Part shown: positions 1 to 64,000 of the stretch, piece after piece
How positions within the stretch are numbered: position 1 is the first letter of the stretch
Layout: each line of letters opens with the position of its first letter
Origin: Eledone cirrhosa
Taxonomy: Eukaryota
DNA: 64,000 bases
Direction: 5' to 3'
Assembly (NCBI GenBank): GCA_964016885.1
Contig: OZ024743.1
Span: forward strand, 47,368,001 to 47,432,000
Program-made: the position numbers and the translations under genes
Notes under the pieces: model-generated
The model's database searches: none
What the model was told of the DNA's origin: nothing
What the model saw: the letters and a program-made list of their open reading frames with translations, nothing else

Positions 1-1210
1 AGTGCTTGTCGGAATATCCATACCCTTTTATATATATATATATACTGATGAGGCCAGTTATGAATCATTGTTGTTCAGCAGAAATATAATCAAAAGCCTT
101 CTAGACGTGACCATCACAATTTTTTAATACTGTTTATCTAGAACCAGATTGCCTTCATTTTTTTAAAGACAGTAAGTTATGATTTAATGGATATGTCTGC
201 TGTTTCTCGCAAGTCGAAGAACCACGTTGACCCCCCCCCCCCACACACACACACACTGCTTTGCTGTGTTATTTGTGTTGGTAAAGGAGTTGTTTAATGT
301 TGTTGTTGTTTAGTCCTAGTTCAACTTCAATCGAGGAGACCTGTGACCTATGACATTCCAACTATGGCCATCACATAATTTTAGGGTAACAGTATTTAAA
401 GTATCCTCTCCGTTTGTAAGATGTTAGCTGTAGTTGGAGATAGATTTGGCTGCTATTTCCAACATACCGAGTGACCATGTAGGGTCTCTACCATTGTTTT
501 GCTCAAAGTCCACTCTTATCGAACGGACCTATAATCAAAGCTGTGACCACCCTTTTTTCTTGTTTTTGTTTTTCTTTATGCAGGAAACCCAGGATCACGT
601 TGATATTGTGGTCATGGTTCCTTATTTCAGACGGTAGAGTATACGTTGACAGATATTTAGCTGCTGTTTCTAGCCTGCCGAGCTACCAAGTAGAGGCTCC
701 CTCATTGGTGTCGCCAAGTGGTAATTAGTTAAGTTTATATGTAGTGACAGACATGAAGTCTCAGGTTCAATCCTATTGCGTAGAATCTTTGATAAGAGTC
801 TTTACCATAGCCTAGTTGACCCAACCCTTATGGGTGAAGGAAACTATATGGAAGCCCTTTGGGTGGACTGTATATGACATAGAAAGGTAACATATTGCCT
901 CACGCTGATTTTACTTGGGAATCATGAGAAGGTAGACATGTATGCAGAATAATCAACCACTAACACGTTCATTTATCAGTCGGACGACGTTCGGCTGACC
1001 AAATCACTGAATGCTCCCCGTCAACTCCGACGAAGAATCCATCATCATCGTCGTCGTAATAATCGTCATCATTAGTTAATCTTGTGTCAAAGACAGACAA
1101 TTTAGAGTCATGATTTCTATGACTGGTGAAGCCATTCCTGTTATTTTGTGGCCTGGTTCGTACATGGGATTTCCTCTGTAATCATTAAGTTGTTATTATT
1201 GTTGTTATTA

Positions 1211-1372
1211 AGGGCGGTGGATTGGCAGTATCGGTAGAGGGTTGGACACCATACTTTGCAGCATAGAGTTACGGCCCTTTATGATCTAAGTTCAAATCCT
1301 GCCGAGGTTAACTTTGCCTTTCATCCTTACGGGGTCGATAAAATAAAGTACCGGTAATGCACTGGGTCGATT
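1211..1372 (+). mobile_element. tRNA-derived SINE (family A)
   Basis: A-box-like TGGCAGTATCGG, B-box-like GTTCAAATCC, then body CTTTGCCTTTCATCCTTACGGGGTCGATAAAATAAAGTACC; more than 12 dispersed copies in the window. Confidence 0.85.
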
Positions 1373-2369
1373 TAGATTTCCACTGATCAAAAGATCTATG
1401 ATAAAAATCATTCCAGATGTGGCCATCCCTTCTTATATTTCAGACGTAGTGTATTTTCGACTACATAATCTGATGTACCCTTTCCTTTTGTAAGATGGTA
1501 GGATGAGATTTGTGAAAGGTCCGGTTCACTATTTCTAGTACTCTATCCAAACACATGCTGTGCATCCTTAACTTTAACCCCAGTAGTCCAGCGCCAAAAT
1601 TTACTTCCTACTAAAAAAACTCCTCGTCTTTAGTGAACTCTATGCACTTACTTATGACATTGTTATTACAGATTATGATAACATAATAACAATTCAATAT
1701 AAATAAAGAAACTGCTTAGTATGCAATGTTTCCTGCAGCTGATACACCATCAAATTATCAGGCATAATACCAGTCAACATAGAAGGCTATTGACACCACT
1801 ACCATATGGTGGTCGCATCTGTACAATTTTATACTAATGCAGAGCAATTTTATATTAAAGCAAACGAAGTTTGTCTAACTAGAGGTATTTATTGTTAATG
1901 GATATCACAAACATAATATTTACCTAGAATTTAGTTAGTGTGCAAGATCTGCATGTTTTGTGTATGGTTAATGTAATAATTTATGGCCGCTGTTTTCAAG
2001 AGTATAAACAGTTCCTGAAAGTCATTGCGAACAAATCGGGTAAAAATAAGTTTCTCTAACAGGATAGTTGGCCAAACAACGTATTTAAAAATGAAATATA
2101 AATAACAAAGTTGTATAGTTTATATAAAACATTGTGAAATATGGGGTTAGGATTGTTTGGGGAAAGTTGGTTCAATGTCAGTTAGAAACACTTGAGTAAA
2201 GTAAGACAAACAAATCACTTTTTCCTTATATTTCATGATATTTCAGAGTTAAAACCCAGTTTTCAAAAGAAAAGATTGGAATGTGATTGTAATGGCGACC
2301 TGAGCTCTTCTATGCAGATATTAAGTCGAAGACGTGCTAATATATACAGACTGGTATAGTCATAATAAT

Positions 2370-2474
2370 TGTTTCTACTTTTGACACAAGGCCAGCAATT
2401 ATTCCAGAGCATTACTGGTACTTTACTTTATCGACCCCGTAAGGATGAAAGTCAAAGCTAACCTCGGGGGGATT

Positions 2475-2475
<1 letters not shown>
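2370..2475 (-). mobile_element. SINE family A, partial (3' half)
   Basis: Reverse complement of the family A body (TTATCGACCCCGTAAGGATGAAAG) truncated at (TA)n. Confidence 0.75.
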
Positions 2476-2539
<64 letters not shown>

Positions 2540-2563
2540 GGTATACAAGGATGCAATTCACTT

Positions 2564-2760
2564 ATCTATATATCTAAAACAGAGAAAGTTTGTCTGTCTG
2601 TCTGTCAGCTCCCTAAAACTCGAGAACCACCCAACCGATTGTTTTCAAACTTTACATGTAATACTTATGGTCCTGTGAGTGTTTTGAGAAAAAGAAATTC
2701 AAATTTTCAATGCCCTAGGGACCGCATTAGGCGATTTAGCGATCTCTCTCTATAATTCTT
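2564..2760 (+). mobile_element. Putative non-autonomous Helitron 5' end
   Basis: TCTATATATCTAAAA start followed by (GTCT)n and AACCGATT...AAACTT motif typical of invertebrate non-autonomous Helitrons. Confidence 0.45.
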
Positions 2761-3048
2761 AGTCTTTCTTTTTAGATAGATACATAGATATAACGTTGCG
2801 CCGTTATAATATCTGTCTGTATGTCTGGCTGTCTGCATTACAACATTATGTGTGTGTGTGTGTGTATATATGTATATATAGTGTGTGTGTATATATATAT
2901 ATAGTGTGTAACGTTTTTCGAAATATTTACTTCTGCGTTCACAGATTGATTGTTTTTAGTTTCAGAAGATCCCGTTAAGGGTGAAAGCAACGATTCTTTG
3001 CTTAAACTTTAATCTGTTATTTTTATATATATATATATATATCTTATT

Positions 3049-3164
<116 letters not shown>

Positions 3165-3176
3165 TTAATATAGATG

Positions 3177-3227
3177 AGATTCTACAGGACTAGAACTGTT
3201 TCATTCATTAGAAATCATCAGGAATCT
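3177..3227 (-). ncRNA. Type I hammerhead ribozyme (PLE-type)
   Basis: Minus strand: AGATTC-CTGATGA-tTTCtaatGAAt-GAA-ACAG(ttctagtc)CTGT-A/GAATCT; stem I 6 bp, stem III 4 bp, GUA cleavage triplet, weak stem II. Confidence 0.7.
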
Positions 3228-3665
3228 GGGTGTCAAAAAATAAAAATGGTATTTATAGGTCTCTACAAGTGGTAGGAGAGGGTGGGGAGTGGGATGGGTG
3301 CAGGTCATTGGTTGATAGAAAAGGGAATTCATTAAAAGCTAATTCTACAAAGCTATAGTTTATTTTTATTTATTTATGTTTTTAGAGTAACAAGGGCAGA
3401 CAGAATTCTATAAACAGGTTCCGGATGGCATACCATTCCTTGTCATTAAGTTTCTCTTAAGCTAACAGATGTCTATAAAATCAGTGGGGGGTCAGTCATG
3501 GTCGATAGAATTAAAGAAAAGGGAGATTCTTTAAAAGCTAAACTTATTAAGGTTCTACTAAGTGACAAAGGTCTAGAGAATTCTGCAGACAGATTCAAAA
3601 TACTGAGTGCATATCTTACTATTATCTTCGAACTTCTCTTAAACTAATCAACTATATGCCAAAAA

Positions 3666-6260
<2,595 letters not shown>

Positions 6261-6410
6261 ATATACGCAGGCACATAAAGACACCTCTACAGGCAGAAAA
6301 TGTAGATACGAAAGAGGTACTCACATAACCATAGTGGCCATATTTCAGGTTGAGGAGGGGTGGGGGTAGGGTGGGGAGGAGGTATAGGGGCCAATAGGGG
6401 GAGGTCGTTT

Positions 6411-7089
6411 TTAGCCATCGGGCTTTAACACTGGCTTAAAGTGTTTGAAAGTTGCAAAGTTCTTGTGCATGCAGTTCGGGCAGTGTTCAGAGAGTTTGTT
6501 CAGTAGCGGGCCCTTGGCGAATAAAATTTCGTAGCTCTCTGAAATACAAAGGTCGCAGCCCTTGTGTCCTCCGTTGTAAGAGCGCGCTTCTGGAGTATTT
6601 TCCATTTAAGCGTGAAGGGGGTGGAGTTCCTTTTGAGGTCCCAAACGTAGGAGGCGAGTGTTGTCTGATTTGATTTATCCGGTCTTCTGAAGGAGTGGGT
6701 ATGGGCATACCAACGGGTCTTAAAGTTGTTGGAGGTCATGCCGATGTAAGTTTTTTTGCAATCCTCGGTGCCTGAGATGACATCGCATTTGTATACGATG
6801 TCATTTGTGAGGCATTTGTTTTCAAGTGGGCATGCTTCCTTATTTAGGCAATTACATAGAGCCCCAGTCCGGGGATTGGTTTCGGAGGTGGTTGGCTTAT
6901 TTAGTTTAGAATTGTGGTTGGCTATATTCCTAGCTAGGTTAAGTGTGGTGGAGTAAGACAGTCTTATAGTGTTCTTATTAAAGATGGTGTAGTACCTATG
7001 TTGTATGGGGAAGTGTAATTTCAGTAAAGTGAAGAAAATCCTAGCTATCGGAGTAGATACCTCTCTATTGAAGGGAGGGTTGTACCAGC

Positions 7090-7090
<1 letters not shown>
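6411..7090 (-). mobile_element. Penelope-like element 3' fragment: GIY-YIG endonuclease (frameshifted)
   Basis: WYNPPF...NKNTIRLSYS...CNC-x5-CPLENKC...IVY...YIGMT...FKTRW..H..SF...LASYVW, continuing in another frame with CDLCISE...LLNK.SE...C.H. Confidence 0.9.
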
Positions 7091-7120
<30 letters not shown>

Positions 7121-7126
7121 CTTATT

Positions 7127-7183
<57 letters not shown>

Positions 7184-7236
7184 TATATTATTCAAAATAT
7201 TAATAAATGGATACATTCACATACTCAAAATATATG

Positions 7237-7298
7237 TTTTATTATATATATTTCGGAGGTACTGTGTTGTTTTTTCAGTACGTCCTCATCAGATAAAA
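7237..7298 (-). ncRNA. Type I hammerhead ribozyme (PLE pLTR)
   Basis: Minus: TTTTAT-CTGATGA-GGAcGTACTG(loop)CAGTACcTCC-GAA-ATATATAT-A/ATAAAA; intact core, palindromic stem III. Confidence 0.85.
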
Positions 7299-7383
7299 TA
7301 CATAAATTGATGCATGACATACCTAACTGTGCTGATGGTTCTATTCCAGTCTTAAGAACTGATGATAATCCCTGATGTATAAC

Positions 7384-7481
7384 CATCAGGTAATTCAAAA
7401 TATAACGAAGGAATATAACAGATAAAAATCCATGGATTGTTATCTGTTATATTTCTTCGTTATATTTTGAATTACCTGATG
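7384..7481. repeat. 98-bp near-perfect palindrome centred on ATCCATGGAT
   Basis: CATCAGGTAATTCAAAATATAACGAAG... mirrored by ...CTTCGTTATATTTTGAATTACCTGATG, 2 mismatches, no spacer. Confidence 0.95.
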
Positions 7482-7530
7482 ATGTCACTGGATTCATATT
7501 GAACCCGGTCATTGAAATGATCATAGTATA
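7471..7530 (+). ncRNA. Probable hammerhead ribozyme (PLE-type, imperfect stems)
   Basis: TAC-CTGATGA-(imperfect stem II)-GAA-ATGATCAT-A/GTA; palindromic stem III. Confidence 0.55.
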
Positions 7531-8296
7531 ATAAACCTTTCAATGATTTACACCAGTACATGCCTCCTGTTATTTTGTAATAATTAACTCCGTACTCGCA
7601 CCACCAACTACACAAACGAAGACGGGTGAGTTGCATTACGTTGAGTGCTTTCCATAGTATTACATCGAGGTTCACCACACAGAATGACCAGTTCTATCCA
7701 GTGGTGAACCAACAAACCCAAATATATATATATAATAAGGGTTGACGGACCCAGCATATTTATCAATGCCAGTACCGGTTGTATCTCAGCGCACTCCATA
7801 GGCAATGTAAGATACATTCCCAGAGTATACACAAAGTTATTTGCTTCAACACAATACACATAAAACGGGTGCCTATAAGGCTCCCGGACTCGAGTTTCTG
7901 CGCACCAATGCAGCAGTAAGGTGCACTGCACCATCTGTCTGCATATATTATGCAACAATGCACAATCGGCTTATGCGGCTTCATCAGCGGGTATCGCCTA
8001 ATCAATAACCAATCGATCGACAGAATCCCAAGGCCAGTCTATGCCGGCCATGACTGTTTGTGACGACTGACACGGTAAAGCTATTAGCAACTGGCACCCG
8101 ATAGGAGTCTATCTCTCAACTAGCCACTGATTTACAAATTTTACGTGGGGACGGGAAGCTAAAAAGAATCATTCTTTTCGTTCCTGTCAGAAGTCTCAGC
8201 CAACGTGTCTCACACACACGTATATATGTAAAGATATATAAAAATGAAAATGCGAAGTTGAAGGTGTTTATTATTTGAGCCGTTATATAGTGAATA

Positions 8297-8345
8297 CTAG
8301 CAGAATGGCCCGGCGTTGTTCGGATTTGCTCTAGGGTTCTTATAT
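8297..8345 (-). mobile_element. Helitron 3' terminus
   Basis: Minus: ...CCGAACAACGCCGGGCCATTCTG-CTAG|T, subterminal GC-rich hairpin remnant plus CTAG end. Confidence 0.6.
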
Positions 8346-8416
8346 ATTTGATATATATTTATCCTTATCGAGCCTCGTGAAATAAATACGTATATATATA
8401 TATATACATATATATC

Positions 8417-8514
<98 letters not shown>

Positions 8515-8519
8515 TATAC

Positions 8520-8596
<77 letters not shown>

Positions 8597-8757
8597 CTAC
8601 AAGTGAGTGTGTGAGAGAGAGAGCATTAGAAAGAAGCAATGAGTGAGAGAGGTGAAATGGAGAAGGAGAATAGTAGAACCTAATGAGGACTGCTAAAACA
8701 GCAGCTGTTGTGAGACGGATTGTTCACTTTAGTATGAGGTCATTTTGGCCACCAATT

Positions 8758-8865
<108 letters not shown>

Positions 8866-9179
8866 GGTATGCATACGTGTTTCTAAGCGTTAAGAAGCCA
8901 CTTAGACCCTAAGATTCCAGCAGTAGCTAAAAACTTGTGTATAGACAGCTTCTTGATTTTGAAAGCATTAATGGTTGAGAAAAAAAAGGCGTAAAGAAGG
9001 CTATGGAGGTGGGGTGTATATTTTGACAGCTCACCGACTTCTCTCCCCATCACACCAATAATGATATCATTAAAGTTTCCGTAATAGCAGTTAGGTGTGT
9101 TGTGTGTCGGTCTTTCTGGCTGTGTGTCTGTCACCGTTTTAATGTGTAAATACTGCGTACACACGTCAATTTCTATATA

Positions 9180-9233
<54 letters not shown>

Positions 9234-9236
<3 letters not shown>

Positions 9237-11400
9237 GGACTGCCAACAACTTCCATACAACAGCGTTGTATGGGTTTCGAAAAGATCATAAGACGAAAAG
9301 TGACCCAGTCACAGGACCACCAACGCGTCTAGTCTGTGGAGCTAACAATGCTAGTAACTACAGACTTTCCTACTTCCTCTCCCTGATCGTACGCTCCATC
9401 ATTGAAATGTCCCCAGAAATATGTGTCAGCACGGAGGACCTCCTCAGCAGAATCAGCGAAAATAACCGATCTAGGGACCTAACAGACTGTATGGTAGTAT
9501 GGATGTTGTGTCCCTATACCCATCCATTGACGTGGATTTTGCTGTGGGGAAATGCGTAGACTTGATCAGTGAGAGCAATGTTGAATTCCGTGGGATTGAT
9601 ACCAGTGAGCTGGGACTGCTACTTAAACTTACTTATAGTAATGATTATCTAGATACGTATGACCTTAGCAACCTCTGCCTCACAAGGCCAGCAAGAGGCA
9701 GACCACCTACCATTACCTCAATGGCCAAGAAAACCCACACAGAAAGATGGAACGGGTGGACTAGAGCCATACGGACCCCTGAAAACCATGATGAACTAAA
9801 GAAAATGATTGCACATGCGGTGGGGGCCAGTATAAAACTAACCCTTAAGGAACATATGTTCAAATTTAATGGTAAAACATATGCCCAAGAGGAGGGAGTA
9901 GCCATTGGTGTTAACCATGCAGGTGACATAGCTAACCTATTCATGGTATGGTGGGACAATAAACTTAAAGAACAATTAGAAGACAGCAACCTCTTAACCC
10001 TGATAATTTACTCTCGCTACGTTGATGATATAAACATCGTAGTAAAAACACCCCCACTCCCCCACTAGAGAACAGTCAGGAATTATAGAAAAACACCATG
10101 GAAAGCATCCAGCAAATAGCTAACTCCATCCGCCAGAGTATTAGAGTTACTATAGACTACCAAAGCAAACACCCCCAACCATCGATTACCTGTACTAGAC
10201 TCAGAGCTCTGGTTAGAAACCATTAATAACAAAAAACAAATCCTCCATTCCCATTATGCCAAACCCATGACTTCCAAATATCTTATCCACCGAAACTCAG
10301 CTGTTTCGGATCACACCAAAATCAACATACTGATTGCGGATTTAGTACGGGTGATGAGAAACGTGTCCCGCATGTGCAACCCCAAAGAACTAGAGAGACA
10401 CATACAACACTTGATCCACCGTGTGCAGTTCTCTGGTTACAATCAGAGAGATAAAATCAGAGCATATAGAGGAGCCAGAACCAAATGGGAAAAAATGGTA
10501 AATAATGATACAAATGGCACCTGCCCCTTGTATAGGAGCAAATTTTGGAATAGAATAGAAAGAACTAGGAATAAGGTTAATAGAATAAACTCATGGTATG
10601 ATAGCAATAAATACCAAAGTGTAATGTTCATCAATACAACCCCTAGAGGTGAACTAGCTTACAAATTTAGAAGGGCCCTAGATAAACTTAAACTAAATAT
10701 TAAGATAGTAGAAACACCAGGTACCTCCATAAAAACACTTATTAGTATAATCTGTAAACTAAGCCCCCATATTAACTGCAAAACTAGAAACATAGTATAT
10801 AGCATAAGATGTACTGAAGGACAATGTAAAGATAAGAATATAGTGTACATAGGTGAGACAGCTCGTAGTATAGGAGAACGATTAAATGAACACTGGCGAG
10901 AGCTTCAAGATAGAAAAGAATCATCAGTACTCCACCAACATGTTAAAATAGAACATAAGGGTAAATTAGAGAACATAGAAATAAAAATAAAATCTACACA
11001 CAGAAAAGACGCAGGTTTAGACAAATCACAGAGGCAATAAACATAAATGAACTCCAACCAAAATTAAATAGAAACCATGAATGGAATAGCAACATCACAA
11101 CTTACAATTAACGACAAAATGAAAACACACACACATAGAACAAACAACCAACTAGTAACATGTAAATAAACAAATAAATAAACAAATAAAAACACACACA
11201 GACACCCGGATGTAACACATGCGCAAACTAAGCACACAACACACACAAAAACAAGATGGCGTAGGACAGAACAAAGGAGAGGCACAAAACAAAGAAAAGA
11301 ATCCCCAGTCACTGAAGAGGTCACAGAATGTGTGACGAAAGAACTTTGACAATATATGAACAACCGTCCGGTTGTGGAACCAACCAACCAACCGGAAATT
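9234..11400 (+). mobile_element. Penelope-like element, 5'-truncated, frameshifted RT plus C-terminal GIY-YIG
   Basis: PPTRLV..., DVVSLYPSID, FKFNGKTYAQEEGVAIG, YSRYVDD, KPMTSK, NIVYSIRC...YIGETARSIGERLNEH; begins in (TA)n; hammerhead in the 3' region. Confidence 0.92.
11308..11350 (+). ncRNA. Type I hammerhead ribozyme in PLE 3' region
   Basis: GTCA-CTGAAGA-g-GTCACA(gaatg)TGTGAC-GAA-AGaaCT-T/TGAC. Confidence 0.8.
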
Positions 11401-11561
11401 TATAGATTTTTTAAATTTATAATTTAATTTATAATAAATTGGAGTGAAAGCAACTGGTGCGTGTGTTTCTTATTGGCAACAAGACCCTCCCAAAGTATAA
11501 CAATATATATATAGATATATAGATATATATATATATATATATATATATACCAAGATATATA

Positions 11562-11620
<59 letters not shown>

Positions 11621-11739
11621 TTTCATTTTATTAAGAAAAATGAGTACTCAATACCAAATATTCGTTTTTTTTAAAGACTAAATAATGAGTCTTGTTACTC
11701 TGAAGTTTTGTCTTTTTATTAGTGTGGTCAGACAGAGGT

Positions 11740-11921
11740 GTTGAAGGAGAGGGCTGGACGGAAAGACTGGACAAAAGAAAGAAAGGAGTCGAGCTGTTCT
11801 CGAGAGAAGTGGCGCCGATACAATCGTTGATGTAATGACCGTATAGCTCAAGGGTTGGACTAGTGAACTGGGAGAAGATCAAGGCCTCAACACAGCCAAC
11901 TATAGCAAAAGTACCCAGCAT
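11740..11921 (-). mobile_element. Penelope-like RT fragment (decayed)
   Basis: MLGTFA..VGCVEALIFSQF...LYGHYINDCIGATS resembles PLE RT MGP.YA.LFVG..E...LY.RYIDD. Confidence 0.65.
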
Positions 11922-11942
11922 TGCCTGGGTTAAAGAAAATAA

Positions 11943-12128
11943 TTGTTTCTACTTTTGGCACAAGGCCAGCAATTACTCAGTACATTACTGGTACTTTATT
12001 TTATCGACCCTGTAAGGATGAAAGGCAAAGTTAACCTCGGCGGGTTTTGAACTCAGATCGTAAAGGGACGTAACTATGATATAAAGCATGGCGTCCAACC
12101 CTCTACCGATACTGCCAATTCACCGCCC
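11943..12128 (-). mobile_element. SINE family A, full length
   Basis: Reverse complement of the family A consensus; flanked by the direct repeat CCTGGGTTAAAGAAAATAAT / CCTGGGTTAAAGAAAATAAT (TSD). Confidence 0.88.
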
Positions 12129-12681
12129 TGGGTTAAAGAAAATAATGAAATTTCATTCAAAACTTGATATATTTACTGAATACTTATTGTGATTAATGTG
12201 TATGTGTGCGTGTATGTATATTTATATATAAATATAAAGCGTATATTTATATATGTGTCTGTGTGTATCTATGTATCTATAATATACACGCATATATATA
12301 TATGTATGTATATATGTATGTATGTATGCGTGTGTGTGTGTATCTATGTATGTATGTATGTATCTATGCATCTATGTATGCACGCATGTTTGTATATATA
12401 ATCTGTTACGCACTGCTAATAAACGAGATTGTCAAAATGATAACCCCTTTTATTTATAAAGAAAGAAAGTATATATTTTTTTAAAACTGAGCACCTGTTT
12501 CTGTAATGAACTTCTATATGTTTAATAAACCCTTTAAGTGGTTGATATTTAAAGGCAAGCCTCCAGTTGACTCATTCATCAGGCATCAATGGCCTACATG
12601 AAGTCATTGTCAACTAAAAATAGTATTTTACTGTTACCCGACTATATCGTTTTATTTTATTTGTTGAGAGCGTCAGTTTAA

Positions 12682-12902
12682 CCATTTAGCATTGAAACCG
12701 GCCATATCCGGCCAGAATTCTCTCAACTTTTTCTGTTAAAATCGGCCATAACTGGTTGCTCATACTGATGTTAAGGTATTGTTCTCAAAATAAATAATAT
12801 CAAAATCTCGTAGATTCGATGTTATGTGAGATAATTATGTAAAATAAAGCCTTTACCACAAAAATACAATAGTATATATAGAGTAGTGTAAATGATAAAG
12901 GG
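12682..12902. mobile_element. piggyBac-like MITE
   Basis: TTAA|CCATTTAGCATT ... AATGATAAAGGG|TTAA: TTAA TSD and short imperfect TIR. Confidence 0.75.
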
Positions 12903-12984
12903 TTAAATACCTCGGTATTTGTCCCGACTTCCTGCTCTCTGATTTCAAATCTCGTCTAAGTGTCAACCATTCTTTGCAAGTATC

Positions 12985-13311
12985 CATGGTCCCGTAACTC
13001 CCAAGGGAGTCGTAGTGGTACCGTACGTTGTTTCAGGGGCATTTTTAAAACTTAGCAGAGGCCAATCCTCTCCCGGTCTGAATACAGCAAATATCTTCCA
13101 GGTAAGGATAGAATGAGAGAATGGAAGTGAGAAATAGATATAGAGAAAGAATCGACACCAGTACTAGACTGCTATTTTGTTAATATCGACTTCGATGGGA
13201 TGAAAAGCAAAGTTGACCACGGACGGGTTTGAACTCAGAGAGCAGAAAACCAAAACATATACCACAATACATTCTATCCAACTTTCTAACGACTCTGCCA
13301 ATTCGTCGCCT
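12985..13311 (-). mobile_element. SINE family A (diverged) with adjacent hairpin-rich module
   Basis: Family A head/body at about 13155-13311 (minus); ACTCC-N4-GGAGT module at 12985-13088. Confidence 0.55.
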
Positions 13312-13496
13312 TCTCCCATTCTTTAGAAGTTTCGTAATGGGGTTTATTCTTCCTCTTTCTCTCGCACTCTCTGCCTGACCCGGAGAGGTATGGGTTTCGC
13401 CAGGTTAAAGATGTTCAAGACACGCCGTGTGCAAGACGACGTCTCTACTCCATCAGGAGTTAGGGGCCCTTTTTTTTTCGTTTACATCATCTAGAA

Positions 13497-13670
13497 TTGG
13501 CGAATTTCCAGAGGCGTTAGAGCGTCGAATTAAATGCCTCGGTATTTTCCCAACTCATTACATTCTTTAAAGTTTCAGGTTTTGCTCCGGCTCTCTCCGC
13601 TCTGTGTTCACATCCCGCCGAAATCAACGTTGCTTTTCATTTTAAGGGGTCGATAAATAAAGTACCAGTC
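13497..13670 (+). mobile_element. SINE family A (diverged)
   Basis: TTGGCG..., GTTCACATCCCGCCG, GGGGTCGATAAATAAAGTACCAG. Confidence 0.6.
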
Positions 13671-14401
13671 CAGCGAGAGTGGATTGGCAAAATTGTTAAA
13701 CTGCTTTGCTCTGTACGTTCTGGTTACTCGGTGTGCTAGAAATAGCAGCCCAATTTTTCTCAAACCTTAACTACCGTCTTATAAAGAAACAGGACACTTG
13801 CTCAGGAAACCACACAGTGGGATCGAACCCAGGACTGCAGTATTCCGAAACAAATTTATTAACCATTCAACTATGTCTACGCCTATACAACTAACTGAGC
13901 ATTAACAACAGTTTATCTTCGTGATGCCGAATCAAAACAAACACACAGCATAAAGGATAAGCTATCATAACAACACCGTGCATTTTCTTAGCTTTGCTTT
14001 TTAATACAGACATTTTGTTTTCATATCTGAATAGAAAGATAACTCTAAACTCAACATAAACTGTCATTGTTGATGGGGATTGCGTTAAGGAATATTTTCA
14101 TATGCTAAATTTATTATTTCTTGCCTACATTTTTTTCAACAGCCAGACTGGATTTCCCATTAGAAATGACCTTTTACAGAATACGAGAATGCAAGAATGT
14201 TGTTACAACTTCACAATCTGTCAAAGCAATGATACCGAACAGAATACGTCAAGAATTCATGTACTTTACGCAGTACTTTTTTCTTTCTTTTTTTTTTTTT
14301 AGAAAAGTGAATACTAACACAGCAAGAATTAGCATGAAGACAGCAGTCAAATAGCATTATAATCCTCATCTGGTCACGTATGCACGGATTTAAGAAAGAT
14401 A

Positions 14402-14483
14402 CTTACAGCATTCAGGCTTCTGAATCGTATTAAGTACTACGCTCGATGTTGCTTATCTTCGGTCATTTCAACGTGGTATGGAC
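14402..14483 (-). pseudogene. 5S rRNA pseudogene, internally deleted
   Basis: Minus: GTCCATACCACGTTGAA...CCGAAGATAAGCAACATCGAGC..TAGTACTT...GCTGTAAG. Confidence 0.6.
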
Positions 14484-14517
14484 AAATAATAAAAAGTCAA
14501 AAAATGAAATCAAAACT

Positions 14518-14634
14518 GTTTACAGCTCCTAGGTTTCCCAAGCGGTCAACTATCTAAACACTAAGACGGCTTGGTGTTGCTTAACTTCCGGTGATCAGAT
14601 AAGAAGCATGCTTTCCACGTGTATATATGGACCG
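14518..14634 (-). pseudogene. 5S rRNA pseudogene, near full length
   Basis: Minus: ...GATCACCGGAAGTTAAGCAAC...TTAGTG..TAGATAGTTGACCGCTTGGGAA.CCTAGGAGCTGTAAAC followed by a T run. Confidence 0.8.
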
Positions 14635-14925
14635 GTCACTCCTGATGGAGTCATAGAGGCGCTGTGGTGACATACAGCGTGTTTTAGGTATTTTAAACCT
14701 CCTGCCATAGTCCATCATCTCTCCAGGTCTGAACACAGCCGATTTCTTTCAGGGGAGGAGAGAGAGTGGTAAGTGAGAAAAAGATGTAAAGAAAGAATCT
14801 ACTGTTATTTCTTTTATCGACCTCGAAAGAATGTAAGACAAAATTAACCTCAGAAAGTGGAGAGCAGCAACGAATACCGCAAATCAATCTATCCGATGTT
14901 TTAACGACTTATCCAATTCGCCGCC
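14630..14925 (-). mobile_element. SINE family A (diverged) plus hairpin module
   Basis: TTTTATCGACCTCGAAAGAATG...AATTCGCCGCCC at about 14805-14925; ACTCCTGATGGAGT module at about 14638-14740. Confidence 0.5.
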
Positions 14926-15231
14926 CCGTTTTCCATGTGATATGAACTAATAACAAAAAGTTAAAAAATAACCCCTCAACCCTTCTATATTATAAGGATG
15001 CGATAAACACTTTTGATGATTATGTTGTAATTATTTTTTTATCAAATGAATTTCAGTGGCGACCATCTTGTCTTTTATTCAGACGATATCCAATATCTTT
15101 TTCTTTTTTAATGAGGTACAATGGTAACTGAAGGAAATTTGGATTGTATATCTAGCAGGTCATGTGACCACACAATCTCTCCTTAGATGTATGTCAGTGG
15201 AACGCTTTTGTGGATTATTTTTTAATTAACA

Positions 15232-15545
15232 CTTTTGACACCGACACTTTCTGCAGCCGCAACCTGGTGCAGTCTGCGACTAACCCAGGTTCTGCTGCAC
15301 GTCGGGCTGAGGAGGCTAAACTCCTCAAATACCGGTCGCTCTCCGACAGGTTTGCGGTTGTACCCCTGGCAGTGGAGACTTCTGGTGTCCTTGGCCCTAG
15401 GGCTACTCCCTACTCACCACCATAGGCGCTGAGCTGGCCAGCCGCAGGTGTGAGCCCCGCGAGTTGGAGTGGCTTTTCCAGCGCGTCTCCCTTTCTGTCC
15501 TCCGGGGAAACGCCTTCTCCATTCTGACCGCCGGGGCTGTGGCGG
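15232..15545 (+). mobile_element. CRE-clade LINE 3' fragment (restriction-like endonuclease C-terminus)
   Basis: DTF...SAARRAEEAKLLKY..L...F.VVPLAVETSGVLGPRA then frameshift to WLFQRVSLSVLRGNA. Confidence 0.85.
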
Positions 15546-16379
15546 GGGCCCATCGCGTATCATTCCATATTTAGTTGTAGTCGGTGTGTGTGTGTTTGTA
15601 TATATTGCTTTTGTTTTTATTCAGCATCATCTCATTCTTCATTGCTTTTCTTTAATAAAAATAGCACTAATAAAAATTAAAAAAATATTTAAAACACAAC
15701 TGAAACCACCTCTATTTCTATAATACAAAACTGCTCGTTTTAAAGTGTTTATACTTATATCAAATTCTTCCATCATAATTTCTTATAAGGACTTTTTATT
15801 AATATTCCAAACATCAAATTAATAATGAAAAGGTTGGTTATATTACTAAATTCCCCCCATTTCTTTTATCTTCAAAATTTTTTGAAAACCGTAGACAATG
15901 TGTTGCATTAGCAATGATACCGAAATGGCTAAAACCTAGTGAAATGTCATTAAAATGTTTTGGAGGGGTGGTGGTATTGATAGCAGTTCTGTGGTATGAC
16001 TGACTCAACACAGGAAAAAAATACCACATGAAAGCGTTCTGCATATCAAATACCATAACCAATAAGCCACACATACTTAATATAGTAAGTTGAAAAACTT
16101 TGATTAGAAGAAGACAAAAACCTCTGGTGGGTATGTTTAAAATCTAAAAACTCTAAGCAAAGGTGACAACTTCAATAAGATCAGATGATCGACATCTTTT
16201 GAAAGTTAAAAATGATGTAGATTTAGCGAGTCTTGCCTTTCGTATGAACTTACGAGAATACTGGACTTTACTCAAATAAATAAGCTATTCATGCATTGAG
16301 AACTCTTTTTCTCGTTTGCCTTTCTAAACGTAAAACGAATATATATATATAAGGATATCCTTATCCTTAGAAAGGATGA

Positions 16380-16602
16380 AGATCCCATAACTCCTTGTGG
16401 AGTCGTAGAGGCACCGTCATACGGCGTCTCCGGGTCTGAACAGAGTCGATGTTTTTCTATAGAGGAAGAATTGATCCCAGTACTGGAAAGAATAAAAGGC
16501 AAAGTTGATGACCATGGCGGGATTTGAACTCAGAGAACGCAATGAGGTTGGACGAATACCATAAAGCATTTTATCCGACGTCTTAACGACTCTGCCTATT
16601 CG
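16380..16602 (-). mobile_element. SINE family A (diverged) plus hairpin module
   Basis: AAAGGCAAAGTTGA...GGATTTGAACTCAG at about 16495-16535; ACTCCTTGTGGAGT module from 16390. Confidence 0.55.
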
Positions 16603-16643
16603 ACTTTTGTGTATGTATGTATGTATGTATGTATGTATGTATG

Positions 16644-16715
<72 letters not shown>

Positions 16716-16716
<1 letters not shown>

Positions 16717-16835
16717 CAGAGTAATTCGTGGTAGAGGGATGGTCAGTAGGAATGTGTCTGTGAGTGGGGGATATTTTAACATGTTAAAAGATATTTTTCA
16801 GCTCTTGTCTTATACGGAGAAGTGTGTGTGTGTGT

Positions 16836-16909
<74 letters not shown>

Positions 16910-17176
16910 ATGTACGCGTGTGTGTGTGTGTGTGTGTTAATGTACGCGTGTGTATGTGTGTGTGTATATATGTGTGTGTGTGTGTGTGAGAATGTGTGTG
17001 TGTGTGGGTGGACCAGTATTTTTTTCATGGTAAAATGGTGTACATTATTCGATATTTTCAATAAAATCGATTCTCTCAATAGAAGAGCTGAAAAATATCT
17101 TTTAACATGTTAAAATATCCCTCACTCACTTACAGACACATTCCTACTGACCATCCCTCTACCACGAATTACTCTG

Positions 17177-17177
<1 letters not shown>
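16716..17177. mobile_element. MITE-like element with about 92-bp TIRs (16716-16806 / 17083-17177)
   Basis: GCAGAGTAATTCGTGGTAGAGGGATGGTCAGTAGG... exactly mirrored at the right end; internal (GT)n. Confidence 0.75.
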
Positions 17178-17217
<40 letters not shown>

Positions 17218-17724
17218 TCTTAATAGGCATTTGAACTGTCAACAGGCTGCGGTTCGCACACACATCCCTGCTGACCATTATCACAACAACGAACACTTTA
17301 CTACTACTACACACACACACACACACACATATTTGTTGTGAAAGAGTCATTTCTCAGTCAGCCGACACAAACCTACATTTGGCGCAAAATCAATTTTTTA
17401 CATTCACATGACCTCTACCGACCAATCAAAATTGTTTTGACCACAAGAATTTTTGCAACACGAATTGGCGCAAAACTTATTTTAATACCGCTGGAGCCAC
17501 TTTTTTAACATAAAAACAGGTAGAATTCCCAAAACTAATCATATCAGAGCAAACATCACTGACGCTCTATCTCAAAATTATTTTTGAAAAGCATTAGAAA
17601 TGCGCAACCGGTAAAACTTAAAACCAAAACTGAATACTAACCAATACAATTACTAATTCTCACTTATTCCTAATTAAACTATTTTTCACTGTGAACAATT
17701 TGTCAGCATTTTCTATTCCGTTTA

Positions 17725-17799
<75 letters not shown>

Positions 17800-17846
17800 T
17801 CAATGATATTTAATAAATGGAAACTATATTTATAAAACCATATTTA

Positions 17847-17903
17847 TTCTATTATATATATTTCAAGGGTACCAAAACTTTGGTACGCTTTCATCTGATA
17901 AAA
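17847..17903 (-). ncRNA. Hammerhead ribozyme copy with mutated core (CAGATGA)
   Basis: Mirror of 19822-19878 with U4 changed to A in the CUGAUGA box; predicted inactive. Confidence 0.7.
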
Positions 17904-19197
17904 TATAAAGTTTGTTTTATAAATTTTGACTTAACCAAGAAAAGATACCATAACGGTACAAGTTTTTTCTTGGATAGTGAAGGGAAAAGAGAAGAAAAGT
18001 CAGATATTTCAAATTATTAAGATGAGTATGCAAATGAGGTTGAGGTATAGGGCTGAAAAAACGTTATTTTAGACGCTATGCAGAATTTAAATAATTAGGA
18101 TATATGTATGTATGAGTAGGAAGAAGAAGAAAGAAAGAAGAGCTTGTATTTACGTTAATTTAAAAGGAATTAACAATTTGCGGGAATGGTGGAATATGAT
18201 TCCAGAATTTAAATTTATTTAGCTATATTATGAGTTATAATAATTGTATATATATTCAATTAGATTATATGAAGAATTATGGTTGTAAGTAGATTTTATC
18301 TTATTACATTACAATAGGTTGTAAGTATATATATATCTATATAGATTAATAATTGTGCATGTGTAAGTATTATAGAAATAGAAATAATTTACAATTATTA
18401 GTTGTTTATATTTCTAATATGAGTTACGAAGGATGTTGATTTTGCATTTATATTAAAAAAAACACATAGTTCAAGTTGTAAGAGGAGAACAATTTGTAGA
18501 TTCAAATATTTTGTTCCAATATTAAAATTGTTTTCAGAATATTGTTAATTTAGCGAAGTTATATAGTTTATCATACATATTATATTATAATATAATGTTT
18601 ATGTTTGCACGATTGAAAAGGGAAAGATAACTCCAATCTTGTTTGTTAACCGTTAAATTTGATGAATGATTTACTCAGAAAATATATTGAGAAAATTATA
18701 TATTATTTTGTGTGAGATTATTTTAGTCGAAAGATGTGTGAAAGTTTGAAGATCAAAAGAAGAGGAAAAAAGTAAAGTGCATTTCGAAGAACTATCGTAA
18801 AGAGGATAAACTTTCAGAATGTCAATTAAAGATTATCAATCTACATCTACAAAAATATATTTAGAGGGGTATCATTAGGAAAATAATGTCAAAAGGTAAA
18901 AATAGTAAAAAAGTATATTAAAAAATTAATGTCAAATGGTAAAAATAGTAGAAATATTAAGAACATTAAGAAGGAAGATCATTTAAAAAATTTAAATTTA
19001 ATTTTTTAAAGAAAATAGGATCATTTTGAAGGTGGTATAAGATATAGTCAAATGTAATGAATATTATAAATTAAAAATACTTCTGAAAGTGAAATTTTGG
19101 CGATGTCTGCAAGTAGAAAATAATTCTGTTTTAAGATTAATAGAGCTTTGACAATTAATTATATAAAAAATTTCTTCGATACACATGCACAATTATT

Positions 19198-19370
19198 TTG
19201 GCAGTATCGGTGGAGGGTCAGACATGCTTTCCAGCATAGTTACGTCCCTTTACGATCTGAGTTCAAATCCCACCGAGGTTAACTTTGCCTTTCATCCTTA
19301 CGAGGTCGATAAAATAAAGTACCAGTAATGTACTGGGTTATTGCTGGCCTTGTGCCAAAAGTAGAAACAA
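19198..19370 (+). mobile_element. SINE family A inserted at the inner end of the right inverted arm
   Basis: Family A consensus; diverged TSD TTTCTTC..ATACACA..CACAATTATT on both sides. Confidence 0.88.
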
Positions 19371-19821
19371 TTTCTTCTTTATACACACACAATTATTAAT
19401 CTATATAGATATATATATACTTACAACCTATTGTAATGTAATAAGATAAAATCTACTTACAACCATAATTCTTCATATAATCTAATTGAATATATATACA
19501 ATTATTATAACTCATAATATAGCTAAATAAATTTAAATTCTGGAATCATATTCCACCATTCCCGCAAATTGTTAATTCCTTTTAAATTAGCGTAAATACA
19601 AGCTCTTCTTTCTTCTTCTTCCTACTCATACATACATATATCCTAATTATTTAAATTCTGCATAGCGTCTAAAATAACGTTTTTTCAGCCCTTTGCATAC
19701 ACATCTTAATAATTTGAAATATCTGACTTTTCTTCTCTTTTCCCTTCACTATCCAAGAAAAACTTGTACCGTTATGGTATCTTTTCTTGGTTATGTCAAA
19801 ATTTATAAAACAAACTTTATA

Positions 19822-19878
19822 TTTTATCTGATGAAAGCGTACCAAAATGTTGGTACCCTTGAAATATATATAATAGAA
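19822..19878 (+). ncRNA. Type I hammerhead ribozyme (PLE pLTR)
   Basis: TTTTAT-CTGATGA-AAGcGTACCAA(aatg)TTGGTACcCTT-GAA-ATATATAT-A/ATAGAA. Confidence 0.85.
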
Positions 19879-20196
19879 TAAATATATATATATATATTAA
19901 TTATATCGAGCCAGACAAATTAGATTTCCTCTAGGGTCGTCGTCTTTTACTCACTCCATGATTTTTACAAAAATCGTATGTTGTAAATACTAATTTTCAT
20001 ATCAGAGTGGACACAATACGTTACATAGTGATAAATGGATGTGTGGGAACACAAAGAATGGTCCGGACTGTATAGTTTCATCACCCCGTCCTGTGAGCAG
20101 CTGATGCACCAGCAAACCTACATGTTATTTTAAACAGAAACTACGTAGAAAGCCCACGTAGTCAGGACCGACTCTGTGCGCGCACGCGTGTGTGTA

Positions 20197-20233
<37 letters not shown>

Positions 20234-20252
20234 GCGCGTGTGTGTGTGTGTG

Positions 20253-20306
<54 letters not shown>

Positions 20307-20644
20307 TGTGTGTGCGCGTGTGTGTACGGAGATACGTGAGAGTATTTCTCTGTATTTGTGTATATTTGTAAATGCATATTCGAACGTTTAGGAGACTTAA
20401 AAAGACATTTGAAACAACTAGTACTACATACAGCAATAATGCTTTTGGTAAGGATGTTGAATGAAGATAGGAGAAGATGATTCGCCGAAAGATGGTGGTG
20501 TGATTACCCGCTCCATCGTAACACAACAAACAGTATCACACATAGAGGTACGTGCCCTTGTATCTGAGGTTGTGTGTTCTAATTGTAGAAGTCGGCTATA
20601 GAACTGGGCTATCTGCATGACTCCACTTGAGAATTTTAAAAGAC

Positions 20645-21040
20645 GACTACAGTAACATCAGCAACAGTAGTTACAAAAGCATCAACAACAGCAATATTTA
20701 CAACAATAACAGCAACAACAACACCAATACCATCACCACCAACAACATTGCTAACAACAACAACAACAACACCTCTAACCACCACCACCACCACCTCCAC
20801 CACAACAATAACAACATCTCTAACCACCACTACCACCACCACCACCACTACCACAACAACAACACCTCTAACCACCACCACCACCACCACCACTACCACC
20901 ACCACTACAACAAAAACAACACCTCAAACCACCACCATCACAACAACACCACCACCACCACTACCACCACTACCACAACAACACCACCACCACCACCACA
21001 ACAACAACACCACCACCACCACCACCACAACAACAACAAG
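20645..21040. repeat. (CAA)/(CAC) trinucleotide low-complexity tract
   Basis: Direct inspection. Confidence 0.95.
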
Positions 21041-21046
21041 ACTATC

Positions 21047-21137
21047 ATGAAATGTAGACAGCCAGCTGTTAAGTCTGTCTTGTGTTATGTCACTGTCTTG
21101 TATCTTCTCGGTGGTCTGCCAGATGGCATTCAATATG
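21047..21137 (+). CDS. Putative first coding exon encoding a signal peptide (MKCRQPAVKSVLCYVTVLYLLGGLPDGIQY-)
   Basis: ATC-ATG start (A at -3), basic n-region, hydrophobic h-region, phase-1 donor G|GTTAGG; unique sequence between microsatellites; no downstream exon identified. Confidence 0.45.
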
Positions 21138-21197
21138 GTTAGGGAGTAGTTCTCCAATACTTGAAAAGAATTGTCTACATGTATGTATGTATGTATG

Positions 21198-21264
<67 letters not shown>

Positions 21265-21558
21265 GCATGTTCTCTCTTTTTCTTAATTTTAAGTTTATTT
21301 ACAACCTCGCCACCGAGAAGCGTTTATCCTTCGAATCGTAAGAATGTTTTACAAATTTCGAAGGTTCCAGATATCGCAGCCATTTCTAGTTTATGAATTA
21401 AAGAGCGATGTTTTTGTTTGTTTGTTTGTTTGTTTTTCTCACAAATCCAAGTTCAGTTATCCTCTGGTCCAGGTGGGTTGGTATATGACCAGTAGCTCCA
21501 ATAACGAGTATGAAACTGAACGTAGATTCGAAAACCCCCCCCCCCCCCTCATCAATGG

Positions 21559-21757
21559 TCAAATTGACTAACAAAATATTCAAATAACAACCCAAAATAT
21601 TCAAATTGACCCACAAAATATTCAAATTGACTAATAAAATATTCGAATAACCACCCAAAATATTCAAATTGCCACCCAAAATATTCAAATTGACTAATAA
21701 AATATTCAAATAACCACCCCAAATATTCAAATTGACCCACAAAATATTTAAATTTCC
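21559..21757. repeat. Imperfect 20-21-bp minisatellite (AAAATATTCAAATTGAC...)
   Basis: About 9-10 tandem units seen directly. Confidence 0.85.
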
Positions 21758-22011
21758 CCACGCTTAGAATGACTGGTCAAGTTAGTGTCTTACGTTTCTC
21801 CATCTGATGTGACATATGACCTTCGTTAGTAGGTTAGCGTGTCATTAAAAGCCTCCTAAGATATGCCATAGCTCACTGAGTCATTATAGCTCGGTGGTGC
21901 AGTGTCCAGTCTCAGATTACCAGCGCTGCTTCTTATTGTTGTCGTATTACTCATTAGAAGTTAAGTCGTGTACTCATCACAAAACAAGTGTCAGCTGCTG
22001 ATATAGCAGAC

Positions 22012-22057
<46 letters not shown>

Positions 22058-22121
22058 CGCGTGTGTGTGTGTGCATGTGTACAGACAGATAGATAGATAG
22101 ATAGATATATTTCTTTCTTTA

Positions 22122-22985
22122 TTTCTTTATTTGCCACAAGGGCGCACGAGAAAAGGTACAATACAAGGACATATGTCGGGGATTTTACATACAATCGTGT
22201 AAAAAACATTTTCAACAAACAAATTTAACAATCGAAATCCCCAATAGGAGGAAGGCATTACAAATGGGTTGTTTAATACCCCGTCGATAGAACAACCCTC
22301 AACTCCAAGAGCGTTTTGTGCAAGTGGTCCTTTCTTCCTTTTGCTCTCTTCTTCAACCTATAGGTTTATATACAGAGAAGGTCCAATCACTCGGGCCATT
22401 TTTGCTACATTCACCCACCTTTCAATAAATTTACTGGGGTGCAGTGCCTCTCTCTCCGCTCTGATTCTCCTTTTTAAGTGGTACCTAAAGAAGGGATTGA
22501 GTTATTGTCCGGAGAGAAAGACATCTGTCCTCAGTCCTCTCAATCTCGTCCACCATATAATCTCTTTTACCATAGCCACTGTACAGAGGAAAACTGCCTC
22601 TCTTTCGTTTTTGAAAGAGGCTGGCGGTTTGATCCTTACTATGGACTCGGCAGTCAACTGGATTTGTCCATACGCGACAGCAGTTGTTCTGCGTAGTTCC
22701 ACAAGTCGGTTACGCCCGGGCGGTGTACAATTGCGTGCAGGACGGTTTCAATGTCCTGCTCGAATCTTGGACACGTCCTCTTTAAAGGATTCCTGCCTGT
22801 AGATCTTGTCTCGATCGGGTAGAGTTCCTCGGTAGCACTGCCAGGCCAAGGATCTTTGGAAGTTGTCCATAGGAAAGTTCTACCGAATAGATTGGTGAGC
22901 TCGTCGTCTTCAACGCCCAGAGTCTCTCCGATCACGTCGTCAAACTTGTGACGTGCTAACCCTCTATAGAATGTCGAATGGAGTA
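22122..22985 (-). mobile_element. Tx1-clade LINE 3' fragment (same family as 27703-32970)
   Basis: Reverse complement closely matches 32096-32970; (TAGA)n on both sides. Confidence 0.92.
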
Positions 22986-23018
22986 CATAGATAGAAAGGT
23001 AGATAGATATATAGATAC

Positions 23019-23738
23019 ACACTGTACAATGCAGTTCGTAAAAAGATAGCCCCGATAATAAACACATTAAAAGCTACAGCAATGTGGAATACATACATAT
23101 ACATAATATGAAAGAGTACTGGTGGAATGTTCCAGTAAAAACCCCAATAAAATGCAGGCATAACAGACCAGATATTATGATATGGGGCAGGGAGAAGAAA
23201 GCATGCACAGTATTGGAAATTAGCTGCCCAGCAGATGCCAAAATAATATCAAAGATTAGCGAAAAGGAGAATATTTATGCAGAGGATATTTATGCAGAGA
23301 AATCTGCAGATACTCCACCCTGATTACACCTTCAGATTTATGCCTGTGATTATTGGGGCACTGGGGTATGTTAGTAACTGCCTTAATACAAATCTTGAGA
23401 AGCTAGGCTTCATGGGAACAGAAAGAACACAACTAGTTAGGAAATTACAAGTACAATACATTAATGGAACAGTAAAAATATGTAAAACATTCCAAAAATG
23501 TTGCATCTAATAACTGCATATACACATGTAAGAGGCAAAGTATATACACATGCACACATACAACTCAAAACATCCACATCCACACATACAATAACACCCA
23601 TATTTACACATGCATGCATACATAATCTACCTAGTTGATGTTGTGTAAATTCCAATGAGAGTGTCTTGTGTCTATGTTAGAAACCGACTCTCTCTCTATT
23701 GGGAAAAAATTTGTGAAATTATAAAACCAGAAAAACAT
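23019..23738 (+). mobile_element. R4/Dong-like LINE 3' fragment (RLE domain plus 3' UTR)
   Basis: Near-identical to 25566-26280; HNRPDI..EISCP motif; (CATA)n downstream. Confidence 0.92.
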
Positions 23739-24044
23739 ACATACACACATACATACATACATACATACATACATACATACATACATACATACATACATAC
23801 ATACATACATACATACATACATACATACATGCATGCAGAACTTTGATTTGTGGACAAAGAGCGCAGCTACCTAATTCATAGACTACAGCGATAGCTGAGG
23901 CCTAAATTTGCAAAACATTCTTGCGATTCAAGGGATGACAATTTCTTTTCTTTTACAACCTTGCCACCTGGAAGATGGCGGGTCAAAAATGTACTCGAAA
24001 TTAAGAGAAAGAGAAACATACAAATACGCATACATACATACATG

Positions 24045-24122
<78 letters not shown>

Positions 24123-24138
24123 TACATACATACATACA

Positions 24139-24168
<30 letters not shown>

Positions 24169-24169
<1 letters not shown>

Positions 24170-26280
24170 GTTCCCCACGTTTCTGTTCCCCACTCTAGGA
24201 TGATAGAGGCCCTCAAACTTGCTAAAGTCCCAGACATTATTGTCAGAGCCATAAAGAGGCTGTCTTCTTCTTGGCCTACTATCCTAAGGTTAAAGACAGG
24301 GAGGGAGGGCTCTATTCTCACTGATAAAATAAAATATTGCAGGGGTATATTTCAGGGCGACAGTCTGTCTGTGATATTATTCATCTTGTCATTAAACCCC
24401 TTGTCCTTTCTGCTCAAGAAATGTGAGGGATACATCATTGGCTCACAGGAGGACAGAAATACGAACCTAACCCATAATTTCTTTGTGGACGATCTGAAAC
24501 TCTATGCCAAGAACATGGATGAGATGAAGAAAAATCTTGACCTGGTTACAACGTTCTCAAAGGATATAGGAATGGAGTTTGACCAAGATAAATGCTCATA
24601 CATGACTGTAAAGCGGGGAAAAACAACAACCCAATCTAGCAACATTGTCATCAATGGCCTAACTGTTTCACCGATATCTGATGAGGACTGCTACAGATAC
24701 CTGGGGATAGATGAGAACATATCCTATAATGGTATCTGTAATAAAGAACGTGTAACCAAGGAATACTACACCCGATTAAGAAAGATCTGGTCATCGGAAC
24801 TCTCTGCGCAAAACAAAACAGTGGCTCACAATGTGTTTGCTATGCCTGTCCTAACACCAACGTTTGGAATACTCAATTGGACGATAGACGAAATCCGAGC
24901 AGTTGATGTTGGAACTCGAAAAATACTAAACAACACCGGAAACTTCCACATCGACAGTGACATAGACCGCCTTTACTTGAAACGTAAGCAGGGGGCCAGA
25001 GGCCTAACATCAGTCCAGACAACATTTGAATGTCGCATCATATCTCTCCGACAACATCTACGAACCTGGAAGCGTAGGAGCCCGTTTCTCGAGCAAGTCT
25101 ATCTGCATGAAATAGATAAGATCATGAGAGTTGGGAACGAACTCCTCGAGAGATATTCCCTGTGTCATAATCAAAAACTCACACCCAGGGATGTCGCTCA
25201 GCAGTATCGCAGTGAATCCATGGATGAAAAACTGCATGTTTATCAGCAAAAAATCATGCATGGATATGTTGCCAGGAAGCTCAAGAGTGAGAGTAATATA
25301 GATAAGGAAAGTAGTCTATCTTGGACCAACAACCGCTATATTGGCTCCAACTTTGAAGGATACGCTTTTGCAATCCAGGAACAGGAGATTAACACGAAAT
25401 ACCTGATTCACAAAAGAGATAGGGATGCAGGCAAAACACCTAGATGTGATAACAAGTGCAGACTCTGAAGAACTAACATCGAGGATATCACCCATGTCAT
25501 CAGTAGCTGTCCAAAGATGTCATCGCGGTACTATCTACCTATGAGGCATGATGTAGTGGCCAAAACACTGTACAATGCAGTTCGTGAAAAAGATAACCCC
25601 GATAATAAACACATTAAAAGTTACAGCAATGTGGAAGACATCCATGTACATAATATGAAAGAGTACTGGTGGAATGTTCCAGTAAAAACCCCAATAAAAT
25701 GCAGGCATAACAGACCAGATATTATGATATGAGACAGGTAGAAGAAAGCATGCACAGTAGTGGAAATTAGCTGCCCAGCAGATGCCAATATAATATCAAA
25801 GATTAGTGAAAAGGAGAATATTTATGCAGAACTGATAAGAAATCTGCAGATACTCCACCCTGAATATACCTTCAGATTTATGCCTGTGATTATTGGGGCA
25901 CTGGGATATGTTAGTAACTGCCTCAATACAAATCTTGAGAAGCTAGGCTTCACAGGAACAGAAAGAACACAACTAGTTAGGAAATTACAAGTACAATCCA
26001 TTAATGGAACAGTAAAAATATGTAAAACATTCCAAACATTTTGCATCTAATAACTGCATATACACATGTACAGATGCAAAGCATATACACATGCACACAT
26101 ACAACTCAAAACATACACATCCACACATACAATAACATCCATATCTACACATGCATGCATACATACATATTTACCTAGTTGATGTTGTGTAAATTCCAAT
26201 GAGAGTGTCTTGTGTCTATGTTAGAAACCGACTCTCTCTCTGTTGGTAAAACTTTGTGAAATTATAAAACCAGAAGAACA
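24169..26280 (+). mobile_element. R4/Dong-like (RLE) LINE, 5'-truncated: RT, CCHC finger, restriction-like endonuclease; three in-frame stops
   Basis: GIFQGDSLS, FFVDDLK, YRYLGI, RKQGARGL, CRL*..EDITHVISSC, RHD, RPDI, EISCP; ORF 24200-26050 interrupted. Confidence 0.93.
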
Positions 26281-26317
26281 TACATACATAATACATACAT
26301 ACATACATACATGTTGA

Positions 26318-26520
26318 TTGCTACTTCTTGTCAGAATAGTGGCACATCTTTATTAAACATACATACATATATATACATACATACATGATGGCTGCCCCCT
26401 CGTTATCGAGTATGGCCATTGCTACTTCTTGTCAGAATAGTGGCACATCTTTATTGAACATACATACATATATACATACATACATGATGGCTGCCCCTCG
26501 TTATCGAGTATGGCCATTGC
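26318..26520. repeat. About 100-bp tandem duplication of an element 3' end plus (CATA)n
   Basis: TTGCTACTTCTTGTCAGAATAG...GATGGCTGCCCC(C)TCGTTATCGAGTATGGCCA present twice. Confidence 0.85.
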
Positions 26521-27235
26521 ACGATATACCATTATTAATAATTATTAATCAATTCTATCGTTCAATGCCTGTGCGTGAAGATATTTTTTAAAGTGAGGAA
26601 AGACTGTGCCCTGAGCCAATCCCACTCTCTGAGCGACAGTAGCTATAACCCGAAAAGAAGAAAAGATCAACATCATCGGTAACTACTGAGCCGCAGGTTT
26701 TATGTCGGTTATCCCAGTTTCCTGAGTTGCCTTCTCCTAGAAGAATGCCCTGACAAAGGCTACGGGTCCTTCACTCCCAGTGGTCTAACCGCGCGATCAG
26801 GTATCCAGCCCGACTATTTCTATGTCCCCGCGCATAAACACATGCATACATGTATATACATATATACATATACACATATATACATATATACACACATAAA
26901 TACATATATACATACATACATATACACATATATACATATATACACACATAAGTACATATATACATACATACATACATATATACATACATATATACATACA
27001 TATATACACACAAGAATACATATGTACATACATATATACATACATACATACATACATACATACACACACATACATGCATACATACATATATACATATATA
27101 CATATATACATACTTACATATATACACACACAAAACTCGACACTTCTGAGTGTGCATATGAGTACCTCTACTTCTCTCCAAACACACACACACACACACA
27201 CATACACACACACATACACACACGCGCGCACACAC

Positions 27236-27294
<59 letters not shown>

Positions 27295-27726
27295 CACTCA
27301 TACATACGTAAGTACATACACACGTGCACATACGTGCCTGTGTGTATGTGTGAGTGTATACGTACGTACCTGCGTGTGTGTGTATGTATGAGTGTGTACG
27401 TAGGTAGGTGTGTGTGTGTATGTAGGTGTGTGGGGGAGGTGTCCAATATTGCTCATTAGTGTACATTTGGCTCAAAGACGAACAAAAGATTACGAAGCAG
27501 GGTAGAGAGGGGGGAAGGAGGGGGAGGGGAACACTTGAGTTAGTAATAGCACTTCCAAGTGACAAGGTTGAATGATGTATTTGATGTGGCAAGCTGGTTA
27601 AATTCACGTGGTGCCTGACCAACGATTATAGTTTAAGCAAGGATTTATTACGTTGGTTTATCTTGGTGCATATGTACATAGACACATATCTACCTATCTA
27701 TCAACAAAACTTCGTTTCGTAAAGAA

Positions 27727-29369
27727 ATGGATATATGCACAACAAAAGATGAAAATAACAGCCCACAACAGACACCAAAAAATATAGAAAATGCAGAAAT
27801 TGAAACAATTGACACAACTACACACAAAAGAACCGACAACAACAACAAAATTGAAAAAACAACATTCGCACAGACTGTGATAAACAAAACAGAATATAAA
27901 GAGTTGGACATCAGCAATTCAAAACAGATGTTGTCTGATGCGAAACAATTTATAACATTTGAAGAAAAGGGTGGGTTTCAAATAAACTCACCCTTGGAAA
28001 TTAAACGAGAAACAGTTCGAAGGACAGTAACCTTCAGAACTGTTTCAAATAAAATAAAAAAAAACAGTATTCCTTAGTCAATGGGAAATTGAAACCACTT
28101 TGAAAGAGGCTCTGCCGGACATTGATTTTATGCAGAGGGCCAGACTATATGGAAGTATTTTGGTACTTTTTAAAGGCGAGGCCCTCGCACAAAAGCATTA
28201 TATTACACTCGTCATTGCAAAAGCACACACCTTTTTCCCTACTTACATGGGAAAAAGAACACAAAAAATTAAAATAAATAATATACCACCAAACATCAAC
28301 ATCTGGTGGATCTTAGCAGGGTTCATAGAGCCAGAAAATGATACAATTCTTTCGGTCAGGAAGTCGACCAGATAATGGTGGGCAGGGACAAATTTGGAAA
28401 TTCTGATACAAATGAAACCAGAAAGAATTTCCCAAATCCCCGAAAGAGTGCTGGTCGACAACTAGAACTACATTAACATTGTAACTGAAGGAAGCCACAC
28501 TGTTTTCGATGTGCAAGCACATCACACTTAAAAGCCTCCTGCTCTTTACAAACAAATTTTTTTTAAAAAGTACTTTTACCAACACCAACACCAAAACAAC
28601 CACCACCACCACAACAACAACAACACACAAAACAAGCAAACACACCCAAACAAACAACCACTCAACCACAAACAACAGAAAAAACACAGACAGCACCCCT
28701 GAAGAACACAGCCCCACCCCACCCCACTCAATCCAACACTATCACAAACACACACACCAAAACACCATCACCACACAACATACCCCTACCCCCACACACC
28801 TGTTGATGATTATTCATCAACAGATGAGGCTGCTTCTCCTTCTTTAAGTGAAGAAGAAGAGCCTCGAAAATTAAAAAATCAAAAAAAGAGACACCACAAA
28901 ACCCCCAAAACTCCAATCACCAACGCCAACACACAACCACAGACACAAACAACAACACAAACAACACCACAAGCAAACCTCCCCTACCAACAAAACACCA
29001 CCCCAAGCACAAAAAAGAAAACTGACAGACGAACAACAAACTAAAACAACACAACCAAAACAATAACAACAATATGCATACATCAATACCAACAACAAAA
29101 ATTTGATGGAGGTCATCTCACAGGACCCCAAAGTGGAAACTGAGGGTAAAACTTTTGTCAAGGCAGACTCTCAACCACACCTAAAACTGATAAGGGTTTC
29201 GATGGAAACCTATCAGAAATTAAAAGAACAGTTTTCACCGGACGTTGGCAACCCCTGCCAAAAACCAATAAACCGTGTCCTGTTGAAATGTTTCCCCATC
29301 CCACTCAACATCCCCACCAGAACTGAAATGGAGATTGAACAACCTGATCGCCAGGAAACGAAAAGGTAA
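27727..29369 (+). pseudogene. Tx1 ORF1 (gag-like, CCHC zinc knuckle), disrupted
   Basis: Broken ORFs 27727-28077, 28100-28375 etc.; knuckle CFRCASTSHLKASC at about 28501-28542. Confidence 0.75.
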
Positions 29370-29410
29370 GTGCACCTTTTCGTCCTTTTCGCCAACTCTT
29401 CTCCACCAAC

Positions 29411-32400
29411 ATGGCTGACTTACGAGTTGGAAGTGTGAATGTGCGTGGCCTAGGGATGCCCTGGAAACAGGACCAACTTTTAAACGACCTTAGGTCACAC
29501 GGTATAGATGTAATAGCTATCACCGAGTCCAGGATCCACAACAGACAGCAACTAACCCCCATCTTCAATGCCGGGAGGTGGAGGGGGCGACTGTCATGTT
29601 TCGGAAAAACCTGGATCTCGAAGTACAGCAAGTACACTTGGACCCGGAGGGTAGACTGGTAGTCCTAGACGTGAACAGACTGGTGGCCGTTTATGCCCCG
29701 ACCGGGCAATCGCAATCGCGGCCAGACTTCTTTAACCTTCTAGAGTCTTTTCTGGGAACGTCTCACTCCTTGCTTTTAGTGAGGGACTGGAATGGTATCC
29801 TAGATGCACGATGGGACTATGTGGGAGCATGTCCCAGTAGAGCGGGGTGCAACAGCCTCAAAAATCTAATCGGCCAATTCCAACTGGCCGATAGATATTG
29901 ACTAGATTTCCCGACTGCACCACAGTGGACGTGGGCAAACCTCAGCGGGACATCTAGATCGTATTTAGAGAGACGGACAAGAAGATGTTAAGCTGTCCAC
30001 AAATGCGCATGGTTGCCTATTCAGATCACAAACTAGTCGACTGCATAGTCAACCGTGATAGAATACATAGACAAGGACCCGGATACTGGAAGCTGAACGT
30101 GCCGTTGCTGGCACGAAAAGCCTAAGTAGATTAGTTAAGCAGAGTTGACGGGAGCCATTGTCAACAATAGATGGTGGTACTCTCTCAAGAGAGGAATTAG
30201 AGTAGAATCGATAGGGTCTAGCAGAGAATTAGCTTTAGAGAAAAACAAATCAGAAACAGAACTAATAGCCAAGGTAGAAGAGTGCCACCGCAGTTAGAGT
30301 GCTAGCATTGAGAACGGCACTGGACCAGTTCTTCGACGAAACACGAAGGCTGCATGGTCAGAAGTAAATCACGTGCTCTAGGAAACGAGGGAGCAAAAGC
30401 TGTTAGCTGGGCCCGAGTGGCGGAAGCGAAAAGTGGCAACAAGTCCACGATTCGGTCTTTGAAAGACCAAAACGGACGCGTGCTACTTGACCCCAAGCAG
30501 ATGTGCGCGGCCTTTCAGCGGCACTTTGCGCGACTGTTTAAGCAGAACGACGGTGCCCGAACGGGGCAATGGACTTTGGTTCATACTTCGACGGCCTGCC
30601 GCGTCTCTCGAGCATGGATGCCGAGTTCTGCGAAAGACCGATCACAGCCACTGAGATACGGGACGCTCTGGGCCGCTGCGGGAAACGCAAATCACCCGGT
30701 CTAGATGGTCTACCCTATGAGTTTTACATAGGCATGCCGGACTTGTTCTCTGGCGTCCTCGAAGCCGTCTACTGCAATTGGCAGCAGAACGGGACAATTC
30801 CCAGTTCTGCAGGCAAGGGCGTATCAGGAAAGACGAGAACAAGGGGGACGAAATAAACAATTTCAGGCCCATAACTCTGCTCAACACAGAGTTAAAGATT
30901 TTGGCCAAGGTACTAGCAACGAGGCTGGCGCTTCTTGTCGAAAACCTGGTAGGGAAAGCGCAAACGTGTGCAATCCCGACCAGGTCCATACACGACAACC
31001 TCCACCTCATGGGATACATCATAGAGAGGGTGGGGTGTAAACCCGGCTTCGGTGGGGCTCTGATCAATTTAGATCAGTCTAAGGCATTCGATAGGGTCGA
31101 CCATCGATACTTGGAAGCGGTTCTCAAGGCGGCCGGTTTCGGTCCCGTTTTCAGAGGCTGGATCAAGGCGATGCACACCAGCATCTGCTCGAAGGTCAAG
31201 GTGAACGGCTACCTATCGGAGCCGTTCGCAATCACGCGTTCTATTCGACAGGGATGCCCTCTCTCCTCCATTATGTACGTATTGACTCTAGAGCCACTAC
31301 TGCGGAAGTTGGAGCTTTTGCAGGGCATCCATTTAGAACTGGGACTGCGAAAAGCAGTGTCAGCTTCTGACGACGACGTGACGGTAATGGTGTCGAAACC
31401 CTTGAAAATCGAGGTAATCGGGAACTTACTACAGGAATACGAAAGGTTCACTGGAGCAAAACTGAACCCGGACTAGTCTGTCGGTTTGCAACTCGGAATG
31501 TGGAGAGGCAAACCGATGCCGTCCGACAACGTCGTCGGACGCTGGACGGAAGGACTGGTGAAATTGCTCGGGGTCTGGTTCGGTCCAGACCTCCTGGTGG
31601 AGAAAAACTGGAACGAGGTCATGGCCAAGGTATTTGCACTCACCCAGAAGTGGGCAGAGTACAAACTATCCTTGAAAAGTCGAGCGGAGGTGGCGAACAC
31701 TTTCATAGCGTCCGTCATCTACTACCGCTTGATTGTCGTGCCTTGTCCCCGTGAATACCTCACCAAGATGGAACGCATGCTCTTCCAGTTCCTGTGGAAG
31801 AAGCGAGCTCCACTGGTGATGAGATCCGTCTGCTGTCAACACTCTTCCAACGGAGGGCTGGGCATGCCGTGGCTAATTATGCGCAAACATGCGCTGAGGC
31901 TACGGAATCTCCAGGTATTCCTCACCGACCAACCGGTGAGGGAACCGTTTGATAGACAGGCCTTCCCACAACTTGTCTCGCTGACGGAGCTGCAGTCCTG
32001 GGTCAAGCGAAGACCAAAGAAGATGGGCGCCTGGCACATTGAATGCGCCCAGGCGCTCACAATCCTCTATCAAGTGGGTACAGCAATCAGTGGAAACTCC
32101 ACTTTGACATTCTATAGAGGGTTAGTACTTTACAAGTGCGACGACGTGCTCGGGGTGACTCTAGGCGTCGAAGACGACGAGCTCACCAGTCTGTTCGGTA
32201 GGACTTTCCGCCCGGGACCTATGGACAACTTCCAAAGGTCCCTGGCAGTGCTACGGAGGAGCTCTACCCGATCGAGATAAGATCTACAGGCACGGACGCG
32301 CCGGCAGGGATCCTTCCAAGAGGACGTGTCCAAGATGCGAGCAAAACATTGAAACTGTCTTGCACGCAATTATACACTGCCCGGGAGTAAGCGACCTGTG

Positions 32401-32743
32401 GAACTATGCAGAACAACTGCTGTCGCGTATGGGACAAATCCAGTTGACTGCCGAGTCCATAGTGAGGATCAAACCGCCGGCCTCTTTCAAAAACGAAAGA
32501 GAGGCGGTTTTCCTCTGTACAGTGGCTATGGTGAAAGAGGTTATATGGTGGAAGAGATTGAGAGGAGTGAGGACAGATACCTTTCTCTCCGGACAACAAT
32601 TGATTCCCTTCTTTAGGTATCACTTTAGAAGGAGAATCAGAGTGGAGAGAGAGGCACTGCACCCCAGTAAATTTACTGAAAGGTGGGTGAATGTGGCAAA
32701 AATGGCCTGAGTGATTGGGCCTTCTCTGTTTATAGGCCTGTAG
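29411..32743 (+). pseudogene. Tx1 ORF2 (AP endonuclease plus RT), disrupted
   Basis: SVNVRGL, DVIAITE, VAVYAP, SDHK, GPGYWKLN, KSPGLDG, NFRPITLLNTELKILAK, LDQSKAFDRVDH, RQGCPLS, GGLGMP. Confidence 0.93.
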
Positions 32744-33020
32744 GTTAAAGAAGATAGCAAAAGGAAGAAAGGAGCACTTGTACAACACGCTCCTGAAGTT
32801 GGGGGTTGTTTTATCGACGGGGTATTAAACAACCCATTTGTGGCGCTTCCACCCTATTGGGGATTTCGATTTTTATAATTGTTTGTTTTATATTGTTTAC
32901 ACGATTGTATGTAAAATTCCCAGCATGTATTGTCCCCTTTTCTTGTGCGTCCTTGTGGCAAATAAAGAAATCTATCTATCTATCTATGTATCTATCTACC
33001 TACCTAACTATCTATCTATC

Positions 33021-33996
33021 CGAAAATGGGCGCCTGGCACTTCGAGTGCCTTCAGGCGCTCACAGCCCTCTACCAAGCGGAAACGGCAATCAGCGGAGAC
33101 TCCACTTCGACATTCTATAGGGGATTAGTGGAGGATAAGTGCGACGACGTCCTCGGGGAAACTCTAGGCATCGAGGAGGACGAACTGACCAGTCTGTTCG
33201 GGAGGATTTTCCGTCCAGGCCCTATGGATAACTTCCAGAGGTCTATGGCCTGGCAGTGCTACTGAGGGGCTCTACCAGTTCGAGACAAAATCTACAGGCA
33301 CGGACGCCCTGGCAGACATCCTGCCAAAAAGGACCTGTCCAAGATGCGAGCAGGACATCGAAACCGTTCTGCACGCAATTGTTCATTGCCCATGGGTGAT
33401 CGACCTGTGGAATTATGTCGAACAGTTACTGTCACATGTGGGACGCATCCAGTTGTCAGCCGAGTCCATCGTGTGGATCACCCCGCTGCCTTCCTTTAAG
33501 AATGGAGAGGCGGTTTTCCTCTGTCTGGTGGCTATTGCGAAAGAGGTAATATGGTAGACAAGGTTAAAAGGACTGAGGGCAAACACCTTCTCTCCGGACA
33601 ACTCATCCCCTTCTTTAAGTACCACTTCAGAAGGAAGGTAAGAGTGGAGAGAGAGGTGCTACACCCCAGTAAATTCGCTGAAAGATGAGTGAATGTAGCG
33701 AAAATGGCCCGAGTGAATGGACCTTCTCTGTATATAAACCTGTAGGTTGAGGAAGATAAACAGAGGGAAGACGGGAACACCTACAAAACGTGTTCCTAGT
33801 GTTGAGGGTTGTTCCATCCACGGGGTGTAAAACAAACCTGCAGTAACGTTCCCCCTATTGGGGATTTCAATTGTTATTTTATTATATATAGTTTATTGTT
33901 ATTTATTAATGTTAAAGTTATTTTTATGTAAAACCCCCGCCGTCACGTCTAGTAATGTCCCATTTTTGTACGCCGCTGTGGCAAATAAAGAAAGAT
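33021..33996 (+). mobile_element. Tx1-clade LINE 3' fragment, divergent subfamily, tandem to the full-length copy
   Basis: MGAWHFECLQALT...PGPMDNFQRS homologous to 32018 onward; diverged 3' UTR; (TCTA)n on both sides. Confidence 0.92.
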
Positions 33997-34014
33997 ATCT
34001 ATCTATCTATCTAT

Positions 34015-34190
34015 CATCATCTTTTAACGCCCATCTTCCATGCTATCATGGGTTAGACGGGTTTGTCCCACTTGAGGCAAGATTGGTCGGGTAACCGTGT
34101 CTCGTTCATATAGAACTGTTTCTGGCAGGTTTTCTACGGCTGGATACCCTTCCTAACACCAACCACATTTACAGTGTGGACTAGGAGCCT
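34015..34190 (-). mobile_element. SINE-like repeat (family B, RTE-type tail)
   Basis: Minus: GGTTGGTGTTAGGAAGGGTATCCAGCCGTAGAAA...AGCATGGAAGATGGGCGTTAAAAGATGATGA. Confidence 0.7.
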
Positions 34191-34322
34191 TTATACCGAG
34201 CTATATACATATATATATATAATTATGGGTGGATTCCCGATGGGTATCATGGGATGATCATTGTGTTAAAAAGGTACTCAGTACATTGGCAAAGTATAAG
34301 CAGTTTTTCTTTTTTATAGAAA

Positions 34323-35260
34323 CTAGCGGTCTCTGGTCTGTACTGTATGCAAAACTATTCACAAGGCACCTATTGGCATCCGTCGTAATACCAATTTTCC
34401 TTGAAATAAAAGATGTTTAAAGGTATTTAAATATTGCATGACATAATTTTAAAAATTTATTTAGAATATCAAAATACAGAAAGTAATAAAGAAAATAATA
34501 GAAAAATGTATTCTACAAAAATTATAAAACATTAATAGAACTTCAGTATATACAATGTTTTTAACTTTTTTCTTTGGAGCATATATGAAGAGCTTGTGGG
34601 GTCTTCCTACTCTGAAATAACCTACATACAATCAGCCATGTGGGGAAACAGCTCTCTTCTAGATGAAGACAGAAAACCTGCACTGTTTGATCTTGGGACT
34701 TGTTAATGATCACTGTGTAACTGACTTTCACTGGGAATTACAATTATTTGAAACGAAAGGGAACATCTGTTGGTATTAACGGTATTCTAGGTATAAATAT
34801 GTCGTCTACCTTACCACATCTAGTGAGGATTTGGGCCTCTGTTCAGTCACAACCATATGCGCCCAATTGCTCAATCATGGCTGATCCAGGTTTCTGAGAG
34901 GCATGATGACTGTGTCATTCTTCAATTCAATGTTGTATGACAGTATACCATGTGGTTGTAGACTGTTGAGAAATTCAACGGGATAATGAACAGCTTCGTC
35001 TTCATCAACAACTTTGTCGATAGATTTATAGGTCTGGCTACCTCCAGGGATCACTGCTGAGAGATGTTTGTTGATGTTATTCACTGTGATGTTTTGTAGG
35101 GGCAAGGATTGTTCTTTCACACAGCCACTCCTCGTTGGAATGGTGGATTTCGAAATTGGGAAATACTTGATTAATTAAGTTTACAACGCTTTCCACAACA
35201 GTAGAAAATTATGAAGAATCAAAACACTCTTCAGTATCAAGGGATAACTTTTCTATAAAT
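34323..35260 (-). mobile_element. Helitron fragment: PIF1-type helicase C-terminus and 3' CTAG end
   Basis: TYKSID...YPVEFLNSLQP.G...LRNLD; PRIPLIPTDVPF.FK; INKSQ..T; CFPHG.LYV..RVG; KNIVY.EVL; terminus GACCG-CTAG|T. Confidence 0.88.
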
Positions 35261-35700
35261 TTAAGCGGCTGTGATGTGCTTATCTATAATTCCAAGGGCC
35301 CCCTCCCTCCCCGCTTCCGTTTTCGGAAAAAGGAGTCGTTGGCCAGTGAGTCAGATGTCAAATTGATAGACAGCAAACGAAAACACCTAGAAAAGTTTTA
35401 ATTAGTTAAAGCGAGGGGGGGGGGATTGAGTGAGAGGTGGAGTACTATTTCCATCTCTATATTTAGATAACATGACGGATGAACAGAGAGTACATATGTG
35501 CTAGAGAGAGAACAGTAAATCCTCCCCAACACCCCACCGCCACCCCACTATTCCGTTTTCGGAATTTAAGTTGATAACAAGCATGTTGGAAGTCAGATTA
35601 GTTGAAAACACACGAAATGCCTTAATTATTATCAATTTTATTTAGTGTTACTAGCGGTCAACGTAAAACAAACAAACTTTCTTTTTATAAATATTATGTC

Positions 35701-35744
35701 TTCTACAGGACTAGAGAATGAGAACTGTTTCATTCATCAGGAAT
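35701..35744 (-). ncRNA. Decayed hammerhead copy (family of 3177-3227)
   Basis: Minus: TTC-CTGATGA-AT-GAA-ACAG(...)CTGT-A/GAA; stem II deleted. Confidence 0.5.
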
Positions 35745-35874
35745 GTCGGTTATACACGCACCACACATGAAAATCCCCACTTTCCACATCTGATACACCT
35801 CTCTTGTCTAACTCATGCATACAAGCATGGAAAGCTGTACACGTTTTCCCTCAATGTTGCTGTAATGGCTAAAA

Positions 35875-36385
35875 CCTCTCAGTCCACCAAGTAAGGTGGT
35901 CATGCTGGTGACACAACAAAAGTTCCTAGTTAACCATGTAAGGTGCTCGTACTGGTGACAGGACAAAAGAACACCCAGTTCGCCCTGTAAGGTGATCGGA
36001 CTGGTGACACGACAAATAAGCACATAGTCCACCCTGTATGGTGGTCTTGTTGGTGACACGACAAAAAGTCCCTAGTCCACCCTGTAAAGTAATCGTGTTG
36101 GTGACACAACAAATAAGCACACAGTTCACCCTGTAAGGTGGTCGTGTTGGTGACACGATGAGAAGGTACCCAGTCTAAGCTGTCACTTGGTCGTTTTAGT
36201 GCCACGATAAAAAGCGCCGAGTCCACGCTGTAAATGTGGTTGACGTTAGGAAGGACATCTAGCCGTAGAAACCAAGCCAGAAATATTTCTGTATGAACAA
36301 GACATGGTAACCTGATCTGACTTGTTTCAAATGGACAACTCCTCTAATCCATGTTAACGTGGAAAAGTGGATGTTTAACGAGGGT
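35875..36385 (+). repeat. Tandem amplification (about 50-bp units) of a family B segment, followed by a family B body and tail
   Basis: Repeated GGTGACACGACAAA..GCAC..AGTCCACCCTGTAAGGTGGT, then GTTAGGAAGGACATCTAGCCGTAGAAA. Confidence 0.75.
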
Positions 36386-36599
36386 GGTGATAATATATAG
36401 AAAATTAGCAGTGGTTTATATGGCTCTTACTACTTATATATTCCGTCATTTTAAATGTTAAGCCTGAAGTTATATGTGAAACAAACTGGCTGAGGATCTG
36501 TCATCATATCAAGCTAATTTAAGATACAAGAGAAAATATTTTGTATTTGGGATTTGTGGAGCTGGATGGGGCTTTGAAGGGGTTCCCTGATCTGGACGA

Positions 36600-37420
36600 G
36601 TGGTCCGAGGGTTGTGCGGTCCCTGTCCGGAGGTGAAATCAGCAGGGAGAGAGTTGGCAACGAGCACAGTGATGAACTTGAAGTCCTCAGTACACTTCTG
36701 TTTATTGTTGCTCTTCAAGCCATAATGGACGGATTTAGGACTGGTACTCCATGGAAGCTCTTGTATGTTAAGGATTTTGTCTTTATAGCTGAATGCATGA
36801 ATTAGTTGAAGGCAAAATTGCAGACATGAAGGAGGAGCCTGCAATCGGGTGGAGGGTGGCTGGCGAAAACTTAAGTTTGTTATGTGGGAAGGATGACAAA
36901 AACCTGATATGGTCAGGGAAGTTCAATATATCAAAGAAGGATGGGCAGAAGTTACGTATAGATGCAGAGATGTAGTAGGATTACAAGGAGGTTGACGGAG
37001 AAGATCGACTTTGTGTGTAACAGATGCACAGGGGAAGTAAGCACTAAATGCACGCATGAAACAGGTTCCTTCAATTGCTCGGGAGGCTCTCTGGAGGTTG
37101 TTGACGGATCGGCAACGGTGGGGGTGTTTTCAAAATGTGGCAGTCGGAGAAAGAACGGGTTAGAGAAGGTTTAGGGAGCTAGTAACTCTGCTGATAATGG
37201 AGTGAGAGGAGGTTGCGTGTTGTATGTGAGCAGCGATACTGCATTGCGGTGAGGCATGATCTTTGACTGTAGAGATGGAGCGGGTAAGTCCCGATGAATA
37301 TGTGCTGTTGATGTGCTTAAAGGACATGGCATTTGTGAGCTGAGAGGAGTCTGTATGGGAGTGCGCAGGAGGGAAGAGTGTGGTGGTATGCAAATGTGAT
37401 GTGCATAGAGGATAGGTGCT
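36600..37420 (+). mobile_element. RTE-clade LINE RT fragment (decayed)
   Basis: RVGNEHS..., LSTLLFIVALQAIM..FRTG.PW.LLY; homologous to 47668-47967. Confidence 0.75.
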
Positions 37421-37569
37421 GTATAAGGGGGTGCAGAGAAATCTCAATGAGATTCACACCTGCCATACACCTAAGACATTATATTGTCCCCCTTCTCTTC
37501 CTCCTCCCGCATCCTATTCCAAGTAGGGTATAAAGGGCTCTTCTGTCGAGTCAATGATTGACAACCTTC

Positions 37570-38090
37570 CCAGTGCTGGTGCCACGATAAAATGCACCTA
37601 GTACTCTCTGTAAAGTGGTTAGAGTTAGGAAGAGCTTCCTGTCGTAGAAACCAAGCCAAAGCGACTGAAAGGATCTTTCACTAGTGTACTGAGTACACCC
37701 TGTAATGTGATCGGTTATAAGAAGGGCATTCAGGTATGGAGACTATGCAAAGAAAAAGGATTGAAGGGACTCTTCAGTCGTGTTAAAGGCACAACAATCT
37801 CTCTAGTGTTGATGACAATAAAACACACCCAGGATACTCGGAAAAGTGGTTGGTGATCGGAAGGGCTCCCAACAGTAGAAAATATGTCAAACAAGGGGTA
37901 CAGTTAACTGTTCATGTGTGTCAAAGACATAATGACCGCAGAAGAGTGCGAGAACGTATGTGAGCAAGATTCTGCTCCAGTATATCTGAGAGATCAGTGG
38001 CTCCGATCAAGAAGTGAGTTGATCTTTAACAACCCGTCCAACCCTTGCCAGAAAAGAAAACGGATGTTAAATGACGATGATGATGATGTT
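37570..38090 (+). mobile_element. Cluster of family B repeat fragments ending in a (GAT)n tail
   Basis: TGCCACGATAAAATGCACC..GTGGTT..GTTAGGAAG..., tail AAAACGGATGTTAAATGACGATGATG. Confidence 0.65.
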
Positions 38091-38494
38091 ATGTATTTGT
38101 AATGTGTATGTATTTATATATGTATGTGTATAATATATAAATATATATGCGTATGAGTAGGTATATTATATAAATATAATATAGTAATTTTATGCTAGAC
38201 AGTAGTACTTCATATAAACTTGGAGGGAAACTTTGGTGGTGCGGATTCATTATATTCCTACGTGACACAAAGAAGCCCGAAATGTGATGTGTAAACACAA
38301 TATCGTGAATTTTGGTTAGATAGAACTGGTTTAAATTTGTGTAGATTCGAGCAAAGGTGAAAGGAAAAATATCTGTTATAATTTTTCTTTGATAAAATGG
38401 AAGATCATGTGTGAACCTTGTAGTGAAGGAATAAACAGACAATATATAAATATATATTTATAGTTATATAGTGAAGTATAACTACAAGAGGAGG

Positions 38495-38765
38495 GTATGT
38501 GGATAAAGAGAGGACATGAAAGAAGTATTTAAAATGATGAAAGGACTTGAAAATATAAATGGCAATACACTATTCCAGAAAAATGAAAATGTATGATGAG
38601 GTCACAAGTATACACTTGATATGAAACAATACTCTGAAGACATCAAGAAATATTTTTGCTTTCAAAGAGTTATTAATGAATGGAATAATTTTTCAGGCCA
38701 TGTAGCAAATCCCACAACAGTAAAAGATGTATATAAAGTATGACAGCTATAAGATGAATGAATAG
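38495..38765 (+). mobile_element. CR1/L2-like LINE 3' fragment (decayed)
   Basis: Remnants of RGD..EVFKMMKG.ENI..., RGH..., KYF..RVINEWN. Confidence 0.55.
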
Positions 38766-38828
38766 ATTGAAAATATGTTGAAGCAGAATAGAAGCAACAG
38801 AAGGCACTAAGTGCCCTGCATAATGCAT

Positions 38829-39124
38829 CCCACAAGATTCCAACTGGTGTGAACCGGTGCCAACTGGTATAACAAAATCAAACACCCACAAGATTCCAAC
38901 TGGTGTGAACCGGTACCAACTGGTATAACAAAATCAAACACCTACAAGATTCCAACTGGTGTGAACCGGTACCAACTGGTATAACAAAATCAAACACCCA
39001 CAAGATTCCAACTGGTGTGAACCGGTACCAACTGGTATAACAAAATCAAACACCCACAAGATTCCAACTGGTGTGAACCGGTACCAACTGGTATAACAAA
39101 ATCAAACACCCACAAGATTCCAAC
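38829..39124. repeat. 56-bp minisatellite, about 5.3 copies
   Basis: Unit CCCACAAGATTCCAACTGGTGTGAACCGGTACCAACTGGTATAACAAAATCAAACA starting at 38829, 38885, 38941, 38997, 39053, 39109. Confidence 0.95.
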
Positions 39125-39362
39125 AGGAATGGGGCGATCAAAAGCTGCTATGGCCAGATGGGGCTACAAGACCGGCGGCCTAACCATCTGCTAATGCGGA
39201 GAGGAGGACCATACGATGCAGCACTGCCTTGTTTGCCCTCTACTACCCAACCAGTGCAGCTTAAAAGATCTCGCAGAATTTAATAATAATGCAAAGGACT
39301 GTGTAAAAAAATGGGAAACTGTCATATAACCACATGCTTCGAAGATGCGAAAAGAAGAAGAA
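39125..39362 (+). mobile_element. Ingi/Vingi-like LINE 3' fragment inserted in the minisatellite
   Basis: TGMGRSKAAMARWG...C*CG...TMQHCLVCP...DL..., (GAA)n tail; the minisatellite resumes afterwards. Confidence 0.7.
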
Positions 39363-39793
39363 CTGGTATAACAAAATCAAACAAACTCGAAAGCTAGAAT
39401 GAGAAAAGATCTTTACTAAATATTAATATTGTCTTAAACTTACATTAAACAGTTAATATTATAATTAAAATCAGGTCTTGTGAATATATTTATAGGGAAT
39501 CACAATATTCTTATTTAGTATGCAACAAAATTCTTCTTTGAATATCAGTTGTGTCCAACGTTGATATAAGCAAAGTTGTGATAGTTAATATGGGTTCAAA
39601 TCAGGCCTCGTCGTTTTTTTTTTGGGGGGGGGGGGGGGTCGTTTTGTTTTGATTTTTTTTTATAACGTTTGATAATGTTTAATGTTTTTAATACAAACCA
39701 AACATCTTAAATTAACATTTGTTTGTTACATTACTTTTTGTATTCGATCACTCTTCTCCTGCATCTCTTTTTCTCGTTATCAGTTTTATCCAC

Positions 39794-41110
39794 TCATGCT
39801 TCTGTTAGTAATTTCCATATCATCAGGCATATTCCTTCGTTTGGATTGTTCTCGCAAATAGTTTTGATCTGTTGTAGTTTTGCAGAAAGTTTCTCTCTCT
39901 CGTTATCTGTTTCGTCGTCTTCATCTTTGTTCAAATCCGTTTGGGATTCCTTGTCTAATAATGTTACCTTCCTAAACTCAGGCTCTTCTTCAATGACTGT
40001 TGATATCACATCATGATCAGTCTCACTGCTTATTCTACAAGCGTCACCCTGACCGGAATTCTCCCTTTCATACTTTTCAAAATTATTTTTCCTGATGAAT
40101 TTGGTACAATTATTATTCAAGCCGCGTAGTCGACACAAATCATAAGTTTGGCCTTTATAGTTTGCGTGAAAAAATGCTTTAAACCATTTTCCAAAGAAGA
40201 AATTCCCTTTAAAGGTTCCTTTTATCAAATTGTCAACTGGAATATCTTTATCGACAGCAAAATTTTTAAAAGCAGCTTGAAGACATTTGAAATTCTGACG
40301 TTTATCTGTGTCGGTAACAGGGTTCAATTTTATATCTTCAATTGTAATTGAACCAGGAAATAATATCCCCATACCAACACAGAAGTCGACACCCGTTCCC
40401 AGTTCGCCTATGCTAGACAATTTCGGGGAGATAGCTCTACGGAACCAAATAATTAAATCTTCTTTGCTTACGTTTTGAACTCGGAATGTGTTATTGATGG
40501 CCAAATTCTTTGTTTTTACAAACATTTTAGACGGTTGAGACATGGCGTTTTTATTCACAGATTCATTATCACGGGGGCTTCCTGGTTTCAAGAATTCATC
40601 TTTGTTTTTGTTGACTGGTGATTGTGTATTTATTTCAGGATTATCTTTTGTATCCTTTGTATCTTCATTGCTTTCTTCGCCTTGAGATCGTGAAAACCTT
40701 TTCTTGAACTTTTTCTTTTTACATGAGGCTCTAAGTTTGTTTATATCATAGGGTTGGCCTTGGTAATTCTCCAGAAAGAACGATCGGAACCATTGCCCAA
40801 ACTGATAACAACTTTTGAAATTTCCTTTTACAATATCTTCAACGGGTATCTCTTTTTCAACACCATTTTTCTCAAAGATTGCTTGAAGGTAACTAAAATT
40901 ATGGCGTCGATCATTTTCCGTAAGTTTGTCAATCTTTATATTCCGTAAATCGACAGAAGCAGGGAATAGTATCTCCATTCCTAGACAAAGATCAGTACCA
41001 GACCATAGATCTTCGATTGCGTTGAATTTCGGGAAAATTGTTCGACGGAACCAGATAGTCAAATCTTCTTTGCTGACATGTTCAACTTTAAAACAATTAT
41101 TTGCACTCAT
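39794..41110 (-). CDS. Intronless EB1/MAPRE (RP/EB family)-like protein with two tandem CH domains, 438 aa
   Basis: Both repeats align by eye to the EB1 CH domain (S+.D+..W ... +E.L.SG...C..M.+LFP.S+ ... NF..LQA.F...V.K.IPV..++KG.F....F..WF+.FF..NY.G..YD); C-terminal ERE...KL..I..IC..N resembles EBH; open 1.3-kb ORF in unique DNA. Confidence 0.92.
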   Translation of the reverse strand: MSANNCFKVEHVSKEDLTIWFRRTIFPKFNAIEDLWSGTDLCLGMEILFPASVDLRNIKIDKLTENDRRHNFSYLQAIFEKNGVEKEIPVEDIVKGNFKSCYQFGQWFRSFFLENYQGQPYDINKLRASCKKKKFKKRFSRSQGEESNEDTKDTKDNPEINTQSPVNKNKDEFLKPGSPRDNESVNKNAMSQPSKMFVKTKNLAINNTFRVQNVSKEDLIIWFRRAISPKLSSIGELGTGVDFCVGMGILFPGSITIEDIKLNPVTDTDKRQNFKCLQAAFKNFAVDKDIPVDNLIKGTFKGNFFFGKWFKAFFHANYKGQTYDLCRLRGLNNNCTKFIRKNNFEKYERENSGQGDACRISSETDHDVISTVIEEEPEFRKVTLLDKESQTDLNKDEDDETDNEREKLSAKLQQIKTICENNPNEGICLMIWKLLTEA

Positions 41111-41664
41111 ATCGGTGTATTTCGAAGAAGTAAGAAGTTGGGTTGGAATCCAGCTATGTTATTTCAAGAGTATGGATGTGTATAATGAATATATATTCGG
41201 CAAATAAGCAGGGTTTTGTGTCATAAATAACATAAAGCTTAAAGAACAAATAGTATTCCTCACTGAAAGCAAAATAACTCAGAGAAAATAAGTTTACTTG
41301 ACAACTGTTGGTAACAGAACGCAACAGACTGATAACCGTTATGAAAACATATCAAAAACGTTAGCCGTGAGAAACGCAACTAAAAGACGCTTGTTGATTC
41401 AAATAGTTTATTTTTTCTGTTGGTTCGTACACTGGCATTCACTGTTAATATCGAATTCATTGTGAATAGATTCATTGTTATTAATTTCTTACATAAAAAT
41501 ATAACTAGATTTATTATCGACGTAAATGAAACGAAACAAATGTCTAAAACCGCGAATTGAAACCGGATCGCGGTTCCACGGAAGATTAACTTACACTTTA
41601 TGGTTATTTTTAGAGGTAAGATCATGGTGTCTTTTCGTTTCCAGGGTCCTCTGAAACTAAAACT

Positions 41665-42092
41665 GAATTCGGTGAGCACCAAAAGCGGAAGAGGAAATGT
41701 CACCAAAGAAATGTCAGTCTCTTTCTTTTTTTTTCTTTTTTTTTCAGACTAAATTTAGAATTGTACATACACACATCAGTCAAATTTAAAAAAACAAACT
41801 AACGTATAATTTTACAAATTATGGAATTGCACAAATTGAAAAATTAGAAAAAAATTGGTAAATATTTCAGTGGGAGGTGGGAGAGCATCTTTTATGGAAA
41901 TCATTGAAACCCCCAAGAAAATGTTATTTTTTAATTTTCCGATTTGTACAATTTTCTTATAAACGTTAGTGGTTGGTTTTTTTTTTAATGTTTACTGATG
42001 TGTGTACGTACAACTCTAAACTTTGTAAAATAAAAAAAATACATTTCTCTTACGACATTTCTTCTTCCCCTGCTTTGGCTCTCACCGAATTC
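41665..42092. mobile_element. Old MITE-like inverted repeat, about 430 bp
   Basis: GAATTCGGTGAG...TACACACATCAGT mirrored by ACTGATGTGTGTA...CTCACCGAATTC. Confidence 0.75.
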
Positions 42093-42434
42093 GACAAGGA
42101 AATAGCTTCAGTCTCAGGAAGCCTAGCAACGTAAAAGGCGCCGTCTAACATTTTAAATTAGATATAATCTTAGAAAAAGGAGGGCGTGTTGGATAATGTG
42201 GTTCACTGCCTGAAATATAGGATAGTCATGGCTGGAATACTTCTGATGATAGGTCTACTCGTTCAGGAATCAACAACAACAATTATTCTTTCCGATATAT
42301 TTTCACAATCAAGAGCATATTTCCACTGCAGCAGCAGACGATCACAACCCTACTCAACCTTTTGCAGTTTTAATAATCTGTTCTGGTCTCGTGGTCGAGA
42401 GATTATGCCTGGTTATTGATAGGAGTGGAATCCC

Positions 42435-42690
42435 AAGGCGAAAAATGAACTCAGAACGCAAAGTGTCGGGGCAGATACCGCAAAGATCTCATCCAGCACT
42501 AACAATTATGCTAATCCACCACCATGAACTACTACTTTAATTTTTAGACACCGAAAAGATGAAAGGCAAGGTTGACCGTGACGGGATTTGAACTCAGAAC
42601 GCGAGAGGAAATACCACAAGGGAGCCAGAGGAAATACCACAAGCTATTCTTTCCGACGATCTAACGACTCTGCCAATTCGCCGCTTCTGA
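42435..42690 (-). mobile_element. Two tandem diverged SINE family A copies
   Basis: GATGAAAGGCAAGGTTGACC..GGGATTTGAACTCAGAACG...CTCTGCCAATTCGCCGC. Confidence 0.65.
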
Positions 42691-42841
42691 AACCTTCCAC
42701 TTCTCCTACAGACCAGTGAGACCTTAATCCTTAACTCCACCCTTCTAATCCCAAAGCAGCTCTCACGAACTGCGACCACCGATGTTTCTCCCAAAACCAC
42801 CTCTGGTTCTATGAGACAAAACCATCCGTTTTAAAAGGTTC

Positions 42842-43550
42842 CTTCTTCTTCGCCCACTTATTCCTGGGAGGGTCGTAGAGGAAGAGTCTACATATATGCC
42901 TTCCTGTGGCTCCTGTGAGAAGCAACCGTCTCCAATTAATCCGGCTGGATCCCCAAGCGAGGCTAGCCGAGCTCATGGATATTATCTAACCATCTTGCTC
43001 GAGGTATATCCCTAAGTCTCCTGCCGGTTGCTTTTACCCGTAAAATCTGTCCAGTGATTCTTTCCTGAGACATTTTAACCACATGTCCGTAATATTGAAA
43101 ATGTGATCTCTCGGTCCGGAGAAGTACCGGCTCTATCTGAAATGATTCTCTGATCTCCGAGCTACACACCCTAGCGAGCAACATTACTCCAGAGACTCTT
43201 CGAAGGAACCCCATTTCGCACGCTTGTATTTGCGATCGTATTCTTTCAGTCATTACCCAAGATTCGTGACCATAGGTAAGGGTTGGCACGAATACCGAAT
43301 TGAAAATAGAGTTTGACTTTTACACCTACCTCCCTTTTTCTGATGACTGAATGCAGAAGCTGGCACGTTACTGCACCGACTCCTGCAATTCTTGCACTTA
43401 AGTCAGCCTCCTGACTTTCATCATTTGTGAACACAGTCCCGAGATACTTGTACTTCTCCACCTGCTTCAGTGTAACTCCACTCACATGTAGAGTACACTG
43501 CACAGGCCTGCTTGAGAGGACGAGTGTCTCAGTCTTCGCAGCACTGAGTT
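42842..43550 (-). mobile_element. RTE-clade (Rex3/Expander-like) LINE 3' fragment
   Basis: QVEKYKYLG, PTLTYGHESWVMTERIRSQIQACEMGFLRRVSG; tail CTACGACCC...ATAAGTGGGCGAAGAAGAAG. Confidence 0.88.
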
Positions 43551-43767
43551 CCGATTTAATATAAAATCTTCAAATATAATTTGTTAGAGGAACCTTTTTT
43601 TTTTTTAAATACCATTTTAATAATGAAATAATTAGGTTTCGGAGTTGTATTTTCTGGCAAGTGACGTGATCTGAGCCTGTATGTTGAAAGTAAAACAATT
43701 ACTACGAAGAAGGGTCATTTTAGCTATTTAAAAAGACACAAAAACTGTTAACTTTAATTTATATATA

Positions 43768-43956
43768 TCATCATCATCATTATCATCATTTTACGTCCGC
43801 TTTTCCCTGTTTGCAAGGGTGGGACGGGTCCTATTCAGCACAGCATCTCTCCACTTGTCACGGTCCTAAGTCATCTCCTCCCTGAGCTTCAGCGATCTGA
43901 GGTCTGCTCTCACCACCTCCGCCCATGTTTTTCGTGGTCTTCCTCTACTGCGTCTT

Positions 43957-43958
<2 letters not shown>
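43768..43958 (-). mobile_element. RTE 3' end (same family as 46183-46612)
   Basis: Near-identical to 46183-46380; (GAT)n tail. Confidence 0.85.
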
Positions 43959-44013
<55 letters not shown>

Positions 44014-44019
<6 letters not shown>

Positions 44020-44700
44020 GAGGCGGATTTTCAGGTCTTCACGAAGGTCCGACTTCCACACCGATCTCAAGCTGTGGCACGCCGCCCAGACTTTGCTCTT
44101 CCTCTCAACCACATCATCTTCCGTATTCCCAATCTTTGCTCCCAAATACAGGAAGCCCTCAACCAATTCTAGCGGCTTCCCGCCTACATTAGTGATCCCC
44201 TCTGGCTTCTCAACATTCTCTACCAGATATTTTGTTTTAGTCTCATTCATTCTCAGCCCCACACTCATCGACACAGTCTCAACCTCCCGCATCAAATCCT
44301 CATTGCTGTGGTGGAGTCTGTGCTGCTGTGTGGGTCTGAGACTTGGACACTGACCAAGAGACTCACTCAGATGGTGGATGGGTGCTACACGAGAATGCTG
44401 AGGATGGCTCTGAACATTAATCAGTATACACTGAGGATGAAAAACTCAGAGCTGTATGGGAGCATCCCAAAAGTCAGCTCAAAAGTGACACGGAGGAGAC
44501 TGTGGTTAGCTGGACATGCTCACCGACATCCAGAGTTGACATTGCACTCAGTGCTCCTTTGGGAGTCCCTACATGGACACACTAGAAGAGGAAGACCAAG
44601 GTTAACGTATGTTGATGCCCTAAGGACAGACACTGGTCTGTTGGAGACGCAGGACATGGCAGCGATAATGAGGGATCTCAGGAATTTTACCCGCCTTAGA
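44014..44700 (+). mobile_element. RTE LINE with 5' inversion (44014-44300 inverted, 44301-44700 sense)
   Basis: Minus piece ends ...KSDLREDLKIRLF and plus piece starts IAVVESVLLCGSETW, contiguous in the parent ORF; (TA)n flanks. Confidence 0.85.
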
Positions 44701-44778
<78 letters not shown>

Positions 44779-44858
44779 TATTTTTTGTTTCAGAGAAAAC
44801 AGTATTATATTTTACTTCCTAAAAGTTTACTGGCTTTTCAATAACCTAATATAAAAAG

Positions 44859-44897
<39 letters not shown>

Positions 44898-45409
44898 AAA
44901 TAATAATTTGAGTAAATTCCTTCAAATTCTTCATTGAAATACAACGTATTTTATTAAAAATATGGCTACGGAAGTGTTTAAAATTCTAAAAGAGAATATG
45001 TTATTTTTCAGCAGACGACCAAAGCAGATTTTCGTTTATCTTTTAAAGAATCTCTTGAGCTTCCCTGGTTGCTGCAAACGGAAACTAATGACATAATCAT
45101 TTCAACATCAACATTTCCTAATGTCAAAGAATAGTCTTTAGGAAAGAACTGTTAAGCTATGTTTATTTATGTATTTATATTTCTTATTAATGGTTTCAAA
45201 ACTGTTGTGGAAATATAATTCCAATTACGGTCACATAACAATTTTTTATTTATATATTTATTCCTTTATTTATTTATTTATTTATTTATTAACGGTTTGG
45301 TCAGAGAAAGATGGGAAAGAGTCATAAGCTTTCTTTTTTAATAGAGTTTCCAAAACAGGTGGCGAGATATTATATCCTCATACCGCATGTCAGGTGACTA
45401 GCTACAATA

Positions 45410-45722
45410 CTATCTATCTAGGGCGGGTAAAATTCCCAAGATCCATGGACGAGTTCTCTCTAGCGGTCTCTGTCCCTCATTATTGCTGCCATGTCCTGCG
45501 ACTCCAAGAGACCAGTGTCTGTCCTTAGGGCATCAACATATGTTAACCTCGGTCTTCCTCTTCCAGTGTGTCCATGCAGGGGTTCCCACAGGAGCACTGA
45601 GTGCAGTGTCAACTCTGGATGTCGGCGAGTATGTCCAGCTAACCTAAGTCTCCTATGTGTCACTTTCGAGCTGACTTTTGGGAGGCTCCCGTACAGATTT
45701 CAGTTCTTCATCCTCAGTGTAT
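45410..45722 (-). mobile_element. RTE 3' fragment (family of 44301-44700)
   Basis: RLRLAGH..RHPEL...WEP.HG...RGRPRLTYVD; tail AATTTTACCCGCCCTAGATAG. Confidence 0.88.
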
Positions 45723-46182
45723 ACAATACTTCCAATAAAATATATCCCACTTAAAGGAATCCAAGGACCGGGTAGTAGTGTTAAATCAGTTGGTGGATTA
45801 CGTCTGACATTGTAAGATGTGGCTGCAACATGGCCGAATGGTTACGAATTTCGTTTTGTAATTATTAGGTCCCAGGTTCGATCTCACTGCGTGGAATTTT
45901 AGACAAGTGTGTGAAATTGGTTTGACGGAAACTCTTTGTCAGTTTGAATTTTCCTGAGAATTTAAGGGTACATTTGTCTGTGGAATTCTTCACTATATAC
46001 ACGTTAATTTCACGAGAGGCTGTTTCGGTGATTGAATAACTGGACGAAGAGTCCATTCCACTGCTATGAGTCGTGAGCATAAGACGTCACCCCGTTGGAT
46101 ATCAATTGGTCCTTTAATGTATTTCACTCTGTTGAAAAACATTCTGACCCCACATATGTATGTATGTTTATTTGTATGTGTG

Positions 46183-46612
46183 TCATCATCATCATCATCA
46201 TCATCATCATTTTACGTCCGCTTTTCCCTGCTTGCAAGGGTGGGACAGGTACTATCAGCACAGCATCTTCCCACTTGTCACAGTCCTTCGTCATCTCCAC
46301 CGTGAGCTTCAGCGATCTGAGGTCTGCTCTCACCACCTCCGCCCATGTTTTTCGTGGTCTTCCTCTACTGCGTCTTCCTTCTACTGGGATTTCTTGGCAC
46401 TTCTTTACCCAGTGGTTATCCTCCATGCGCATCACATGTCCATACCATCTCAGTCTTCTCTCCCGCACACTACAACTTATCCCTCTTATACCCAGTTTCT
46501 CTCTTAACTCATCTATGCTCGGCAGTTCACGCACATTGACATTGCACATCCAACGGAGCATACTTGCTTCATTTCTCTCCATCCGTCGCATATCCTCTGT
46601 AGTGGCTGCCCC
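46183..46612 (-). mobile_element. RTE LINE 3' fragment
   Basis: EASMLRWMC...RERRLRWYGHVMRM...EGRRSRGRPRKTW; (GAT)n tail. Confidence 0.9.
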
Positions 46613-46616
46613 TGTC

Positions 46617-46653
<37 letters not shown>

Positions 46654-46658
46654 ATGTA

Positions 46659-46787
<129 letters not shown>

Positions 46788-46939
46788 CAATATCCGTAGA
46801 TGTGAAAAGGAAAAAGGAAAACAGCGCTCAATCGGGAGAGCAGAAAAAATATATTATTTATTTATGTTGATAAACGGAATAAAGGCTCAACCCAAAGTTT
46901 CAAGGCCCAAATTTGACCATACCTCCAGAAAATAGTGAT

Positions 46940-47980
46940 TTGAGGTCAGCTCTCCCCACCTTTGCCCAGGTCTTTCTTGTTCTATCTCTACCGCCACTTC
47001 CTTCCACTAGCATTTCCTGGCACTTCTTCACCCAACGATAATAGTCCATGTGCACTACATGCCCAAGCCAACGCACTCTTCTTTCCTACATACCAGCTCG
47101 GATTCCTCTTAAACCCAGCTTTTTCTTCAAGCTCTGCCACTCTCCCATACTTACATTGCATATCCAATAAAGCACGGTTGCCTCATTTCTATCCAGTCTA
47201 CGCACGTCCCCTGCAGTCACAGCCCATGTTTCGCTACCATGTAGCACCACATGTCCTCTGCAATCACAGCCCATGTTTCACTACCATGCAGCATCACACT
47301 TCACACACAGGCATCATACAGTTGTTCTTTTGTACGTAAGGAAAAACCTTTTGTAGTCAACAGTGGGAGTAGCTCTGAACTTTTTTCATCCTTTCCTTAT
47401 TTTAACTATTATGTTCTCAGAGCACCCCACTACATTGCTAATTACATAACCTAAATAGCAGAGACTATCAACCACTTCTATGGGTCCTTCCTGTGACTAG
47501 AATAGGCTTACATCACTGGTTATCTTCCCCTCGGTTAATCCTGTGCATCCTCTATAAACAAAGTCTTCCCTTCCTGTTATCCCACTACATATTTTGTGTA
47601 CCCAAGATTTATATAGTGTACATTGTATAGAGTTTATGTCTACTCCATTTCTACATATTGAGCAAGGTCATCTCCCTAAAGGAATCAGGAGAGAAGATTT
47701 TAAATTTGATTTCCATAGTCGGAACTTATTTTCTAGATCTTTAATGGATTCGGCTATAAGGACCAGATCATATGCATAGAGAGGTTCCCATGAGTAACCG
47801 GTCTTAAACTCCTCTGTTATAGCCTGGATAATTATAATGAAGAGTAGTGCACTAAGAACCGAACCTTGATGAACTCCTACTTGTACCTTGAATTCCTCAC
47901 TAAACTCATTTCCTACTCTCACTTTGCTGACAGCTCCTCTGTACATGACTTGCACTGCTCTCACCAACCATTCTTCTACA
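46940..47980 (-). mobile_element. RTE LINE RT fragment (decayed)
   Basis: VGVHQGSVLS.LLF...LYAYDLVL; LHGSETWAVT. Confidence 0.85.
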
Positions 47981-48013
<33 letters not shown>

Positions 48014-48098
48014 TGACTCTTTTCCTACTACCCACTCTACTATCCTAAGTATTGAGTACTCTGGTGCGTTCTGGTTCACCTGGTATCTTACCACACCC

Positions 48099-48191
<93 letters not shown>

Positions 48192-48299
48192 TATATTATA
48201 TTATATTTATACAAGCGGTGCCCCAGCATGGCCTCAGCCGGATGGCTGGAAAAGGTAAAAGAGTAAAAGAGTATGCGTGTGCGCACACGCATATACACA

Positions 48300-48347
<48 letters not shown>

Positions 48348-48820
48348 TGTGGTATTTCTTTTTATATTAGGTTATTGAAAAGCCAGTAAACTTTTAGGAA
48401 GTAAAATATAATACTGTTTTCTCTGTAACAAAAAATATAAACAATGTCTTTGAAATAATAAATTTCTGTCGGCCTTGATTCTCATTCAACAAACTCGCCA
48501 TTATTTCTGAGACAGCGTCGAGTATCCTACTAGTAATTACTAGAAATATCAAATCAGAAATCAACGTCAGTTTTTACCGGCTTGTCCGGGTTAGACGAAG
48601 TCCGGAAACTATCCCCGTTTTATGGGCGTTAAGCGACAGAGTATATGACTCACTCCTTGATATGACGCCAGTCCACCACATTGCTAAGCCCCAGCTGACC
48701 CAGCTCAAGTGAACTTGAGCAACATGAAATGAAGTGACTTGAGTCACCCGGTCTGGGAGTCGAACCCGCGACTATACGATCATATGTGTGTGACAACTCA
48801 CACCTAGGTTTAGACTTTTG

Positions 48821-49047
48821 CAGGTTTAGCTGGCCTCCTACAAGGTATATCTCGTTGGGGGTGTCTTGAGTAATTTAATGATAGGAACCCCAGTCCTATC
48901 ATCTCATTTCTACAGCTGAGTAAACTAGAGCAACGTGAAATAAAGTGTCTTGCTCAAGGAAACAACACATCACCCGGTCCGATAATTGAACTCACAACCT
49001 TTCGATTGCAAGCCCAATGCTCTAACCCCTAAGCCATGTGCCTTCAC
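48821..49047 (-). mobile_element. tRNA-derived CORE-like SINE (family C)
   Basis: Minus: TGGCTTAGGGGTTAGAGC (A box), GAGTTCAATT (B box), CCTTGAGCAAGACACTT core; near-identical copy at 61577-61803. Confidence 0.85.
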
Positions 49048-49619
49048 GATCATATGCTCAGCATCGTCTCTACTTGGTCAGATAGAATGACGTTATCAGA
49101 TAAGTAACCTTGAGTATTCAACCGATCGCCATTTTGTTTTGCATTATCGAATGCATCCTGCCCCTTTTCAATGTGATTTGAGCGGGATTTGTGTTATTTC
49201 TAGAAGGTCAAATGACAACGTGAAGGCTCCGTGTGTTCTTAATCCTTTCTAATGAAAGACAGTCAATGATTTTCAAATAATTTTGAGAATAACCAAAAGT
49301 TTTGACATTATTAAGTTGGTGTTCGAATCAACTTACTAAGGTCAAAACTATGATGGAAACTGTTTTTAGATCAACAGTTTCGTATCTTGAAAATAGAGGC
49401 GCTTTTGGGGTGATTCTGTATCAAAAGCAGGGTGGCGCCTCTGTATTATGTGCCCTAAGCTAGTGCTTCCCATGTTCCCAAATAAAATAGTTTCGACTAA
49501 CATTCAAACAAGCTTACAAAACTAATTTATAACTCTTCTTGCGTATAAAAGACTGACAGATGTTAATGACAGCAACAGTTGACTGATAAAATGACAAGTC
49601 AGTCAACCATATTAGTGGC

Positions 49620-49840
49620 CTCCCCACAGCCCCGGCGGACAGAATGGAGAAGGCGTTTCCCCGGAGGACGGCAAGGGAGACGCGCTGGAAAAGCCATTCC
49701 AACTCGTGAGGCTCACACCTGCAGCTGGCCAACTCAGCGCCTATGGTGGTGAGTAGGGAGGTAGCCCTAGGGCCGAGGACACCAGAAGTCTCCACTGTCA
49801 AGGGTACGACCGCAAACCTGTCGGAGAGCGACCGGTATTT
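49620..49840 (-). mobile_element. CRE-clade LINE 3' fragment
   Basis: VETSGVLGPRATSLLTTIGAELAS...WLFQRVSLAVLRGNAFSIL; homologous to 15330-15545. Confidence 0.85.
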
Positions 49841-50805
49841 GCTCTATCCACACTAAGAAAATTACTTAAGTCTATATTTTTCACTACACAGTCCACACTT
49901 ACCCACGCCAGTTCATGTTACTGTTCATAATCCCAGACAACCCTCTCCCCCGCTTTGGAGGTTCTCACCACGCTGCTCTACAGCAAAGATGTTTATCAAT
50001 TGATATATTTATTGCAGAAATTATTGTATGTTCAGGTTAATTATACAAACGTTATAGTTCAGTAATGCGTCTCTTTTGGGGTTTGTGCCAAAATTATCTG
50101 CGTAGTTGGCCCTAATGGAAGTGCCGGCCCTAACCAGAAGGGCTAGCTGCAGTTTCTTTGTTTTTGTTTTTTTTCCGTTTTTTTTTTTTGTTTTTTTTAA
50201 TTGTATATTTTCTAAAACAGCAGAACGTTCAAATAAAAACAAGATGTTTAATAAAAATGTCTGTACACTATAAACACATTTGAAATGTATTTCTGTGTCG
50301 TGGTAAGAATTGGAAGTTGAAAAACATTGTCACTTTAGACCCTGAAAGTTTGCTTAAGATCATATTTAGCTGAGGTGACAACGTCACTTGTCAGTAAAGC
50401 CATTCAAAAACAATATATTAAAGTTTAATCAAGTTTTGGATAAGTTACATGTGTGAGAGGGTGCGAGTGCATGTATGGATGGTGTGTGTGGCTGTATGTA
50501 TGTTCTATACTTGCATGTGTATGAGCGTTTGCGTATACATGTATATATATATACATGTATGTATATATATATATGTAGATCCACTAGATCTACCAACTCA
50601 TAATATAATAATATTATAAAATTAAATCATTCTTTTCCTTTTTTTCAAATATATATATGTATATATATATATTATATATATGTGTGTATACATGTATGCA
50701 TATGTTTGTGTGAGTGTAAATACGTACATACATATGAAATTAAATTAAACACTCCTTACTCATTGTGACAACATTTCATAAGTGAATAATAATCTGGTGA
50801 TATGT

Positions 50806-53800
50806 TGATGCCTAACATAGCAACGGTCTTTTGGTGATTTATAATATACTTACGGACATAGGATGCCTAACATAGGAATGGTCTTTTAGTGATTTATAAT
50901 ATACTTACGGACATAGTATGCCTAATATAGGAATGGTCTTTTGCTGATTTATAATATACTTACGGACATAGGATGCCTAACATAGGAATGGTCTTTTGCT
51001 ACTTACGGACATAGGATGCCTAAAATAGCAACGGTCTTTTGGTGATTTATAATATACTTACGGACATAGGATGCCTAAAATAGCAACGGTCTTTTGGTGA
51101 TTTATAATATACTTACGGACATAGGATGCCTAACATAGCAACGGTCTTTTGGTGATTTATAATATACTTACGGACATAGGATGCCTGACATAGGAATGGT
51201 CTTTTGGTGATTTATAATATACTTACGGACATAGGATGCCTAACATAGCAACGGTCTTTTGGTGATTTATAATAAACTTACGGACATTAGGATGCCTAAC
51301 ATAGGAATGGTCTTTTGGTGATTTATAATATACTTACGGACATAGGATGCCTAACATAGCAACGGTCTTTTGGTGATTTATAATATACTTACGGACATAG
51401 GATGCCTAACATAGGAATGGTCTTTTAGTGATTTATAATATACTTACGGACATAGGATGCCTAATATAGGAATGGTCTTTTGCTGATTTATAATATACTT
51501 ACGGACATAGGATGCCTGACATAGGAATGGTCTTTTGGTGATTTATAATATACTTACGGACATAGGATGCCTAACATAGGAATGGTCTTTTGGTGATTTA
51601 TAATATACTTACGGACATAGGATGCCTAATATAGCAACGGTCTTTTGGTGATTTATAATATACTTACGGACATAGGATGCCTAATATAGCAACGGTCTTT
51701 TGGTGATTTATAATATACTTACGGACATAGGATGCCTAACATAGGAATGGTCTTTTGGTGATTTATAATATACTTACGGACATAGGATGCCTAATATAGG
51801 AATGGTCTTTTGCTGATTTATAATATACTTACGGACATAGGATGCCTAATATAGGAATGGTCTTTTGCTGATTTATAATATACTTACGGACATAGGATGC
51901 CTAATATAGCAACGGTCTTTTGCTGATTTATAATATACTTACGGACATAGGATGCCTAATATAGGAATGGTCTTTTGGTGATATATAATATACTTACGGA
52001 CATAGGATGCCTAATATAGGAATGGTCTTTTGCTGATTTATAATATACTTACGGACATAGGATGCCTAATATAGCAACGGTCTTTTGCTGATTTATAATA
52101 TACTTACGGACATAGGATGCCTGACATAGGAACGGTCTTTTGCTGATTTATAATATAATTACGGACATAGGATGCCTAATATAGCAACGGTCTTTTGGTG
52201 ATTTATAATATACTTACAGACATAGGATGCCTAATATAGCAACGGTCTTTTGGTGATTTATAATATACTTACGGACATAGGATGCCTAACATAGCAACGG
52301 TCTTTTGCTGATTTATAATATACTTACGGACATAGGATGCCTAACATTAGGAATGGTCTTTTGGTGATTTATAATATACTTACGGACATAGGATGCCTAA
52401 CATAGCAACGGTCTTTTGCTGATTTATAATATACTTACAGACATAGGATGCCTAATATAGCAACGGTCTTTTGGTGATTTATAATATACTTACGGACATA
52501 GGATGCCTAACATAGGAATGGTCTTTTGGTGATTTATAATATACTTACGGACATAGGATGCCTAATATAGCAATGGTCTTTTGGTGATTTATAATATACT
52601 TACGGACATAGGATGCCTAATATAGCAACGGTCTTTTGGTGATTTATAATATACTTACGGACATAGGATGCCTAATATAGCAACGGTCTTTTGCTGATTT
52701 ATAATATACTTACGGACATAGGATGCCTAACATAGGAATGGACTTTTGGTGATTTATAATATACTTACAGACATAGGATGCCTAATATAGCAACGGTCTT
52801 TTGCTGATTTATAATATACTTACGGACATAGGATGCCTAACATAGGAATGGTCTTTTGGTGATTTATAATATACTTACGGACATAGGATGCCTAATATAG
52901 GAATGGTCTTTTGCTGATTTATAATATACTTACGGACATAGGATGCCTAATATAGCAACGGTCTTTTGCTGATTTATAATATACTTACGGACATAGGATG
53001 CCTAATATAGCAACGGTCTTTTGGTGATTTATAATATACTTACAGACATAGGATGCCTAATATAGCAACGGTCTTTTGCTGATTTATAATATACTTACGG
53101 ACATAGGATGCCTAATATAGCAACGGTCTTTTGCTGATTTATAATATACTTACGGACATAGGATGCCTGACATAGGAATGGTCTTTTGGTGATTTATAAT
53201 ATACTTACGGACATAGGATGCCTAATATAGCAACGGTCTTTTGGTGATTTATAATATACTTACGGACATAGGATGCCTAACATAGGAATGGTCTTTTGGT
53301 GATTTATAATATACTTACGGACATAGGATGCCTAATATAGGAATGGTCTTTTGCTGATTTATAATATACTTACGGACATAGGATGCCTAATATAGGAATG
53401 GTCTTTTGGTGATTTATAATATACTTACGGACATAGGATGCCTAATATAGCAACGGTCTTTTGCTGATTTATAATATACTTACGGACATAGGATGCCTAA
53501 TATAGGAATGGTCTTTTGGTGATATATAATATACTTACGGACATAGGATGCCTAATATAGGAATGGTCTTTTGCTGATTTATAATATACTTACGGACATA
53601 GGATGCCTAATATAGCAACGGTCTTTTGCTGATTTATAATATACTTACGGACATAGGATGCCTGACATAGGAACGGTCTTTTGGTGATTTATAATATACT
53701 TACAGACATAGGATGCCTAATATAGCAACGGTCTTTTGGTGATTTATAATATACTTACGGACATAGGATGCCTAACATAGGAATGGTCTTTTGGTGATTT

Positions 53801-55800
53801 ATAATATACTTACGGACATAGGATGCCTAACATAGCAACGGTCTTTTGCTGATTTATAATATACTTACAGACATAGGATGCCTAATATAGCAACGGTCTT
53901 TTGGTGATTTATAATATACTTACAGACATAGGATGCCTAATATAGCAACGGTCTTTTGCTGATTTATAATATACTTACGGACATAGGATGCCTAATATAG
54001 CAACGGTCTTTTGCTGATTTATAATATACTTACGGACATAGGATGCCTGACATAGGAATGGTCTTTTGGTGATTTATAATATACTTACGGACATAGGATG
54101 CCTAACATAGGAATGGTCTTTTGGTGATTTATAATATACTTACGGACATAGGATGCCTAACATAGGAATGGTCTTTTGCTGATTTATAATATACTTACGG
54201 ACATAGGATGCCTAATATAGGAATGGTCTTTTGCTGATTTATAATATACTTACGGACATAGGATGCCTAATATAGGAATGGTCTTTTAGTGATTTATAAT
54301 ATACTTACGGACATAGGATGCCTGACATAGAAATGGTCTTTTGCTGATTTATAATATACTTACAGACATAGGATGCCTAACATAGAAATGGTCTTTTGTT
54401 GATTTATAATATACTTACGGACATAGGATGCCTGACATAGGAATGGTCTTTTGGTGATTTATAATATACTTACGGACATAGGATGCCTAACGTAGGAATG
54501 GTCTTTTGCTGATTTATAATATACTTACAGACATAGGATGCCTAACATAGGAATGGTCTTTTGGTGATTTATAATATACTTACGGACATAGGATGCCTAA
54601 CATAGGAATGGTCTTTTGGTGATTTATAATATACTTACGGACATAGGATGCCTGACATAGGAATGGTCTTTTGGTGATTTATAATATACTTACGGACATA
54701 GGATGCCTAATATAGCAATGGTCTTTTGGTGATTTATAATATACTTACGGACATAGGATGCCTAATATAGCAACGGTCTTTTGGTGATTTATAATATACT
54801 TACGGACATAGGATGCCTGACATAGGAATGGTCTTTTGGTGATTTATAATATACTTACGGACATAGGATGCCTAATATAGCAATGGTCTTTTGGTGATTT
54901 ATAATATACTTACGGACATAGGATGCCTAATATAGCAACGGTCTTTTGGTGATTTATAATATACTTACGGACATAGGATGCCTGACATAGGAATGGTCTT
55001 TTGGTGATTTATAATATACTTACGGACATAGGATGCCTAATATAGCAATGGTCTTTTGGTGATTTATAATATACTTACGGACATAGGATGCCTAATATAG
55101 CAACGGTCTTTTGGTGATTTATAATATACTTACGGACATAGGATGCCTGACATAGGAATGGTCTTTTGGTGATTTATAATATACTTACGGACATAGGATG
55201 CCTAATATAGCAACGGTCTTTTGGTGATTTATAATATACTTACGGACATAGGATGCCTAACATAGGAATGGTCTTTTGGTGATTTATAATATACTTACGG
55301 ACATAAGATGCCTAATATAGCAATGGTCTTTTGGTGATTTATAATATACTTACGGACATAGGATGCCTAACATAGGAATGGTCTTTTGGTGATTTATAAT
55401 ATACTTACGGACATAGGATGCCTAACATAGGAATGGTCATTTGCTGATTTATAATATACTTACGGACATAGGATGCCTAACATAGGAATGGTCTTTTGCT
55501 GATTCATAATATACTTACGGACATAGGATGCCTAATATAGCAATGGTCATTTGCTGATTTATAATATACTTACGGACATAGGATGCCTAATATAGCAATG
55601 GTCTTTTGGTGGTTTATAATATACTTACGGACATAGGATGCCTAACATAGGAATGGTCATTTGCTGATTTATAATATACTTACGGACATAGGATGCCTAA
55701 CATAGGAATGGTCTTTTGCTGATTCATAATATACTTACGGACATAGGATGCCTAACATAGGAATGGTCTTTTGGTGATTTATAATATACTTACGGACATA
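50806..55800. repeat. 55-bp satellite/minisatellite array, about 91 copies
   Basis: Unit GGATGCCTAA[C/T]ATAG[G/C]AA[T/C]GGTCTTTTG[G/C]TGATTTATAATATACTTACGGACATA; period 55 (e.g. 52501 and 52556). Confidence 0.98.
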
Positions 55801-55924
55801 ATAACTATTTTTGTTTTTAAGTTTATTCTCCATGTCATCCCTTCTATTTTCCAAATTCAAATATGTCCAAGGTTAACTTTCCGGTGTCGATTAAATAAAG
55901 TTCCAATGAAGTACAAATTAAGTA

Positions 55925-56240
55925 AGGGCCACTTTTCAGTCATGACTGTCCATGGGTTACACACACATGACTGGGTGATGGTAGGTTTGCCTCACCGGGG
56001 TACAAGCCTCAACAGGATATTTTGTGGAAGACAAACAGTCGCCTTTGCATGCAAGCCTCCCCTCTTCATCAATGTTGTCCAAGGCAAAGGAAAAATCCGA
56101 TACAGCGTGGCCCCAGTGTTTTCGCAACTCATTTTCTTTTTTAGCTGAGAGGACTGGAGCAACGGGAAATAAAATGTCTTGCTCAAGAACACAACGCGCC
56201 GCTCGACCCGGAAATTGAATTCACGACCACTAACCTAACC
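55925..56240 (-). mobile_element. CORE-like SINE (family C relative)
   Basis: Minus: TTCTTGAGCAAGACATTTTATTTCCCGTTGCTCCAGT..CTCAGCT. Confidence 0.65.
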
Positions 56241-56244
56241 CTTC

Positions 56245-56940
56245 AAGTACTGGGATCGATATGATCGACTAATTCCTCTTCTCCCTAAACATTGCTGGCC
56301 TTGTGCTTACAACCAAGGGCAGTGAGTTGCCAAAATTGATAAAACGTCAGATAAAATGTTCTTTAGTATTTGTTCCGCTTCTTTTCGTTTGTGAGTTCAA
56401 ATCCCACTGAGGTGAACTTTGCCTTTCATCCTTCCGAGATAAAATAAAGTATCAGTTACATACTAGGGTCGATATAATTGACTACCCCAATTTTAGGTTT
56501 TCTGTCTATATTAAACGCAATTATCATTATTCCGTAGAGAGGTAAATTGGCAGAATCGTTAGAGCGTTGAACGAAATGTTTGGTGGTATCGAGTTCGAAT
56601 CCCACCGAGGTCAACTTTGCTTAAAATAAAGTACCAGTAAAATACTATAGGGGGTTTAATCGACTTCCCCTCTACACAAATTGTTGGCCCTGTTCCTACA
56701 TTAGAAATCATTGTTAGCGGTAGTAGTAGCATTCCGTTTCAACATGCTGGTCTTATTGTGGATTGGCTGTATCGGTAGAGGGTCGGACGCCATGCTTTCC
56801 AGCATAGTTACGTCCCTTTACGGTCTGAGTTCGAATCCCGCCAAGGTTAACTTTGCCTTTCATCCTTACGGGGTCGATAAGATAAAGTACCAGTAATGTA
56901 CTGGGTAATTGCTGGCCTGTGCCAATAGTAGAAACAATCA
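56245..56940 (+). mobile_element. Tandem cluster of 3-4 SINE family A copies
   Basis: Repeated GAGTTC.AATCCC.CC.AGG..AACTTTGC and AATAAAGTACCAG. Confidence 0.8.
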
Positions 56941-57030
56941 TTATAGTGAGAAACAGGGAGAGAGGAATTGACTAAGGATTTCTCAAATGTTTTCCTTGTT
57001 TGTGTTTCAAGAAATCTACTGCAGTATTCG

Positions 57031-57232
57031 AGCTGTTCCTGGGCTGTTCCTACCATTGCTATCATCTGAAGCTGTTCCTGGGCTGTTCCTACCATTGCTA
57101 TCATCTGAAGCTGTTCCTGGGCTGTTCCTACCATTGCTATCATCTGAAGCTGTTCCTGGGCTGTTCCTACCATTGCTATCATCTGAACATGTTCCTGGGC
57201 TGTTCCTACCATTGCTATCATCTGAACATGTT
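57031..57232. repeat. 39-bp minisatellite, about 5 copies
   Basis: Unit AGCTGTTCCTGGGCTGTTCCTACCATTGCTATCATCTGA. Confidence 0.95.
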
Positions 57233-57800
57233 CTCTACAGATCTCATTTACAAATTTCACAATTCATTTTCTTATTTTACCACTAATGATATGACTTCAA
57301 CAATTTTTATGCCACACATTTTGTAGATATCTTTTTTAATACCACACAATCTTTACCGTGTCCTTCTCATATACTCTGGTGAGGCTACATCAATCATCCA
57401 GAACATTTTCCCCGCTTTTTTTCAACAATATGAAGTCTTAATATCCCAATGTAGCTTCAAGTCTTCTGACTCTACCATTGAGTCCGACTGGAGGAGATGA
57501 AGGTAGTAGGAGTTATGGTGGTGAGGGTGGTAGGGGTTGTGGTGGTGACGGTGGTAGGAGTGGGTATGATGAGGGGGTGGTAGGAGTGGGGTGATGGGGT
57601 ATGATGGCGTTCTTCATGATGATGACAATAATGATGATCATGATAGGATGGTGACACAGTCGTTTGGCATTTCTAATGTTTAAATATTCACTTATGGCTG
57701 TTTAAATATGCGTATATATATATATATATATACATACACAAATATACCCATATATATATATATATATATAATCATATGTATATGAATATATATCTATATA

Positions 57801-57852
<52 letters not shown>

Positions 57853-58023
57853 GTGTGTGAGTATGTATGTATATGTGTGTGTATATATATATATATGGGT
57901 ATAATTTCCGGTTGTTAACTATTTCAGGAAATGGGTATATGTATATGTAGTACATCTTTTGATAAATGACATCTTTTATCCTAACTCCCTCGCTTTCTTC
58001 CCCCTCTCTCGCTCTCTATCTCC

Positions 58024-58089
<66 letters not shown>

Positions 58090-58290
58090 CTCGCTCTCTC
58101 TCTCGCTCTCTCTCTCTCTCGCCCTCTATCGCTCTCTATCGCTCTCTCTCTCTCTCTATCTATCTAAATATATATATATATAGTGACAGAGAGAGAGAGA
58201 GACAGACAGAGAGAAAGAGTGATGTACACGTATATATATATATGTGTATATGTGTGTATGTATGTATATACAGATATATGTATGTATATA

Positions 58291-58357
<67 letters not shown>

Positions 58358-58917
58358 TGTGCTGTGTTTGACCACATCTGTAGATGATCATAGTGATACT
58401 AAAGGTCATTTCTACTAAATTTCCCCTCGTTGATTGGCAGGTTTCTACGATAGGCCTCCATCTACGGAATAGAGGGGCGGGGGGGACAAAAATTATCCAG
58501 ATATTCAGTAGAATGACCCATGTGTCAGGGAAGGTCCAAGAAATAAAAAGGCTGGGGTCGGAGTGACGAGATAGACACTTTGATTGGTTTGGCAGAGGAT
58601 ATACGGGGTTTTAATCTGAAGGAAGTCAAGGAAAATTAAATGAGAGGGGGTCTGGACATACGAGTTAATGGGCTATACCCGGCGAACCACTAGATTGGGT
58701 AATGTTCGGCCATTATTGACCTGTGGGGCTATCTTGGGCTGCTGTTGTAGCCTTTAGGACAGATCCGTCTATTGGTCAGATCCATCGTGAAGATTGTTCC
58801 ATCGCTCTCTTTTAACTGGAATGAGCGGGAAGTTTTCCTCTGAAGGACCTGTTGAGGACCAAGTTGAGAGGATTGAGGACCGACCCTTGTCTCTTCGGTT
58901 AAGTTAATTTTATAAAA

Positions 58918-59027
<110 letters not shown>

Positions 59028-59059
59028 ATCTAGTATGTAACTGTTGGAAGGAAAAGAGT

Positions 59060-59190
59060 TAGAGCAGCATTGGACTAGCACTTTTTATCGACCCCAAAAG
59101 GATGAAAGGTAAATTGGACCCTCAGGATTTGAACTCAGAACGCAGAAACCGGGAACAAATATTCACCGACCTCACAACTCTGCCAAATCG
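59060..59190 (-). mobile_element. SINE family A (diverged)
   Basis: TTTTATCGACCCCAAAAGGATGAAAGG...GGATTTGAACTCAG. Confidence 0.65.
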
Positions 59191-59289
59191 ATGGACAAAG
59201 TTAATTGAGACTCTAGTGAATTTCAACTAAAAAAAAAGCCCTGTAAGAGATCAATAGTATGGCAAAAATCAATATTGGTGGCCACAGAG

Positions 59290-59920
59290 CAGCTTGTCAT
59301 ACAATTCCAAGGGCTCCCGCTAACACAGACTGACAAGCCCAAGTACCTGGGCTCCATTATTCACCAAACAGCGGGACAGCAGTCAGAAACTCAAGGTTTG
59401 ATGCAAGTAGAGCAGCCCTGAGGACATTCAGTACAATATGTAGAGATCGCGTCCTCAGCAAAAGCATCAAGCTGAAACCTCTAAAAACCGAGGTAGCGTT
59501 ACATGGCTATGACCCCAATGTTGGCTGGCACCAAATAAATGAGGGCGTTCGAGATGACGAGCTACAGAAGTGTTCTGTCGATTTGTGGGTGACTTGTAGA
59601 AAGAACGATTCGATCCCGGAGGAGATGGGATTGGAACGAAATTTATTGACGATTGCCATGAATCGAACGAAAATTGTAATATTTTGAATACGTTATTAGG
59701 GCCCAGAATATCTGTGCCCACATACTCGAGGGCTGGTGGACAAAAATGAAGATGGAGTGCAGACATCAAGGACTTGATATGGAAGACCTTGACAGGGAGT
59801 ACGGCTGCAGCACAAAATGGCACAAAACCGCACAAAACGGCACAAAGCGGCACTGTGTGGCGAAGAGTGACGGTTGTATCTGAAGCCCTTGACCTTCGAC
59901 CATGAGGATGGGATTTTACT
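59290..59920 (+). mobile_element. RTE-like LINE 3' fragment (highly decayed)
   Basis: KYLGSII remnant at 59341; ILEG.V...W..DIK remnant near 59720-59775. Confidence 0.5.
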
Positions 59921-60373
59921 CATATATATAAATGTATGTATATATGGTTGTATATATATATATATAGATATATATGGTGGCTGCCAACTCGTTTTCGAGT
60001 ACGGCCACTACTTTATATCCATGTCGGAGAACCCCTACTGATGCGCTGAACGAGTGTGACTTTTTAGTCCAGCCAGCGACTTGAAAACTCTGGTACAAAC
60101 ACTACATTTTTGACAATTATTGACACATAGTGCTGGGCCCATGGTACCATGTGACGACAAGTGCAGAAAGATCTCCAGATATAAAGCAATGCCTGTGCCG
60201 TGAAGCTTTTATAGTGAGAAAAGGCACTGCACAAAGTCAGTCCCACTCTCTTAACCAAGATATTTACCAAAACCAAAAAGAACAAGTCAACATCATTGAA
60301 TACCATCAGGGTTGCAGGTGCTATATCAGAGTTTTCCTTCTCCTAGAATTCTGCCTTAACAAAGGCTAAGGGG

Positions 60374-60419
<46 letters not shown>

Positions 60420-60445
60420 TCACTCACGCACACACACATACACAC

Positions 60446-60477
<32 letters not shown>

Positions 60478-61174
60478 CATAGGGAGATGGGGTAATTTAA
60501 CGGATGTATGGTTTTATAAAGAAAGAAAGAAAGAAAGAGAGAGAGAAAGAAGGAAAGAATACACACTTATTTAGAGTCGTGTATCAGGGGACATAATTAC
60601 GTATTGATATTGTTTTTAAGAGAGAATTCTGAGCTAGGAATAGAAACTGGTTTCAATTAAATATGTAAAACTTGTGTTTTCTAAACACAAAGGAATTGGT
60701 TTCAGTACTTGGTTTTTGATTCTTTTATTAATTCCTTTTTGTATTTGTTTGTTTCTGCATATTATTTCCAGTTTTATCCTGTAATTTAATAACATTTTTT
60801 TTTACTTCCTTGATGAACGAGTTCTTTCCGGAAAGCCTATCAGATTATGCTGTTATGTATTGATAAGTAAGATCTGTGGAATGTGGTCCGCCTGAAGGGA
60901 TTAAATGAATGCCAATATTATCCTTAATTGTTGCCTTGATACTCTCGACTAAATTACCACTGCATCAGCCACAGTAGTCGCTACACGTGTGGTAGGATCT
61001 GTTTTTAATATTGTTGGCTTTGAAAAAATAAACTCATCTTATATATCAACATAAGAATGTTTTTTTGTATATTTTTAGGGAACTTTTACATGCTAGAAAT
61101 AACATGAAAGTATCCCTCAAATCATGCACGCAAAAAAACAGAAGAATGGTCGGGTCTATGACTGAAAAACTCCT

Positions 61175-61905
61175 TTGTGTTAGTGTCGTGATAAACTCCC
61201 CCATCACACTCTGTAAAGGGGTTGATGTTAGGGAGGGCATCCAGCCGTAGACATGTCAAAAGGGTTGAGAAGATGTTCCAATCACGACACTGTGTCAAAG
61301 ACATGAAACCTCCCTAATGTTGGGGATCTACATGATAAACACGCCCAGTAAACTTTGTAATATGGTTGGTGATAGGAAGGGCATGCAGTTGTATAAAACC
61401 TGCCAAACAGAAAATCGGGAGTACTCTTTAGCTGTGTCAAAACTATGACACTCTTCTTGGTGCTGATGCCACGATAAAATACACTCTGTAGAATGCGAGA
61501 ACGTATATAAGCGAGATGTGGGTCACCAGTATATCTGCGGGATCAGTTGTAGTTGTTATTACAGCTCACACCTATGCAGGTTTAGCTGGCCTCCTCCAAG
61601 GTATATCTCGTTGGAGGTGTCTTGGGTAATTTAATGATAGGGACCCCAGTCCTATCATCTCATTTCTACAGCTGAGTAAACTGGAGCAACGTGAAATAAA
61701 GTGTCTTGCTCAAGGAAACAACACATCACCCGGTCCGAGAATTGAACTCACAATCTTTCGATTGCAAGCCCAATGCTCTAACCCCTAAGCCATGCGCCTT
61801 CACTAGGATCAGTAAATCCGATTGAATAGTGACATGATCTGTGACGACCCGTCCAACCCTCGTTATCAGGGAAAATGGACACTAAATGATGATGACGATG
61901 ATGAT
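61175..61905 (+). mobile_element. Family B repeat cluster, interrupted by a family C SINE
   Basis: GTTAGGGAGGGCATCCAGCCGTAGA..., tail GGAAAATGGACACTAAATGATGATG. Confidence 0.65.
61577..61803 (-). mobile_element. tRNA-derived CORE-like SINE (family C)
   Basis: Near-identical to 48821-49047. Confidence 0.85.
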
Positions 61906-62029
61906 ATTCAATAATGTAGTTTGAGATATACAAAAGACGAGATGGTCATAGTTGGATTGCATTTGATCATAGGTCTACTTAATCATGTCTGACTCGCAGC
62001 TAAACAATAAGGTAGGTATGTTGGAGTGT

Positions 62030-62655
62030 CCGTTAAACTCACCGCGGGGAAATTTCATTGTCAGACAATCCCACCGACGATAACTTTGCCTTTCACTTTC
62101 CGGAGTTGATAAAATAAAGTACCAGCCAAGTACTGGGGGTCGATATAATCCACTGTCTCCTCCCTTTCTCCCAAATTGCTGGCCTTGTGCCAATGTTAAA
62201 AACATATTATTATTAGGATTGGCAGTATCGGTAGAGGGTCTGACGCCATGCTTTTCAGCATAGAGTTACGGCCCTTTACGGTCTGAGTTCAAATCCCACA
62301 GAGGTTAACTTTGCCTTTCATCCTTACGGGGTCGATAAAATAAAGCACCAGTAATACACTGGGTCGATTTAATCGACTTTCGCCTCCCTTTCAAATTGCT
62401 GGCCTTGTGCCTATAGTAGAAATCATTCTTTGAGGGTGGTGGATTGGCAGAATCAGTAGAGTGTCGGACAACATGCTTTGCGGCATCGAGTTAAGGCTCT
62501 TTACGTTCTGACTTCAAATCCCGCCGAGGTTAACTTTGCCTTTCATCCTAACGGGGTCGATAAAATAAAGTACCAGTAATGCACCGGGGTCGATTTAACC
62601 GACTTTCCCCTCCCCCAAAAAATTTGCTGGCCTTGTGCCTAAATCAGAAACCATT
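62030..62655 (+). mobile_element. Three tandem SINE family A copies
   Basis: Three successive CTTTGCCTTTCA...GATAAAATAAAG.ACCAG...TTGCTGGCCTTGTGCC units. Confidence 0.88.
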
Positions 62656-62659
62656 GTTA

Positions 62660-62960
62660 TTGGTCCCCTTCTTGCCTATTGGCCCATGATTTCAAGACAT
62701 CTCCACTTAGTATTATCCTTTGCTATTTTGGGTGCAGTCTGGCAGGACAGCTCCCTGCGTGTTTCACATTTTCTCTATGGTTCGATACTGCAGCACTTTT
62801 GGTCTACTCCGTGTTTTTCTTTCCTGTTGGTTCCCAGTAAAGAAATGTGTTCCATGGCGGGAGGTAAGTCATGCGAAAAACATGCATAAGCCATTTCCGT
62901 TGACTCGCCTCTATTAAGTCATGCATGCTCATTATTGCTGTTCACTCACAGTATTTTGTT
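62660..62960 (-). mobile_element. RTE-like 3' fragment (decayed)
   Basis: Minus: RKWL.HV.RM...P....LYWEPTGK...IAKD..KW. Confidence 0.55.
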
Positions 62961-62975
62961 ACAGTTATTTAAAGT

Positions 62976-63578
62976 TCATCCTCATCGTCATCATTATCGT
63001 CATCGTCATCATCATCATCATCATCGTCATCATCATCGTCATCGTCATCATCATCGTCATCATCATCATCGTCATCATCGTCATCATCATCGTCATCGTC
63101 ATCATCATCATCATCATCGTCATCATCATCATCGTCATCGTCATCATCATCGTCATCGTCATCATCATCATCATCATCGTCATCATCATCGTCATCGTCA
63201 TCATCATCATCATCATCGTCATCATCATCATCGTCATCGTCATCATCATCGTCATCGTCATCATCATCATCATCATCGTCATCATCATCGTCATCGTCAT
63301 CATCATCATCATCATCGTCATCATCATCATCGTCATCGTCATCATCATCGTCATCGTCATCATCATCATCATCATCGTCATCATCATCGTCATCCTCATC
63401 GTCATCATCATCGTCATCATCATCATCGTCATCGTCATCATCATCGTCATCCTCATCGTCATCATCATCGTCATCATCATCATCGTCATCATCATCATCA
63501 TCATCATCATCATCGTCATCATCATCATCATCATCATCGTCATCATCGTCATCATCATCGTCATCGTCATCATCATCG

Positions 63579-63611
<33 letters not shown>

Positions 63612-63671
63612 CCATCACCATCATCATCATCGTCATCATCGTCATCATCATCGTCATCGTCATCATCATCG

Positions 63672-63739
<68 letters not shown>

Positions 63740-63855
63740 GTCATCATCGTCATCATCATCGTCATCGTCATCATCACCATCACCATCACCATCACCATCA
63801 CCGTCACCGTCACCGTCACCGTCGTCGTCGTCGTCATCGTCATTGTCGTCGTCAC

Positions 63856-63890
<35 letters not shown>

Positions 63891-63918
63891 GCACCATCAT
63901 CATCATCATCATCATCAT
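62976..63918. repeat. About 940-bp (CAT/CGT)n trinucleotide tract: expanded retroelement tail
   Basis: Abuts TTAACGCCCGTTTTCCCTGCTAGCAAG, the RTE/family B 3' end on the minus strand. Confidence 0.93.
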
Positions 63919-64000
63919 TTAACGCCCGTTTTCCCTGCTAGCAAGTGTTGGACTGGTCGTCACAGACTAAATGAGTACTCGGGAGAAGCTACTGATCTCT

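Follow-up and report, generated by a model that had tools for sequence, protein, structure and literature searches.

An intact intron-less EB1 derivative with two calponin-homology domains in octopods

Within the 64,000-nucleotide stretch of Eledone cirrhosa DNA analysed here—hereafter the window—lies an open reading frame, P0001, that encodes a derivative of EB1 with two calponin-homology (CH) domains on one chain. The frame occupies 39794..41110 on the minus strand (read from 41110 to 39794) and comprises 438 codons followed by TGA, with no internal stops; the plus strand carries stops throughout the same interval. M1 is the first methionine downstream of an in-frame stop 16 codons upstream, and full-length orthologues run from this first methionine to the C-terminus. 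The original prediction of an intact 438-residue frame with two EB-type CH domains is confirmed, on the minus strand; its description as a single exon applies to the coding sequence alone. Two ATTAAA sequences (39678..39692, minus strand; 102 and 111 nt past the stop) are candidate poly(A) signals by sequence match in AT-rich DNA, and an A-rich patch about 130 nt past the stop is the sole possible trace of a poly(A) remnant or target-site duplication, the event being old. A 56-bp tandem repeat (5.3 copies, 98% matches) lies at window positions 38829-39124, about 670 bp downstream of the stop.

Both CH domains are of the EB1 type. CH1 spans aa 4-128 (40727..41101, minus strand) and CH2 aa 206-330 (40121..40495, minus strand), with borders taken from a custom EB-CH profile; Pfam CH (PF00307) matches the protein twice (E 7.6e-11), and the best solved relatives are the CH domains of EB1 and EB3 (E 1e-29 to 1e-25), followed by Bim1 and Mal3. 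The heads are 51% identical to one another, and 36% (CH1) and 38% (CH2) identical to the canonical EB of the same genome; the doubling is old, because the heads have diverged to this 51% and differ at 11 of 20 four-fold sites. A structural model of aa 201-438 (74 sequences), of the kind proposed with the original prediction, gave a CH2 block with pLDDT 90-98 and low values for aa 331-393. The modelled CH2 overlays the CH domains of EB1, EB3, Bim1 and Mal3 at TMt 0.76-0.96—other CH folds match only at E>0.1—and so the fold, too, is that of an EB-type CH. A full-length AlphaFold model from five close orthologues had a mean pLDDT of 40 and was discarded, and the ESM Atlas returned nothing beyond leads under 0.9, to ordinary EB clusters.

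The tandem-CH actin-binding domains of alpha-actinin, fimbrin and spectraplakins also place two CHs on each chain; however, these belong to another CH subtype (fold matches to P0001 only at E>0.1, 9-22% identity), and the CHs of P0001, which stand 77 residues apart, are probably not packed as one unit. The linker between them (aa 129-205; 40496..40726, minus strand) has low model confidence and opens with the basic patch KKKKFKKR (aa 131-138; window 40697-40720), which is present as first described and kept in four octopod orthologues. The SP motifs that were also pointed out are present in P0001; however, PGSPR is unique to it and TQSP occurs in only two of six relatives.

The chain closes with an EBH remnant (aa 404-438; 39797..39901, minus strand), a helix-loop-helix recognised by structure search, model and alignment, in which FYF has become KLS and which lacks both coiled coil and EEY—P0001 ends in LLTEA, the canonical parent in EEY. 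Its core residues K411, L412, I415 and C419 correspond to EB1 K220, L221, I224 and C228. The model places two helices at aa 394-421 and 426-437 (block pLDDT 78-89), a confidence that leans on canonical EBH sequences because those sat in the model alignment. Pfam finds no PF03271 match in P0001, the EBH-like end being below detection, and this end alone scores 1.8 bits against EB1; in its support, shuffling gives z = 3.9 for the comparison with the parent tail and z = 6.2 for that with P0082, and the KLxxIxxxC register is kept.

In published work on EB1, the substitutions F216A, Y217A, F218A, K220A, I224A and E225A are reported to abolish cargo binding, with only I224A producing a monomer, and the helical bundle is given as 1,540 of the 3,340 A2 of dimer surface, or nearly half (PMC2171753). 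All nine full-length family members have lost FYF and kept K220, L221, I224 and C228, with variable replacements for FYF (KLS, TVT, DNQ). The predicted loss of the SxIP cargo residues (FYF) and of the EEY tail extends to every orthologue. The predicted E225-to-K change is there in P0001 (K416) but is peculiar to this genome and was rejected as a family feature: at this position four of nine family members have E (P0002, P0009, P0010 and P0003), one has K and four have R. Loss of the coiled coil was likewise borne out, as the heptad a-positions are polar in P0001; the parent, like most of the single-CH paralogues checked, has hydrophobic residues at the upstream heptad positions. The acidic stretch said to replace it is present in P0001 but absent from Argonauta and P0013.

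Upstream of the bundle lies the LC8/DYNLL-like motif LDKESQTD (aa 385-392; 39935..39958, minus strand; D-4 K-3 E-2 S-1 Q0 T+1 D+2), in a region of low pLDDT. It matches five of the six defined positions of the published consensus [D/S]-K-x-[T/V/I]-Q-[T/V]-[D/E] (PMC3078936); the exception is position -1, where a branched residue is preferred and P0001 has S. The motif was part of the original prediction and proves to be a clade-wide feature: of 26 clade proteins, 14 have xQ[TV][DE] somewhere after their final CH, as do 7 of 135 others, against a mean of 1.3 and a maximum of 7 in 1,000 shuffles, counts that involve related rows and a pattern chosen after viewing them (P0128, one of the seven, is a clade member by sequence). 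Within the P0001 family, four of six full-length members keep it, and it is broken in Argonauta and P0010. Many peptides with an LC8 anchor are reported not to bind LC8 (PMC6607443), and the literature searched gave no report of LC8 binding to an EB. Known LC8/DYNLL clients that are dimerised beside a coiled coil or bundle resemble P0001 in carrying D-K-x-x-Q-T-D in a likely disordered stretch, and differ from it at its S at -1 and in that its motif is lost in two of six relatives. The distance from motif to K220 is 59-148 residues in single-CH paralogues, with the coiled coil in between, versus 21-27 in the P0001 family; the simplest history would be deletion of the coiled coil, leaving an LC8-type site next to a bare bundle. 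A further motif, ENxGQGDA (aa 350-357; 40040..40063, minus strand), recurs in every octopod orthologue and also in P0013, at 36% identity. GQGDA resembles the GCGDC that follows the CH in long coiled-coil paralogues (L004, P0006, P0021).

Orthologues with two CH domains, which the original prediction had proposed to seek across molluscs, were found at full length in four octopod species: Octopus bimaculoides (XP_052822784), O. vulgaris (CAI9719419) / O. sinensis (XP_036356937), Argonauta hians (GAB1599771), together with one Logan member. They are annotated as uncharacterised or as RP/EB-like only. Conservation follows the domains: identity to P0001 is 88-90% in CH1, 91-94% in CH2 and 52-77% in the EBH remnant, against 45-63% in the linker between the heads and 32-53% in the one after CH2. 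Every indel among orthologues is in frame. A profile search added P0013, a 488-residue protein (cluster of 4) that is 36% identical, has the same layout, and carries ENxGQGDA, an ASQTD motif and the KLxxIxxxC end. P0004 is a close relative of P0013 in which similarity is lost midway through CH2. It is their common layout and motifs that make this pair candidate orthologues of the octopod gene (tail z only 2.3; linker z 0.1 for P0013 and 3.5 for P0004), and their distance suggests that they come from a deeper coleoid branch; the wider clade includes a named cuttlefish protein. The Logan cluster sequences are 1.4-3.9 kb long, approximately the coding sequence with short flanks, and may be transcripts or short genomic contigs; they were not counted as expression.

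The only intron-containing EB found in this genome is the canonical EB1/MAPRE gene (L015-L019; G000:C2:88009357-88039605, plus strand), which has seven coding exons with GT-AG borders and encodes 268 residues with Q102, FYF and EEY. Three of its introns fall inside the CH, and all three are absent from both CHs of P0001, in agreement with the retro-type origin originally proposed. The genome holds at least nine intron-less EB frames including P0001, the eight others being of 321 residues or more. Seven of these, L003-L009 (contigs C1, C4, C5, C6, C9 and C28), are single-CH paralogues with varied tails—L007 has a near-normal EBH, L004 and L008 long coiled coils—and most have a residue other than Q at 102. 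The distance between L004 and L008 is 18 kb, and copies made later may have arisen by DNA duplication.

A 172-row CH tree places 32 rows, including both heads, on one branch (SH-like 99, FastTree, few columns), and the matching 22 rows of a 30-row tree group with SH-aLRT 95. P0001 therefore goes back to an ancient EB copy without introns, which founded a clade of paralogues; a retrocopy is the simplest source, although P0001 need not itself be a direct one. How the octopod heads relate to each other fits several topologies, none of which was rejected: CH1 and CH2 as sisters (p-AU 0.36), CH1 with the CH1 of P0013 (0.20), CH2 with the CH2 of P0013 (0.15), or all eight together (0.16). In the first 30 columns octopod CH1 and CH2 are alike at 19-22 of 30 positions, versus 41-45 of 99 in the remainder, an unusual likeness that hints at internal duplication or conversion there. 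Two partial copies of the gene lie elsewhere. One is a 476-bp copy of codons 180-337, 98.7% identical (L022:6568-7043, = L002; G000:C1 near 149.61 Mb), inside a Helitron-like element and beside a PIF1 helicase (E 8e-58); it carries four amino-acid-changing and two silent differences, as expected of a decaying copy. The other, an 84-bp copy of the 5' end (window 41035-41118), is 95% identical and has stops in frame (L023:4504-4587, = L011; G000:C2 near 138.66 Mb).

A phmmer search against 1.84 billion cluster representatives gave 1,442 matches at E<=0.001, and among the best 150 of these 1,442 two complete CHs were found in P0003, P0119 and P0134, with one complete and one cut CH in P0004. Three apparent multi-CH proteins (P0022, P0076 and P0126) were rejected because each has a single CH that its gene model divides or repeats in part. 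P0103 (Aethina tumida XP_049825085) has two partial EB CHs only and was not counted; these are interleaved with EBH-like pieces and may be a mis-joined tandem pair.

A second double-CH lineage, comprising P0134 (Argonauta), P0175 (O. vulgaris), P0176, P0119 and L010, also has EB1 and EB3 as its best solved relatives. A common clade for both double-CH lineages was rejected (AU test, p-AU 0.0002): the second arose independently in the same animals. Its proteins end 1-3 residues past the last CH profile match and have no dimer module. The member in this genome (L010 / L024; G000:C15:4517966-4519226, plus strand) has an N-terminal extension and no tail, and its CH2 is frameshifted at a 13-bp tandem duplication in this assembly; the orthologues (Argonauta, O. 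vulgaris and two others) are intact. In the literature searched, mostly non-subscription, neither a two-CH EB nor any of these accessions is described, and cephalopod EB paralogues do not appear; the two-CH EB derivative is apparently undescribed so far.

One substitution that the original prediction missed falls in both heads. The position of EB1 Q102, likely a switch between tip and lattice binding (judging from alignment and Mal3 Q89 mutants), is lysine in CH1 (K99; 40814..40816, minus strand) and, by alignment, again in CH2 (K301; 40208..40210, minus strand). Lysine also stands here in 11 of 11 alignable CHs of the P0001 family, a count in which P0004 CH2 is gapped and the near-duplicates P0009 and P0014-16 are excluded. 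More widely, 21 of 32 clade rows and 6 of 6 rows of the second double-CH lineage, where the alignment around this position is less certain, have K or R at 102, as against Q in 115 of 134 other rows. We take Mal3 Q89 to be the counterpart of EB1 Q102, which fits the computed offsets.

Mal3 Q89A is reported to bind more tightly and to the entire microtubule and Mal3 Q89R to lose end tracking (PMC3368265, PMC6459531), and an analogous Q-to-R mutant of human EB2 to lie along spindle microtubules (PMC4821873; numbered Q125 in that paper, which is not reconciled with EB1 Q102). The glutamine is described as conserved in all eukaryotic EB1s compared in a study of Plasmodium EB1 (PMC10199041). These laboratory mutants of Mal3 and EB2 change the same site as P0001, a conserved glutamine that contacts H3 of beta-tubulin; in contrast, the change in P0001 is natural, is to lysine rather than arginine or alanine, affects both heads and sits in a remodelled surface instead of an otherwise normal one. 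Q102K in both heads points to lattice binding. Teleost Dnmt3b duplicates (the P0121 branch: P0132, P0122, P0145, P0148, P0136 and P0059) carry an EB-type CH as well, and position 102 is K or R in five of the seven rows of this branch.

The remainder of the tubulin-facing surface is partly kept and partly remodelled. Most clade rows retain S16, a basic residue at 17, K62, N74 and K89; position 89 is K or R in 29 of 32 and position 76 in 25 of 32. Both heads of P0001 change H18 to E, H69 to N/T, I90 to E/D, K100 to N/T and E106 to Q/F, and single heads change K59/K60 to E/D (CH2) and K76 to S (CH1). I90, K100, F105 and E106 are reported to lie within 5 A of tubulin (PMC6398475), and Mal3 Y56A and K63D to weaken microtubule binding (PMC3368265). 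As the surface has changed beyond Q102, microtubule binding by P0001 could be weak or altered.

P0001 is a real, conserved gene and an EB derivative that departs from canonical EBs in several respects. With EB1/MAPRE proteins (human EB1, EB3, Mal3, Bim1) it shares the CH fold, the helix-loop-helix with its I224 core, and MAPRE descent; unlike them, it has two CHs, K102 and an LC8-like motif, and is without coiled coil, FYF, EEY, PF03271 and coding introns. From these features we consider it somewhat more probable than the converse that P0001 is a lattice binder, cross-linking and stabilising microtubules as a four-headed dimer with no cargo site. Each CH would still dock on tubulin, having kept K89 and the basic residue 17, and the lysine at the Q102 position would remove tip preference, like Q89R and Q89A in Mal3. 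The tether of 77 residues, flexible and partly basic, would let the two heads add avidity and reach two microtubules. The shortened bundle would still dimerise, helped by LC8 binding 21-27 residues upstream in the former place of the coiled coil, and no SxIP or CAP-Gly partners would be recruited. Purely by analogy, the likeliest setting would be one of the stable microtubule arrays of male germ cells, for instance the manchette-like sheath around the nucleus of octopus spermatids, and we put a germ-line setting at about even odds.

The arrangement of heads is where the lattice-binding dimer parts from the original prediction, in which a single chain was a pseudo-dimer: a monomer whose two CHs replace dimerisation and which binds one microtubule, at tip or lattice, competing partnerless with canonical EB. 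The coiled-coil heptads, and with them half of the EB1-type dimer surface, are indeed gone, EB CHs are reported to need two copies for good binding (PMC10359004), and the second double-CH lineage, which has no dimer module, suggests that two heads alone are a viable design. However, the bundle core (K220, L221, I224, C228 and the helix B hydrophobics) is kept as far out as P0013, at 36% identity, and the linkers have changed more than the EBH region has—a partnerless amphipathic hairpin would be unlikely to persist. I224, the buried residue whose mutation monomerises EB1, is unchanged in all nine family members checked, which makes the single-chain proposal doubtful; because this dimer-core residue is kept in all relatives, a four-CH dimer appears at least as likely as a pseudo-dimer, and the monomeric reading as a whole is unlikely. 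The conserved islands in the otherwise fast-changing tail (ENxGQGDA and the EBH remnant) could also be read as an adaptor surface, with the heads on microtubules, the rewired tail (GQGDA, LC8 site, KLS) binding a new partner such as nuclear envelope, nuclear pores or dynein, or pairing with another EB paralogue, and bundling being secondary. Drosophila Mst27D, which is reported to bind Nup358 through a diverged C-terminus (PMC10359004), offers a precedent, and there are at least eight paralogues, some with a bundle end; yet no analysis indicates a partner, and the surface that replaces FYF is variable (KLS, TVT, DNQ), leaving the adaptor reading a rather slim prospect.

The CHs might instead bind something other than the ordinary lattice, for example a partner that is not tubulin, or a modified or specialised tubulin array such as that of axonemes or the seam. 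Throughout the clade the interface departs from that of canonical EBs at many positions, and EB-type CHs have been co-opted elsewhere, as in the teleost Dnmt3b duplicates, often with K or R at 102; however, K89, K62, N74, S16 and the basic residue 17 are mostly kept, and the new basic residues (71, 102) adjoin the old surface, so that we regard such a ligand as improbable. A non-functional retro-pseudogene or assembly artefact is brought to mind by the retro-element remains around P0001 and by the lack of any second recognisable gene in the window. Against this, the frame is intact in four species and two further clusters, conservation is domain-shaped, and the decaying 476-bp stray copy, with its four amino-acid-changing and two silent differences, presents a contrast; this explanation is very improbable.

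For the lattice-binding dimer, several known systems are informative. Octopus spermatids are reported to have manchette-like perinuclear microtubules (PMC3004946). Mst27D is described as an EB1 relative of retroposed origin, specific to spermatids, and is reported to bind microtubules over their whole length, to bundle them and, through its diverged C-terminus, to tie them to nuclear pores via Nup358 (PMC10359004). Other fly EB paralogues are reported as testis- or ovary-biased (PMC11419005). Mst27D, CG15306, CG2955 and CG32371 resemble P0001 in their diverged EB1-type CH, retroposition and lost tail similarity (PMC10359004, PMC11419005). In contrast to P0001, Mst27D has one CH, a predicted coiled coil, proven testis specificity and a partner in Nup358 (PMC10359004), and the cephalopod clade and the fly testis EBs are probably separate expansions (Mst27D is absent from our alignments). 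Plasmodium EB1 is described as a natural lattice-binding EB in male gametogenesis, with a linker that adds binding; unlike P0001, it keeps the glutamine and has one CH (PMC10199041). A broader proposal, which we advance only tentatively and think rather improbable, is that coleoids possess an intron-less EB toolkit in which tip trackers became lattice scaffolds convergently—at least two CH doublings, each with a basic residue at Q102—and that P0001, with LC8 in place of its lost coiled coil, is an LC8-gated, four-headed bundler that builds the manchette-like spermatid sheath.

In the usual view an EB is a dimer with one CH per chain that tracks tips and has an invariant glutamine where it senses the GTP cap. 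With a substitution of the lattice-shifting kind in each head, a natural two-CH EB amounts to an experiment made by nature on two questions: what encodes the preference for tips, and whether the CH pair of an EB acts at a single site or at two. The repeated double-CH origin within one animal group and the parallel with the retroposed fly testis EBs suggest that stable microtubule arrays of the germ line are repeatedly built from recycled EB1, and if LC8 replaces the coiled coil, it would represent a new way to switch EB valency.

Around P0001, the window is rich in microsatellites and contains fragments of reverse transcriptase and GIY-YIG. Five of the eight window frames picked from the long-ORF list match RVT_1 or GIY-YIG, and 148 further open frames (the longest 148 of 151 non-overlapping) gave one RVT_1 match and no other family; family matches recognised no host gene other than P0001 in the window, a search by which small exons would be missed. 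Penelope-like (RT + GIY-YIG) and other non-LTR fragments lie at window positions 6500-11040, 24200-25468, 31009-32280 and 47671-48024.
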